Below, piece by piece: positions 1 to 64,000 of a stretch of DNA of 64,000 bases; positions within the stretch are counted from its first letter, which is position 1, and each line of letters opens with the position of its first letter. The stretch is from Lama glama (Eukaryota), in NCBI GenBank assembly GCA_028534125.1, contig CM052816.1, positions 434,001-498,000 of the forward strand, in the 5' to 3' direction. Under the pieces are notes generated by a model. It was not told the origin of the DNA. It ran no database searches and saw only the letters and a list, made by a program, of their open reading frames with translations. Both the position numbers and the translations under genes were made by a program.

Positions 1-21
1 GCGCAGGGTGTCCCTAATGTC
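1..21 (-). CDS. TRIM11: TRIM11 coding exon 4 (23-nt exon, cut by window edge)
   Basis: ctcccacag|GACATTAGGGACACCCTGCGC = DIRDTLR, homologous to the short TRIM linker exon. The remaining PRY/SPRY exons lie outside the window. Confidence 0.85.
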
Positions 22-629
22 CTGTGGGAGAGACAGACACGGAGTCAGTGCCCATCCCCCGGTCCTGGGCCTCCCCTCACCCCAGCCCGGCCCCACACCA
101 GTGTGCCCCCAAACCTGGCTTTGCTCCCCAACATCTCTCTGCTGGATGGACGAGCACACACACATTTGCGCAGTCAGAAACTGCCCTGGAGCTGTCATGA
201 GTGTGGCTCAGACATGGGGACACTGGACAGAAGCTCCGGGCACCACCTGCCCTGCAGACCTGGCCCCATTCCGTCCACACACCTGGAGGGCACAGGGTAC
301 CTGGCTGCCAGCTCACTTACCTACATTGCCCTAAGCGCCCCTGGGTGCCAGGACAGGCAGGGTGGGGTCCCAGACTTCAGGGGTTGGTGGCTGCGTCCAT
401 CTTAGCCAGGATCCACACCTACATCGGCCCAGCACTTCCTGCCTCCCAGGCTCTGGGCACCCAGTTGTCCGGTGCCCATGGCCTCACCTGCTTCCATCTG
501 CCCATCTGTCCTGCCCAGCCCGTGCCTGCTGCCCACCCTCAGGTCCCCACTCACGGCCTCCCTTCCTGGTGAGGCCTCTCTGCCTAGATGCGCCTCTCTC
601 GTGATGATACACAAGAGCATTTTACTCAA

Positions 630-980
630 GTGTCACGGGATGACTGTGTCCCCCTAAACCCACATATTGGAGCCTTAACGCCCATGGCCTCAGCATGGGG
701 CTATGTTTGGAAATAGGGTCTTTAAAGAGGTTACCCTAGACCTGAAAATGCAGCCACGAGGATGGTAGCCTTATAAAAAGAGGTCAGGACACAGAAACAC
801 ACAGAGGAGAGACTGTGGGAGGACACAGGGAGGTCATCTATACCCCAAGCAGAGAGACCTCAGGAGAAACCAACGCTGCGGATACTCTGATCTCAGACTT
901 CCAGCCTCGGGGGCCGTGAGACTACAAATAAACGCCCATTGTTCGAGCCTTGCAGTCTCTGGTATTTGTCACACAGCCCG
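630..980 (+). mobile_element. MaLR LTR (MLT1-like)
   Basis: TTTGGAAATAGGGTCTTTAAAGAGG...GATCTCAGACTTCCAGCCTC...AATAAA...GGTATTTGTCACACAGCCC. Confidence 0.75.
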
Positions 981-3177
981 AGGTGACTCTCAGGATTTGG
1001 AACACTGGCTCCTGGCAGCAAGGGGTCAGGTCTTTTGTCATTTTAGAGCAGCACCCAGTGCACAGCAGGGACCTGGCCCACACTGCCGACCCAATGAACC
1101 CTCCATGTGGTCATGCTAACTGCACTGCACCAGCTCCCAGACTAGACCCTGGGACGCAGGGGCAGATAAAGACACGCTGCCCAACAAGGGCTCCTCACAC
1201 ACACAGCGGTTGATTCTCTCTGAGGGGGAACAGAACACACTAGGCCTCAAAGGAAAAGGGAGACTTAGTGGGTTTCTGAAACCTGAGGAGAGCTCATCGG
1301 GAGACAAGGGAACACAGCACAGGCCTGGGGCACCAGGAGCCTGGTGTGGGCTGGATGCAAAGCAGGTAGCTCTTTTATCTGACTGATGGCACTGGGAAGT
1401 GGGTAATGTGGTCCTGGTTGTCACAAGGCCTGGCCAGCTCAGAAACAGCTTGTGTAGGGGGACACAGGAGAGAAGGAGAGGGACAGAACAAGGCCCTCCC
1501 TGCCTGGTGGGGAGGGACGAGGGGGCGGGGGTCTCGAGGAGAGGGGCTTGACCTCTGTGGAGATCACCTGGCCACTCCAGGCAGTGGGGACTCGGACACA
1601 TGTGCCTTTAGGAAAATGCTCTGGAGCCACGAAGGACAGGGGCAGGCCTGGAGGGCAGGCAGGATCCCAGACTGCAGCGACTAGGACTGTGAGGACGGGC
1701 TCCTCAGCCCTCCCAGACTCTAGGGGGCGCAGGCACAACCCTTACTTCTAGGTGCTGGGAACCAGGCGTGGAGCCTGGGTGCTCCCTGCAGCAGGCCTCC
1801 TGACTGAAACTGTGGGCCGAGGGTACGAGGCCACCCGCCCACCCTTACTCACCCCAGGACACATGGCGCCGCCCAGGGCTGCTCTCCCGCATCCTCCACG
1901 CAGCAGACCCCATCCTCACCCAGCACAGGCCAGGGGAGCTCTGGGGCTGATCGTGGTGGGTGAAGAATGGTGGGTATGCTTCCAGCAGCCAGCCAGCCAG
2001 CCAGCCAGGGGAACGGAGATGTTGACAAGAGACCAGGGGCCAGCAGATAAGAGCAGGGGGGTGGGGGAGCAGTGAGGAGAGTGGGGGGCAGGTGGAGAAC
2101 AGGTAAGGGGCAGCTGGGGGGCAGTGAGGAGCACTGGGACCAGGCAGAGAAAGGTGGGGGCGGGTGGGAGCAGTAGGGGACAGTAGGGACAGGTAGCAGG
2201 GCAGGTGGGGACAAGTAGGGGGCCAGTGGTGAGCAGTGAGGGACAGGTGCAGGGCAATGGCATATTAAGGGGCAGGCACAGGACAGTGGAGGACAGGTAG
2301 CCTCTCAGTGGTATGAACTGCAGCCAGGCAGCCAAGACCACTCACCCACCGGGACATCTCAGCTGAGACCCCACAGCAAATTTCATGTAAATCTGCGGTT
2401 CTCATCTCACTTCCTGGGCTGACCCTTCCTCTTTCTAGAATCTCTGCTTCCTACAGCTTCTCCGGCACCATTCACTCACCCCTGAGGGCTGCCCCCATCA
2501 CCTCCTAGCTGCCTGCCCACCCACCCCCCACTTTACGGACCACAGTCCACTTCTGCTGACTTCCCTCACCAGCCCCCCCGCCACGTACTCGCCTAGGATT
2601 CTTCCAGCTTCCCAGGCTTAAAGAAAAAAATCCCTTGGCTGATGGCTCAGCAAAGGCCAAAGGCCTAAGTTCAAGCCCCAGGGCAGCAACTGGGAGCCTC
2701 TTTCTGGTCATTGAAAGTCCATCCTAGGAGGGTCCCCTCCAGCAACAAGTCCCCTGGCTACACACGCAGCATCCTCCCTCCTGGCTGTGGGCACAAACTG
2801 CTGGGGCCAGGGGCCGAGCAGTTTCTCAGGAATCCTATGGGACACCTGCTGGCTTTTCCTCTCAGCCCAGCAGGCCCAGTGGTGACCCACTGGCCCCACA
2901 TCCTGGAATGCCACCCATGCTGTGGTCCGGCCAGTCCCCAGGAGGGCTCCCCCAACAGGTGCTAACAGCAGTTATCCGTTCGGTTCAGCATTGGGGTTCA
3001 CCCACCACGTTTTCAGAGGCAGACTAGCTGGTGAGGACAGGGGGGGTCCAGGCGAGCACCAAAGTCAGTCGGCCTGCTCTTTTCAATGCTTTCTCCGCTC
3101 TCTCGCTCTCTATCCCCCTGCCTGGCCTTCCCCAAAGCCCCTGACCTGCCCACCCCCAGGGGTGGGTGCCAGCTCAC

Positions 3178-3408
3178 CTGCAGCAGCCCGAGCGCGGGTA
3201 GCTGGCAGCGCCCCTCCAGCTCGCTGATGAGCTCGGCCAGCTGGGTGCTCTGCTGCCCGAGCTGGGCCGCGCTCTCCCGCAAGGGGGGCAGCACCTCCAG
3301 CTCCTCCTCCTCCAGCCTCTGCAGCAGCCGCTGCTCCTCCTCCACAAGCAGCCGGCGCAGTCTCTCAAACTCCGCCAGCACGTTCTGCCGCTGGCTCTCC
3401 ACCATCTT
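3178..3408 (-). CDS. TRIM11: TRIM11 coding exon 3 (231 nt, coiled coil)
   Basis: AG acceptor; [17 protein letters not shown]...[13 protein letters not shown] donor. Confidence 0.96.
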
Positions 3409-3827
3409 CTGTGGGGGCCGGGGTGGGACAGCTGAGGGCCTGGGACCTGGAGCCACCCTGACCCCCAAATCTACCACCTGGGGCCCCTACATCATCCCTC
3501 CCTAACCCCTAAGTCAACCACTCAGGGCCCCTCATACCCATCCCTCCCTGACCCCCAAACCACTACATCCAGGGCCCCTCAACCCCCAGATCCGCCACCT
3601 GGGGCCCTCTAACACTTAGCACCTCCCCAATCCATGACCTTACCCCCCAAGGTTCCCCCTACACCCATCCCTCCCCAACCCCTAAACCCATCCCCAGGTG
3701 GGTTATACACGGTGTCTGGAGCAGGGGGGTCACCTTATGAGAAACATGAGGCTGAGTGTAAACAGTGGTGTCCTGCAGTGGTGGCCCTCACGTCCCCTGC
3801 CCCTACATTGGGCACCTGGCCACCTGC

Positions 3828-3923
3828 CTGCCACAAGGAGTAGGTCTCCTCCGCCTGGGCCTGAAACAGCAATGCATCCTCCATTTGCTTCCGTAGATGC
3901 TCCAGGGATTTCTCCAGCTTGCC
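3828..3923 (-). CDS. TRIM11: TRIM11 coding exon 2 (96 nt, coiled coil), GC donor
   Basis: ctgcag acceptor; [32 protein letters not shown]; donor CAG|GCAGGT. Phase 0 on both sides; 96 nt is typical for this TRIM exon. Confidence 0.93.
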
Positions 3924-4659
3924 CTGCAGAGAGGTGAGGCCAGAGTGACCCCTGCCAGGCCAGGCCTCTGGGCTAGGCCTTATCCCTGGCTCCCACCTAC
4001 CCAGCCCCAGCTAAGCCAGAACTCAGCCAGCAGGGACCGTGGTCATGGAAAACTTGGTCTGGACATGAATTGGTGGAGAGATGGAGCAAACTTGAATTTG
4101 CCAGGAAAAGGCCCTCTAACCAGCATGGACCCCCTGCCACCGCCCCTTGCCTGAATTTCCTTTCTCCTATCATTCCCACCCCTCCCTGGTCTCCGGGCAA
4201 CTTTCCCATACCCAACTTCCCACTGCATCACCACCTTTTTTCTTCTAAGCCCCTTGACTTCTCTGTGCCTGTACTGGGCTTACTGGGTTTCAGCTAGCTG
4301 GACCAAACTGCAGGATGCGCACATGTGTATCCGGCAACCTGGTCCTAGTTTCAGGCCTCAGCCTGTTAACTTCAACCCATACTCTGTATCTGTTGACAAC
4401 ACACTAGGCACCTGGGAAAGCCAGGAGGCCTGGGATACACGAGGGCCTGAAGGACCATGACAAGAGCGACCGCAGCAGTGCTCGTGGGCACTCCACTGTC
4501 CTCTCCATCCACGTTCAAGACGCGCCAGGGCCCTGGGAGGCTGTGCTTTCTACAGCCAGCACTCCCGGGCTGTGCAAATACCAGCCACAGCCCACTGATG
4601 GCAGGTGAGAGCAGTCTGTGGGGGTGACCCCAGCATTAAGACAAACTAAGCACTAGTCC

Positions 4660-5345
4660 AGTGAAGGGACTGGGACATGCCACCCCAAAATATGCCACTT
4701 TGGCAGCAAGATTATTTAGCGCTAAAGGTGACCGAGAACCAGCAGAGCTCTCCGGCCTCCTCCTTTCACCTAAAGGAGGTGTACCAGAAGGGGAGAACAC
4801 TCATCACCCAGAGCCAAGCTGTAGACACTGAGATGAGTCTACCTAAACAAATCTTCTCCTATTAGTTCCCCCCAACATACTTCCTAGTTCCTTTCCCACA
4901 ATGTATTGGCCCTAGAAGCCCTAATCCCTTTTCCTTTGTCTAGTCGCTTCTCCACAATTTATCCTCTTTTGTTAAAATGGAATATAAGGGGGGAGGGTAT
5001 GGCTCAGTGGTAGAGTGCATGCTTAGAGCACACAAGGTCCTGGGTTCAATCCCCAATACCTCTGTCAAAGATAAATAAATTAAAAAACCTAACTGCCCCT
5101 CCCCCAAAATAAAAAGTCTAAAATATATCATATATTTATAAAAATATAAATATATTTATATATATAAATGGAATATAAGCCTGAGTCTAACCACTTCTTT
5201 GAGTTTTTCGCTTCTTTTCTGTCAAACCCTTGTGCCATGTACAATTTAAAAAATTGATCAAAGTATGTCTTTTCAACTGTTAATCTCTTCAGTCAGTTTA
5301 ATTTGCAAGCCTCAGTCACAGAACATAACCTGGTAGAGACAAACT
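4660..5345 (+). mobile_element. ERV-type solo LTR (MER34/39-like) hosting the SINE
   Basis: Starts TGAAGGG..ATGCCACCCCAAAATATGCCACTTTGGC. The same 5' motif recurs at ~12475, ~29353 and ~23290 (-). Confidence 0.6.
4989..5165 (+). mobile_element. tRNA-derived SINE (camelid type) with 14-bp TSD
   Basis: A box TGGCTCAGTGG, B box GGTTCAATCC, AT-rich tail; TSD AAATGGAATATAAG at 4975-4988 and 5166-5179. Confidence 0.9.
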
Positions 5346-6499
5346 ATGATAGAGAGGGTTAAGTGCTGCTCCATGAGACTCTATCAGGTCAGATTGGAGA
5401 GGCCTCTAGAGGGCTGCTGGTCATTCTCTGCTCTTTTGGTCACTTTCTACACCCGGATCGGGGTACCCAGTGACAGGAGAGACATTTGCTAGACCAACAC
5501 AAGGAGTGGCTGTTCCTGTATGCAACATGTCATACCTCAAAGTGAGCAAAAACCAGAGGAACTGCGTTAGGTCACGCACACTGATGTGGATCGGGGTAGG
5601 GGTTTATCCTTGTGTACCAGAAGCTCGTTCTATGATAGAGACAGAGTACTGATTCTAACATTGACTAAACTGTGCACTTCGTGTGCCTCAGCAGATGGAC
5701 ACTACTGGACATAAAGCAAAATGCCAACCACAGTCCAAAAGTTTGAAAAACACCTTCCACATACTCAATACTTTGGGTTCCAGGAGCAAAATCCACCAGC
5801 AGGCCAGTGAGGAATGTAGTGGGCCGCCCATAAGGTGGGCCAGATGAGTGTTTGCCCTGATGCTCTCAGCAGAGGGGGGAGTGTTGGTTATCTATTTGGA
5901 TTTTAAGGAAATACATTTCCAGAACAGAGAAATAAGGCATCTCAGGCTGGGTCAAAGCTGGGCTGAGGCCTGGCTTGTCAGCTGGCACAGTATCCCACTG
6001 GGAAAGTCTGGTGGGCCCTGGTGTCTGCCTCCCAGGACAATGGCTCTGTCCCTTCATCGATCCCAGTCTGGGGCTCTGCAGCGGCTTCCTGGCTGCCTTC
6101 CGCTGTCTCTTCTCACCAGGATTCCAGCACTCGTGTCCGCGGCACCGCCCTGCCCTGCCCACAACCCTCTGAGAAGCTGAGTCCTCATCCGTGCCCTTCC
6201 ATCTGCGACCAGCCACCTCTGAGGTTCTCTTCTCTCTTTCTCCTGCTCCTGGCTCCATCCCTGCCAATGGTCAGTCAAACCTGCCCAGTCCCCGCCCCAG
6301 ACAGCCCTCCCACCTACGCGGTGGGGACCTAGACCTCAGAGAACACGCCCCCTCCTACCAGATCCTCAGGCCAGCACCTCATTGGTGGGCGGTGCCCCAG
6401 CCCCAATAGGGTGCCAATTTCAGGCAGGGTGCACGCCGCCACACCCCCCGCCCCCAGACCCGGACCTGGGTGGGGCCTGAGCCCACGCCCTGGGCTCCC

Positions 6500-7700
6500 C
6501 CAACTTCAGGCCAGGCCACATGCCGCACAACCCGCGCGACAGGAACCCCTGCCAGGCCGTGCAGCGCGCCGGACCTGCCCGCACCTTGAGATCGTCGGCC
6601 GCGTCCTGCAGCGGGCGCACGCGGTGAGCCCAGTGCTCCCCCGAGCGCTCGCAGGCCGCGCACAGCAGGCGCAGCTCGTCGCCGCAGAAAGCCACCAGCG
6701 GCTCGCGGTGCGCGGCACACACGCCCTGCGGGACCGGCGACGGCGGATGCAGGCGCCGTGCCATCTCGGCCATCTTGGCGAGCGGGCGGTTGGGCCGCAG
6801 GTTCCTCTGCGGGGACAACTCGCGGCACTCGGGACAGGCGTACGGGCCCTCGGGCTGGCCCCAGCAGCGCCGGATGCACTCGCGGCAGAAATTGTGGCCG
6901 CAGTCGGTCATCACCGGGTCCGTGAAGTAGTCGAGGCAGATGGCGCAGGTGGCCTCCTCTTGGAGGTTGGTGGACAGGTCGGGGGCGGCCATGGCACCGG
7001 TGCAACGGAGGAAGGCAGCGTTCTGCGCCGGGTCGGGCGGTGGCCGGCCGCCGCCGGGACTTTGGGGAGCGCGCGGGGACGCGAGGCGCAGGGCACCGGG
7101 GGACTCGGGGGACTTCGGGTCGCGAGGGCTCCGGGGTCTGAGGCTGTGGGCTCCGGGGATGCGGAGCGCACTGGCTCCGGACTGAGGTGGCTCGGGGAAC
7201 CTAGGGCCTACGGCTTCCGTACGCGGGCAGGAAGAGGTACCGGGGCGGAAGCAGGAAGCGCCTGGGTTTTTTCCCCCTTTGGAACAACCCGCTTTAGCTG
7301 CGGATTGGCCGCGGCCTATCACGCGGCCCGCAGGCCGGACTGAATTGGAGGCTGTTCACCGGCTGACCTTGCGTCGCCGCCGCCACCTGCGCGCGCAGGC
7401 GCGCGCTGCTGGCTCGGACCTGCGCTGGGGTCGCACTGCCCGGTGTCTCCTTCGGGGCTTGAGAAAGATGGAGCGTAGAGGGCAGGGGCCAGTGGGGTGC
7501 CCTGCACAGCCTTTGGGCTCTCAGCGCAGGGTAGAGGCCACGAGGACAAGGGAGGACGAGGCTGAGGCGGGGAGCCACAAGTCGTACCCCGTGCGCGCGC
7601 CCCACCCTCCGGCCGGAACCGTCCGAACTTACGGGGTGAGGGGCCTTGGGCCTTACTGGGGTAGGGGTACACTAACCGAAATCCTGGGGTGCTTGGCAGC
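6500..7700 (-). promoter_or_regulatory. TRIM11: TRIM11 CpG island/promoter
   Basis: Dense CpG. Tandem ETS-like GCGGAAGCAGGAAG at ~7245, CCAAT (gattgg) at ~7303, NRF1-like TGCGCGCGCAGGCGC at ~7388. Confidence 0.8.
6585..6992 (-). CDS. TRIM11: TRIM11 coding exon 1 (RING + B-box2), 408 nt
   Basis: ATG at 6992 gives [23 protein letters not shown]...C3HC4 RING and B-box...DDLK, followed by a GT donor. Recognised TRIM11 N-terminus within a CpG island. Confidence 0.97.
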
Positions 7701-8002
7701 TGTTAACTGATCTGAACGCGTTAATGCGTCTGAAACTGCGGGGATGGGAGGCTGGGCGGTGGAGAGCGGGCTGAAAGGAAAGGAAGGACCCTCTTTGATC
7801 CTTATTCTTTGAATTCTGCCCCTGCAACTTTGGTGGGGGTAGGAGGGATGGCGTGGGCAGCCCTGAGGCTTTTAGAAGTTGAGCTTGAAGTTTTTTCACT
7901 TTTTCATTTCCCCCCTGTGAAGGACCGAAATACGGGATTTGCAGACTACAAAGAAGGTGAACACCCGAGGGTTTGGCTCTACCTATAGAAACCTGAACCA
8001 TG

Positions 8003-8765
8003 ATTCTATTTTTAGGTTTTTGAGAAACCCCTGTCGTTTTCTGTGGTGGCTGCGCCGATTTACATTCCCACCAACAGTGTACAGAGGTTCCCTTTCCTCC
8101 TCATCCTTGAGACGTTTGTTACCTGTGTTCTTTTTGATGATGGCCATGCTGACAGGTGTGAGACGGTGTCTCACTGTGATTTTGATGTGCATTTCCCTGA
8201 TACCAGTGATGTTGCGCAGCTTTTCCTGCTCCTGTTGGTCATCTGTATTTCCTGTTTTAGAAAAATGTCTATCCAGTTCTGCCCTTTTTTAAATGGGTTG
8301 TTCTTTTGCTTTTTAACTGAAAGATAGTTGATTTTAAATGTATTAGTTTCTGGTGTACGGCATGGGTGGACTTGGAGGGCACGATCCTAAGAGAAGTAAG
8401 TCAAAGACAAACACTGTAAGAGATCACTTACACGTGGAATCTAAAAAAACACAACAAACTAGTGAATATAACAGAAAAGGAAAACTCACAGATGTGGAGA
8501 AGGAGCCACTGATTACCAGTGGGGAGAGGGAGGGGGAGGGGCAAGATGGAGGTGGAGGATTAAGCGGTACAAACTGTCAGGTTTAAGTAAGCTACAAGGA
8601 TGTATCGTACAACATGAGGAATATAGCCAATATTTTATAATTATAAGTGGAACATAACTTTTAAAAATTGTGAACACTATATTGTATACTTGTCACATAC
8701 AATATTATACATCGACTATACTTCAATTTAAAAAATATATTATAAAATAAATATTTAAAAAAAAA
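8003..8765. mobile_element. L1 3' fragments (minus piece ~8003-8340, plus-strand 3' end ~8360-8765)
   Basis: TTACATTCCCACCAACAGTG on the minus piece; L1 3' UTR motifs and A-rich tail on the plus piece. Confidence 0.7.
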
Positions 8766-8961
8766 ACCTGAACCACAGAAGAGCCAATGAATGGTTACAT
8801 CCGTAAGTGGGAAGCGGGGGACATGGCTAAAGGAAAAGTGCACCATGCTGTACCTGGTACATATCTGTGTATTTTGATACTGATTCACTGTGAAACCTGC
8901 GGGCTTCTTAAAACATTCTCTATGAAACATCTGTAAATATAGTCTCTTAACGGTTAGCTGC

Positions 8962-8967
8962 TTTAAT
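8962..8967 (-). terminator. TRIM17: Candidate TRIM17 polyadenylation signal (ATTAAA)
   Basis: tttaat on + strand, ~150 nt after the stop codon. Confidence 0.5.
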
Positions 8968-9117
8968 CATGATTGTATTTCCACGTTGTGAAACTACCCT
9001 GCACAGCCAATGGCTCTCAAATGCTCCAGTATGAGCTGGGCAGGTGGCTCTTGCTGAGCTGGACCACCTCACCTCCTGGAGAAACCAGGGCTGCCCAGTC
9101 TCCCCCTGCCTGTCCCC

Positions 9118-9665
9118 CTATCCCTTCACCCACAGGGTCACTGTAGAGATGACCATCTGGCCCGATTTGGGGGCCCCAAGGCAGAAGAAGGGCTGCAGGG
9201 GGCCAGGGAAGGCAGGCTGGGAGTAGGTATGCAGGTGGGACCCATCATTCACATTGTAGAAGGACACCTCTCCGGCCTCGAAGTCCAGGAAGACGCCCAT
9301 GTGGCTGGGGGGCTCAGTCAGTGTGATGGGGGTCGCAGAAGACGTAGCAGGTGCATACCTCTCTCCCTTGCATAGCTGTACCACCCAGAACCCATTTTCC
9401 GGGGACTTAGGGACCCTGCCCCTCCGGCTCACGTTGTCCCTGCACACGCCCAGGGCCCACAGTGCATCACCGGTGAGGTTTATGCCCACCTCCCAGTAGT
9501 GCCTCCCCGAGGAGAAGGTCTCTTGGCCCACCGCACAAGGGTAGGCCAGGAACCTGTCCTGGCCATGGGGTGCACCATCCAGCGGGATGCTCAGGTAGCG
9601 CCTCTGGCTGATCTCGTACAAGAGGAGGTAGGGGTAGGCTGTGGTCGGGTCTGGCACCACATCTT
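9118..9665 (-). CDS. TRIM17: TRIM17 terminal exon (PRY/SPRY B30.2); spliced CDS 1428 nt = 475 aa
   Basis: tctccag acceptor; (E)[15 protein letters not shown]...GRHYWEVG...[11 protein letters not shown]...STVTLWVKG*. Exon lengths sum to a multiple of 3. Confidence 0.97.
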
Positions 9666-9999
9666 CTGGAGACAGGCCCAGGGCAGAGGGGAGAGGGGGG
9701 CTTTTCAGGGTCAGGGTGGAGAGGGCAAGGACTCAGAGGGGGCCAGATAGTCCCCTGTTCACCCTAACCCCCACCCAGGCCTCTGGCTGAGTTCAGCTGT
9801 GAACGAGGAGCTACTGTACGATCCAGTGCCCCATCTATGGACATCAGTGATGCCAAGGAGGTGGGGTTGGGGGACCATTTGGGCATTGGGCCGTGTGGTT
9901 GAGTTCCTCCCATCCCCATCCCCCTCCATTGGTGACTTTTGCCTTGAGCGGCTAGGAGCAGGGCGGGGCATTACCCAGAACACCTGGGCCCTGGCTTAC

Positions 10000-10100
10000 C
10001 TTGGAAACGCTTGAGCACCTCTATCTGCCCAGGGACCCTGCAGACTGTCCTCAGCATGGTGAGGGTGGCCTCTGGGTACTGCACACTCAGGCTGTCCTTC
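10000..10100 (-). CDS. TRIM17: TRIM17 101-nt linker exon
   Basis: (R)[33 protein letters not shown]; donor G|gtaag. Acceptor is an unusual GAG. Confidence 0.88.
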
Positions 10101-10191
10101 CTCCGATGGATACAGGTCTCACTGTCCCCTCTGACCCTACCTGCAGTCCTCCCTGCACCCATCACCGCCTCCACTGCAGGTGGCCACGTAC

Positions 10192-10214
10192 CTGCTGAGA
10201 ACGTGGTTCATATC
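10192..10214 (-). CDS. TRIM17: TRIM17 23-nt exon
   Basis: ttttgaag|GATATGAACCACGTTCTCAGCAG|gtacgt = DMNHVLS(R). Confidence 0.88.
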
Positions 10215-11052
10215 CTTCAAAACACACAGAGGGGGAGGAAGAGAGATTGGCGAGGCCTCCCTGGGGACCTGGGGTGTTCCCAAGCCAGTAGAGCTAGAAG
10301 GGGTTTGTGATGTTTCCCCACGGCCCTGTTTCCAGAGCGTAACCCTGTCTTTGGGCTCTTGACACAGTAATCATGCATCTAACTCGCCCAGACCTCCTGC
10401 TTTTCTACATCACAGTGAGTGAGGACACAGGGAAGCAGTCCTGCTCATGACAGGTCCTGAAGGCACGGGAGCCCAAGCAGTGCTTTCGGCCTTGAGTGGG
10501 TCAGGAGTCAGTTTTGTGGCTTGCAAACAGATTGCTTTTTGATAGAAGACAAAGTTGGGGCGAGTGTATAGTCTGCCATCTATACCAGGACACTTAGTGC
10601 GAACAGAACCCCCAGGACGCTAGGGCAACAGGCATAAAACTGGGTCTGATCCAGGCATCCTGGGACGTACAGAGACCCTGTGTGTGGCATTTGCTTCAGT
10701 TGTATAAACAGACTTCTGTGAATGCGTGTGCAGTGATCTGCAGTGTGAAGTGTATTTTTTGCCGTGAATTCCATCACTCTGCATGCTTGATTAGTGTGGC
10801 CCACTTTTCAGCCCCACAACTGCCCCCTCCGGGGCCTTGGTGTGCAGGCCCGTCCCTGGCAGGCCAGCTGCACCTTCTCTCCACTTCCATAGCTGGCGGA
10901 TGTGATCATAAGACTTGCTCCCACCTGTGAAGTCACGGGTGCCTATCTGGGCCAGTGTGTCTGTGCCTGCATCACTGTGTGGAAGACAGCTGCCCTCAGG
11001 CCACATCCCTAGGCGATGAAGGGAAGGAACACAGGTCACTAGGACTGGCACC

Positions 11053-11440
11053 TGTCATGGGCTGAACTGATTCCCTTTCCCCGCCAGATTCTTATGTTGT
11101 GAAACTAACCCTCGGTGCCTCAGAATGTGACTCTATTTGGAGATAGGGTCTTAAGGATGTGATTAAGATAAAATTAGGTCATTAGGGTGGGCCCTCACTC
11201 AATCTGACTGGTGTCTTTATAAGAAGAGATAGGGCACAGATGTACAGAGGGATGACCATGTGAGGACACAGGGAGAAGACAGCTGTCTGCAAGCCAAGGA
11301 AACAAGCCTTTGGAGAAACCAGCTCTGCCCACAACTGGATCTCAAGACTTCTAACCTCCAGGAGTGTGAGGAATAAATGTCTTGTTATTTAAACCAACTG
11401 GTTTGTGGCATTTGTTACCAGCCTGACCTGACTGAGACAG
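11053..11440 (+). mobile_element. MaLR LTR (MLT1-like)
   Basis: AGAATGTGACTCTATTTGGAGATAGGGTC...GGGCCCT..AATC.GACTGGTGTC.TTATAAGAAGAG...AATAAATGTC. Confidence 0.78.
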
Positions 11441-11562
11441 CCTTCCCTGTTGGCCTGTGTCTTTTTTGCCACAGGTCAGGCCCCTGACTAAACCTGAGCC
11501 AGAGTTCACGCGCCCATCTCCCACCCCAACCCCAGCCAGGTGAACAGGTGTGCCCACCCCAC

Positions 11563-11793
11563 CTGCAGCATCTGGAACGGGGTGCGCTCATTCCTGTCCT
11601 CCAGCTGCAGCAGCAGCATCTCCAAGGAGTGACCCTGCTGCTCGAGCGAGGCCATGCTCTTTTGCAGCTTTGCCACTGTTTCCTCCTCCTCCTCCTTCAA
11701 GGCTTGGAGGAGGCGCTGCTTCGCCTCCATCAGGAAGAGGCCCGTCTTCTCAAACTCGACCACGATGCGCTCCCTCCGCTCCTTCACCTTCTC
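11563..11793 (-). CDS. TRIM17: TRIM17 231-nt coiled-coil exon
   Basis: ctgcag acceptor; [16 protein letters not shown]...TPFQMLQ (77 aa); GT donor. Confidence 0.95.
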
Positions 11794-12289
11794 CTGCAGT
11801 GGTGGTGGCAGATCCTGGAGGTGAGGTGCTGCCTGGAGCACCCCACCACCCTGAGTGCCTGCTTTCAGACCTCACCCACTAACTGAACCCACCAGCTTGG
11901 AACAGCTGCTCTGGGGATACTGGCACATCTCCCCGGGGCCCCTGTGACCCACAGAAAACCAGGCCTGGCAGGTATGGGAGCCAGAAGCCACCCAGATGTC
12001 CCCTGCCCTGTCACTGTAGCATAATTTTACTCTGAGCCCCAAATGGCAACATCCAAGCATCCATGTGCCCTCGTTCCCTACTTCTCTGAAATGGCTCAGT
12101 CCTGATTCTTGCTGGAATTCTATGACCTGGGAAATCATTGCCTTTCTGGGGTCCCATATTCTCATCCATTCAGGACAGTGATTCCCACCTCAAGGAGTTC
12201 CGCAGGCTCGGGAGGCCCTGCGGGTGCTCCGGGGCCTAGCTTGGCCTCCCGACCCTGCTCGGCTGCTGTGGGAGGTCCCCAGCACCTGC

Positions 12290-12385
12290 CTGCCACTCGG
12301 CCAAGGTCTGTTCCTCCTTTGCCTGCAGCTTCCTGGTCTTCACCATCTCCTCTTGCAAGCACTCCATGTCTTCCTCCAGCTTCAA
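12290..12385 (-). CDS. TRIM17: TRIM17 96-nt coiled-coil exon, GC donor
   Basis: cacag acceptor; [32 protein letters not shown]; donor CAG|GCAGGT. Confidence 0.93.
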
Positions 12386-12755
12386 CTGTGGGTCAGGATT
12401 TGGGGTCAGTGGGTCCCCTGCTTGCCCCACATCTAGACGATGCCCTCTGAAGCATCCCATCCATCCTAATAGGGTGCAGGGGTTGGAAATATGCCACCTG
12501 AAAATATGCCCCTTGGGCATGAGGATTATTTTGAACTGGAGACAACCGAGAATCAAAAGATAAAGAAAGATGCCTTTCCAGGATTCCCAGAAACCCGGGC
12601 CAAAAGCAGAAACTCCTGAGAAATGAGGACTGCTGTGAAACACCTTGCAGGGGAGGTGTTAATCCCCACGAAGAAGACGGAAAGTTGGTACCAAGACAGA
12701 CCTGCAATAATAACCCCGATTTTCCTTTAGTTTCCCCCAAATGTTTACATTCCAC

Positions 12756-13075
12756 TATGTCCTGAATGTTTCAGTCCCCCTGCCCCCAATTCATATGTTA
12801 AAGCCTTTAAACCCCCAATGTGATGGCAGAGGTGGGGCCCCCACGAATGGGGTTAATTAGTGCCCTTATAAAAAGAGACCCCAGAGAGCTCCCTCACTCC
12901 TTCTTCATGTGAGGCACAGTGAGAAGCTGGCTGGCTGTGAACCAGGAAGGGGCTCTCACCTGACTGTGCTGGTACCCTGATCTCAGACTTCCAGCTGCCA
13001 ACTGTGAGCAGTTAAGTTTCTCTTTATAAGCCACCCAGTCTGATACTCCGTTACAGCAGCCCAAGCGGACTGAGA
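12756..13075 (+). mobile_element. MaLR LTR (MLT1A-like)
   Basis: AATTCATATGTTAAAGCC..ACCCCCAATGTGATGG...TTTATAAGCCACCCAGTC. Confidence 0.75.
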
Positions 13076-13414
13076 CACGGGCTCCCAGCCACAAAGCCTC
13101 AGGTGGATGGAGGAAAAAGGCTCCCCTCCCCGTGCCTAACAGGGTTGCCTGGCCTGCCCACAAAATTGGCTGCATGGAAACCAGGGAATGCGGATGGCTT
13201 CCGGTGGGGGGCTTTCTCAGCCTGGACTCCTGCAAAACCATAGATTATGTGATGGCCTGGCCACCAGCCTGCTTGGTTGTGGAGTGTGGGGACACTTCCA
13301 CTGCATACAGGGCTGTTTGTTACAGCAGCTATCCTTCTGCCTAATATACTCCTTGACAGATGCACATACTTGGGACCCCTTGTCCCCATGCCCTGGCCCC
13401 CAGCCCGGGCCCAC

Positions 13415-13843
13415 CTTGTACTCCTGCACAGCCTCCTCGATAGGAACCACCCTGTGGGGCCGGTGTTCCTGGGACTCCCTGCAGATGACGCAGATGGGTC
13501 TCTGGTCGTCCTCGCAAAAGAGTTTGAGCAGCTCCTGGTGCACCTGGCACAGGTCCCTGCGCCACAGGCTGGGCTGCTGCCGCGCCATCTCAGCCACCTT
13601 GGTCAGGAGACGGTTGGGCCGCAGGTTCCTCTGGGGGGACAGCTCGCGGCACTCAGGGCAGGGGAAGGAGCCCTTCTGCTTCCTCCTCCTTTTCTGGGCT
13701 TTGGTCTTCTCCCAGGTCAGCTGGATGCACTCCCGGCAGAAGTTGTGACCACAGTTAGTCATCACAGGATCTGTGAAGTAGTCGAGGCAGATGGAGCATG
13801 TGGCCTCCTCCTGCAGTTTTCTGGCAAGTTCCATGGCATCCAT
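13415..13843 (-). CDS. TRIM17: TRIM17 first coding exon (RING + B-box2), 429 nt coding
   Basis: Acceptor ttccttccctag|[31 protein letters not shown]...[13 protein letters not shown]...[10 protein letters not shown] donor. Confidence 0.97.
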
Positions 13844-14819
13844 GGCTCCTAGGGAAGGAACAGAGTGTCCCACCACACCGTCTGCCTGGAGTTCTGGGCT
13901 CTCTCTCTCGGCATCCTTTTGCAGATGGAGTCTGAACACAGGGTTGTTAGGGCATCCTGACTTATCTCCAATAAGAGGCACAAATGCCTCCCTGGAAGCT
14001 GACAGAGATCCTCTCCTTAACCAAACCCCAGTCAGGTTCCCCTGAGCTGGCAGCCTGTCTTTGGCTGGCCCCGCCCAGTTTTAGCGAGAACTTCAGTATT
14101 GCCATTGTGATATCTGACCTAATTCATAATCTGCCACCTTTCATGAATATATGTCCTTGACCCTCCTTGAACAAGAATGCCATTAAGCCAGTTTAGCAAG
14201 AAGCCCTCTCCTGTCACCTCTTAGTGATTTTCTGTCACTGACCGCCTTCACCCTGCTCCTTGGCTGCATCCAGAGATGACACCCATGTCTCTCCACTCTG
14301 GCAACAGTCTTGAATAAAGTCTTGTTCACCTTTTAAACAAGCACCATAGTAAGTGTCTCTTTAACAGAACACGGCAGAACAAAGGGAAAGGGGAGTTTAA
14401 GAGGAAAATCTCTCTTAGGGAGCAGGATTGACAAAGGTTCTCTCCTTGACCGAACTCAGGCTTCCTGAACTTTCCAGCCAGGCTTCGGGCTTCCATGTTT
14501 GTCTCCACATTGTCCAAGTTTAATAACAATCCTGTTAAGTGAGTTTAAGCAGACCCTCCACCCCCTCCTGCTATGATGTTTTCTGTTAGTAATTTCCCAT
14601 CACTGACTCCCACCCTACTCCTTGGCTGTAAATCCTGACCCATGGTGAATTCAGAATTGAGTTTTCAACGGGGTTCTATACAGAGTCCCAAGTTCTGTGC
14701 TGACCTCTTTCCCCCATTTCAATAATCCTGAGTCAAATCTCTTTTTACCCTCTAAATACCATCCAGCTCTGGTTTTCCTTGACACGGTGCAGTGCAGAAA
14801 AGACAAAGGAGGGCCATTG

Positions 14820-14965
14820 CATGCACACGTGCACACAGACAGGCACACAAACACACATGTACACATGCATGTTGCCCATGTGCATACATGCAACAAAGGC
14901 ACACGCAGAGGCACCTACACACGTGCACACACAGTTGAACACACAAACACACGTACACACACACT
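14820..14965. repeat. Degenerate (CA)-rich low-complexity tract
   Basis: Directly visible. Confidence 0.8.
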
Positions 14966-15545
14966 TTGGGGCTGGAATATCCATGCCCTTATGGTAGAGA
15001 TCCAAGTCTTCCCCTATGCACTTCACAGGGTGGTTGCTAGCGCTGAGTTAGAGACTGGATTTGAACATCATTTCCGAATTACAAGCACTGTCCAGGCTCC
15101 CTTTTCTACAGTCACCTGAAGCCATGGTGGCTGGATTCCACAGACCTCCAAGTCCCTGACATGGGTTCACTCTGTCTAGTGCTCCCTCTGTGAAGAGCCT
15201 TTAGGGTCAGTCTCTCCCCTGCTCTCAGCTGCCCTTCTGCCCAACTGCTGCCCATCCAACAGAAGTGGGTGAGAGGAGGCAGCCTGGTGGGCTGGGGATC
15301 TGGTGGGCCCAGGTTCTGGAAGAAGCCACCCACAGGCTCTGGGTCAGTGCCGGTGAACAGGCCTTTCTTGGTCCAGGAATGTTCTCTGTAAATGCAGGGC
15401 TAAAACAGTTGCCCATCTGGTTCCAATATACAGCCAACTTCAAGGCTGGAACCCGCAGTCTACAAGGGCAGGGGATGCACGAGGTCCCAAGCTGAGCCTC
15501 AGCGCCCATGGGGTGCCCACTTGACCGCCCCCTCAAGGGGTTGGT

Positions 15546-15850
15546 ACTCACTGGGGAAATGGGTGCCCGCTGCGCCTTGCCAGGCGACCCCAGCCACGTC
15601 TGCAAACGCCTCCCAGGAAAGCCTGCGTTTGCGCGATTGAGACCATCCGGGAGCTGGGGCTACGGGGCTTTGTGGCGTCAACAGGAGCAGGGACCCCCTT
15701 CTCCGGCCGGGGCAGGGGGCGGGGCCGGTTATCGGGGTAGGGGGCGGGGCGGTTTTGTTGATGTGAGGTTGTCAGCAGCCTGGAAATGGAGCCTCTAGAC
15801 GGGGAAGGGGCGGGCTCAGAGCTGGCCAGAGGTCGGGGGGAGGGAAGCGT
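15546..15850 (-). promoter_or_regulatory. TRIM17: Probable TRIM17 promoter and non-coding exon 1
   Basis: Clustered GC boxes (GGGGCGGGG) at ~15715-15750 and 15807, local CpG enrichment, and a candidate donor CCCCA|GTGAGTA at 15551. The coding exon begins with an acceptor, so an upstream exon is required. Confidence 0.55.
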
Positions 15851-16658
15851 CCTGGGTGGGGCTGGGACGGAGCAGGGGTTGATGGTGACCCAGCAGGGAG
15901 GAGAAGGAGGTAAGGGGCATAGGCAAGTGGGGAGGCAGGGGTTGGACCCCGTGTTGGGGAGGGGACGTGAGAACAGAAGAGGCAGCAGGGGTCGGGCAGC
16001 CCTTTAAGGGAGATGAAGGGGGGTTGCTGGTCCGCAGGGGGCCCAAGGTCTCCCCAAGGCACCCCCTCCCTGCCCCCTGCCCATGACAGCACTGAGTCCA
16101 GGGTCGGGGGCTGCGTCCGGATCCTGGATTAGGAGGGGGCAGACTGGGTTTGGAGAGGCACGGAGCTGGATAATCCCCTGGGATCGGGGTGGAGGCAGTC
16201 TTGCCAGCTCTAGAGGTGGTTTTCGTGGCACTGCTGCCCCTAGCCCTGATCTATCCATACCCAGTGGCTGCGTCCACCTCAGTCCTAGTCCTTGGGGAGC
16301 GGACATATGAGGAAACTGAGGCTCAGACCACCTCAGGAAGGCAAGGAAACAGAAGCCGTCATCTCCAGGAGGTGTTGGTGTAGGCAGCCTGGCTGCAAGT
16401 GTAGACAGCTGGACTTCTCCTGCCTCCTCTCACCCCCTCCCCCTCACTGTGAGGTGGTTGAAGTGTACTTCTTGGGTGGTGTCTCTAGTAAAGTTTCTAG
16501 GACAGAGTCTGGTGTTTCAGCCCTGTGTGTGACTGGGCAGTGAGTGGGTGTGGGAACCAGACAGCTTGCTGAATGAGGGAACACTGGTTGCTCATTGGAA
16601 TCCCCTGAAAGTCCCTAAGACCTCTCTTCTTGTAAGGTGATTATGGGCTGAGGGTTTT

Positions 16659-17098
16659 GTGAATGAAAAATCTTGCTGGCCATATCAGCGAACAAAGGAT
16701 GCTGTGGCCATCAAGTCATCAACCATTGCAGCCACACCCAACCGTGCCCCCTGAGGGGGGACTCAAGATGGGGAAGAATAGGTTACTGGCCCTAGAGAGC
16801 TAAGGTGCATATCAAAGGAATGGTTTTAACGAGCCCAGATCTTTGCACCTTCCCAGACACAGAAAAGTGCTACATTCATTAACTTGAGATGTCTGAGTTT
16901 CTTCAGTAAACCGTAATCTTTTGATGTTCTGACTACCTGGTCTTTGTTGGAAGAACTCCTATATATCCTGGCTTCTCCTTTATCTCTTCAGAGCATTTCC
17001 CTGTCTGAGAGGCTGCTTCCGGGCTTGAAGTCCTAGAAGGTCCACTGAATAAAACATAATTATCATCTTTTTGGTTGTGATTTTTTTTTCAATCAACA
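16659..17098 (+). mobile_element. ERV solo LTR
   Basis: TG...CA boundaries, TATA-like at ~16960, AATAAA at ~17048. Confidence 0.55.
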
Positions 17099-17554
17099 GC
17101 TTCTTTTAATTTAGAAAACAGAAACACAGAATTTTTAAAATATTAATAAAAAATTTCAAGAAAACACAGAGAACAGTGCAATGGACACCATATATAAATT
17201 GCCCAGATCAGCATTTTACAGTATTTGCTTCATCTGTCCTGTTGTTTTGTCTTGGCTGGAGAATCTGTCTTGAAGTGTCAACTTAAAAAAGATCTTCATC
17301 ATGGAAAAAGAGGTTTCAGATGTGCCCTGATGGAAGCTGGAGGTCTGGGGAACTGGAGCAGCTGACTGACTAGAATTGGGGTGTCCTGGATTGTCACTAG
17401 AGAGAGCAGCCTAATGTCCTGCAAGTCTGACTTGCAGTGGGCTGGCTTCCTGGGCTGGTTCAAGTACATGGTATGTTGGTTTCCTGGACAGTTTACTATA
17501 GACTGAGCATATGCACCTAAAATTCAGCTGTTGAAACCTAACCCTTGGGAGGTG

Positions 17555-18695
17555 GTATTGCCCGTGGATGTGACAGGTGTTCCAGGTTCTCTTCCCAACC
17601 CAGAAAGAATTCAGAGACAAGACATAGTGGTTAAAAAAAGTAAAGTGAGAATTTATTAAGGTATGGCTAGTACACTCTCAAGGGGAGAGCAGGCAGGCTT
17701 AGGTGAGCGTCCACCCTGTGTTTCTTTGACAAGTTAGTTACATAGGGTGTAAAAGTCAAAGGGCAGAATATTCACTGGGGAGCCAAGGGTCTGGAGTCGT
17801 AGTTCCTGATCATCATCCCAACTCCGCCTTCCCAAAGGGAGGAGGGATTTTTGTCTTTATTTAGTCTGGATTGGAAGTGTCACAGTGTCGGTGCATGATG
17901 GGTACTTCTGATCTGCAAGGCTAATTTTGTTACTGAAATGACAGGCCAGCCAAGAAATAAGCACCACTCAGAGGGTTGGAGTACTACGACTGATTATGCC
18001 GGCAGGCTCAGAGGGGCTTCTGCTCCGAAGCTCTCAGCCCCTCCAAAACATGTGCATGAGGTTTTACAGGGTTAATTACAAACTTAGGATATTCGGCCAA
18101 TAGGCATGGAACAGCTTTAGCAGCATCATTACCACAAAAGCAGAGGCAGGGAGGCAGCGAACCGACATTCCAGAGCCAGATATGTGTCTCTGAAAATTTA
18201 GCTGGCTAGCAAACAAAACAAAACAAAACAAAACAAAACACACAAACAAACAAACAAACAAACAAAAAAGCCTGAGCAGGGAATCAGCAAACTGACACTT
18301 ACTAACTTAGATTTACCAGTTAGCCCAGCAGAGCTCAGATCAGTAATCCGACACTTGTTACACTTAGATTTACCAGTAGGGCCAGCCCGCTTTTCCTTCA
18401 CAAGTTTATTGAAATGAGGGCATAATGACAAAAAGATTACATTTGGACACTGGAAATTCCTGCCTTTTCTCACTTTTCTTTGTTGATCTCCAGGACACTC
18501 ATCACCCCAAAAGTTGTGACCACTTCTCAGCCCAAAGTTTCAGGCTTTTCTTTCTCAGTCCAGGGACCCCTGGTGCTGACATGATGTATGATTTCCTGTG
18601 TTTGGCCCCGTGTCCCTCCTTTCTGCCCAATTCCTGCCATCTGGTCTGTGTCCCCCTTTCTCTGCTCATATCTAGCTATCTACCTGCTCTCACAG
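17555..18695 (-). mobile_element. ERV LTR interrupted by a second LTR (~17930-18400)
   Basis: Reverse-complement similarity to the uninterrupted copy at 40962-41600. Confidence 0.7.
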
Positions 18696-18985
18696 TGGGA
18701 CCTTTGGGAGGTGTTTAGGTCAGAAGGGTGGAGTCCTCATGAATGGGATTAATGCCCTTAGAAAAGAGACTCCCCAGAGTTCCTTTGCCCCTTCTGCTAG
18801 GCGAGGACACAGCAAGAAGATGACTGCCTATAAACCGGGAAGCAGGCCCTCACCAGACACCAAGTCTGCTGGCCCCTTGATCTTGGACTTCCATCCTCCA
18901 GCACTGTGAGAAATCAAGGTCTCCTGTTTTATAAGCCACCCAGTCTATGGTATTTCGTTATGGCGGTCCTAGCAGATTGAGACAA
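18696..18985 (+). mobile_element. MaLR LTR 3' part (MLT1A-like)
   Basis: GGGTGGAGTCCTCATGAATGGGATTAATGCCCTTA...TATAAGCCACCCAGTCTATGGTAT. Confidence 0.75.
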
Positions 18986-19797
18986 GACTCCTGCAAGCTG
19001 TGGGTCGAAGTTCTATTTTTATATATAGTCTGGCCATTGTGTGTGTGTTCGGTCTCCCACTGGAATGAAGCTGCTGTTAGATCAGACCTTGTCTGACCCT
19101 GGGAAACCCCATCTTCTCACCCTGGCGGTATCCAGAGGAACATTTTAAGGCAAATTTATCTTAAGGTAAACTTGGAAATAGTAGATACATAAGTTCTAGA
19201 GTGTAGTCATTAGGGTCAACAATTCTGTATTATAAACTTAAAGCTGCTAAAAGACTAAGTCTTAATTGTTCCTTCCACAAACAAGAACTGTATGATGTGT
19301 TCGAGGTGTTAGCTAATGCTCCGGTGATAATCGTATTGCAATATATAAATATACCTAATCAACATGCTGTATACCTTACATTTATGCATTGTTATATGTC
19401 AATTGTATCTCAGTAGATATAATTTTTTAAGAAGGTTCTATGAAGTCTCTTTGGAGTAAAAAGGAAGTGGCAGGTCATGACAGTGGGCAGCACGTAACTC
19501 AGGAGAAGGAGAACCTCAAATTTTGGCCCCAAACTTGGTTTGGAGGAGGGCTTCATGGTGTAAATCATGCCTGTTATTCTGTGACCTCGAGGTGCAAGCT
19601 CTGTGCAGGTGCAATGCAGAAGTGGTCTGTAAGAGCTCAGGGAGCCCTGCTAGCTGGGTAACCCCTGGTGACAGTAAGGGGAACTTTGATTTTTATTTTA
19701 AATAACTTCATAGTGTTGTCTGTTAAACATAAAACAGGGAAAGAAGGAACATCTGGAAAAGTAGACATTGGCCTTTTGTTTAAAAATGAACCTGGAA

Positions 19798-22025
19798 GAC
19801 TGAACCAAGAAGAAATAGAAAATCTGAACAGACCAAATGCCAGTACTGAAATTGAATCAGTAATTTAAAAACTCGCAATGAACAAAAGTCCAGGACGAGA
19901 TGGCTCCATGTGTGAATTCTACCAAACATTTAGAGAAGAATTAACACCTATCTTTCTGAAATGATTCCAAAAATTGCAGAGGAAGGAACACTTCTGAACT
20001 CATTCTATGAGGCCACCATCACCCCGATACCAACACCAGACAAAGCTATCACAAAAAAAGGAAAATTATAGGCTAATATGACTGATGAACAGGGTTGCAA
20101 AAATCCTCAATAAAACACTAGCAAACAAAGTCCAACAATAGATTAAAAGGATCATACAGCATGATCAAGTGGGATTTATCCAAGGGGTGCAAGGATTTTT
20201 CAACTTCTGCAAATCAATCAATGTGATACACCACATTAACAAACTGAAGAATAAAAATCATATGATCATCTCAATAGGCATAGAAAAAGCTGTTGATAAA
20301 ATTCAACATCCATTTATGATTAAAAAAAAAAAACTTTCCAGGAAGTGGGTACAGAGGGAACATACCTCAACATAATAAAGACCACAAACCCACAGCTAAC
20401 ATTATACTAAATGGTAAAAAACTGAAAACATTCCCTTTAAGATCAGAGAAAGACATGGATCCCCACTCTCACCACTTATATTCAACAGTTTTGGAAGTCC
20501 TAGGCACGGTAATTGGAGAAAAAAAAGAAAAAGGAATCCAAGTTGGAGAGGAAGAAGTAAAGCTGTCACTGTTTGCAGATACATAAAAAATTCTAAAGAT
20601 GCCACGAGAAAATTAGTAGAACTCATCAATGAATTCGGTATAGTTGCAGGATAGAAAATTAATATACAGAAGTCTGTTGCATTTCTATACACTAACAACG
20701 AAATGTCAGAAAGAGAAATTAAGGAAACAATCCCCTTTACCATTGCCAAAAAGAATAAAATACCTAGAAATGAACCTATCCAAGGAGGCAAAAGACCTTT
20801 ACTCTGAAAACTACAAGACACTGATGAAATTGAAGACAATACAAACAGATGGAAAGATATACTGTGTTCTTAGATTGGAGGAATCAATATTGTTAAGATG
20901 AGCATACTTCCCAAGGCAATATATAGATTCAATGCAATTCTTATCAAATTACCAATTGCATTTTTCACATAAATGGAACAAAAAAATTAAAATATGTATA
21001 GCAACACACACAAAAAAAAAATCCCAAACAGCCAAAACAATCCCTAGAAAGAAGAATGGAGCAGGAGGAATCTCAGACTCCCTGACTTCAGACTATACTA
21101 CAAAGCTACAGTAATCAAAACAGCATGGCACTGGCACAAAAGTAGACACGTAGATCAATGGAACAGGGTTGAAAGCCCAGAATAAACCCACACATTTATA
21201 ATCAACTAATCTACAACAAAGGAGGCAAGAATATGCAATGAGGAAAAGACAATGTCTCACCTCACATCAGTCAGCACGGACATTATCAAAATGTCTACAA
21301 ACAATAAGTGCTAGAGACTGTGTGGAGAAAAGGGAACCCTCCTACACCATTAGTGGGAGTGAGAATTGGTGTAGCCACTATAGAAAGCAGTATGGAGTTT
21401 CCTCAAGAAACTAAAAGTAGAGTTACTATATGATCCAGCAGTCCCTCTCCTGGGCATACATCTGGAAAAGATAAAAACTCTAATTCAAAAAAATATATTC
21501 ACCCAAATGTTCATAGCAGCATTATTTACAATAGCCAAGACATGAAGCAACCTAAATGTCCATTGACAGATGAATGGATAAAGAGGATGTGGCGTGTGTG
21601 TTATACGTATGAATATATTATATATATAATAGAATATTACTCAGCCATAAAAAAGGATGAAATAATGTCATCTGCAGCAACATGAATTGACCTAGAGATT
21701 ATCTTACTAAGTGAAGTAAGTCAGACAGAGAAAGACAAATATCATATGATATCATTTATATGTGAAATTTAAAAAAAAATGATACACAGGAACTTATTTA
21801 CAAAACAGAAATAGACTCACTGACATAGAAAACAAATTTATGGTTACCAAAGCAGAAAGGGGTTGGAGGAGGGATAAATTAGGAATCTGGGAGTAACAGA
21901 TACACACTACTATGTATAAACTAGATACACAACAAAGATCCACTGTAGAGCACAGGGAACTATATTAAATATCTTGTAATAACCTATAGTGGAAAGGAAT
22001 CTGGAAAAAAAATATATATAATCAG
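19798..22025 (+). mobile_element. 5'-truncated L1 (decayed ORF2 RT region + 3' UTR)
   Basis: Peptides [61 protein letters not shown]; frameshifts and an internal deletion. Confidence 0.92.
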
Positions 22026-24117
22026 TTTTATTTAGCTATAGATTTCAGTAATTTCAAATAATACTTATCTGTAACAGTGGAAATAAGACGTCTTGCAGAA
22101 TTTACATTGCTGATGTTGCTTAAATTATTTTCAGAAATGCAAACATGGAAATGGTATAAAATCTAAGAATTCTGGAAGATTTATAGTGAAATTTGAGTCT
22201 CCCTGAATCGGGAGTTTCCTCAGCCTTTAATTCCCTTTTGAGATTCAGTTTCTTCTCTACACTTCGAGAGGTGCGTATTCAATCATATAATTATTATTTT
22301 CATGGAAATGATGACATTGTGCATGCCATTCTACAACTTGCCTATTGTTAAACCTAACAATTTATCAGAACATGTCAGAGATCCCTGATTCTTCTCAACG
22401 ACTTCATAATTTTCCCTTTTGCAGCTATTGTTTCCAATTAGTTTATTATGAAGTGATATATTTCTCAAATCAGTTAGCTGGGGCATCCAAACAGAGCATA
22501 AATAATGAGTGTCTGGGACTGATGCAGCATTTTTACAAATACTTCTTGAATACCCCACATCACACTGGTATGGGGGCAACAGGCAGAGACCTGCTATAAA
22601 AGGGAAAACATAAATTAAAAATAAGAGGCTTAAATTCACTCTGTTGAAATTAAGGGGACACTTCCCCTCTTCTTCCTTTCATAATTTCTTCCTCTGTCCT
22701 TTTCAAATGTATGTAAATCTGTTAAGTGGCTAAACTTGCCAGTCTTACATTCCAGGAATGTTTCCCCAAGATCCAAGAAGCCACCTCTGAAATGTAATTA
22801 TAGGGGAGGAAAAAACTTTTCCTATACCCTTTTAGATTCGGTATTGGGGACCTGCAAATTAACATGACAAAAGACAGATTAACTTGAAAAGGCATACAAA
22901 TTTTGTTGATGTTAATATTTTTACATGCTTGGGAGACTCACAGAAAAGAAGTGAAAATCCAGGAAGTGGTTAAACTCAGAAACTTATACACCATTTTATC
23001 AAAAGGTGTTAAATTTTGGAAAGATGAGTAGATGTATGGTAGATAAATGTTGTATACTAAGGTTTGTGTGTGCATTCATCTTGGTGCTAACTTTCCATCT
23101 TCTTCATGACTGTAAAACTCCTCCAGAGAGGGGCTTTCTGGCAGTCCTAATTTCACAAAAGTCTCTGTTTTAGTTAGATAAGGGAAGCTCCAAGAAGGCT
23201 TCTTTCTGCATCTGCTGAGCCTCAATTGCCTCAGCTCAAAATAATCCATATGCCAAAGTGACATATTTTGGGGCGGCAAATTCTGATTCTCTTCATAATC
23301 ATCAGTGAAGATCATATCCCATCTCCCAAGTTGCTGGGGGGACATGAGTCTAATTTCAGCTATCACCTGGCTGCAAATTGCAAAATGCACCAAATTGCAA
23401 AAACTATTGAATGAGTTGCATTCACTCAGCTCTGTAAAAGAGTGAGGTTTCTTTCTGTTTTTGCAATCTCTTAGCAGGTTGCCTGTGAAGCACATCACGT
23501 TCTGGTTTTGGTCTTCCTAAATATTAAAACTGTTTTCTTTCTCTTCTCACTTTCATTTTGTTTTTAACGATATTTCTCCAACAGGTGCAGGTGTGCATGT
23601 AGTCAGGGTGGACTCCTGGCATCACCACTGTCCTTCCTTTTATGGGTCCCTCCTGGCACTGGCCGCCAGGGCTTATTGTAATAAAGTTAGAATGCATTTT
23701 AAGTCCTTTATCTTCTATAGCTGTGAATCAATTAGTAGAGTAAACTAATTCAGTCACAGTATGTCGCAGAACTGTGTTATATTTCTTAGGACTCTAAGTT
23801 GAAAATGACAAACCACAATTCAAACTGTTTTTAAAAAGATGGCACGTTTATTAAAGGATATCAGGGAACAATGAGTTCATAGTCCCTAGCACCACCCTTC
23901 TCTGTCCTTTCTCTCCCACCTCTGCTGTTTCAGTGCCTGCTGTTTTATTCTGATTTTTTCCTTATGACAATAAATGCTGTGGCCAACATCTCCAGAGTCT
24001 CATGCTTTTCAGCTTTATCTACCTAAGCAAGAGTAAAGAATTTCTCTTTTGCCCCCAAATCCAAAATCCCACCACTGGGTGGGAGGGAGAGAACTAACTA
24101 AGACTAATATTAATTTT

Positions 24118-24350
24118 ACTGTATTAGTCAGCTCAGGCTGTGTAACAAATACCACAGAAAGGGCAGGTCAAAAAACAGGCATTTATTGTCTCCCTGTCCT
24201 GGAGGCTGGAGGTCTGAGAGCAAAATATCAGCAACCCTGGTTTCTCCTGAGGCCTCTCTCCTTGGCGTGTAGATGGTAGTTGCTATGGTAAAAACACACT
24301 TCTGTGTGTTTTCTTTACTCTTAATTCTCTAGTTCACTTCTGATCACTAA

Positions 24351-24396
<46 letters not shown>

Positions 24397-25860
24397 CCCC
24401 ACACCACCAAGCAATCCTCGACACCAGCTAGCGTCCTACAATTCAACTCAATTCTGCTGCTATCCACCTGGAGATACTGTCATGCCACAGATTAAGGGCT
24501 TAGTCCTTCAAAGCTTCTCCCATTTCAGACAGCAATTGAAAGTCCAAGTTGTCACCTGTGCTTCTGACCAATCAACTGTTACCTGGCCCTGTCCAGATTC
24601 CTGGACAGCAATACCAAAGAAATGAATATCGCCTCCATAAGACTCTTAGGCAAGCAAAGCTTTTTATTAAAAGAGATAGCCTGCGTTCAAGGAAGAAGGT
24701 GGAAAAAAAGTGCCAGCCCTCTGAGCAGAAGCTCTCTGAGTAGAAGAGGTCAGTTGTCTTTATAACAAAAGTGAAGGTTTTTCTTATGATCAATGATGAT
24801 TTCCAGAAATCAAACATCTTTGTACAGCAACAAGTGGCTCCATGGTGGCTACCAGGAAGAGACAGTATGTCTGTGAGGGGAAAGGGGTTCATGAGAATTT
24901 TCGCAAAAAAAAAGTACCAGAACAGATAATGTTAAAATTTATAGTTGAGCTTCTTGTCTTGTGGCAACTAGGTATACTTGTTAGTAAAACAAAGATAAAG
25001 TTCCTCTTTTACTCTTGTGAGCTTGGTTTTTGTCTCTGGGACTCAGCCCCCCAGGGCTTTGTTCTTCGGCTTCTAAGATCTGTTTTGCTCAAGGACGTTC
25101 CCAGGCACTTTTCAAAAATGGCTGTACTCTTGTTTTTCCTGTCTCATGGCTATAGATCAGAAATTCCCATGACCCCTCTTTGGGTTCAATTAATTTGTTA
25201 GAGTTGCTCACAGAACGCAGGAGACCCGTTTATTCACTGGATTACTGGTTCATTATAGAAGATGTTAAAGGCGATGAATCAACAGCCAGATAAGAGAGAG
25301 ACACAGAGTGAGGTGTCAGAATGCAGGATCTTCTGTTCCCATGGACTTGTTTGCGGTGTACCACCCTCCTGGCACCTGTGTGAGTTCTTGTTAACCAATC
25401 TGGAACCTCGCCAGTTGTACTACAGAGATTCTCTTGGAAGCTTCATTACATAGGCACGATTGATTAAATTATTGGCTATTGGTGGTTGAACTCAACCTCG
25501 TCATTCTCTGCTTCCTGAAGGTCAAAGGTGGGAATGAAAATTTCAAACCTCTCATTGCAAGGTTGGTTTCTCTGACAATCATTTCCAAAAATCACCTCAT
25601 CAATATAAACTCTGTTGTGATCAAAGGGGCTTGTTATGAATAACAAAAGGCATCATTATCTCTCTAATCACTTAGGAAATTCCAAAGGCTTTAGGATCTT
25701 TGGGACAAATGGGGAGGAAAACATTTCTTACTGTAAATCACAATATTACAGCTGTCTACCTTTGTTCTCACATGGCTTTCTATGTGTCATAATCTCTTCT
25801 TAGAAGAATGCCAATCATATGAGGTTAGGGTCCACCTTCGTGACCTCATTTTAACTTGTT
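24118..25860 (-). mobile_element. MLT1 LTR split by a MER21-like LTR (~24280-25750), itself split by another LTR (~24575-25145)
   Basis: MLT1 text stops at ~24278 and resumes at ~25750; MER21-like segments are shared with 31463-32200 and 40220-42165. Confidence 0.6.
24352..24393. repeat. (TG)n microsatellite
   Basis: About 21 perfect TG units. Confidence 0.95.
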
Positions 25861-27270
25861 GACCTGAAACAAACTGGTATTTCTCCAGCAAAGATGGGTT
25901 TAGTCCAGATAAGCAGCGAATTCCAGTTCTGGCCCTGCAACTTCGGAGAATCATGTGCAAGTCTTCTACAAGGCAAGGGGAAAAGAGAATGCTTTTATAG
26001 AGAGGAAAAGGAAATTGGAAGGGCTATATTTTTAAAAGTCCATGTCTTTTCATTGGTTGAGTCCTTGTCAGGAAACATTAGCAGATAGAAGACTCCCCTT
26101 TAGGATGGGGAGCCCACAAAAGGTGAGTCCTTGCCTGCCGGCTGGAAAGAATTCACAACAGGCAGAAGGACAGAGGAAACAACTACTTTATTTACTTAAG
26201 GAAATGGAAAAAAAGGATACTCCAGTGGGGAAGCTGTAAGTCAGTCCAGGTGGCTTAACTGAGAGAAGTCCTGCCCTTTGGGTCTTTCGGTTGACTCCTC
26301 TTGAGGCTTCTTGTCTTCTTCTCATTGGCTGTCCTTTCCCCATCATTCAGCTCATTCTCCGTGGTGGAGCAAGCACTTTGCAGTAACAATATTAAGCAGG
26401 TGGGACCTTCAAACAATGTGGTCCAACAAGATTAAGCAGGCAGGACTTTCTGTTCCCTTAGGATAACTTTTTCTATTACTCAAGCAAAAGTATCGCCTCA
26501 GGCAGAGCTTAAATTTAACCTTTTAAAGGATTCTCTAGACAGTGAGTCTGCGTTCCCTTCCTCCTTCAGAAAGGAGTCTTTCTTTTACCCCTTAGGTTTT
26601 GCTATCATCTCAGGGCATGAGAGGTCCCCCTTCTTGTCTCCCAGTTCTATTTAACTGGGGTTTCTGTTTGTCTTTTTCATTACTACTTTTTGATCAGAAT
26701 CTTGCCCTAAAAGCATCAGTGAATAAAAATCAGGTTTTCTAGTTTCAGTGACTTTTTGTCTCAGGAACGAACTCTCGTGGGTGTAGTGCCTCACATTGGG
26801 AAGAAAGTGTACAGATCTATTAAGGTCATATTTGAATATGAAGGAGGGGTAGGACGGAGAACTCTCAGAAACTTTTTATCTAAAGTCCCTATGTTCCCAA
26901 GATCATAGACATTGGAAATAACCTGTAGTATGTCACCACTAAAGCCTTAGTGACAAAATTCCAAAAGGCCTGATCTGGGCATCTTGGGAAGTCTTCAATT
27001 TCAATGCCATCTGCTTCATTCCAGGAAATCTTGTTTTCAGGTCACCAGATGATGTGCAGATCCAGTAGCTGTCTGGTGCTTTCTTTAGGTGTGTCATGTG
27101 AATTCAAGTCTATTCCTTGCAAGAGGAAGACTTCATAAAGCACAGAAAAAGCATGAAGTGCAGACTTGAATTTAAGAAGAGTCTAATGTTAAAAGTTAGA
27201 ACTGACTTCAGAACCAGTACATAACTGTCCCTGGACACTCTTGGCTTTTTAGATGGTCCTTCAAGGACTT
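25860..27270 (-). mobile_element. ERV remnant: LTR-like sequence plus integrase C-terminal internal sequence
   Basis: Minus-strand IHMTHLKKAPDSYWICTSSGDLK at ~27040-27105, resembling the ERV integrase W(I)H.SHLK motif. Confidence 0.55.
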
Positions 27271-27996
27271 GTCACCCATTAACTTATATACACTATGAAG
27301 TTTAACAGACTATTTTCAACCTTTCAACTTCAAATCTTTAAAATAGTTTTGTGTACACTACTTTAATTGATGAAGATTTTGAATCTTAAACTCTCCTGGG
27401 TAAAAACCCACCCTTGCATACTAACATTGAGCTATCACCAAAGCACATTGCACAGTAACTGGCTTCTTACATACAGGCTTCCTTCACACAGCCGTAAGCA
27501 CCTTGAAAACGCAGGCTGAGCCAGGACAGTAGGGGATGGAGTTTATCTGCTTGGTATGGCCAGTGCCTGGAAGTGCATGGCCTTTATGAACTTAATAAAA
27601 CCTTAGAAGCTTCCAACCAGCACCAATGGAGGATCAAACAGTCCTTCCTTACACTCTTTCCCTCAAAGCCATGCTCAGGTTATCTCTACACAACTCTACC
27701 AGGAGTACGGGTTAACCACCCTGGCTGTAGAGTTCCACAGCAACTTATGCTTCTTTTAAGAGCTGGAAAACCTGTTGACAAGTGCACCCACATTGTCCAG
27801 CTATTCTAAAAACTACCTTGCAAAGCAAGATACCCTCTCTCAAGCACTATACTAGGGATTAATCAATGATTTCCTTAAGTTAAATCCTTTTAAGGGGACG
27901 GTGTTAGCACGCAACCACATAGCTCCCTGGTTAGCTTAAGACAGAAGGAGCTAACTACAATCAAGTTGTGCACAGCACCCTTGGAGAGCAGGCAGT

Positions 27997-28012
27997 GGCT
28001 CTGAAAAGAGCC
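27997..28012 (-). terminator. Histone 3' stem-loop of the H3 gene
   Basis: CCCCAAA-GGCTCTTTTCAGAGCC-ACT on the minus strand, followed by an HDE-like AAGGGTGCTGTG. Confidence 0.95.
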
Positions 28013-28046
28013 TTTGGGGTGAGCACAGAAGCTGCGTGCACAGCGC

Positions 28047-28457
28047 TTAAGCACGCTCGCCACGGATACGCCTTGCCAACTGCATGTCTTTAGGCATGAT
28101 GGTTACACGCTTGGCGTGGATGGCACACAAATTGGTGTCTTCAAAAAGACCCACCAGATAGGCCTCACACGCTTCCTGCAGCGCCATCACAGCTGAGGTC
28201 TGAAGACGCAGATCCGCTATGAAGTCGTGGGTAATCTCCCGTACCAGCCGCTGGAAGGGCAGCTTGCGGATGAGCAGCTCCGTGGACTTCTGGTAGCGGC
28301 GGATCTCGCGCAGCGTTACAGTGCCGGGCCGAAACCGGTGAGGCCTTTTCATGCCACAGGTAGCAGGCGCGCTCTTACGAGCCACCTTAGCGTCCAACTG
28401 CTTGCGTGGTGCCTTGCCGCCTGTAGACTTGCGCGCCGTCTGCTTCGTGCGAGCCAT
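28047..28457 (-). CDS. H3-4: Histone H3, divergent variant at the H3-4 (H3t/HIST3H3) syntenic position
   Basis: Intronless 136-aa H3 ORF with the H3t-type V24, plus TATA/CCAAT promoter and 3' stem-loop. 15 differences from H3.1. Confidence 0.85.
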
Positions 28458-28550
28458 GGTTCCGCCACTCCCCGAGTGTCACCGCTGTCACCTTTCCACC
28501 GCCGTCAATTTCCACCGCCGTCAATCGCTGAGGCGGCGCACTGTGCCCGC

Positions 28551-28621
28551 TTTTATAGAGGCTGCCGCCTTCCCATTGGCCAGTTGTCAGGTGGCGTGAT
28601 GGCAGGCTGAGCTCTGATTGG
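28551..28621 (-). promoter_or_regulatory. H3 promoter: TATAAAA and two CCAAT boxes
   Basis: ttttata 28551-28557; attgg at 28575 and 28617 on + strand. Confidence 0.8.
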
Positions 28622-29929
28622 TCCGTGGGGCATTCCGCTCAGCTGCCTGCCCTTTATCTTCACTTTCCTGGGCTTGGCCTCACAGTCTCGTGTCTTGGAA
28701 CTCACGGACCTGCTCGCGGTCCTCTGTGTCGGAGCCCTCTCGCTGTGGGCGTCATCATTGGTGTTGCATTGCCGTGGATGTTGTATCTCTGTGCCCAGAT
28801 CCCTTGTTTTTCCTCAGCAATCTCCTTTTCCTCCCCCATGGAGGGGGGAGGGGGAGGGGCAGAAAGTTCCAGAAGCCTGCACTCCGCATTTGGCCCGTAA
28901 GTAGTGACGTTTGAATTTTCCTCACTAATGGTTAAAGGAATTCTCTCATCCCTTGTGCCCTGGAAAGAACCTTTCCCCCCATATGACTAAGATGAGACTC
29001 GTAATGTCCCCTTGTTGACCCATGATGGACCAAGCACAGACCTTGCAAATACTCATCCTTGCCTCATGCGTGATTACCTGAACCTCTTGTCCCGACTGAT
29101 GGATCTGAACAAGTTGCTCATTTGCTCAACTTTGATTCAGTGTCTATCCTTCCCCTCGGCCCTGATCGTTGGCTCTTCCTGGGAACTGGCCAGCCTCAGG
29201 GTCAAGCCTCCCCTTGACCCACTGTCCCATTGGCCGCCCTGTTATCCCACTTCCCCACACCCAGTTCTTTCTAGTCTTTTCCACTTCCCCCTATAAGAGA
29301 GAATCCCCCTTTGCCTAACCCTGTGAGATACTTGCAGATCTTAAAGCCACAGCTGAAGGGTGGCAGAATGTGCCATCTCAAAATATGCCATTTCAGTGCA
29401 AGGGTTATTGTGAGTTAAAGGCACTTGAAAAACAGCAGATGTAAGAGCATTCTTTTTCTTCCTGAAAACAGAAGTTAAAACTCCCACATGAAAGATGCCT
29501 GCCCTATACCAGGATAAGAAACAGTCTTATCATCCAGGACAGGGAATTAAGATCAAAGCGGATTCTGCACAAATTGACCTTGCTGAAATAATTCTTATCT
29601 TCCTGTAGCTCCCCCATATATTTTATTTATTTTTTCACAATTGCCTCTCTTTGTTCCACCTAACATAAAAGCATTTAGGTTTTGCCATTTCTGTGAGTCT
29701 TCATTTATTATCAAAATATGTATACATTTGTCATGCAGTTATAAATACGCAAGTTTATCAGTGCATTAAATAGCACGTTCTACTTGGGGAAGACTTGTAA
29801 GTACTGTCATTTCAAAATGGTTATGGGTATTAAGGATTTTTAGAGATCTCTGTCATGGCTGTACTGTGATATGATTCCATGTCTTATCTATTTACTAAAC
29901 TAATTATGCTTCTCTTTAAACTTAAAAAA

Positions 29930-31450
29930 AAATGATTGCCCTAGAGTTTGAAATATAGATTTATAACCAGTGTAAGTCCACTTTCGAATCACACTATTTT
30001 GCTTCACAAGTAGTGCAAATAACTTATAAACAGGAATAACAGAGTATTACCATTTCTTCCCTCCCATGCCTTATAACATTGCTGTCATTATCATCCAATA
30101 TATTGTTGCTGTTATTATTTGAAAAGTTATCAGATCATCTAAGAATAGAGAAATAAAGGATTTTGTTTTACTTTCACTTATTCCTTCTCTAATACTCTAA
30201 TTTTCTTTATGTAGATCAGCATGTCTGACCTTCATCACTTCCCTTCTCTTTGAAGAACTCCTTTTAACATTTGCAAAGCAGGTCTACTGGTGAAATTCCA
30301 TCCATTGTTGTTTGTCTGAGAAAGTCTTTATTTCTCCTTCCCTTTTGAAGAATAGCTTTGCTGGATACAGAATTTTAGGTTGGTGGGGGTTTTTATATCA
30401 GCATTTTACATATTTCATGCCACACTTTCTTGCTTGTATGATTTCTGAGAAGTCCAATGTAACTCTTCCCCTTATTTCTCGATAGGTAAGGTGTTCCCCC
30501 TCGCCCTGGTTCTTTCAAGGTTTTTTTCATCTTTGATTTTCTGTAGTTGAATATGATGTGCCTAGGTATGGGTTTTGTTTGTTTGTTTGTTTGTTTGTTT
30601 ATCCTGCTTAGTGTTCCCTGAGCTTCCTGGATCTGTGGTTTAGTCTCCATCATTAATTTTGGAAAATTCTCAGGCATTAGTCAAAGATCTCTTCTATGCT
30701 CTCTTCTCTTCTCCTTCTGCTATTCTAATTGCATGTATGCTACACCTTTTGTAATTATCCCACGGTCCTTGAATATTCTGTTTTCTATTTTTTATTATTA
30801 TTATTCCTTTTTCATTTTGGATTTCAGTTTGGGAGGTTTCTATTAACATTTCTTCAAGTTCACTGATTCTTTCCTATACCATAGACTGATGAGCCCATCA
30901 AAGGCGGTCTTCATTTCTGTTACAGTGTTTTCAATTTCTAGCATTTCCTTTTGATTCTTAGCATTTTCATCTTTCTACATACACTGCTCATGTGTTCCTG
31001 CATACTGTCTAAATTAGTCATCAGAGCCCTTTACATCTTAATCACAGTTTTAGATTTCTGCTCTGATAGATAATTCTAACACTCGTGTTATACCTGAGTC
31101 TGGTTCTATGCTTGTTTATCAATCTGGACTGTCTTTTTTGCCTTCTGGAATGTCTGGTATTTTTAGTTGAAAGCTTGACATGATGTGCTGATTAACTATA
31201 GTTAATTGGCTTTGAATGTGAGGATTTACGTTATTCTGGATTGCAGTTTGGCTGTGTTTACTGTTTATTGTAGCTCTCAGCACCAGAACCTTCAAATTCT
31301 CCTGAGGTCTTTATTTTCACCTGTCCTGTTGTCACGGAAAACACTCTAGGTGTATTTCACAGTGGTTACCTTTCTCCTCCCTTGGCCAGAACCAGGAGGA
31401 GATCTTTCTCTGATTTTCACAAAGAAAAATTGGTGAGGTCCCTGAAAGGT
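29930..31450 (-). mobile_element. Old L1 fragment (ORF1/ORF2-start region)
   Basis: Minus-strand MPENFPKLMMETKPQIQEAQGTLSRIN...PRHII is L1 ORF1-like. Confidence 0.8.
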
Positions 31451-31462
31451 AAAACCAATGAC

Positions 31463-32200
31463 AGTGTGTGATCCTGTGATTTATTATAAAAAGTATAAAT
31501 TTGGTCTATTTTTCCTGTTTCTGGCAAAGAGCTCCTAAAACACTTCGTATTTCCCATGGTAAGAATGCTAAAGGTGTCTTTTGATATCTTAATGAAGTGA
31601 TTTTGGGAAGCCCCAAAGGATGGGGCTTCAGCCATGTGATTGCCAGGGGGACCAACCATGTGATTACAGAGTCCCACTCCCCACCTCCTCCCCGGAAGGG
31701 TTGGGGGTCGAATCAGTTGCCAGTGGCCAATGATTTAATCAAGCATGCCTAGTAATGAAGCCTCCATAAAACCCCAAAAGGACAGGCTTCCAGGAGCATC
31801 CAGGTTGGTGAACACATGGAGATTTGGGGAGGGTGATGGACCAGGAGGGTGCACGTGCCTCGCCCTATGCATGTCTTCTATCTGGCTGTTCCCGAGTTCT
31901 ATTCTTTCATAATAAACTGGTAATCTGGTAAGTAAAATGCTCCCCTGAGCTCTGTCAGCTACTTTTGCCATTCATTAAACCTGAGAAGGGGGTCATGGAA
32001 ACCTCTGATCTATAGCCAGTGAGTCAGAAGCACAGGTGACATCCGGAAATTGTGATTGGTGTCCCGAGAGAGAAGTCTTGTAGGAAAGCGCCCTTAACCT
32101 GGGGGAACTGAAGCTCTGTCTGGTAGGTAGTGTCAGAATTGATTTACTTGCTTGGTAGTAGGGAAGGATCCATGCCTTAGAATTGGAATTGGAATCCTAG
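31463..32200 (+). mobile_element. MER21-like LTR
   Basis: TGTGATTTATTATAAAAGTATAAATTTGGTC...AGAGCTCCTAAAACACTT...AATAAACTGGTAATCTGGTAAGTAAA. Confidence 0.7.
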
Positions 32201-32934
32201 TATCGGGCCTCCTAAGCCTGAGGGCCTTAGCGGCTATTTGCTCTCAAGGCAGGTAACATTTGGCCACCAGCATTCATCATAATGACCAAAGGGCTTCTTC
32301 CTGTTGTGGCTCCAGCTGCCTCTGCCCCAGGTAAACAGATCAAAGCTGTGACTTTCTGCATATTCCTGTTTCTCCTGATTTGGGGGAGGCCCCGAGACCT
32401 CAGTTCTCTGATGGGTCCAAAGAAGTCATTAACTTTCAGTTTGTTCAGCCTTTCTTGCAAGAATGGGAGGGATGACTCCAAGTTCTTTATGTGTGCAGCT
32501 GAAAGCTGAAACTTCTATAAGGAGACACAGAAATATCTGTGATTTTTCTGGGGGACAAACTCACAGATACTGTCAACATCAACCACCGCATGGCTTGGCC
32601 CTAGTTTATCAGGGAGGGAAATGCTACCCCATGGTTAGGCATTATTGAGCATATACACACAGCTTTCCCTAAAGGTCGAAGTTTGTGCGTCCCACTCCAG
32701 GCAATGACTCCATGCAACAGAGGACACTTTCTCCTCTTTGTCAACTTCCACCTTAAGGAAGACAACTGAGGCCCGACATTTGTACAAGGCTGAAGATGGT
32801 CAGGATGTATCGTGAAGCAGGGGATGGATTGGGGGTCACAGCTCCTAGCTCTGCTCATTGCAGGCCTCCGATCCTAGGAAAACTCAGAGAATACACAGAC
32901 ACCTCAGAAAATAAAGAAAAGCAGAAAGTATCTT

Positions 32935-33368
32935 ATGATGATTAATTCGTGTGTCACCTTGACTACATTACGGGGTGCCCAGACTAAACATTATTTTGGT
33001 GTGCCTGTGGAGTGTTTCTGGATGAGGTGCACTTGAATAGATGGAACTCAGTAAAGCAAATGGCCCTCCCCAAAGTGGATGGTATCCTCCAATCCCTCGA
33101 GGTTCTGAATAGAACAAAAGGTCCAAGAAGGAAGATTTCTCCCCTTTTGATTGACGGGCCAACTGGACACCCATCTTCTCCTGCCCTTGGTCCTCCTGGT
33201 TCTCAGGATTTCAGATTTGGACTGTGTTATGCCATCTGCTCTCCTGGGCCCCCAGCTTTTAGACAGCAGATCCTGGGATTTCTCAGTCTTTGTAATCACA
33301 TGAGCCAATTCTTTATAATCAATCTCTTCCTACCAGTTCTGTTTCTCTGGACAACTCTGACAAATACA
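32935..33368 (+). mobile_element. MLT2 (ERV-L) LTR
   Basis: ATGATGATTAATTCGTGTGTCACCTTGACT...GTTCTGTTTCTCTGGACAACTCTGAC.AATACA. Confidence 0.75.
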
Positions 33369-33630
33369 CACCTTTTCAGAAGGAAAGAAAAGAAAAAGAA
33401 AAAAAGCAAAAGCCTCAAACACAGGGTCTGTGGTGTTTGAGAACATGTTAGATGAAATGAAGACAGCTGTCTTAGTGGCAGTGCTAGAGGTGTTAACTGG
33501 AGACAGATTTCAAGGCTGAGTGGTGAAGGAAACTTTTTGACAAGTTGGGGGCATTCAATTGGATCCTGTAGATTACTGGCATTCAAATTTGGAGGGGGGG
33601 ATGTATGTTATTAAATCTTTTTAAAGAGAG

Positions 33631-33775
33631 ATGAATTCTTTTATGAATGACATCTCCTTTTGAGCACACTCCTGCCTGGTGTCACTTCCAGAAAGGTGCA
33701 GACAGCACACACCTGCTGCCGCCCACTGACCTGGCCAAGTACGCCATGTCTAAGGGCACCGAGGACACCAGGTCC
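33631..33775 (+). pseudogene. Degraded histone H2B fragment
   Basis: Translates across frameshifts as MNSFMNDI ... VTSRKVQTA ... HLLPPTDLAKYAMSKGTEDT, matching H2B MNSFVNDI...[31 protein letters not shown]. No stem-loop seen. Confidence 0.8.
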
Positions 33776-33917
33776 AGGCAAGCATTGGAACCAATGGCCC
33801 TCTGCTATCAAGAGAAAAACTGCGGTACCCATCAAACTTCATTCCACTTTCTAGCAGGAAACGTATCAACATAGTATGTTGATTCAGAAAACAAGTTTAA
33901 AATTGAGTTGTTTGTCT

Positions 33918-34100
33918 AGGGCAGTGGCTCTCCAATGCTAACATTCATCCAAACACCTGAAGAGCTTTGCAAAGCAGGTGGCTGGCCTCATCCTGTGCCT
34001 GATTCAGCTGGTCTGGGGTGGACCCAAGAGTTTGTGTCCCTAACAAGTTTGCAAGTGACACTGATGATGCTGACCCATACCATACTTTGGATACACTGCT
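33918..34100. mobile_element. MER5A-like hAT DNA transposon relic
   Basis: CAGTGGCTCTC...CTGATTCAG.TGGTCTGGGGTGG..CC.AGA...TAACAAG...ACTTTG..ACACTG. Confidence 0.6.
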
Positions 34101-35187
34101 AGGGTTTCCAGGTATTAAATACTTTCAAATGCTTTGAAGTATATACCATTTGCCCCCCCAAAAAACCCCAAAACTTTGAAAAATCAAAAAACTAAATCTC
34201 TTTTTCTACATTCTCCAATAATTTAGAATAAAGACCTCCTTGTCAGTCAGGTAATCACCGTCATACCTCATGCTGGGCCTCTGGGAGCTACTTGTTTTAT
34301 TAAGAAATCATGAATTGATTATTTTTTTTTACTAAATATTTACTATTTACTCATGCATCAGGCGGCATTCCATCTTGGCAGGTAGAAACTCCAAGGGGCT
34401 GTAAGAAATGGAAGTCTTTTAAAAGCAGAAGGAAGTGGGACAAGGAAATTATTCTAGCAAAGAGCTGATCATTTCGAGCAAGGTCACCTTCCTTTGGAGG
34501 AAGCGGGTGGTCTATCAGGCAGATGACCTCACTAGCGCTGACTGGGTAATTCTACATAGATTGTTCAAAGGTCACATTTTTGGGAGAGGCTGAAACTGCA
34601 TTTAGGTTAGGGAGTGAATTTTGGTTTGCTGACATGGGATTTAACACAATTGGGGCCTGCTATTTCTTTTTTTAACAGTAATGATCATGAACTTGTTTCA
34701 TCTATCAACATCATGAGTCATATTTATAGATCTCCCCATGTTGAAAAGTCTCTGCTTTCCTGTGAGTAACCCAGCTTCATTGTGGTGACAAGAGTTCCAG
34801 GCAGAGGCGCCATCTGAAGGGCCTCTGGAAGTATCTGTGTTCTGATTGGTTGGCATCCCTAACTGTTTTATCCAATTAGAAAGCTGAACTGCTGATACTT
34901 ATTTAAATGTTCTCTTTAATCTAATCAGATGTTCAATGTACCGTCCACCTTTTCAAGGACCTGTGTTGCCTCCACTGGAAGTACATTTCTGCACTTAGGG
35001 AGGCTTAGCGGTGAGACGGGACTGATGTGCAGAAGAAGGAATGCACAGGACCCAGTGACTTTGTATCCCAAGATGCTCAGATCTCTTCCAGTTTCACCAG
35101 CTGCAAAGGGGCTCTTATTTCTAAAGCAAATTCCAAGAGCCTCTCTATTAACCCAAACTCTCCTACCTTTCTTTAAAACAGACTTCA

Positions 35188-35960
35188 TATTAGTTTTCTG
35201 TTGCTGCCGTAACAAATTACCTCCAATGTAGTGACTTAAAATCCATTTATTGCGAGCTTGTTTGGAGATTCTAGCAGGGGAGCGCAGCTACTCGTATACC
35301 CTTGACCGAGAACTATCAAGGATGGTCGTCCTCTTCCACCGAGCGAGCATCTTCCGGAGGGATGCACACAGAGTGGTGAGGGAGGAAGGGGACACCCGCC
35401 TAGCCAGCCAGATAAGACGAATCAACCCTGGCGATCAATGAGGTGACAGATGTCACAGCCAGCTCGCCCTCACATCTTTAAAACCCATTTATTATTCTGA
35501 GGTTCTGCAGGTTAGAAGTCAGGCATAGCTGGATCCTCTGTTGAGTCTCACCAGCTCAATTCAAGGTGTCTGCATGTTTCCCTTTGGGGGATAATTGCGC
35601 CCTCAGCCTCACTCAGAATGTTGGCAGTTCATTGTGAGTGTAGGGTGGGGTTTTTCCTCCCAGCACCCCGCTGGGGTGTCTTTTCCCCTAAAACCTGCCC
35701 GCACTCCTCCTCATGCTCTTCAGGTGATCCCTTCCACCAAGGGCAGGCCACGTCCTCTCCAACTTCCAATCTTTCTGACTTCCTTCCTATATCTTTCTTT
35801 ACTCCAGCTGGAGAAAGTTCTCTGCCTTTAAGGGCTCTTGCAATTAAACTGAAAAGCCCAGAATAATCTTTTATCTTAAGGTCTATAACTTTAATGACAG
35901 CTGCAAAGTCCCATTGGCTATGTGACAGAACTTACTGACAGGTTCTGGGGACTAGGAGGT
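35188..35960 (-). mobile_element. MLT1 LTR hosting the 7SK retrocopy
   Basis: TATTAGTTTTCTGTTGCTGCCGTAACAAATTACC..GACTTAAAA continues after the insert as CCATTTATTATTCTGAGGTTCTGCAGG. Confidence 0.7.
35252..35477 (-). pseudogene. RN7SK: 7SK snRNA retro-pseudogene, 3'-truncated
   Basis: Reverse complement reads GATGTGAGGGCGAGCTGGCTGTGACATCTGTCACC...GGTCAAGGGTATACGAGTAGCTGCGCTCCCCTGCTAGAA.CTCCAAACAAGCTC (7SK 5' ~240 nt). Flanked by 16-bp TSD TTAAAA(T/C)CCATTTATT. Confidence 0.93.
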
Positions 35961-36427
35961 GGAGATCTTGGGAAGGTGGAAGTTACAGTCTGCTACCCCA
36001 GACTTCAAATTTCCCCTTAGGACCTATTTCTTTGCCCGTTATTCAAACCACTGAGGATATGTAGTAAAAAATGAAGCTCATTCCTTTACAGGTGGTAGGG
36101 TTCACATTCTCATCAGGGACATTCATAGATGGCTTAATAAAAGAGGGTATAATAAAGCTGGAAGTTTCTTTTGAAAAAAAAAACCACATGTTGAAACTGG
36201 GGTATGCCAGAGAACCCTAATGCAGAAGCAGAGGATACTATTATTTCTCTGAGTTTTTTGAGGGTAGGGGATTTTTGCCTGTTTGCATGAATGAATATGG
36301 CCATCACTGGAGACCTGTGGGAAGCTGGAGTGAGCAGATAGTATGGTGATATATGGATACAAAATGTGTTCAACTCATCTACTCTCAGTGCAAAGAAATG
36401 AGGACAATAACAAAATTATACCCTCCT

Positions 36428-37160
36428 TTGTGGGAAAAAAGGAACCCTCCTACACTCTTGGAGAGAATGTAATTGGTGCAGCCACTCTGGAGGACAGCAT
36501 GGAGGTTCCTTAAAAAACTAAAAATAGAATTACCATGACCTAGCAATCCCACTCTTGGGCATATATCCAGAGAAAACTGTAATTCAAAAAGACATATACA
36601 CCACAATGTTCATAGCAGCACTATTTACAATAGCCAAGACATGGAAACAACCTAAATGTCCATTAACAGATGAATAGATAAAGAAGATATGATATACATA
36701 TACAATGGACTATTACTCAGCCATAAAAAGAATGAAATAATGCCATTTGCAGCAATATGGATGAACCTAGAGATTATCATCTCAAATGAAGTAAGTACAA
36801 TAGAGAAAGACAACTATCAAATGATGTAGCTTATATGTAGAATCTTAAAAAAAAATACACATTTTATTTACCAGAAACCAGAAATAGACTCACAGACATA
36901 GAAAACAAACTGTGGTTACCAGGGGAGGGAAGGGGGGGTAATAGATTAGAAGTTTGGGATTTTATATACATTACTGTATATAAAACAGATAAACAACAAG
37001 GACTTACTGTATAACAGGGAACTAAATTCAAGTAAGGAGCTATAATGGAAAAGCAACTGAAAAAGAAATATATATATATATAACTGAATCATTTTGCTAT
37101 ACACCTGAAACTAACATTGTAAATTGAGTATATATCAATAAAATTAAGAATTAAAAAAAC
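36428..37160 (+). mobile_element. L1 3' end
   Basis: GGAACCCTCCTACACT...ATGTTCATAGCAGCACTATTTACAATAGCCAAGACATGG...AATAAAA; homologous to 21330-22020. Confidence 0.9.
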
Positions 37161-37729
37161 CCCCAAAATTACATCCTCCTAGAATGTATGCTACACATAT
37201 AAATAAACCATAACTTTGGTTATGACCATCTGATCAGGGTCAGGCCAAAAAAGTGACCTCAAAGTCTTTGTGGGTGAGAATCAAGGAGAACCAAAATAAT
37301 GTATTAAATAACTGAGTTCTTTTCTTTTCTTAAAAAGAGAGAAATCTGAAACATATACAAAGATAGACAAAATAGTAAAACGAACTGAACTTCAGCAATC
37401 AGCCTCAGACCAATTTTGACTCATTTATATCTCTACCCTTCTCTCACTCATATTATTTTGAAAAAAAAAAACAACTGAAGTGTTGTATTATTTCACGTGT
37501 AAATATTTCCCTCAGTTCTTAGACCATCCCAGTGGACTGAAAGAATTTGGTTTAATATTTCAGGGATATAATCAATCACACTCATCAACAAATGACAACA
37601 AATGTCTTCCAGGTGTTTGTCACCAACAAAACTTCTCAAGAGTACCCTGCCCAGGGCTTATAAGCAATATAGTAAAGCAATTTTATGAAACTGTTAGCTG
37701 GAGCAGAGTGTTTATCCAGAGTCTTGGGA

Positions 37730-38165
37730 TATTAATTTACTAGGGCCAGCAAAACAAAGTACGACAGATTGGGTGGCTTAAACAATAAAAATTTATAGCC
37801 CCACAGCTCTGGAGACCAGAAGCTTGAGATCAAGGTGTGGGCAGGCCTGGTTTCTCCTGAGCCTTCTCTCCTTGGCATACAGACTCCATCTCCTCCCTGT
37901 GTCCTCCCGTGGCCGCCTCTCTGTAGGGGTCTGTGTCCTAATTTCCCCTTTTGCATAAGGACACCAGTCATACTGGACTAGCCCACCTTGATGACCTCAG
38001 ACTTCCTTGATCCTGAACCTGCAACACCGACTCTTCCCTGGTCTCCAGCCTTCCCTGCAGATTTCAGACTTGCCAGCCTCACAGTCGTGTGAGTCAATTC
38101 CTTCTAATAAATCTCTCTTTATATATGTCATTGGTTCTGTTTCTCTGGAGAATCCTGACTGATCA
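37730..38165. mobile_element. MLT1 (minus) and MLT2 (plus) LTR fragments
   Basis: GGGTGGCTTAAACAATAAAAATTTAT...AAGGACACCAGTCAT, then ATTGGTTCTGTTTCTCTGGAGAATCCTGACT. Confidence 0.65.
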
Positions 38166-40219
38166 CACCTGGAATCAAGCCTTCTCTCTTTTCTCTTTCA
38201 CCCCTAATTGTAAATGAGCCAAGTTCTTTTCTAAACCTATCTTTTTTTATTGGTAATACCTTATTGAATGCAGCTAACAATTTCCACTTGTGCTACTGTG
38301 AACACTGTATCAAAACAGGCAATGGTAATGCATTTGTCAAAGCCCATAGGATGTACAACATCCAGAGTGAACCCTAATGTAAACTATGGACTTTGGTTGA
38401 TAATAATGTGTCCATGTTGGTTCATTGATTGTACCAAATGAGGGATGCCACTGATGAGGGATGCTGAGGGTAGGGGAGTATATATGTGTGGGTGGGGAGG
38501 GCTATGTGCAGACTCTGTATTTTCTGCTCAATTCTGCTGTGAACCTGACACTGCTATTAAAAAGTCTATTAAAAACAAACAAACAAAAGAACAGGCAGTG
38601 GTCTCACTCCAAAAGGACGAGTGCAGGTTTCTGGCCTCTGTGAAGTTTCCTACCATATGACGTGGGGACCACTTTCCCTGCTCAGCATTTCTTCTATAAT
38701 AATGCCACGTAAACACAGCCTTGGTGACTTTCAGCAGCAAGCAAGCTCCAGGGCTGCTGGGTACCATGGCTGCTGGCTCCAGGTTACAGCTCCCATTCAT
38801 TTTCTCTTTGGGCTGAGCAAGTCTCAGGGCGCAGGAGAGATGTGCAAGGCTAGTGGTAACTTTACTGCACCAGAAGCCCTTGTTCTGGAAATGGGCACCG
38901 TCCCTTCTACCCACCTACCATCAGCCAGTGAGAGTCCACGGTGTGTTAGCTTCCTGAGGCTAACAAACCACCACAAATGGGGGTCTTCCCATAGGAATTT
39001 ATCCTCCCAGTTTTCAAGGCCAGAAGTCTGAGATCAAGATTTTGACAGAGCCTCACCTCCTCCAGAAACTTGAGGGGTGGATCCTTCCTGCCTCTTCCAG
39101 CTCCTGGTGGCTCCAGGTGTCCCTTGGGCTCGTGGCTGCATCATTTATGTCTCTGCCTCCATCGTCACCTCCTCCCCTGTGTGTGGCAAAGCTCCCTCGG
39201 CCTCTCTCCTATAAAGACATACTTAGGGCCCACCTGGAGAATCCAGGATAAGCTCCTGCTTTCAAGGCCCTTTATTTACATCTTTTCTATGCAAGATAAT
39301 ATTTACAGACTCTGGGATGAAAAAGAAAGTATTTCATTGAGTGGCCACTTTTTGAACCACATGCGGCCCCAAGTAAGTTCATGGGGCAGAGGAATGTACC
39401 CCTGGGAGTGAGGAGAGGGGCACATGATTGGGGAATATTCATTAAACTCAAATTAGCACAAGCAGATTTAGTTCAGGGCAAATCTGCCTATTATGACTGG
39501 AAACTGAAAGAAGGAAACAGTACATTGGTGACTTTTCTTAAATGTGTGTTGCTAAATGGAGTAATTTGGATGGAAAAAAAATATGCATGTAACCCAGCTG
39601 GCTATGCCAAAGACAACAGCCATATAAGACTTATGCGGAAGAAAGGAATGTTCTCATCCTCAGTGGTGACACCAAAACCCACAGTTTTCCCCAGCATCAG
39701 TTCATGTTGGGTAAAGCCACGTAAATTGCAGAAAAACTGCCAAAGTTGCAGTGGTTTTCATGAAATAACACTAACATATTGTTTCCCTTGAATTTTTTTT
39801 TTGTTGTTGTTATTCACGTGTGGAACCACTAGGCAGAGTCAAACCGGTGTTTTAAGAAGTATTTCTCCTTTGTTTCCACAATGTCCTCAGTGAGACAATC
39901 GAAGTCCTGGAAATTGTGCAGGACCACCAGTGATGACAACAGCTCTGAAGATCAAGCTGTCCCCACAGGATGGACACCTACCTCACCACTGAAATAGAGA
40001 ACGGTGAATAAGAGAAATAAGATGGCTGAGTCCCAGCTCTCCACGCAGACTAAACAGAAGCATTTGGTCCCCTTCCCCTGCAGCTTCCATGAGGTGTGCA
40101 TCCAGCTCTTCAATTCTGTCTGTAATGCTCATTTTCGTAAAAAGCAAAGCAAATTATCCAAGGCTTGAGTGCAAACAAAACCAAAAACAAAATAGTTGAA
40201 TCCATGTCTTATGTCAAAA

Positions 40220-42165
40220 AAAAAAAAAATCCAATGTGTGTTTGCCAAAGTCACCAAGCAGTTCTCCAGTTCTCAGGGGACACCGAGTGTCCCACAAATT
40301 AAACTCAGTTCTGACATCACCTACCTGGTGATAGTGTCAGACCCCACAGGTTAGGGCTCAGTCCTACAAGACTGAAAATGAAAAAAAAAATTTATCAATA
40401 GTCAATCTAAGAAAGAAATAGAGAATTTTATTTGAACGAGTCTGAGGATTATAACCTGGGGAGAGTCCCTCAGGAAGCCCCGAGGCCCATTCCACCTGTT
40501 AGAGATCAGAGCACAATTATGTAAGTTTTCGAGACAAAGTGTTACACATCAAAGGGTTGTATGTCAAAGTAATATACTGACAGTTTATATGGTTCAACCA
40601 GGTGAGCAGTGGTTCCTCCTGACTCCTTATAGGATTAAGGAAGGAATGTTATCTCCTAAGGGACTACCATGCTGGCACTAGGAGGAAACTGGCCTTTTTT
40701 GTTTCTTTTGGGGTTTTGTTTTTCTTTTGGCGAGTGGGCATTCCTGTGTCTTCTCAGGGGATCTAGTTAGTGTATAATGCAGATGCACAATGCACACTAA
40801 AGGGGAGAGAACTGTAGCTCAAATGGTAGAGAAGTTTTTGAGTTAAAATGTTCTTGTCCCGCCTTAAAATAATTTTGTTTCATCACTACCCTCATGTCAA
40901 AAGCCAGTTGCAAGGCCAGGATGTCACCTGTGCCTCTGACTGACTGATCAGAGGTTCCAATGGTTAGAGCAGGCAGACAGCTATGTATGAGCAGAGAAAA
41001 GGGGGCACAAGCCAAATGGCAGGAATTGGGCAGAAAGGAGGGGCACGGGGCCAAATACAGGAAACCCTACACCATGAAAGCACCAGGAGTCCCTGGGCAG
41101 AGAAAGAAAAGCAGGAACCTTTGGGCTGATTAGTGGTCACACCTTTAGGGGTGATGGGCGGCCTGGAGGCTAACAAAGAAATGTGGGAAAAGGCAGGAAT
41201 CTCCAGTGTCTGAGTGTAACCTTTTGCTCATTATGCCTTCATCACAATAAAATTAGCCTTGCAGATTAGAAGAACCCATCATGCACTGCTGCCATGACAC
41301 TTCCGATCTGGACTAAATAGGGACAAAAATCCCTCCTCCCTTCAGGAAGGTGGAGTTGGGATGAAAATCAGGGAATATGACCCCAAGGAATATTCTGCCC
41401 ATTCATTTTTATACTCTATGTAACCAACTTGCCAAAGAAATTTAGGGCAGCTGCTCACCTGAGTCTGCCCGCTCTCTCCTTGATAGTATACTATCCACCC
41501 CTTAATAAACCCTCATTTTACTTTCTTAACCTCCGTGTCTTGTCTCTAAATTCTTTCTGGGATGGGACAAGAACCTGGACACTGGCTACCTCTACCGGCA
41601 ACACAATGACCCTCTCCTTGGGTTTGATTAATTTGCTAGAGTGGCTTGCAGAACTCAGAGAAACACTTGAGTTACTAGATTACTGGTTTATTATTAAAGG
41701 ATGTAACTCAGGAACAGCCAGATGGAAGAGATGCACAGGGCAAGGCATGTAGGAAAAGGCACAGAGCTTCCCATGCCCTCTCTGGGCACGCCACTCTCTC
41801 CAAACTTCCACGTATTCACCAACCTGGAAGATCTCAGAACTCATCCTCTTTTTTTATGAAGGCTCCATTCCTAGGCATGATTGATTAATTCATTGGCCAT
41901 TGGCAACTGAATCAACATCCAGCCTCTCTCCCCTCCCTGGAGGCTGGGAAGGGAGCTGGAAATTCCAACCCTCTCATCACTTGCTTGGTTCTGCTGGCAA
42001 CCAGCCCCCATTATCAATACTTTCCAAAAAGTCACCTTATTAACGTAACTAAAGACATCTTTATGGCTCTCATCACAGGAAATTCTAACCATTTTAGGAG
42101 TTCCTGTGCCAGGAACAGGTATAAAGACCAAATACATAATTTCTTACTATAAGTCATAATATTAC
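40220..42165 (-). mobile_element. MER21-like LTR with two nested LTR insertions (~40373-40880; ~40962-41605 on +)
   Basis: MER21-like text is interrupted twice and resumes. The inner + LTR has AATAAA at ~41504 and matches 17555-18695. Confidence 0.65.
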
Positions 42166-42339
42166 ACAACACAAAACAAAACCCAAATCAAAATTCTGTG
42201 ATGGAACCAAAATAACTTCTTGTCAGAAACAAAGATGCTTTCAACAATGTCAGGGGCTAAGCTTAAAGGACAACATAGCCAATTTATTTTAAAGGGCCTC
42301 CCCACGGCAACAGTTGAGAATTTGAGAATCACACAACAA

Positions 42340-42385
42340 AAATAAATAAATAATAAATAAAAATAATAAATAAATAAACAATAAT
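42340..42385. repeat. (AAAT)n tract
   Basis: Directly visible. Confidence 0.85.
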
Positions 42386-42619
42386 AAATTAATTAGAATA
42401 TGTTTAATTTATAAAAGAATAGAAGATCATATACGCAGTTACAAACTTAGGACAATTAAAAGATGTAAATAATACTGTTGAGTTTGTATAGATTTTGATA
42501 AATAAAGCCACTGACATATATACAAGTATTTGGTCTTAAGCATATGTCTAACATTTACATGTCGGCCTGTGTGTACCTCTTTAAGAGGGGAAGAAAGACC
42601 GACAAAAATGTGAGACAGC

Positions 42620-44350
42620 CCAGAACAGAGATGGCTTGGGCGCCAAGAGGAGGGGAGGCGGCTGCACTTGGGATAGCAGGAGGGGAGAGAGGGCTTTGCT
42701 GGCGGTACTTCCTGGGGGGACTTGGGGTGTCCCATCCGGGCGCGCACAGAACAACGTTGTCAAGTAAACTACCACCAGACAAGGGAGAAAGGGCTTCCTT
42801 TTCAGGAAGAACACGCCGCCGTAGCCTTGATATTTCGGGACTGAGCAACCCCGTGACAAATCGGTTACATCAGAGAGCGGCCGAGATTCTGAGCCCAGGG
42901 AAGGAAAAGCGAGCGTGGGGGGTGGTCGCTGGGCGCAGGACAGCTGCCGCAGCAGGAGGCCAAGGAGGCGGATGCACGACCAACGCGGTCAGGCCGACAG
43001 CCTTTGAGCTGAGCGACTAGGAAACGCTCCCAAATGCAAACAAGGGCAGTAAAGGCTTCGGGGTTTCAAGCTTCGAGTCCCCTGCACGGCGCGCAGGAGT
43101 CAGAGGCTGCAAATCCACCCTCCTCCCCACCTCGCGCGCTAGATTGCGCCTGCGCCCTCCGCTGCCTGCGCAGCGGTACCTCCACCACTCCCACCCCTAC
43201 TCTTGCACTCCTGCATGCCCGCCCATTGTGACCCGCACACTAGCATCCCTGGGCCCTCTATCCCCTTCTCGGTACCCCCGTACCCCTGCATTCCCCGCGT
43301 CCATATAATTCCGCCCCCTGTACCCACGCATCTCTGCACCCCCATGCTCCTGTATGCCGCACTCATTTGCCTCTGCACCTCTGCACTCCTGCGTCCATGC
43401 TCCCCCGAGCCCCGCCTCCCCTCGGAGTCAGCCGACCCTCCCTGTCACGCGTTGCCTCCTAGCGCCCTCAGCGTCCCACCACCTAGAACCCAAAGGCCGA
43501 GCCCCGCTGCTGTGGCGCCGCAGGAGGGGCTTCTGCAGTCACCCGGCGTGTACGCCACCCAGCCCGGCTTGTCCCCGTCACGCCCAAGGATCCCCAGCTT
43601 AAGCGTCGCATCCGTGGGGAGCCGGCCGGAAACGGCGACCAGAGCTCCCAATGACATCAAGCCCACGTCCCTTTTTACGTTTCAATAAAAACAGCTCTCT
43701 CCCGGGATGGTCTCTAAACAGGCCGCTCCTTCGAAGTCCCTGCAGGAGAGCGGCCCTCATCCTTGGGTGTCTAATTTCCTCCCAACCAAACCGGGAGTCG
43801 GCTCAATGGCTGTTGTGGAAAAGGATCCAGTGCGGCAGCAGGTGGCGCCCAGCGGGGGACCGGCGCGCCCCCACTCTGGCTACGTGTCTTTTGGAGCTCA
43901 ATTTCATTCTTTCTCTGCCTCCACTGGCTAGTGAGAAGAACATCACCCCCCCCCCCCCATCCATCACTTAGCACTTACGGTGTGCCTGGCAGAGCTCTGA
44001 GCACGTGGGGAGGACAATGCCTTCCTGGAGCTTACGTCTAGTTGGGAGAGGCGATGCTCAGTAAAAATGAGAGCGCGTCGTAGAGGTTTACACGCTGAGC
44101 AGAAATAGCGCACCACTGGCTTCGGGCATTGTTGCCCAAGACCGGGGAGACTTGAGTGGAAACTTGGGAGGCTGTCGGAGTGGGGAGCCTGCTGCTCTGG
44201 GGACAGTGGGACGCCTGGGTTTGGAGGGACGGAGACTAGCAGAGGGTGGCGGGAGCTGGCCCAGGGAAGGCTGCGTCCTCGGAGGTAAATGGCTCCTACT
44301 GCGCGCTGCAAGATTGGGGCTTTCACGTTGAGGGCACCACGCAGACCCTG
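42620..44350. promoter_or_regulatory. Orphan CpG island with CTCF-like motif
   Basis: CpG-rich non-repeat sequence with no recognisable coding gene; GGCAGCAGGTGGCGCC at ~43834-43849. Confidence 0.6.
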
Positions 44351-44429
44351 CAGGGCCTGCCAGAGTGATTGCCTTCAAGGGCTTTGCGACCTGTAGCTAA
44401 GGCTTCTCAGGCCACACGTGTGATGTTTA

Positions 44430-44790
44430 AAGGTGGAATTTTACAGATAAGAAGGTGGTGAGTTTATCACACGCAGTGTTCATTAGTCATCAGACTCGAG
44501 GAGCTAGGTGCCCAACACGTATGGACACTGGCTGGGCTGCGCCATTCCAAGTGTGCAGGTGTCCTTGGGAGTCAGGCCACCCACGGTTTCTCCTGTCCTA
44601 TGGGAGCTTGGCTTGAGTGTCACCACCAATATGCAGCGGTAAGGGGAAGAAACGGAGCTGTTCCATGGAAAGTACTGTGGCCAGCTCACCTGCTTGGGGT
44701 AACCTTCCACATCCCTAAGATACTGGAGACAAACATACCCTCCAAGTTCACTACCGATCATGGTGCAGAAGGGCTCACAGGCTACTTTAG
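44430..44790 (+). pseudogene. Putative degenerate CUB-domain coding relic
   Basis: Ordered motifs across frameshifts: GGI(F)TDKK, PNTYGHWLGC, ECHHQY, HGKYCG, TGDKHTL-KFTTD, AEGLTGYF, with CUB-like spacing. Confidence 0.55.
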
Positions 44791-45179
44791 AAAGTTCAAA
44801 CTACGTAGTTAATACATTAAATTGATTTAAAACAGGTAGCAAGAAATAAGGGGGAAGAGATGGGGTGAGCTGACAAACTTAGGGCACACGTGGTCATGTG
44901 TGTCCTGTGGCTCTCTGCTTCCTGGCTTCCCTGCTGATGGTAAGGTTATGAGGAACAGGACCCAGGTGATGCCAGGGCTCCTGGACCAATGTGTACAGGT
45001 GCAGCCACACAGGGACAGCCAGCAGAGGCTGATTAAGATCTATGAAAACTGCCTCAGGGGTTCTGATGCTTCGTACCTATTGTATACTTAGTGAATATTT
45101 AAAGCTTCTTGTATACTTAACGATCACAAATATTTAGCGCTCAGAGGCCTCACATTTACCTAGCCTGTGTCTCAGCCCT

Positions 45180-45975
45180 CCCACCCCATTGATCAATTTG
45201 GGGAGAATTGGCATCTCTGCTACATTGAGTCTTCCATGAACACGGTATGTTTCTCCATTTATTTAGATCATCTTTGATTTCTTTCATCATCATTTTTAAT
45301 GATCAGCAGCATGCCCTGTACCCAGATTTATACCTGGGTTTCATTTTCTTTAGAGTAATTTTATACAGAACTGTGCCTCTAATTTCAGTTTTCACATGCT
45401 CGTTGTCTATATATAGAAATGCAATTGATTTTTGTGTTGATCTTGTATCCTGAGGTTGAACTCAGTGATCAGTTTTAGACAGAGCCCTTGGGATGTTCTG
45501 TGTAGACAATCATGTCATTTGCAATTAGTCGTCTTTTTTCTGTTCTAATCTGTATGCCTCTTCCTTCCTTCCCCTCTCTCCCTCTCCCTCCTCTCTTTCT
45601 TTTCTTTTCCTTTCTTTTCTCTTTTTCTTCCTTCCTTCCTCCCTCCTTCCCTCCCTCTTCTCCTCTCTCTTCTTTCCTTCCCCCCACCCCTTTTGTTCTT
45701 TCTCTCCTTCTTTCTATTTCTTTCTGGCTTTATTGCACCAGCTAGAACTTCCAACACTACACTGAGTGAGTGGTTAGGCAGGCTTCCTTTCCTTATTCCG
45801 ATCTTAGAGGGAACGCATTCAGTCTTTCAACCATTAATGATACTGTTATCTGTCAAATGCTTTTTCTATGCTTTTTCTGCATCAGTGGAGATGATCACAT
45901 GATTTTTCTCCTCCTATTCCTTCTTTTGTTTCTCCTACCTGTGGATATGGTGGATTCCATTGAGTGGCTTTTGGT
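45180..45975 (-). mobile_element. Old L1 ORF2 fragment containing an expanded pyrimidine tract
   Basis: GGGAGAATTGGCATCT..ACATTGAGTCTTCC..CATTTATTTAGATC; CT-rich tract at 45560-45725. Confidence 0.7.
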
Positions 45976-48199
45976 AGATTTTAGCCTCAAGGAAAGAAAC
46001 TGAAGTTTTGAGCCTCCCACTTATGTTGTAGTTTGGGTAGTGGGAGATTAATTAGTATGGAGGCCACTGAAGTAGTGCAGGTGAGGAATGATGGTTCCTG
46101 TAGCTGCAGTTGACAGATTAGCACAAGCTGGGGGATGGGGTGTGCTGTAACAACAGAAGTGTTTTTCCTCCCAGTTCTGGAGGCCAAAGGTCCAAGGTCC
46201 AGGTGTCAGCAGGGCTGTGCTCCCTCTGGAAGAGGCAGGAAGGGGAGGGTCCTTCCTGCTTCTTCTAGCTCCTGGTGCCCCAGGTATCCCTAGGCTTGGG
46301 GCCACTTAACCCCAACCTCTGCCTCTGTTGTCACATGGCCATCTCCCTGTGTCTCCGTGTTTTTTCTCCAGGACTAGGAAGGTAGCAGCTGATACGGAGA
46401 GAAAGATCTGCCTCCCTGACGTTTACCAGCTTGCTGCTTCATGTGGGTAACCATGGAAACGAATGAATCAAAGGCAGCCTTTATCTGTCTATTAATTTTA
46501 CTTGAATCACCAGAGGATGGTGGGACCATCTATCCAACTGGAGAATAATGGAGAAGGTGGGAGTGTGTGTGTAGGGGGAGGGTTGTCAGGTGCAAAATGC
46601 AGTCCAACCACCACGAGTGGGTGGAAATCTCAAGCCGGAGTGTGGGAGCCTCTGGGAAGACATCTGCCATCAATGGTGTGTGCACCTCACTGAAGCCTGA
46701 CCTAGATGAGATGGTGAGCAAAGAGGAAACCTCTGGTTGAACCATGGAACCTGTAGTGGAGGGCAACGTGGCCACTGCTGCTCCTGGACTGGAGAGTGGA
46801 GGCTGTTGGTCCACACATGGGGTCCAGCAGGCCTTGTGATTTGCTCTGATCATCAGATTGGGGCATGAGTGACAGTGTCCAGGCCTCAGGGGTCCTGAGC
46901 ACTCTTGTTTTCTTGGGACTGTGTAAGGTAGCTTGAATTAGTCACAGAGACAGACTGAGAAGAACCAAAGAGCCCAGATGTGAAAGAGGCTGCCAGACCA
47001 GCGCCTTCCCAGGGGCCTCCCCCCAGCACTGACCCATGACTTGTCCACTAGCTGGCTCCCCAACAGGCCCCGAATGTCTATGAGCCAGCCTTTGGCATGT
47101 CCACTCACCACCAGCTTTCTTGGGGAGCCCAACCCAAACTGCTGATCCACAGACCCACTAGAACTTTGGGGCTGCTGCCATCCTGCAGGAGAGAACTGAA
47201 TGTGACCCCCGAAGGGCTGCGTGTGGCTAGCAGTGAGCTGAGGACAGGGCAGAGGGAGACAGAGGTGGCCTGGAGGCTCAAGGGCAGTGCTCAGAGAGGG
47301 GGCTGCCAGGTCCAAAGTTGAGAGAGGAGGGAAGCCCCAGGACCTGATGCTCCCAGAGAGCTGTGTAGGAGGCAGTAGGACCCAGCTAACCAGGAGAGAG
47401 GGAGGGGAGTGGGCAGAGAAAAGGACGTGGTTTTAGAGCTTTTACTTGGCATGCACTGGAGAAAAGGAAAGCCTTCGTGAGACTCTGTGAGCAATGCATG
47501 AAAACAGGACCTTGGTACGGGTCGAGGGAGCATTAGGCAGATTCTGATGATCAGGATTGGGGCACCCATGTAACAGGGTGACATATGGGGAGAACAGCTC
47601 AGCTCAGCCCAGCCCAGATCTGATAGCACTGGGAGCCGTGTGACCCGGTCCTCCAAAAGATGGGTCACCTAATGTTCGAATCCAGAGTCTGAGGGAGCAC
47701 AGAAACTCAAGCAGGGTTTGTGTGTGTGTGTGGGTGGGGGGGGGTCCATTTGCTTTTTCACTTAGATGATTCTCGAACACGTTGGTGAGAGTATGGAAAC
47801 TGATGCAGCAGATTGGAGTGACCAGATGTGCAGCAGGGCCTGAGAACAGGCTACCTGCCCAGGAGAGGGATGAGGTGGGCTGTGGGACTAAGCTGAGAGT
47901 TCCGGAAACTGGCAACACTACCTGCAGTGGGCATGGAGGCTTCTGAGGCTGCCCAGAGGGCATTCTTCCTCTGGGACCTCCCACCTCCTTCCCCATCTTT
48001 CTCAATAAAGTACCCACTGAGGCAGGCAGAGGGAGAGGCTGTGGCCACCCAAAGGGACTCCAGACCCCTTTTCGCACATGGTCTCCAAGGGATGTTACTG
48101 TGGAGCCAGGCCAGCCCCTGTCCACCCCATCCTCCACCTACTGGATAAAAGTGTGGAGACACCCAGTCTCCTCCTCCTCTTCTTTTTGGTGCATATCCA

Positions 48200-48700
48200 T
48201 GTATTAGGGTCACATTTCGTTTTAAATAAAGTTGAAATTCACATAAACATAAAACCATCCTAAGGTGAATAATTCAGTGACATTTAGTGCATTCACCATC
48301 ATCTCTTTCTAGCTTTGAAATATTTTCATCTCGCCAATAGGAAACTGTCACTCCGCATTCCTCCCTCTACCCCAGGCCACTAATCTGCTTTCTGTCTCTA
48401 TGGATCTGCCTGTTCTGGATGTTTCATATAAATGGGATCATACAATACATGACTGTTTGTGTTTGGCTTCTTCAGTCGGCACAAAATTTTCCAGGTGTGG
48501 ATGTCAGTACTTCATTCCTTTTATGGCTGAAAAGTATTCCACTATATAGATAGACCACATTTTTGTTTATCTATTCGTCTGTTATGGACATTTGGACTGT
48601 GTCCCACCTTTGGGATGTTATGAATAATGCTGTTGTGAACGTGATGTGGGTGCATGGGTATTTGAGTCCTCGCATATACCACGGGGTGGAACTGATGGGC
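48200..48700 (-). mobile_element. Old L1 3' fragment
   Basis: CACTAATCTGCTTTCTGTCTCTATGGAT.TGCCT.TTCTGGA..TTTCATATAAATGG.ATCATACAATA. Confidence 0.75.
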
Positions 48701-50526
48701 CATGAGGACTTCCTTCTTTAAGCATGAGTTTGACGAGCTTTCTCTTGCAGAGCAGGCAGCTCTGAATATTTTCTCATGTTTTTGAACTTGATAAGCCCGA
48801 CAGATGATCAAACTTTAAACTAGAGCTGCCCAATAGAACTTTCTGTAATAATGGAGATGTTCTCTATCTGTTCTGTCCAACGTGGTGGCCATTGGCCACG
48901 AGTGTCTTGAGTGACTGAGAAACTGCATCTTTGTATTTAACTTCAATTAATTGCAAGTTAAATAGGTCCTGCAGCGTATAAGCTCATTAGAGATGACAAA
49001 TGAAGGACTGCCCCTTGCAGCACCTCCCACCTCGCCTCAGCTTGTAACACCCCCGTTGAAGAATTAAGTCTGGAGCTCCGTGGTGATCCTTGGAACACCC
49101 AAGCCTCCTGCTCCTGAAAAACCTTTTTTCTTGAATACCACTTAAGGGGTTGAAGATACGCAACGAATAGCAACACTTCAGTCAAATCTAAGCTAGAATT
49201 AATGGGTCCCGCTTGGCAATGTGGGTCTCCTACCTACACTGCAGGGGAGTCAGGTGTTGCCGCCTACACTGATAGAGCAGCTCCTATCAATTTTTGGTGC
49301 GAACAGTCTCATAGTGCTAGGATATTTTCTGAAGACTAGCAAATCATGATTAGCTCCAGATAGTGTCCAAGAGCCCTGGTTTGAGCACACCTAATTTTAG
49401 TCAGATAAATGTTTATTATATATGTATAATAATCCTGAATCATCTTACCAGCCTGTGTTTACGGTTATAATAAAACAAATGAATGAATCCAGTAAGGATA
49501 ATGAAGGCAAACATAACCAAAATTTACTGTGCACTTATATTGTACTGTGGATTTTTTAAAAAAGGGATTATCATGAACTAACTCATTTAATCCCTTCATT
49601 CCATGAAGTAGGTACTATTAACATCCTCAGTTGAGTTTGCAGAAGAATCTCTGGGCCACTCCAACCCCCACTCATAATAGAAGGTGGAATTCATGAACAG
49701 TCATCTTCTGAAATATCCACATATGTATTACTTAATCTGGTCCTAATAGTGGTCATTTTAAATTTACTAAATTCACAAAAGTAGTTTTCCTTGTCAAACT
49801 CAATGCACAAATTATCCTAATTTTAGCTATCAATTTAAGGGGATCTGATTAATGTTTGACCAACCCAAACTTAACCATTTAAATTGTTTTACATAATTAT
49901 TCTATTTACAAGGAAATTTCCTCGATGTTTACACTTACTTTAAAAATATTAATACTTTCGTACTTTTCAAATCGGGAAAATGCCTCTAGCAAAACAAACC
50001 CTTCCCAAGACCTGAGAATTTCCAATCCAATAAATTAGACAATTCCGGTGGATCGCAGGCGCTCTAAGAACGTTTCAACTTCAACTCATGCATTCATACA
50101 TTTTAAAATGGTAGCCATGTTTACGTATCAGAACCTCAAATGGCAAATTCTCCCTCAAGATTACATACTTGTAATACCAGATGAATCTACCAGACTTCCT
50201 GGGATAAAAACTGCTCGTACTTGGTTGGCATCTAAATGTCACCGAGTGACACTTTGCAAAGCCCAAACTAGTTTGCCATGGGCAATAACATACACACCTC
50301 CAATGAGCGGGACTGAAATGCCAGAAGCCTCGGGGCGAAATCCAACAAAAAGGATTGCCTGTCGGGCAACATTCCCCACAGCTAACGAGCACGCAGCCCA
50401 CGGTGTCCCTCTGCGCACCCCAATCATGTCTCGGGTTCGGCTTCCTGTGTGCCCTGCCTTGCACAGGAACGCACTCAGGAGGACGCAGGCCTCCGCCAGT
50501 ACGGCTCTTTTCTCGAGGCTGTGGGT

Positions 50527-50542
50527 GGCTCTGAAAAGAGCC
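50527..50542 (-). terminator. Histone 3' stem-loop of H2A
   Basis: CCAAA-GGCTCTTTTCAGAGCC-ACCCA on the minus strand. Confidence 0.96.
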
Positions 50543-50602
50543 TTTGGTGTCACGGGGGCCCCCCCCGGGGCGCACGGCCGTTTCCGGCCCGCCTCCGCGG
50601 CC

Positions 50603-51682
<1,080 letters not shown>

Positions 51683-51710
51683 GGCGCGCCGCAGCGCCCG
51701 GGAACCCAAA

Positions 51711-51726
51711 GGCTCTTTTCAGAGCC
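51711..51726 (+). terminator. Histone 3' stem-loop of H2B
   Basis: CCCAAA-GGCTCTTTTCAGAGCC-ACCCA. Confidence 0.96.
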
Positions 51727-53302
51727 ACCCACAAGATCGAGAAAGGGTTTCGAACACGTGAATGGTTGTTAACTGCAAATGTATCGCATCTCTGTTCTTG
51801 GTTCCTCGGTTACTGGGAAGCCGCCCACATTTACCCTTCCCCCTAGACGTGTGCGCGCATGTGTATGTGAAAAGAATGCGAGAATGTGCACCTGCTTGTT
51901 AGACCAGGTATGGGGGCGCGGAGACCTGAATAATGCGGATAGCTGAATAATGTGGGAGGTGATCAACGACCCGGTATCCACCCTCCCCTCCGCCCATGGC
52001 TATTAACGCTTCGCTAAGTAGAGTGGGAAGCTTAAGCTCAAATGCGCTTTGGTGTACGGGCAGCGCCATTTCCGAGACTTGGGTGCACGTTTCCAGGTCC
52101 TTCCTGTGTGCGAGTGGCGTTTGCCTGTCGGGGAATGAGGAGGGGAGGGAGGTGTGGGGGGGTGTCATCTACCCGGAGGGACCTCGTGCCGGTCCCCCAC
52201 CCCCGTATTTCTGATGGGTGAGCCCAAAGGTGTACGAAAGGGTGCGGCTTGGTGAAGCCCGGAGTGTTGTCGCGCAGCTCTGGCGGTGGTTTCCTGGCGT
52301 TGCATCCCTGCCTAGACCAGCCATCTTTATCCCAAAGCAATGAACATTTACAGGAAGATGTTTGTACGGCTGGATCCTGCAATAGCAGGATGTTTTAAAC
52401 CGAAAGGGAAATAGAAGCGTGGTGGAACTCAGCCCTCCGTGCGTAGGAGCCGAATGTAATAAGCCGACCCCTGCTGCAGGTAGTTCTAACCCTTGCGGGG
52501 GAGGGGGAGCAATTTAAGAGGAAAATAACCCTTTTCTCAATAAATGTGGCTTACTTCTACTTCAGCCCCATTGTTATTTTTTGTGACGCACTAGTGACGC
52601 AGGATTTCTCCTTTTTCTTGAATTCATAGCATTTATTTGGAAAGTGTCAGGGAGAGCGCTTTGTCCTGAAGAGTCTTCACTCTGGAGAGGACATTGCCTA
52701 CCTTTTTTCTTAACTTAGTTTTTCTTTTTTGTAAGAAGGAGATTGCTAATAATCGCTTCCTTGAGCCGTTTTGAGAGTTATATGTATTGAAAGTCGTGTC
52801 ATTGTCTCAGGCAAGGAATAGACGTTCAGTTAAACGACAACACTCATGTTTTTGTAAATCGTCTCCAAAGGAAGCCAGTTGCATGCCTGGGCGGGCTGGG
52901 CTGGCAGGACCGGGGAGGAAACGTTGCCGCTAAGTGTCCTCAGCCACAGCGGCCAGAACCAGCACCCGCCCCCTACTCCCGCCCCCATTCCTTTTTCTAC
53001 ATGGGATCACTCTAAAAGAATTTCTAAAACCCCATACATTTTAAAATTGACACCAAAAATATTTTTATTGTTAGTTCGAATCGTCGTAAGGATGCAGATC
53101 CCAACATAGGACGTTTTACAAAACAAAACTGATCTCATCAATCTTTTAAATATATCTATTGAAATAGCAATTCGATACCATAATCAATCCATAAATACAG
53201 GATTAAATTCTTTGTTAACACTGAGCTACTTTAGACCATTTCTTTTTCACCCTGAACTCATATTTCCATTCCACTTCTGCCTCAGAATTTCATCCTAATG
53301 CA

Positions 53303-53304
<2 letters not shown>

Positions 53305-53360
<56 letters not shown>
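53305..53360. repeat. (AT)n microsatellite
   Basis: About 28 perfect AT units. Confidence 0.95.
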
Positions 53361-53362
<2 letters not shown>

Positions 53363-53829
53363 CAGTGTTTTATCTACCTTCTTTCTGTATAAAAGTGTAA
53401 ATTGAAATTTAAAAACACTTGTAAGGAACCAAAGTTAGTGTTTAAAAATCATCTGGACAGTACACAATTGTTTAAAACATAAATAAGTTTTGATAGGTAA
53501 TTTTCAAACAAAAAAAAACCTTTAGTGAAACCTGTCTCATTTAATGAGATGAACAGTCGTCTCTCCCTCTTTCCCCCTCGTTACCTTTCTGCCCCAGTTA
53601 GTTCATGCATCCATGGGCATATGGAGTGTTGTCATGGTTACAGTGATAGCACTGTGCAGCATCATTTCTTTTCCTTTGATCTCTTTAATAGGTACGAGCT
53701 CTGAGACAGTATTTACAAAAATTAATACATAGAAATGGAAATTTTGTCATAGCAGTTTTACTCAATTTTTTGCCTTCCTAGTTATAATAAAAAAATTAAA
53801 TGATCTATCATCAAAAGTCCACACCTTAT

Positions 53830-54160
53830 CTAAAAAAAAAAAGACAAATGAACTTATATATAAAACAGAAACAGACTCACAGACATAGAATACAGACTTG
53901 TGGTTGCCAGGGGGTAGGGAGGTGAGAAGGGATAAACTGGGAGTTCAAAATTTGCAGATACTGACAGGTATATATAAAATAGATAAACAAGTTTATACTG
54001 TATAGCACAGGGAAACATATTCAATATCTTGTAGTAGCTCATGGTAAGAAAGAATGTGAAAATGAATATATGTATATTCATATATGACTAAAGTATTGTG
54101 CTGTACACCAGAAATTGACACAACATTGTAAACTGATTATAACTCAAAAAAAAAAAATCC
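53830..54160 (+). mobile_element. L1 3' UTR end
   Basis: AAAACAGAAACAGACTCACAGACATAGAA...TATAGCACAGGGAA...GCTGTACACCAGAAATTGACACAACATTGTAAAC, then poly(A). Confidence 0.85.
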
Positions 54161-54194
54161 ACACCTTGAATCTCAATAGCTATCTGATTCATGT

Positions 54195-54293
54195 GAGATT
54201 TATTTGTTTACTTTTAGAGGAGGTGCTGGGGATTAGAACCCAGGACCTTGTGCATGCTAAGCATGCACTCTACCGCTGAGCTATACCCTGGCC
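54195..54293 (-). mobile_element. tRNA-derived SINE (same family) with 11-bp TSD
   Basis: Reverse complement GGGTATAGCTCAGCGGTAGAGTGCATGCTTAGCATGCACAAGGTCCTGGGTTCTAATCCCC; TSD CTGATTCATGT at 54184 and 54294. Confidence 0.88.
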
Positions 54294-54394
54294 CTGATTC
54301 ATGTTAAATACTACAAAATCTAGTCTTCCACTTTGAAGTAGGGGCCTGCTGACAGAGTCCAAACCCTCAGCTACCTACCAAAGTAGATTGGGAG

Positions 54395-54894
54395 NNNNNN
54401 NNNNNNNNNNNNNNNNNNNNNNNNNNNNNNNNNNNNNNNNNNNNNNNNNNNNNNNNNNNNNNNNNNNNNNNNNNNNNNNNNNNNNNNNNNNNNNNNNNNN
54501 NNNNNNNNNNNNNNNNNNNNNNNNNNNNNNNNNNNNNNNNNNNNNNNNNNNNNNNNNNNNNNNNNNNNNNNNNNNNNNNNNNNNNNNNNNNNNNNNNNNN
54601 NNNNNNNNNNNNNNNNNNNNNNNNNNNNNNNNNNNNNNNNNNNNNNNNNNNNNNNNNNNNNNNNNNNNNNNNNNNNNNNNNNNNNNNNNNNNNNNNNNNN
54701 NNNNNNNNNNNNNNNNNNNNNNNNNNNNNNNNNNNNNNNNNNNNNNNNNNNNNNNNNNNNNNNNNNNNNNNNNNNNNNNNNNNNNNNNNNNNNNNNNNNN
54801 NNNNNNNNNNNNNNNNNNNNNNNNNNNNNNNNNNNNNNNNNNNNNNNNNNNNNNNNNNNNNNNNNNNNNNNNNNNNNNNNNNNNNNNNNNNNNN
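54395..54894. other. Assembly gap (500 N)
   Basis: Run of exactly 500 N, probably a placeholder size. Confidence 1.
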
Positions 54895-55135
54895 GGATAG
54901 ACTGGGATTTCAAAATTGTAGAATAGATAAACAAGATTACACTGTATAGCACAGGGAAATATACACAAAATGTTATGATAAATCACAGAGAAAAAAATGT
55001 GACAATGAGTGTGTACATGTCCATGAATGACTGAAAAATTGTGCTGAACACTGGAATTTGACACAACATTGTAAAATGATTATAAATCAATAATAAATGT
55101 TAAAAAAAAGTGTAAAAAATCGGAAAAAAAAGAAA
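54895..55135 (+). mobile_element. L1 3' UTR end abutting the gap
   Basis: ACTGGGATTTCAAAATTG...GTATAGCACAGGGAAA...GACACAACATTGTAAA...AATAAA, then A-rich tail. Confidence 0.8.
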
Positions 55136-55247
55136 AGCAGTTTAGCTTTATTTCAGGATTTATTCTCCCACCCGCACACTCTAGCTTCTCCATAACCCTC
55201 ACTGAACAGCCACGCAAGGTGGCATGCTTCTTTATGAGCACAGACGT

Positions 55248-55263
55248 GGCTCTGAAAAGAGCC
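55248..55263 (-). terminator. Perfect histone stem-loop of the H2B pseudogene
   Basis: CCCAAA-GGCTCTTTTCAGAGCC-ACG on the minus strand. Confidence 0.92.
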
Positions 55264-55286
55264 TTTGGGTTTGGGGCACAGCGGCC

Positions 55287-55640
55287 TCACTTGAAGCTGG
55301 TGTACTTGGTGATGATACTCGTAACTGGGGGCACGGCAAACTGCTTGCAGGGCAACAGCAGCGCAGCCATCAGTATCGCCTGGGAGGTGATGGCAGAGCA
55401 CTTGCAGTACTGGGGTGGAGGCCTTGCTGGCGCGTGAGCTGGAAAGTGCCCTTGAACGACTTGATGATACTATGACTTTGTAATAGATGCTGGTGTCTGG
55501 GTGAACTTGCTTAAACATCTTATACTCGTAGATGGATTAGCTCTCCTCGTGGCCTCTCTCACGCCTTCTGCCGTCCTAAGCCTCGGTGACAGCCTTCCTG
55601 GACTCCTCTTAGGCTGCGCCTCTGAGGTAGAAGTGGGGCC
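55287..55640 (-). pseudogene. H2BC27P: H2B pseudogene (HIST3H2BA/H2BC27P position)
   Basis: H2B-like segments (KAVTEA*, ES*SIYEYKMFKQVHPDTSI, TKYTSFK*) with stops, frameshifts and no ATG. Tail-to-tail with H2BC26. Confidence 0.88.
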
Positions 55641-57501
55641 GACCGGAAGGCGGGAACCAGTGTTTAGCATCGCAATATTCAAATAAAGGCTCCAAATCCC
55701 TAGAATCGGATTGGACGGCCGACGCCTGTACCTCAAAGAATTTATGTAAATAGCAGATGAGGGCTCTTCTTTCCTATTGGACGATCGCGCAACCAATCCA
55801 AAGGCGCATGTGCCAAGCCCCTGGAGTCAGGTTGAGCATTTTCGTTCAAACACTTTGTTGTAAATGGGCGGGGGCGGGGTGGGGTGGGAGGGAGGTGGGA
55901 AAGGGTCTTTGTCTATGTCTGGACGGGGCAAAAAAATGAAGAAGGTAATAAAAACTTGTTTTAATCCTGCATTTCCATCTTTTCTGGATAGGAGACAAAC
56001 ACAAGAGGACATTTCTTCCTTGGCTAAAGAGCTAGGATGGGAAACTGGTGTTTATTCAGCACAGCGGAATGGCAACTTCGAACTGTCTTAATAATTTATT
56101 TCTTATTATTTTTCCCTCCCCAAAGGCCCAGGATATAATTCCTTTCAGTATTCAAGAGGAGATGCATATGGTTCTTAGGAAGTATAGAAAATCCTACTGA
56201 AACTATATGTAGGTACTTACATTGGAAGCAACGGCGCAGATTTTTAACTTGAAGGAGGAAATGAAAGGGTTTCAAAGGAAACGCTATTCCTTCATAGTGG
56301 TGTTGTTATTAATCCTGGCTAAACATACCACTTTGAAGTGACAGCTATACACAAAGTGTTTGATATGTATGACCTCGAGTAATTTCCTAGTAACTCCAAG
56401 GGTTAAATACTCTTATTGGTCTCTAATTGCCCATCAGAACACAGGTTATGGAACCGCTAGAGGACAACCTGACGTATATTAACATTTTTAAGAGTTTGAG
56501 CAAAAATCTATTCGAGTCGGGCAGCATCCAATCTAGCTGAATAGAAAGGAGCTCCAAGGAACTGTACAAAATGGAAGACTTTTAAGAGTCAGAAGGAACA
56601 GGAGGAAGGAAGACATACTAGGCAGAAAAGAAGGTTGGTTACTCCCAGGTTACCTCCCTATAGGGGATGGCAGAGAAGTATCAGGCAGATTACCTAACCA
56701 GTGCTGATCAGGTGATTGCTGATTAACTGATTTAAGATTCTATTTCTAGGAGAGCTGAAACTGTAACTAAGTCACGTCTTGGTTTGGTGATGTGGGGCTT
56801 AGCATAAAAGACTGTATTTGGGGCCTGTTGTCTTGTTTCTAACTGAGGTCACCAGTCCCCAAATTGAATCCCTATTAAATTAATTCCTATACACACAAGG
56901 TCAAGTTCCCCTATTACAAGAACTTCCAAGATAGAAACAGAAGGACTTATAAATTCGCATTTCTCACTTGTTTCAGCATAGCAATACCTGGGGAGTCCAT
57001 TAGAAATGCAGACTCTTGGGCCTCACTCCAAATGTATTGAGACCGAATCTGCATTTTTAAACACATTCCTAGGCACATCACACTTTTCGAAGCTCTGATC
57101 TGGTGGCCATTTACCTGGCAACTTTAATCATCCAGAGCATTATCGAAATAGTCCAGGAAACTTAATGGCACCCAGAAAAGACGAAGTGGCTCACTGCATT
57201 CGGAGCAGTTAGCAAGATGCTTTTAAGTTACACAAGCACAGGTTGGAAGAAGCTCAAACAGGATATTTTCTGCCCTAAAAGTTTTGGGAATGAAAAAAGT
57301 GGAGGAGAGATGTTGGGGTGTGTGAGGGGGAGGGGCGGCGGGCTGCGACTCCTCAGATAGCCTGTGCTTGGACCCCTACCTGGGACTAATAACTTACCTT
57401 CTCTGTCCCTCTACTTCCTCATCTGTAAAGTGAGGATATCAGTGCCTCCCTAATGACATTGATGCGAGTGAATATGCGTTAGGCAGATGGTATGGTGTGG
57501 G

Positions 57502-57533
<32 letters not shown>

Positions 57534-59197
57534 TATATATAAACTTGTGCTTGTGTGGGTATATATATATATATATATAGTGCTCAAGTCTTGTTGGCTC
57601 CATTTCATCCTTTCCTTCTCAGAACAGACCTAGCCACAGCCAGAGCTGCCTCAGCTGAGCTCCCTCTGTGCCATGGGGAGCTCCGTCACGTAAACATGGA
57701 GCAGGAAACTCTTTCTCACCCACTAGGACACAGACTAAGCTGTAACCTCCAGGAAAAGGGATGTGTCTTTCACTACGAAAACCTCCAGGATGAAACATAG
57801 AGCTTGGCACATAGCTGAGGTTCAACCAGTGTTTGTTGAATGAATAAGCCTGTGAGCCAAGACGGCGCCCTCTACTTGCAAGTCTGTCTTCTGAGGTCCA
57901 TCGGGCCATCTTGAGACTGTGGGTCCCCTGAGCTGCTTTGGACATGCTCAGCATTAACCATTTTCTCCGTTTCCTTAAAATATATTTAGTTGATTTAACA
58001 CACATTTCCAGAGAGCTCATTATGAGCTAGGTAACCACTTAATAAATATTTAATTCAATTTAGTGCTCATAACTTCCCTTCCACATATACACTATTATTA
58101 ACTCCTTTTTGCAGATGGGTAGCAAAAGGCAGAGAAAAAAAACCGCGTGAGACAGCTCACATGGTAGAGTGTTGGCCCTGGAAGTCAGGCCAATGGTGCC
58201 AAGCTCTGCACTAATCACAACCTAGACTTTTTTTTAGTTTTTGGATATTAAATTTCATTTTGAAGAGGAAATAATACTTATGATGTGATGTGCAGAAAAA
58301 AAATATTATCAAAACCAAAATGCATTGCTCTGTGTTTAAGTTTTCAGGGGAAAAGAAAACAAATATTTTAAATTTTCTACTGCAGGAGAATGCTGAAGGT
58401 AGTGCAGATGAAATTTCACTCAATTCCACAATCTCCAATTCAGTTTTTAAAAAATAATCTTTGACTACAAGGCACCTCGATAAAATAGATGAATGCTTGC
58501 TTCTGGATCATTTATTCAAACTATTTGTAACCATCATTATTTTTTTATGCCAGAGACCTAATGACCAATGTATACACATGACTGGTCTCCACCCGCTCTG
58601 CGCCCTGAAATGATCAATATACCAGATGCAGCATATTTTGGTGGTGGTATGTCCCAAACTCCTTCAGTAGCAAAAGAATTTTCCAACACATCTGGCATTG
58701 AAAATCTGTGACTGAGGCCCTTGAGGTCCGGGTAGGATATGATTTGATTATGTTACAGGACCAGTGACATGATTTTCAGGGCCCAGAGCCAAATGAAAAT
58801 GTAGGTGCCTTGCCAAAAAACGATTAAGAATTTCAAGATAGTTGCAGCAAAGCACAGAGTACTTCTCAGGGCTGCGCTTGGACCATGAAGCTGTCCCTGG
58901 GTGGCCCTCGGCCTGCAGGCTGTGCAGAAGGAGGGGTTCCCAGTAGTTTGTACTGTCCACAGTTCCCTCCCCTTGCCCAGTTCCTGCCAGCCCCTGGTGC
59001 TCCCATCAGGTCCTGGTGAGGTTTCTTGGCTTCCTTGTGGCATGAGAAGGCTTGGGGAAAAACCTGGAGTAGAATAGAAAGTGAACATTTCTAGGAAGAG
59101 GCTTGGGTAAGGATTTTTCCATGTAGGAGCTAAGATTTGGGAACTGCTCTGCCCCCACATGCAGGCTGGTCAATGCCAGGAAATCAGAACCAGAATC

Positions 59198-59640
59198 TCA
59201 TGGGCTGAATGTTTGTGTTCCCCTCAAATTCATATGTTGAAAACTCTAATCCCCAATGTGACAGTATTTAGAAAGAACCCATTGTTCTTTGAAAGGAAAT
59301 TAAGGCATGAGAGTGGAGCTCCTGTGAATGGGATTAGTGTGCTTATAAAAGACAGGAAAGAGCTTTCTTCCCCTCTTCCTCCTTCTCTTCTTCTTTTCCT
59401 CCTCCTCCTCACCCTTCTCTTCTCCTCCTTCTCTTACTCCCCCTCCTCCTCATTCTTCTTTCTCTGTTCCAGGTCAAGATACAGAGAGAAGGCGGCCATC
59501 TGCAATCTAGACGAGGGCTCTCACCAGAACCTACCCATGCTGGCACCCTGATCTCGGACTCCCTAGCCTCCAGAACTATGAGAAATAAGTGTCTGTCATT
59601 TAAGCTCCCCAGTCTGTTATAGCAGTCTGAGTGGACAAGG
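59198..59640 (+). mobile_element. MaLR LTR (MLT1A-like)
   Basis: ATGGGCTGAATGTTTGTGTTCCCCTCAAATTCATATGTTGAAA...CCTCCAGAACTATGAGAAATAA. Confidence 0.8.
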
Positions 59641-59712
59641 ACAGTCCTTGGGATCAACAGTAACATTTTGTATTGGCTGATGGGACACTGTAGGGCAAGT
59701 TTGAGGGTTTCC

Positions 59713-59775
59713 AGAAAGAAGGAAGGAAGGAAGGAAGGAAGGAAGGAAGGAAGGAAAGAAAGAAAAGAAAGAAAG

Positions 59776-59826
<51 letters not shown>

Positions 59827-59960
59827 AAAGAAAGAAAGAAACAAAGAAAGAAAGAAGAAGGAAGGAAGGGAGAGGGAGGGAGAGGGAGGGAGGAAGGAAG
59901 GAAAAGAAAGAGAGAGAAAGAAATAAAAGAAAAGATAAAAGAAGAAAGGAAAGAGAGGGA
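59713..59960. repeat. (GGAA)n/(GAAA)n compound purine microsatellite
   Basis: Directly visible. Confidence 0.95.
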
Positions 59961-62099
59961 AGGAGTATGGGTTGGGGGTGAAGAGAATGGCAAAGAAAGA
60001 ACAGAAAAATAAAGAAAAACACAGACACAGGGTCTCCAGCTTAGCCACCAGGGACAGACCATGCTTGGGAATAATAGCCTGGATGGGTAATTTTAAAAGG
60101 GGTTTGGATGATTAAAAAAACAAAAACAAATACCTTTTCTCCCCCTTACTGTCATTTCTAGAGCACAGAGCCTAGATTCCATAAATACATTGAATAAATG
60201 GTTGCATGCATGAAATGAGCTCATTTTATCATCCTGGATCTTTGTGCAGCAGGGATGAAGCCATTCTTTCCTCCTGGGAATGTGCAGTAAGCTCTCTTCT
60301 CACTCAGCCAAGAAGCCAAATCCCTTTAAAATACTCACAAACAAGCATTTCATATAACTGAAACATTGCAATGGCAAACACACAGATTTTGCTTTTCTGT
60401 TTCTCACCCCCCCCCCGCCCTTCCGTCAATAGAATGTTGGTTCTCTCCACATCGGAATTGCTAAAGCAACACTTGTTACCCACACAGCCTGCTGGGAGGG
60501 AGGGAGGGATCTGCTTGGAGGCAGATACAGAAAAGACACCACAAGGGCTCACTGGAGGAGATGTTTAATTCTTTGGGGTTGAGCGCTGCAGGAAGGTGGG
60601 TAGTTGAAATTACAGGAAGTGCTGTGCAGCTTTGCGGAGAAAAGATAAACCTCAGAATGCTGCAGGATTGTGGAGAAGGGAAAGACGGCTTAGGCAGCCT
60701 TTGTCCTTCAGCACAGCTTCCAGCGGACACATTGCAGATAAAAGCCATCCTCCCGCCACCAGCGAGAGATGCCCCTAGTGGCAAGGGGCTGGGGATCCCA
60801 GTCTCCAATACCGCCCTCCGCTGCGCTGACATTAGAGGTCCTGCCCACGCGAGATAGGCAGATGACTGGGTCGCCTCCCGGGGTCGTCTTTTCCAAATGC
60901 CCGTGTTGGCCAAAGCTACTTCTGTGCCCATTTTATTTCAGCAAATTAGAAAAGAGTAGAGCTGCAATCTAATCCCAGAGCCAGGTGTGAATGAAGGACA
61001 GGAGACCACAGCTGCCTAAGTGAGACAGGACTGCGAAACGGAATCTGAGAAGCAGGGCGTACAGTGATGGACACACAGCTTGTGAAATGTGCGTTCCCAT
61101 CTCAGCGCCCACGCAGACACACAGACGCACAGAGGCAGGGCACATCGGCTCCTGAGCTGGACAGTCACTGCCGGACTGTGAGGGCGCAGAAGGCTTCAGA
61201 GGCCAGGCTGACAAAACCCCCAACAGATCAACAAGAGAAAAACAGTTTTTATTAATGTATGTGCTGCACATCACATGGGAGAAATCTCAGTGATGAGTAA
61301 CTCCCGTAAGTACTCATCAGAATAAAACTTAACTTTTACACTGTGGGTTTTTCTTCAAGTCAATACCGGATTAAAAAAAAAAAAACACCCCACAAAACCA
61401 AAAAGCAATTCCTAGGAAGATTTTGCACATACATGGAATAATAGAGTCACTTCTAAATAACTAAAAATTTCATAGCTTTTTTAAAAACCATTAAAAAAAA
61501 ATTTAACACTACCACCAGATTGCTCCTCCCCAAAACTTTTGTCTTTTCTAAAGAAATGCTAACAGATTTCCTGGTCCCAGGCCAGGAGATTAGCAGCTCT
61601 GCGTTTTATCAGGTGTCTTCACTCTGAATCAATGAATTTCCCTGCCTCCGCATTCCTCCGCGCCTGGGATTGCGCCAGGAACAGTGGATTTGAGGCCCGG
61701 GCCCCAGGAAGGACGCAGGCTGCTCATGCGGGTGGCCCACACAGAACGGGTGCCCCCGCACGCCACGCCGGACATGTGCACGCGGGGAGGCCCACGCGGC
61801 CCCAGGCGTGCTGAACGACTCCACTCCCGAAGCGGCAGGCGAGAGGGCCCGCACAGCTGGTTTGCCAGCCCCGTCCCCACCCCCCAACCCCGCGTGGGCG
61901 TTGCGCCACAAGGAGGTGCTTGTAACTCAGGTCCTGGCAGCTTACAAAAAAAAGGATTTAAAATAGACATTTCAAATAAATCTGTTTCCCTCTCGCACAC
62001 GAGTCGTTTATGGGAGGAGTGACAATCCCTGTAAGATTTCAGCGTGCGAAGACGTGGGTCGGCCGGCTGGCACACCACGGCTAGCTGGGCCGGGCTGGG

Positions 62100-62225
62100 G
62101 CGCGTCCAGCGCTGCCAGGAGCCAGGCGGAGGGGAGCGCTCCGCTGCCAGGACACAGGAAGGTGGAGTACACCGCTGCCAGGACCCTGCGCGGTGGAGCG
62201 TACCTCTGCCAGGACCTTGCGCCGG
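62100..62225 (+). repeat. Four-copy ~31-bp degenerate tandem repeat
   Basis: (G/T)CTGCCAGGA at 62111, 62143, 62174 and 62205. Confidence 0.8.
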
Positions 62226-62393
62226 GCGCCCCGCCATCCCGGTCGCCATTCTTGTCCTCTGTCCCAGCTCTGCATTCCCGTCCGCGCGTTCCCATCCCCG
62301 CCTCTCCGCGGTGTCTCCGGCCTCGCCCGCCCGCCCAGCCACCCGTGCGCCCCTGTCCGCGCCCTCCTCGAGGGCCTCGCCGCCGCCGCCGCC

Positions 62394-62783
62394 CTGGCGC
62401 TTCCCGGGGGCCCCGCGGAGGCCGCCTGCGCCCTGTGCCAGCGTGCGCCCCGCGAGCCGGTGCGCGCCGACTGCGGCCATCGCTTCTGCCGGGCGTGCGT
62501 GGTGCGCTTCTGGGCCGAGGAGGACGGGCCCTTCCCGTGTCCCGAGTGCGCCGACGACTGCTGGCAGCGCGCCGTGGAACCCGGCCGCCCGCCGCTCAGC
62601 CGCCGCCTGCTGGCGCTTGAGGAGGCGGCCGCGGCGCCCGCTCGCGACGGCCCGGCCTCGGAGGCGGCGCTGCAGCTGCTGTGCCGCGCGGACGGGGGCC
62701 CGCTCTGCGCCGCTTGCCGCATGGCCGCGGGGCCCGAGCCGCCCGAGTGGGAGCCCCGCTGGAGGAAGGCGCTGCGCGGCAAG
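62394..62783 (+). CDS. RNF187: RNF187 (RACO-1) coding exon 1, CUG start, RING domain
   Basis: gccgccCTGG start; (M)[34 protein letters not shown]...WRKALRGK|gt. No in-frame AUG before the RING. Confidence 0.93.
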
Positions 62784-63780
62784 GTGCGCGCGGGCGGCGC
62801 GCCGTTAGCTGCCCTTCCCCCGGAGGGTGTCCTGTCCCCCTCCCCATTTTCCGAAGGGCGCCCTGAGCCTCATTTCCATCTTCTGGACGGTTCTCCGTCC
62901 CCATCCCTCCCCCCATACCCTGCTTGGTGTCCTGTCCCCTGTCCATCCTGTGTATGGTGCCCACTGCCCTTTTTCCCAACCCTGGATGGTGCCCTGTTCC
63001 CCCATCCCCTATTCCCGGATGTTGCTCTCTCCCCACTCCCCCACCCCCGGAAGGCTTTGCCCTTGGGGGGTGGGGCTGCCACAGGGTGACGTCGTGCGGG
63101 GAGCATGGCAGTGACGCACAGGGGTCTAGATAGGCGGGTGGGGCCCACAGCAGGACTCCGTCTGCAAGTGGCCGGTAGGATAGGGCTGTACGTAACTGGG
63201 AACTCAGAACTGGGACCTGGGACCATGGCGTGGGCATCGGACATCATGGGGTGGTGGGGGATGGGGAAAAAGGACACTGTCCAGGAATGGGGGCCTGTGT
63301 CAGGGGTCGGATGCTGGGGATCCCCTTGGTGGGCAGTGGGGTGTGATGTCCAGGAGCTGTGTTGGGGTTATAGCATGTATCCAGGGGAGTTGGACCCCGC
63401 CTCCTCCTGAAGGGCCCAACCCACCCAGTCAGCTGGGCAGTTCCTGGATATGGTCATGCTCACCCCAAAAGGGCCATTCTCCGTCCCTGTGCTGGGGACA
63501 GTAACACCAGAGACCCCAGGGGACGGCCTTGTGTACAGTTACCCGCTTAGATTCTTAGCATGAGTACTTCTATCAGACTTCCTCCTGGAGAGAACTTAGG
63601 GGGTCACTCAGACCCAATCTGGCGCCTGCAGGGTTCTGAGGTGTCTAGTGGGCCAAGACCATGGGCTGAGGCCTTCTGGACAGTTAGACGGTCAGGGGAC
63701 TCTGATGGTGTGATGCCCCCCTGGTTGGCCCCAGACCTTCAAACGTGGCCACACACCCTGTAACAAGCATGTTTTTCCAG

Positions 63781-63873
63781 GAGAACAAGGGGTCTGTGGA
63801 GATCATGAGGAAAGATCTGAACGATGCTCGGGACCTGCATGGCCAGGCTGAGTCTGCTGCTGCTGTGTGGAAG
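63781..63873 (+). CDS. RNF187: RNF187 coding exon 2 (93 nt), GC donor
   Basis: ttttccag|[37 protein letters not shown]. Gene continues beyond the window. Confidence 0.92.
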
Positions 63874-64000
63874 GCAAGTGGGGTGGGAGTGGAGTCCACA
63901 TGAACGAGGGAACATGGATATGTACCCTGACCCTGTCTGGCAGGGTCTTGGGACGCAGCTGAGCATTGTACAGCAAACCCTTCTCTCCTCCTTGAGATGG

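Follow-up and report, generated by a model that had tools for sequence, protein, structure and literature searches.

The closest described relative of the gene dealt with here is histone H3.4 (H3t), the testis H3 of eutherian mammals, which is encoded by H3-4 (formerly HIST3H3) in human and by H3f4 in mouse. According to a recent survey (Komarov et al. 2026, PMC13396413), an H3-4 ortholog is defined as the H3 gene of the HIST3 cluster located beside TRIM17 and/or TRIM11, together with H2A and H2B. The hallmark of the protein is V24, and C96 occurs in all eutherian orthologs (PMC13396413). In mouse, H3.4 is the main H3 of differentiating spermatogonia, it is deposited in a replication-coupled manner and its sequence matters for fertility (PMC13396413). 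A dn/ds of 0.025 was reported for 60 coding H3-4 orthologs and of 0.46 for 27 pseudogenes, which is the number of pseudogenes in all and includes those of pig, peccary, sperm whale, beluga, polar bear and sea lion. The discussion of that paper adds a truncated gene in gorilla and a frameshifted one in Felidae. Ruminant H3-4 is conserved, unlike that of pig and peccary, and some cetacean copies are labelled protein-coding despite radical changes (PMC13396413). Among camelids the family is already known: Camelus proteins are found in NCBI, and the dromedary protein is tabulated in Supplementary Data 1 of the survey, where it is given as 86% identical to human with the gene order 'H3-4> TRIM17> TRIM11>', while the alpaca gene had not been found in an older assembly (PMC13396413).

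A second system which has to be compared is human or hominid H3.5 (gene H3-5), likewise a testis H3 which lacks K79 (replaced by N) and K37 and has gained C33, as described by Urahama et al. 2016 (PMC4714512). Nucleosomes with H3.3 K79N do form and their salt stability equals that of wild type, and H3.5 owes its instability to L103 (PMC4714512).

The window, by which the whole stretch of 64,000 nucleotides analysed is meant, contains a single-exon H3 gene of the replication-dependent type in a small HIST3 cluster, and this gene is the camelid ortholog of eutherian H3.4. Its coding sequence (28047..28457, minus strand) has 136 codons, the initial Met being counted and the stop not, and matches the Pfam Histone family with an E value of 2.3e-45. 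The next gene downstream, in the same orientation, is TRIM17, exon 1 of which (RING and B-box, 13418..13843, minus strand) is 100% identical to the NCBI entry TRIM17 of Vicugna pacos. A further exon 1 with RING and B-box (6588..6992, minus strand) belongs to what we take to be a TRIM11-like gene, a name given from its place in the published synteny and from general knowledge; in the protein atlas the TRIM exons yielded a generic TRIM family match only. On the minus strand the order is therefore H3 at 28 kb, TRIM17 exon 1 at 13.8 kb and TRIM11-like exon 1 at 7.0 kb, and on the other side of H3-4 follow H2A at 50.6 kb, H2B at 51.3 kb and an H2B pseudogene at 55.5 kb. H2A (50603..50995, minus strand, stem-loop at 50502-50547) and H2B (51302..51682, plus strand, stem-loop at 51706-51750) are intact. 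The second H2B copy (55248..55602, minus strand) has stops and a 2-residue gap in an alignment which covers H2B residues 15-60 only, and has kept a perfect stem-loop. The arrangement and orientation of H3-4 and the TRIM genes match those published for dromedary, so that the synteny by which H3-4 is recognised is found in the window.

The protein agrees with this assignment, as both V24 and C96 are present. The gene is single-copy: 122 H3-like matches were found genome-wide, and the next best is 89% identical. In protein searches the informative matches were a Camelus cluster and an H3.1t cluster, the lists consisting mostly of fused or duplicated H3 predictions. The signature of H3.3, from which H3.5 derives at another locus, is absent: residues 31, 87, 89 and 90 are A, S, V and M as in H3.1 and H3.4, not S, A, I and G. 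F104 is also unchanged in the window protein. Canonical H3.1 is 89% identical to the window protein and resembles it in C96, A98, gene architecture and processing signals, but the window gene sits outside the large histone clusters and its product differs by V24 and 14 further changes. The preliminary description, made from the letters alone, had taken the gene for a lineage-specific H3 variant. Its divergence is indeed real and camelid-specific, but the gene is not newly arisen, being a syntenic H3.4 ortholog which is like its eutherian counterparts in locus, orientation, V24, C96, single exon and stem-loop.

The reading frame is free of stops and indels across all 136 codons. Aligned by HMMER to H3.1 of PDB entry 1u35_A the protein shows 15 differences, A21D, T22A, A24V, G33C, V35M, K37R, Y41F, A47T, A75T, Q76H, K79I, T80A, F84L, S86T and I124M, only one of which lies in residues 87-135. 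Lysines K4, K9, K14, K18, K23, K27, K36, K56 and K122 are retained. Human H3.4 differs from H3.1 at four sites, A24V among these, and since the window gene is an H3.4 ortholog A24V is a trait of the family and not a camelid change. Upstream of the ATG, which sits in an ACCATGG context, direct reading of the minus strand gives a perfect 16-nt tandem duplication in two copies within the presumed 5' UTR (28494..28525), a TATAAAA box about 95 nt from the ATG (28551..28557), and a proximal (28575..28579) and a distal (28617..28621) CCAAT box. What the preliminary description had said of the intact frame, the TATA box, the two CCAAT boxes and the perfect stem-loop, the 15 differences from H3.1, the four sites of human H3t and the untouched K4, K9, K27 and K36 agrees with these results.

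The histone mRNA 3' stem-loop GGCTCTTTTCAGAGCC (27997..28012, minus strand) has a perfect 6-bp stem and a UUUC loop and is preceded by CCAAA. The full Rfam Histone3 model gave this 3' end 30.4 bits and so falls short of its gathering score (34), the sequence past the hairpin being atypical, whereas the stem-loops of the neighbouring H2A and H2B pass with 37.7 and 38.3 bits. A downstream region with a U7-pairing, HDE-like element (27952..27996, minus strand) is predicted from the duplex with U7 of this genome, the best U7 found in it being used for all duplexes. Between the 5' end of U7 and the 45 nt past the H3-4 hairpin the predicted energy is -13.4 kcal/mol, as compared to -7.3 kcal/mol (sd 2.2) for shuffles, a z of about -2.8. 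The corresponding values are -12.9 to -21.5 kcal/mol for canonical-H3 loci (L002, L003, L004 and L027, with six stem-loop-linked histone 3' ends), and -12.6, -8.7 and -8.1 kcal/mol for the neighbouring H2A, H2B and H2B pseudogene. The combination which is a trait of the H3.4 family, an intronless gene with a 3' stem-loop and a U7-binding downstream element, is seen in the window gene as well. A perfect stem-loop alone is no proof of function, because the dead H2B copy at 55263 keeps one. This observation would fit the main rival reading, which we regard as possible but doubtful, namely that H3-4 is an incipient pseudogene, selection having relaxed in camelids, just as in pigs and whales, on a gene that is unneeded or unexpressed, with an ORF still intact through slow evolution and short time. 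The Rfam score under the gathering score is a point against a working gene. The joint presence of TATA box, CCAAT boxes, Kozak context, stem-loop and U7-pairing element argues against such a decay.

Further evidence comes from the genus Camelus. Clustering of proteins at 90% identity yielded three members, all of 136 amino acids: the window protein, a protein shared within Camelus and the dromedary protein. Both Camelus proteins are intact and 96-97% identical to the window protein (97% for dromedary), and 14 of the 15 changes, including K79I, are common to all three. Q76H is confined to the window (alpaca) side, while Q19R, Y54F and Q125R were added on the Camelus side, and the Bactrian/wild-camel protein further has A1V and E59Q. 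K79I, the fixation of which the preliminary description had left to comparison with sister species, is thus present in the window and in both Camelus sequences, and neither of these two orthologs shows the stops or frameshifts that had been envisaged as a sign of decay. Lost start, premature stop, frameshift and lost stop are absent from all three, and three independent intact sequences are a further point against an incipient pseudogene. Relative to the H3.4 consensus the camelid proteins are 14-19 residues off, as compared to 0-3 residues for six aligned H3.4 proteins from outside the camelids (by their source labels human, Muroidea, orangutan/armadillo, Rhinolophus, Muntiacus and tree shrew), and the window protein lacks K79, Y41, T80 and K37 of eutherian H3.4.

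A divergence of this extent might also be an artefact of assembly or sequencing, or a product of GC-biased gene conversion near a chromosome end, as the locus is situated some 0.46 Mb into a contig of 120.7 Mb and the dromedary ortholog 0.59 Mb from a chromosome end. We consider this extremely improbable. Assembly error, which the preliminary description had named as a way in which its view could fail, is ruled out, as Camelus genomes assembled independently show 14 of the 15 changes again. The H2A and H2B genes nearby are intact, and four sequencing runs with one organism label, which may include the source sample and are to be taken as leads only, contain 0.94 of 51 sampled words. GC-biased gene conversion is rejected, as the substitutions on the camelid lineage run opposite to its signature: counted by eye, 14 synonymous changes are strong-to-weak and 5 weak-to-strong, and the nonsynonymous ones are about 5 versus 5.

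Loss of K79 is rare among H3-4 orthologs. In Supplementary Data 1 (PMC13396413) the motif 'DFK' occurs in 74 protein cells, three of them reference rows, 'DFI' in one (dromedary) and 'DFE' in one (hedgehog), whereas 'DFR', 'DFN' and 'DFQ' are absent, so that 6 of the 20 possible residues at position 79 were covered. Several of the other replacements do recur in H3-4 orthologs from elsewhere: cow, musk deer and colobus share V35M, horseshoe bat has I124M, tree shrew and tenrec have S86T, and Y54F of Camelus is also found in Pecora.

With A24V set aside, the derived positions are 21, 22, 33, 35, 37, 41, 47, 75, 76, 79, 80, 84, 86 and 124. Six of these 14 changes crowd into a single stretch of 12 residues (P 0.014 if placement is uniform) and only one lies in residues 87-135 (P 0.012), and the clustering noted in the preliminary description was confirmed, the changes gathering between residues 21 and 47 and between 75 and 86. 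On BLOSUM62 they average 0.0, as compared to about -0.8 for the 17 changes of the decaying vaquita H3-4, eight of which lie in residues 87-135 (both hand tallies). As judged from the sequence, the camelid changes spare the histone-fold core while the surface is rewritten. Such conservative changes which avoid the core are unlike those of the cetacean copies and again speak against decay. In Suina and Cetacea the gene at the same locus shows accelerated protein change too, with Y41 and T80 altered as in camelids, but the copies in Supplementary Data 1 (PMC13396413) show lost starts, gained stops, frameshifts or radical core changes (R42W, R63G and R134C among the cetacean copies that are still open, several others being broken) and, by eye, CpG decay, none of which is found in the window gene. 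The same sequences also lend some weight to the opposite view, as the pseudogenes of pig and peccary have Y41F and that of pig T80A too (by eye), and H3-4, which is dispensable in many mammals, is gone or on its way out in two of the four main groups of artiodactyls.

Another explanation of the pattern, which seems to us rather improbable, is adaptive rewriting: positive selection would have removed K79, Y41 and T80 and changed the K36 context, so that certain writers or readers no longer act on spermatogonial chromatin, with an independent parallel in hominid H3.5 and hedgehog H3.4. Hedgehog H3.4 shares the changed positions 22, 33, 35, 75, 79 and 80 (with K79E, G33S and V35L), i.e. six common positions of 14 and 20 where 2.07 are expected (P 0.007), and human H3.5 shares three of 14 and 6 where 0.62 are expected (P 0.015), namely the identical G33C and the missing lysines K37 and K79. 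These P values are overstated, because the tests take all 135 positions as equally free to change, and tail positions 21, 22, 35 and 47 vary in primates also; in addition, the TRIM synteny of the hedgehog copy is unconfirmed. The clustering of changes on one surface (with the above P of 0.014) would be in line with adaptation, and so would the timing, as some 13 extra amino-acid changes accrued after camelids split from other artiodactyls and became fixed on the stem before the alpaca-camel divergence, with few more added since. On the other hand omega is below 1 wherever measured, and no sites under positive selection were detected in the 60-species study (PMC13396413). Tentatively, and with a probability as low as that of adaptive rewriting in general, selection could favour replication-deposited spermatogonial chromatin which resists H3K79 methylation and in which the surroundings of K36 differ, the marks being confined to H3.3 deposited later. 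Male-germline H3 variants, namely camelid H3.4, hedgehog H3.4 and hominid H3.5, would then have repeatedly and independently shed K79 and altered residues 33-37, and the bulk of camelid spermatogonial nucleosomes would be affected.

The rate of change was estimated from codon counts made by eye, which are approximate and compare the window CDS with published CDSs of dromedary, bison and mink, using one outgroup (298 nonsynonymous and 98 synonymous sites, 400 nt being visible in the alignment). Between window (alpaca) and dromedary there are eight differences in 400 nt, four nonsynonymous and four synonymous (codons 29, 66, 71 and 118). The resulting crown omega of about 0.33, based on these eight changes only, is inseparable from neutrality (P 0.11) and differs from an omega of 0.025 (P 0.0014). 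On the camelid lineage as a whole, for which bison served as the sister and mink as the outgroup, the count by eye is 14 nonsynonymous changes to 23 synonymous ones that are unambiguous, with a further 11 three-way sites; omega is then about 0.16-0.20, and neutrality is rejected with a P of 1.6e-06. The bison lineage has 2 nonsynonymous and 30 synonymous changes and an omega of about 0.02 (by eye). A dN/dS below 1, on which the preliminary description had made its view depend, is accordingly found over the camelid lineage, but for the crown it cannot be told from 1. The strong purifying selection typical of coding H3-4 orthologs (0.025), which is a common but not a defining trait of these genes, is not seen in the camelid gene.

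Alpaca and camels split about 17-25 My ago, and camelids separated from the other artiodactyls about 60 My ago or more. Indels occur at a ratio of 0.08-0.125 to substitutions, and with this ratio assumed, neutral decay was simulated. The ORF survives the whole camelid lineage neutrally with a P of at most 2e-5, and both ORFs survive since the alpaca-camel split with a P of about 0.07-0.15. From omega and ORF survival over the whole lineage it follows that the gene was under selection for most of camelid history, which argues against an incipient pseudogene. Selection may have relaxed recently, and in favour of an incipient pseudogene are the crown omega which is inseparable from 1, the chance of 0.07-0.15 that both ORFs have stayed open neutrally after alpaca and camels parted, the two more replacements on the Bactrian lineage, and the loss of K79, Y41 and T80, which are invariant in canonical H3. 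As estimated from these sequences, purifying selection on camelid H3-4 is roughly ten-fold weaker than on other H3-4 genes, yet not gone.

A CpG island covers gene and promoter (27990..28700, no strand), with a CpG o/e of 0.83 versus 0.12-0.31 in the flanks. The value is 0.95 for the H3-4 CDS and 0.73 for its promoter, to be compared with 1.05 for the intact H2A, 0.93 for the intact H2B and 0.43 for the H2B pseudogene. CpG decay is hence absent from the window gene, only one deamination-type CpG loss was counted by eye between window (alpaca) and dromedary, and the pig H3-4 pseudogene has about 18 CpGs in 400 nt versus 34 in 411 nt in the window gene (by eye). This full retention does not suit an incipient pseudogene. 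Where a CpG island has persisted over tens of millions of years, hypomethylation in the germline is implied; this fits a germline-active promoter and is no proof of it, and a germline role would be the natural expectation for camelid H3-4.

Published camel testis data were also consulted. The supplement of PMC12467276 has no row for H3-4, and the part of the supplement of PMC10718809 that was covered has none for H3-4, HIST3H3, H3.1, HIST3H2A or H2AW; of 34 matches to 'histone H3' in that part the first two were GO terms in one HDAC8 row. Separately, 0.35 of the 51 sampled words occur in each of three RNA-Seq runs which come from one study and are labelled 'reproductive system metagenome', a share which fits partial coverage or a Camelus transcript diverged by about 2% and which is to be taken as a lead only.

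On balance we think it fairly probable that camelid H3-4 is a working germline H3.4 with weakened constraint, unable to carry K79, Y41 or T80 marks. The fold core, the contacts to H4 and DNA and the lysines K4, K9, K27 and K36 have been conserved, while the tail at 21-22, the neighbourhood of K36 (C33, M35, R37), the DNA-entry tyrosine (Y41F) and the alpha1/L1 surface (T75, H76, I79, A80, L84, T86) have been rewritten. The roles behind this picture, Y41 as the DNA-entry tyrosine, T80 as a site of phosphorylation and residues 33-37 as the context of K36, are ones which we take these positions to have. If mouse H3.4 is a guide, dividing spermatogonia would produce the camelid protein, and replication-coupled assembly would place it throughout the genome. 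The change at position 79 should be tolerated structurally, to judge from the H3.3 K79N nucleosomes mentioned above. Within ordinary nucleosomes methylation by DOT1L at position 79 would then be impossible, as would phosphorylation at Y41 and T80. The intact K36, flanked by C33, M35 and R37, would be an altered substrate, and D21-A22 would be presented beside K23, V24 and K27.

In the main text of PMC13396413 'K79' occurs 0 times, so that its loss is undiscussed there. In the literature and the files of the survey that were covered, no discussion was found of the ortholog in alpaca, of the missing K79, Y41 and T80, or of the parallels with H3.5 and hedgehog. The Camelus orthologs carry the NCBI name 'histone H3.1', and therefore the variant is hidden from proteomic searches.

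If the gene should be decaying after all, camelids would join pigs, whales, cats and gorilla in living without H3.4, and the locus would show how long an unneeded histone ORF may look intact. If it is expressed as its mouse ortholog is, most spermatogonial nucleosomes of alpaca and camels would be devoid of K79 methylation, Y41 and T80 phosphorylation and K37 marks. The camelids would in that case provide a natural knock-in in which the part that H3.4 plays in the nucleosome is uncoupled from those marks, and camelid H3.4 would be a natural test of the role of these marks in sperm development.

The second H2B copy of the HIST3 cluster (55248–55602, minus strand) is a pseudogene. Its partial alignment covers only residues 15–60 of H2B with 56% identity, the copy is interrupted by stops and a gap, and its CpG observed/expected ratio is 0.43. 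The histone stem-loop of this pseudogene is still perfect and is found together with a CCCAAA leader, and therefore such a stem-loop can outlast its gene. In H3-4, the presumed 5' UTR contains two identical 16-nt copies in tandem (28494–28525, minus strand), a duplication that extends the leader to about 70 nt.

A 7SK RNA match at 35177–35477 on the minus strand (186.6 bits) spanned the full model, has a degraded 3' half and deletions inside, and is probably a 7SK-derived pseudogene. The match to the tRNA model at 4993–5064 on the plus strand is weak (31.9 bits versus a gathering score of 29) and has several broken pairs; it looks more like the head of a tRNA-derived SINE than like a tRNA gene. 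Long open reading frames on both strands of 59409–60062 encode repetitive FLSF.. and KERK.. strings. The region is a simple-repeat tract rich in purines/pyrimidines and not a gene.

In the H3-4 survey of PMC13396413 (Supplementary Data 1, row 97), a hedgehog H3-4-like gene is classified as protein-coding, its product carrying about 20 changes including K79E, T80I, D81Q, K23L, and R26H. Hedgehog thus joins the camelids as another eutherian whose H3.4 lacks K79, with TRIM synteny unconfirmed in the old assembly. The two Camelus orthologs (P0002 and P0003) carry the NCBI name 'histone H3.1' and are H3.4 as judged by synteny and V24. Proteomic or annotation searches based on names would overlook an H3.4 variant filed in this way.
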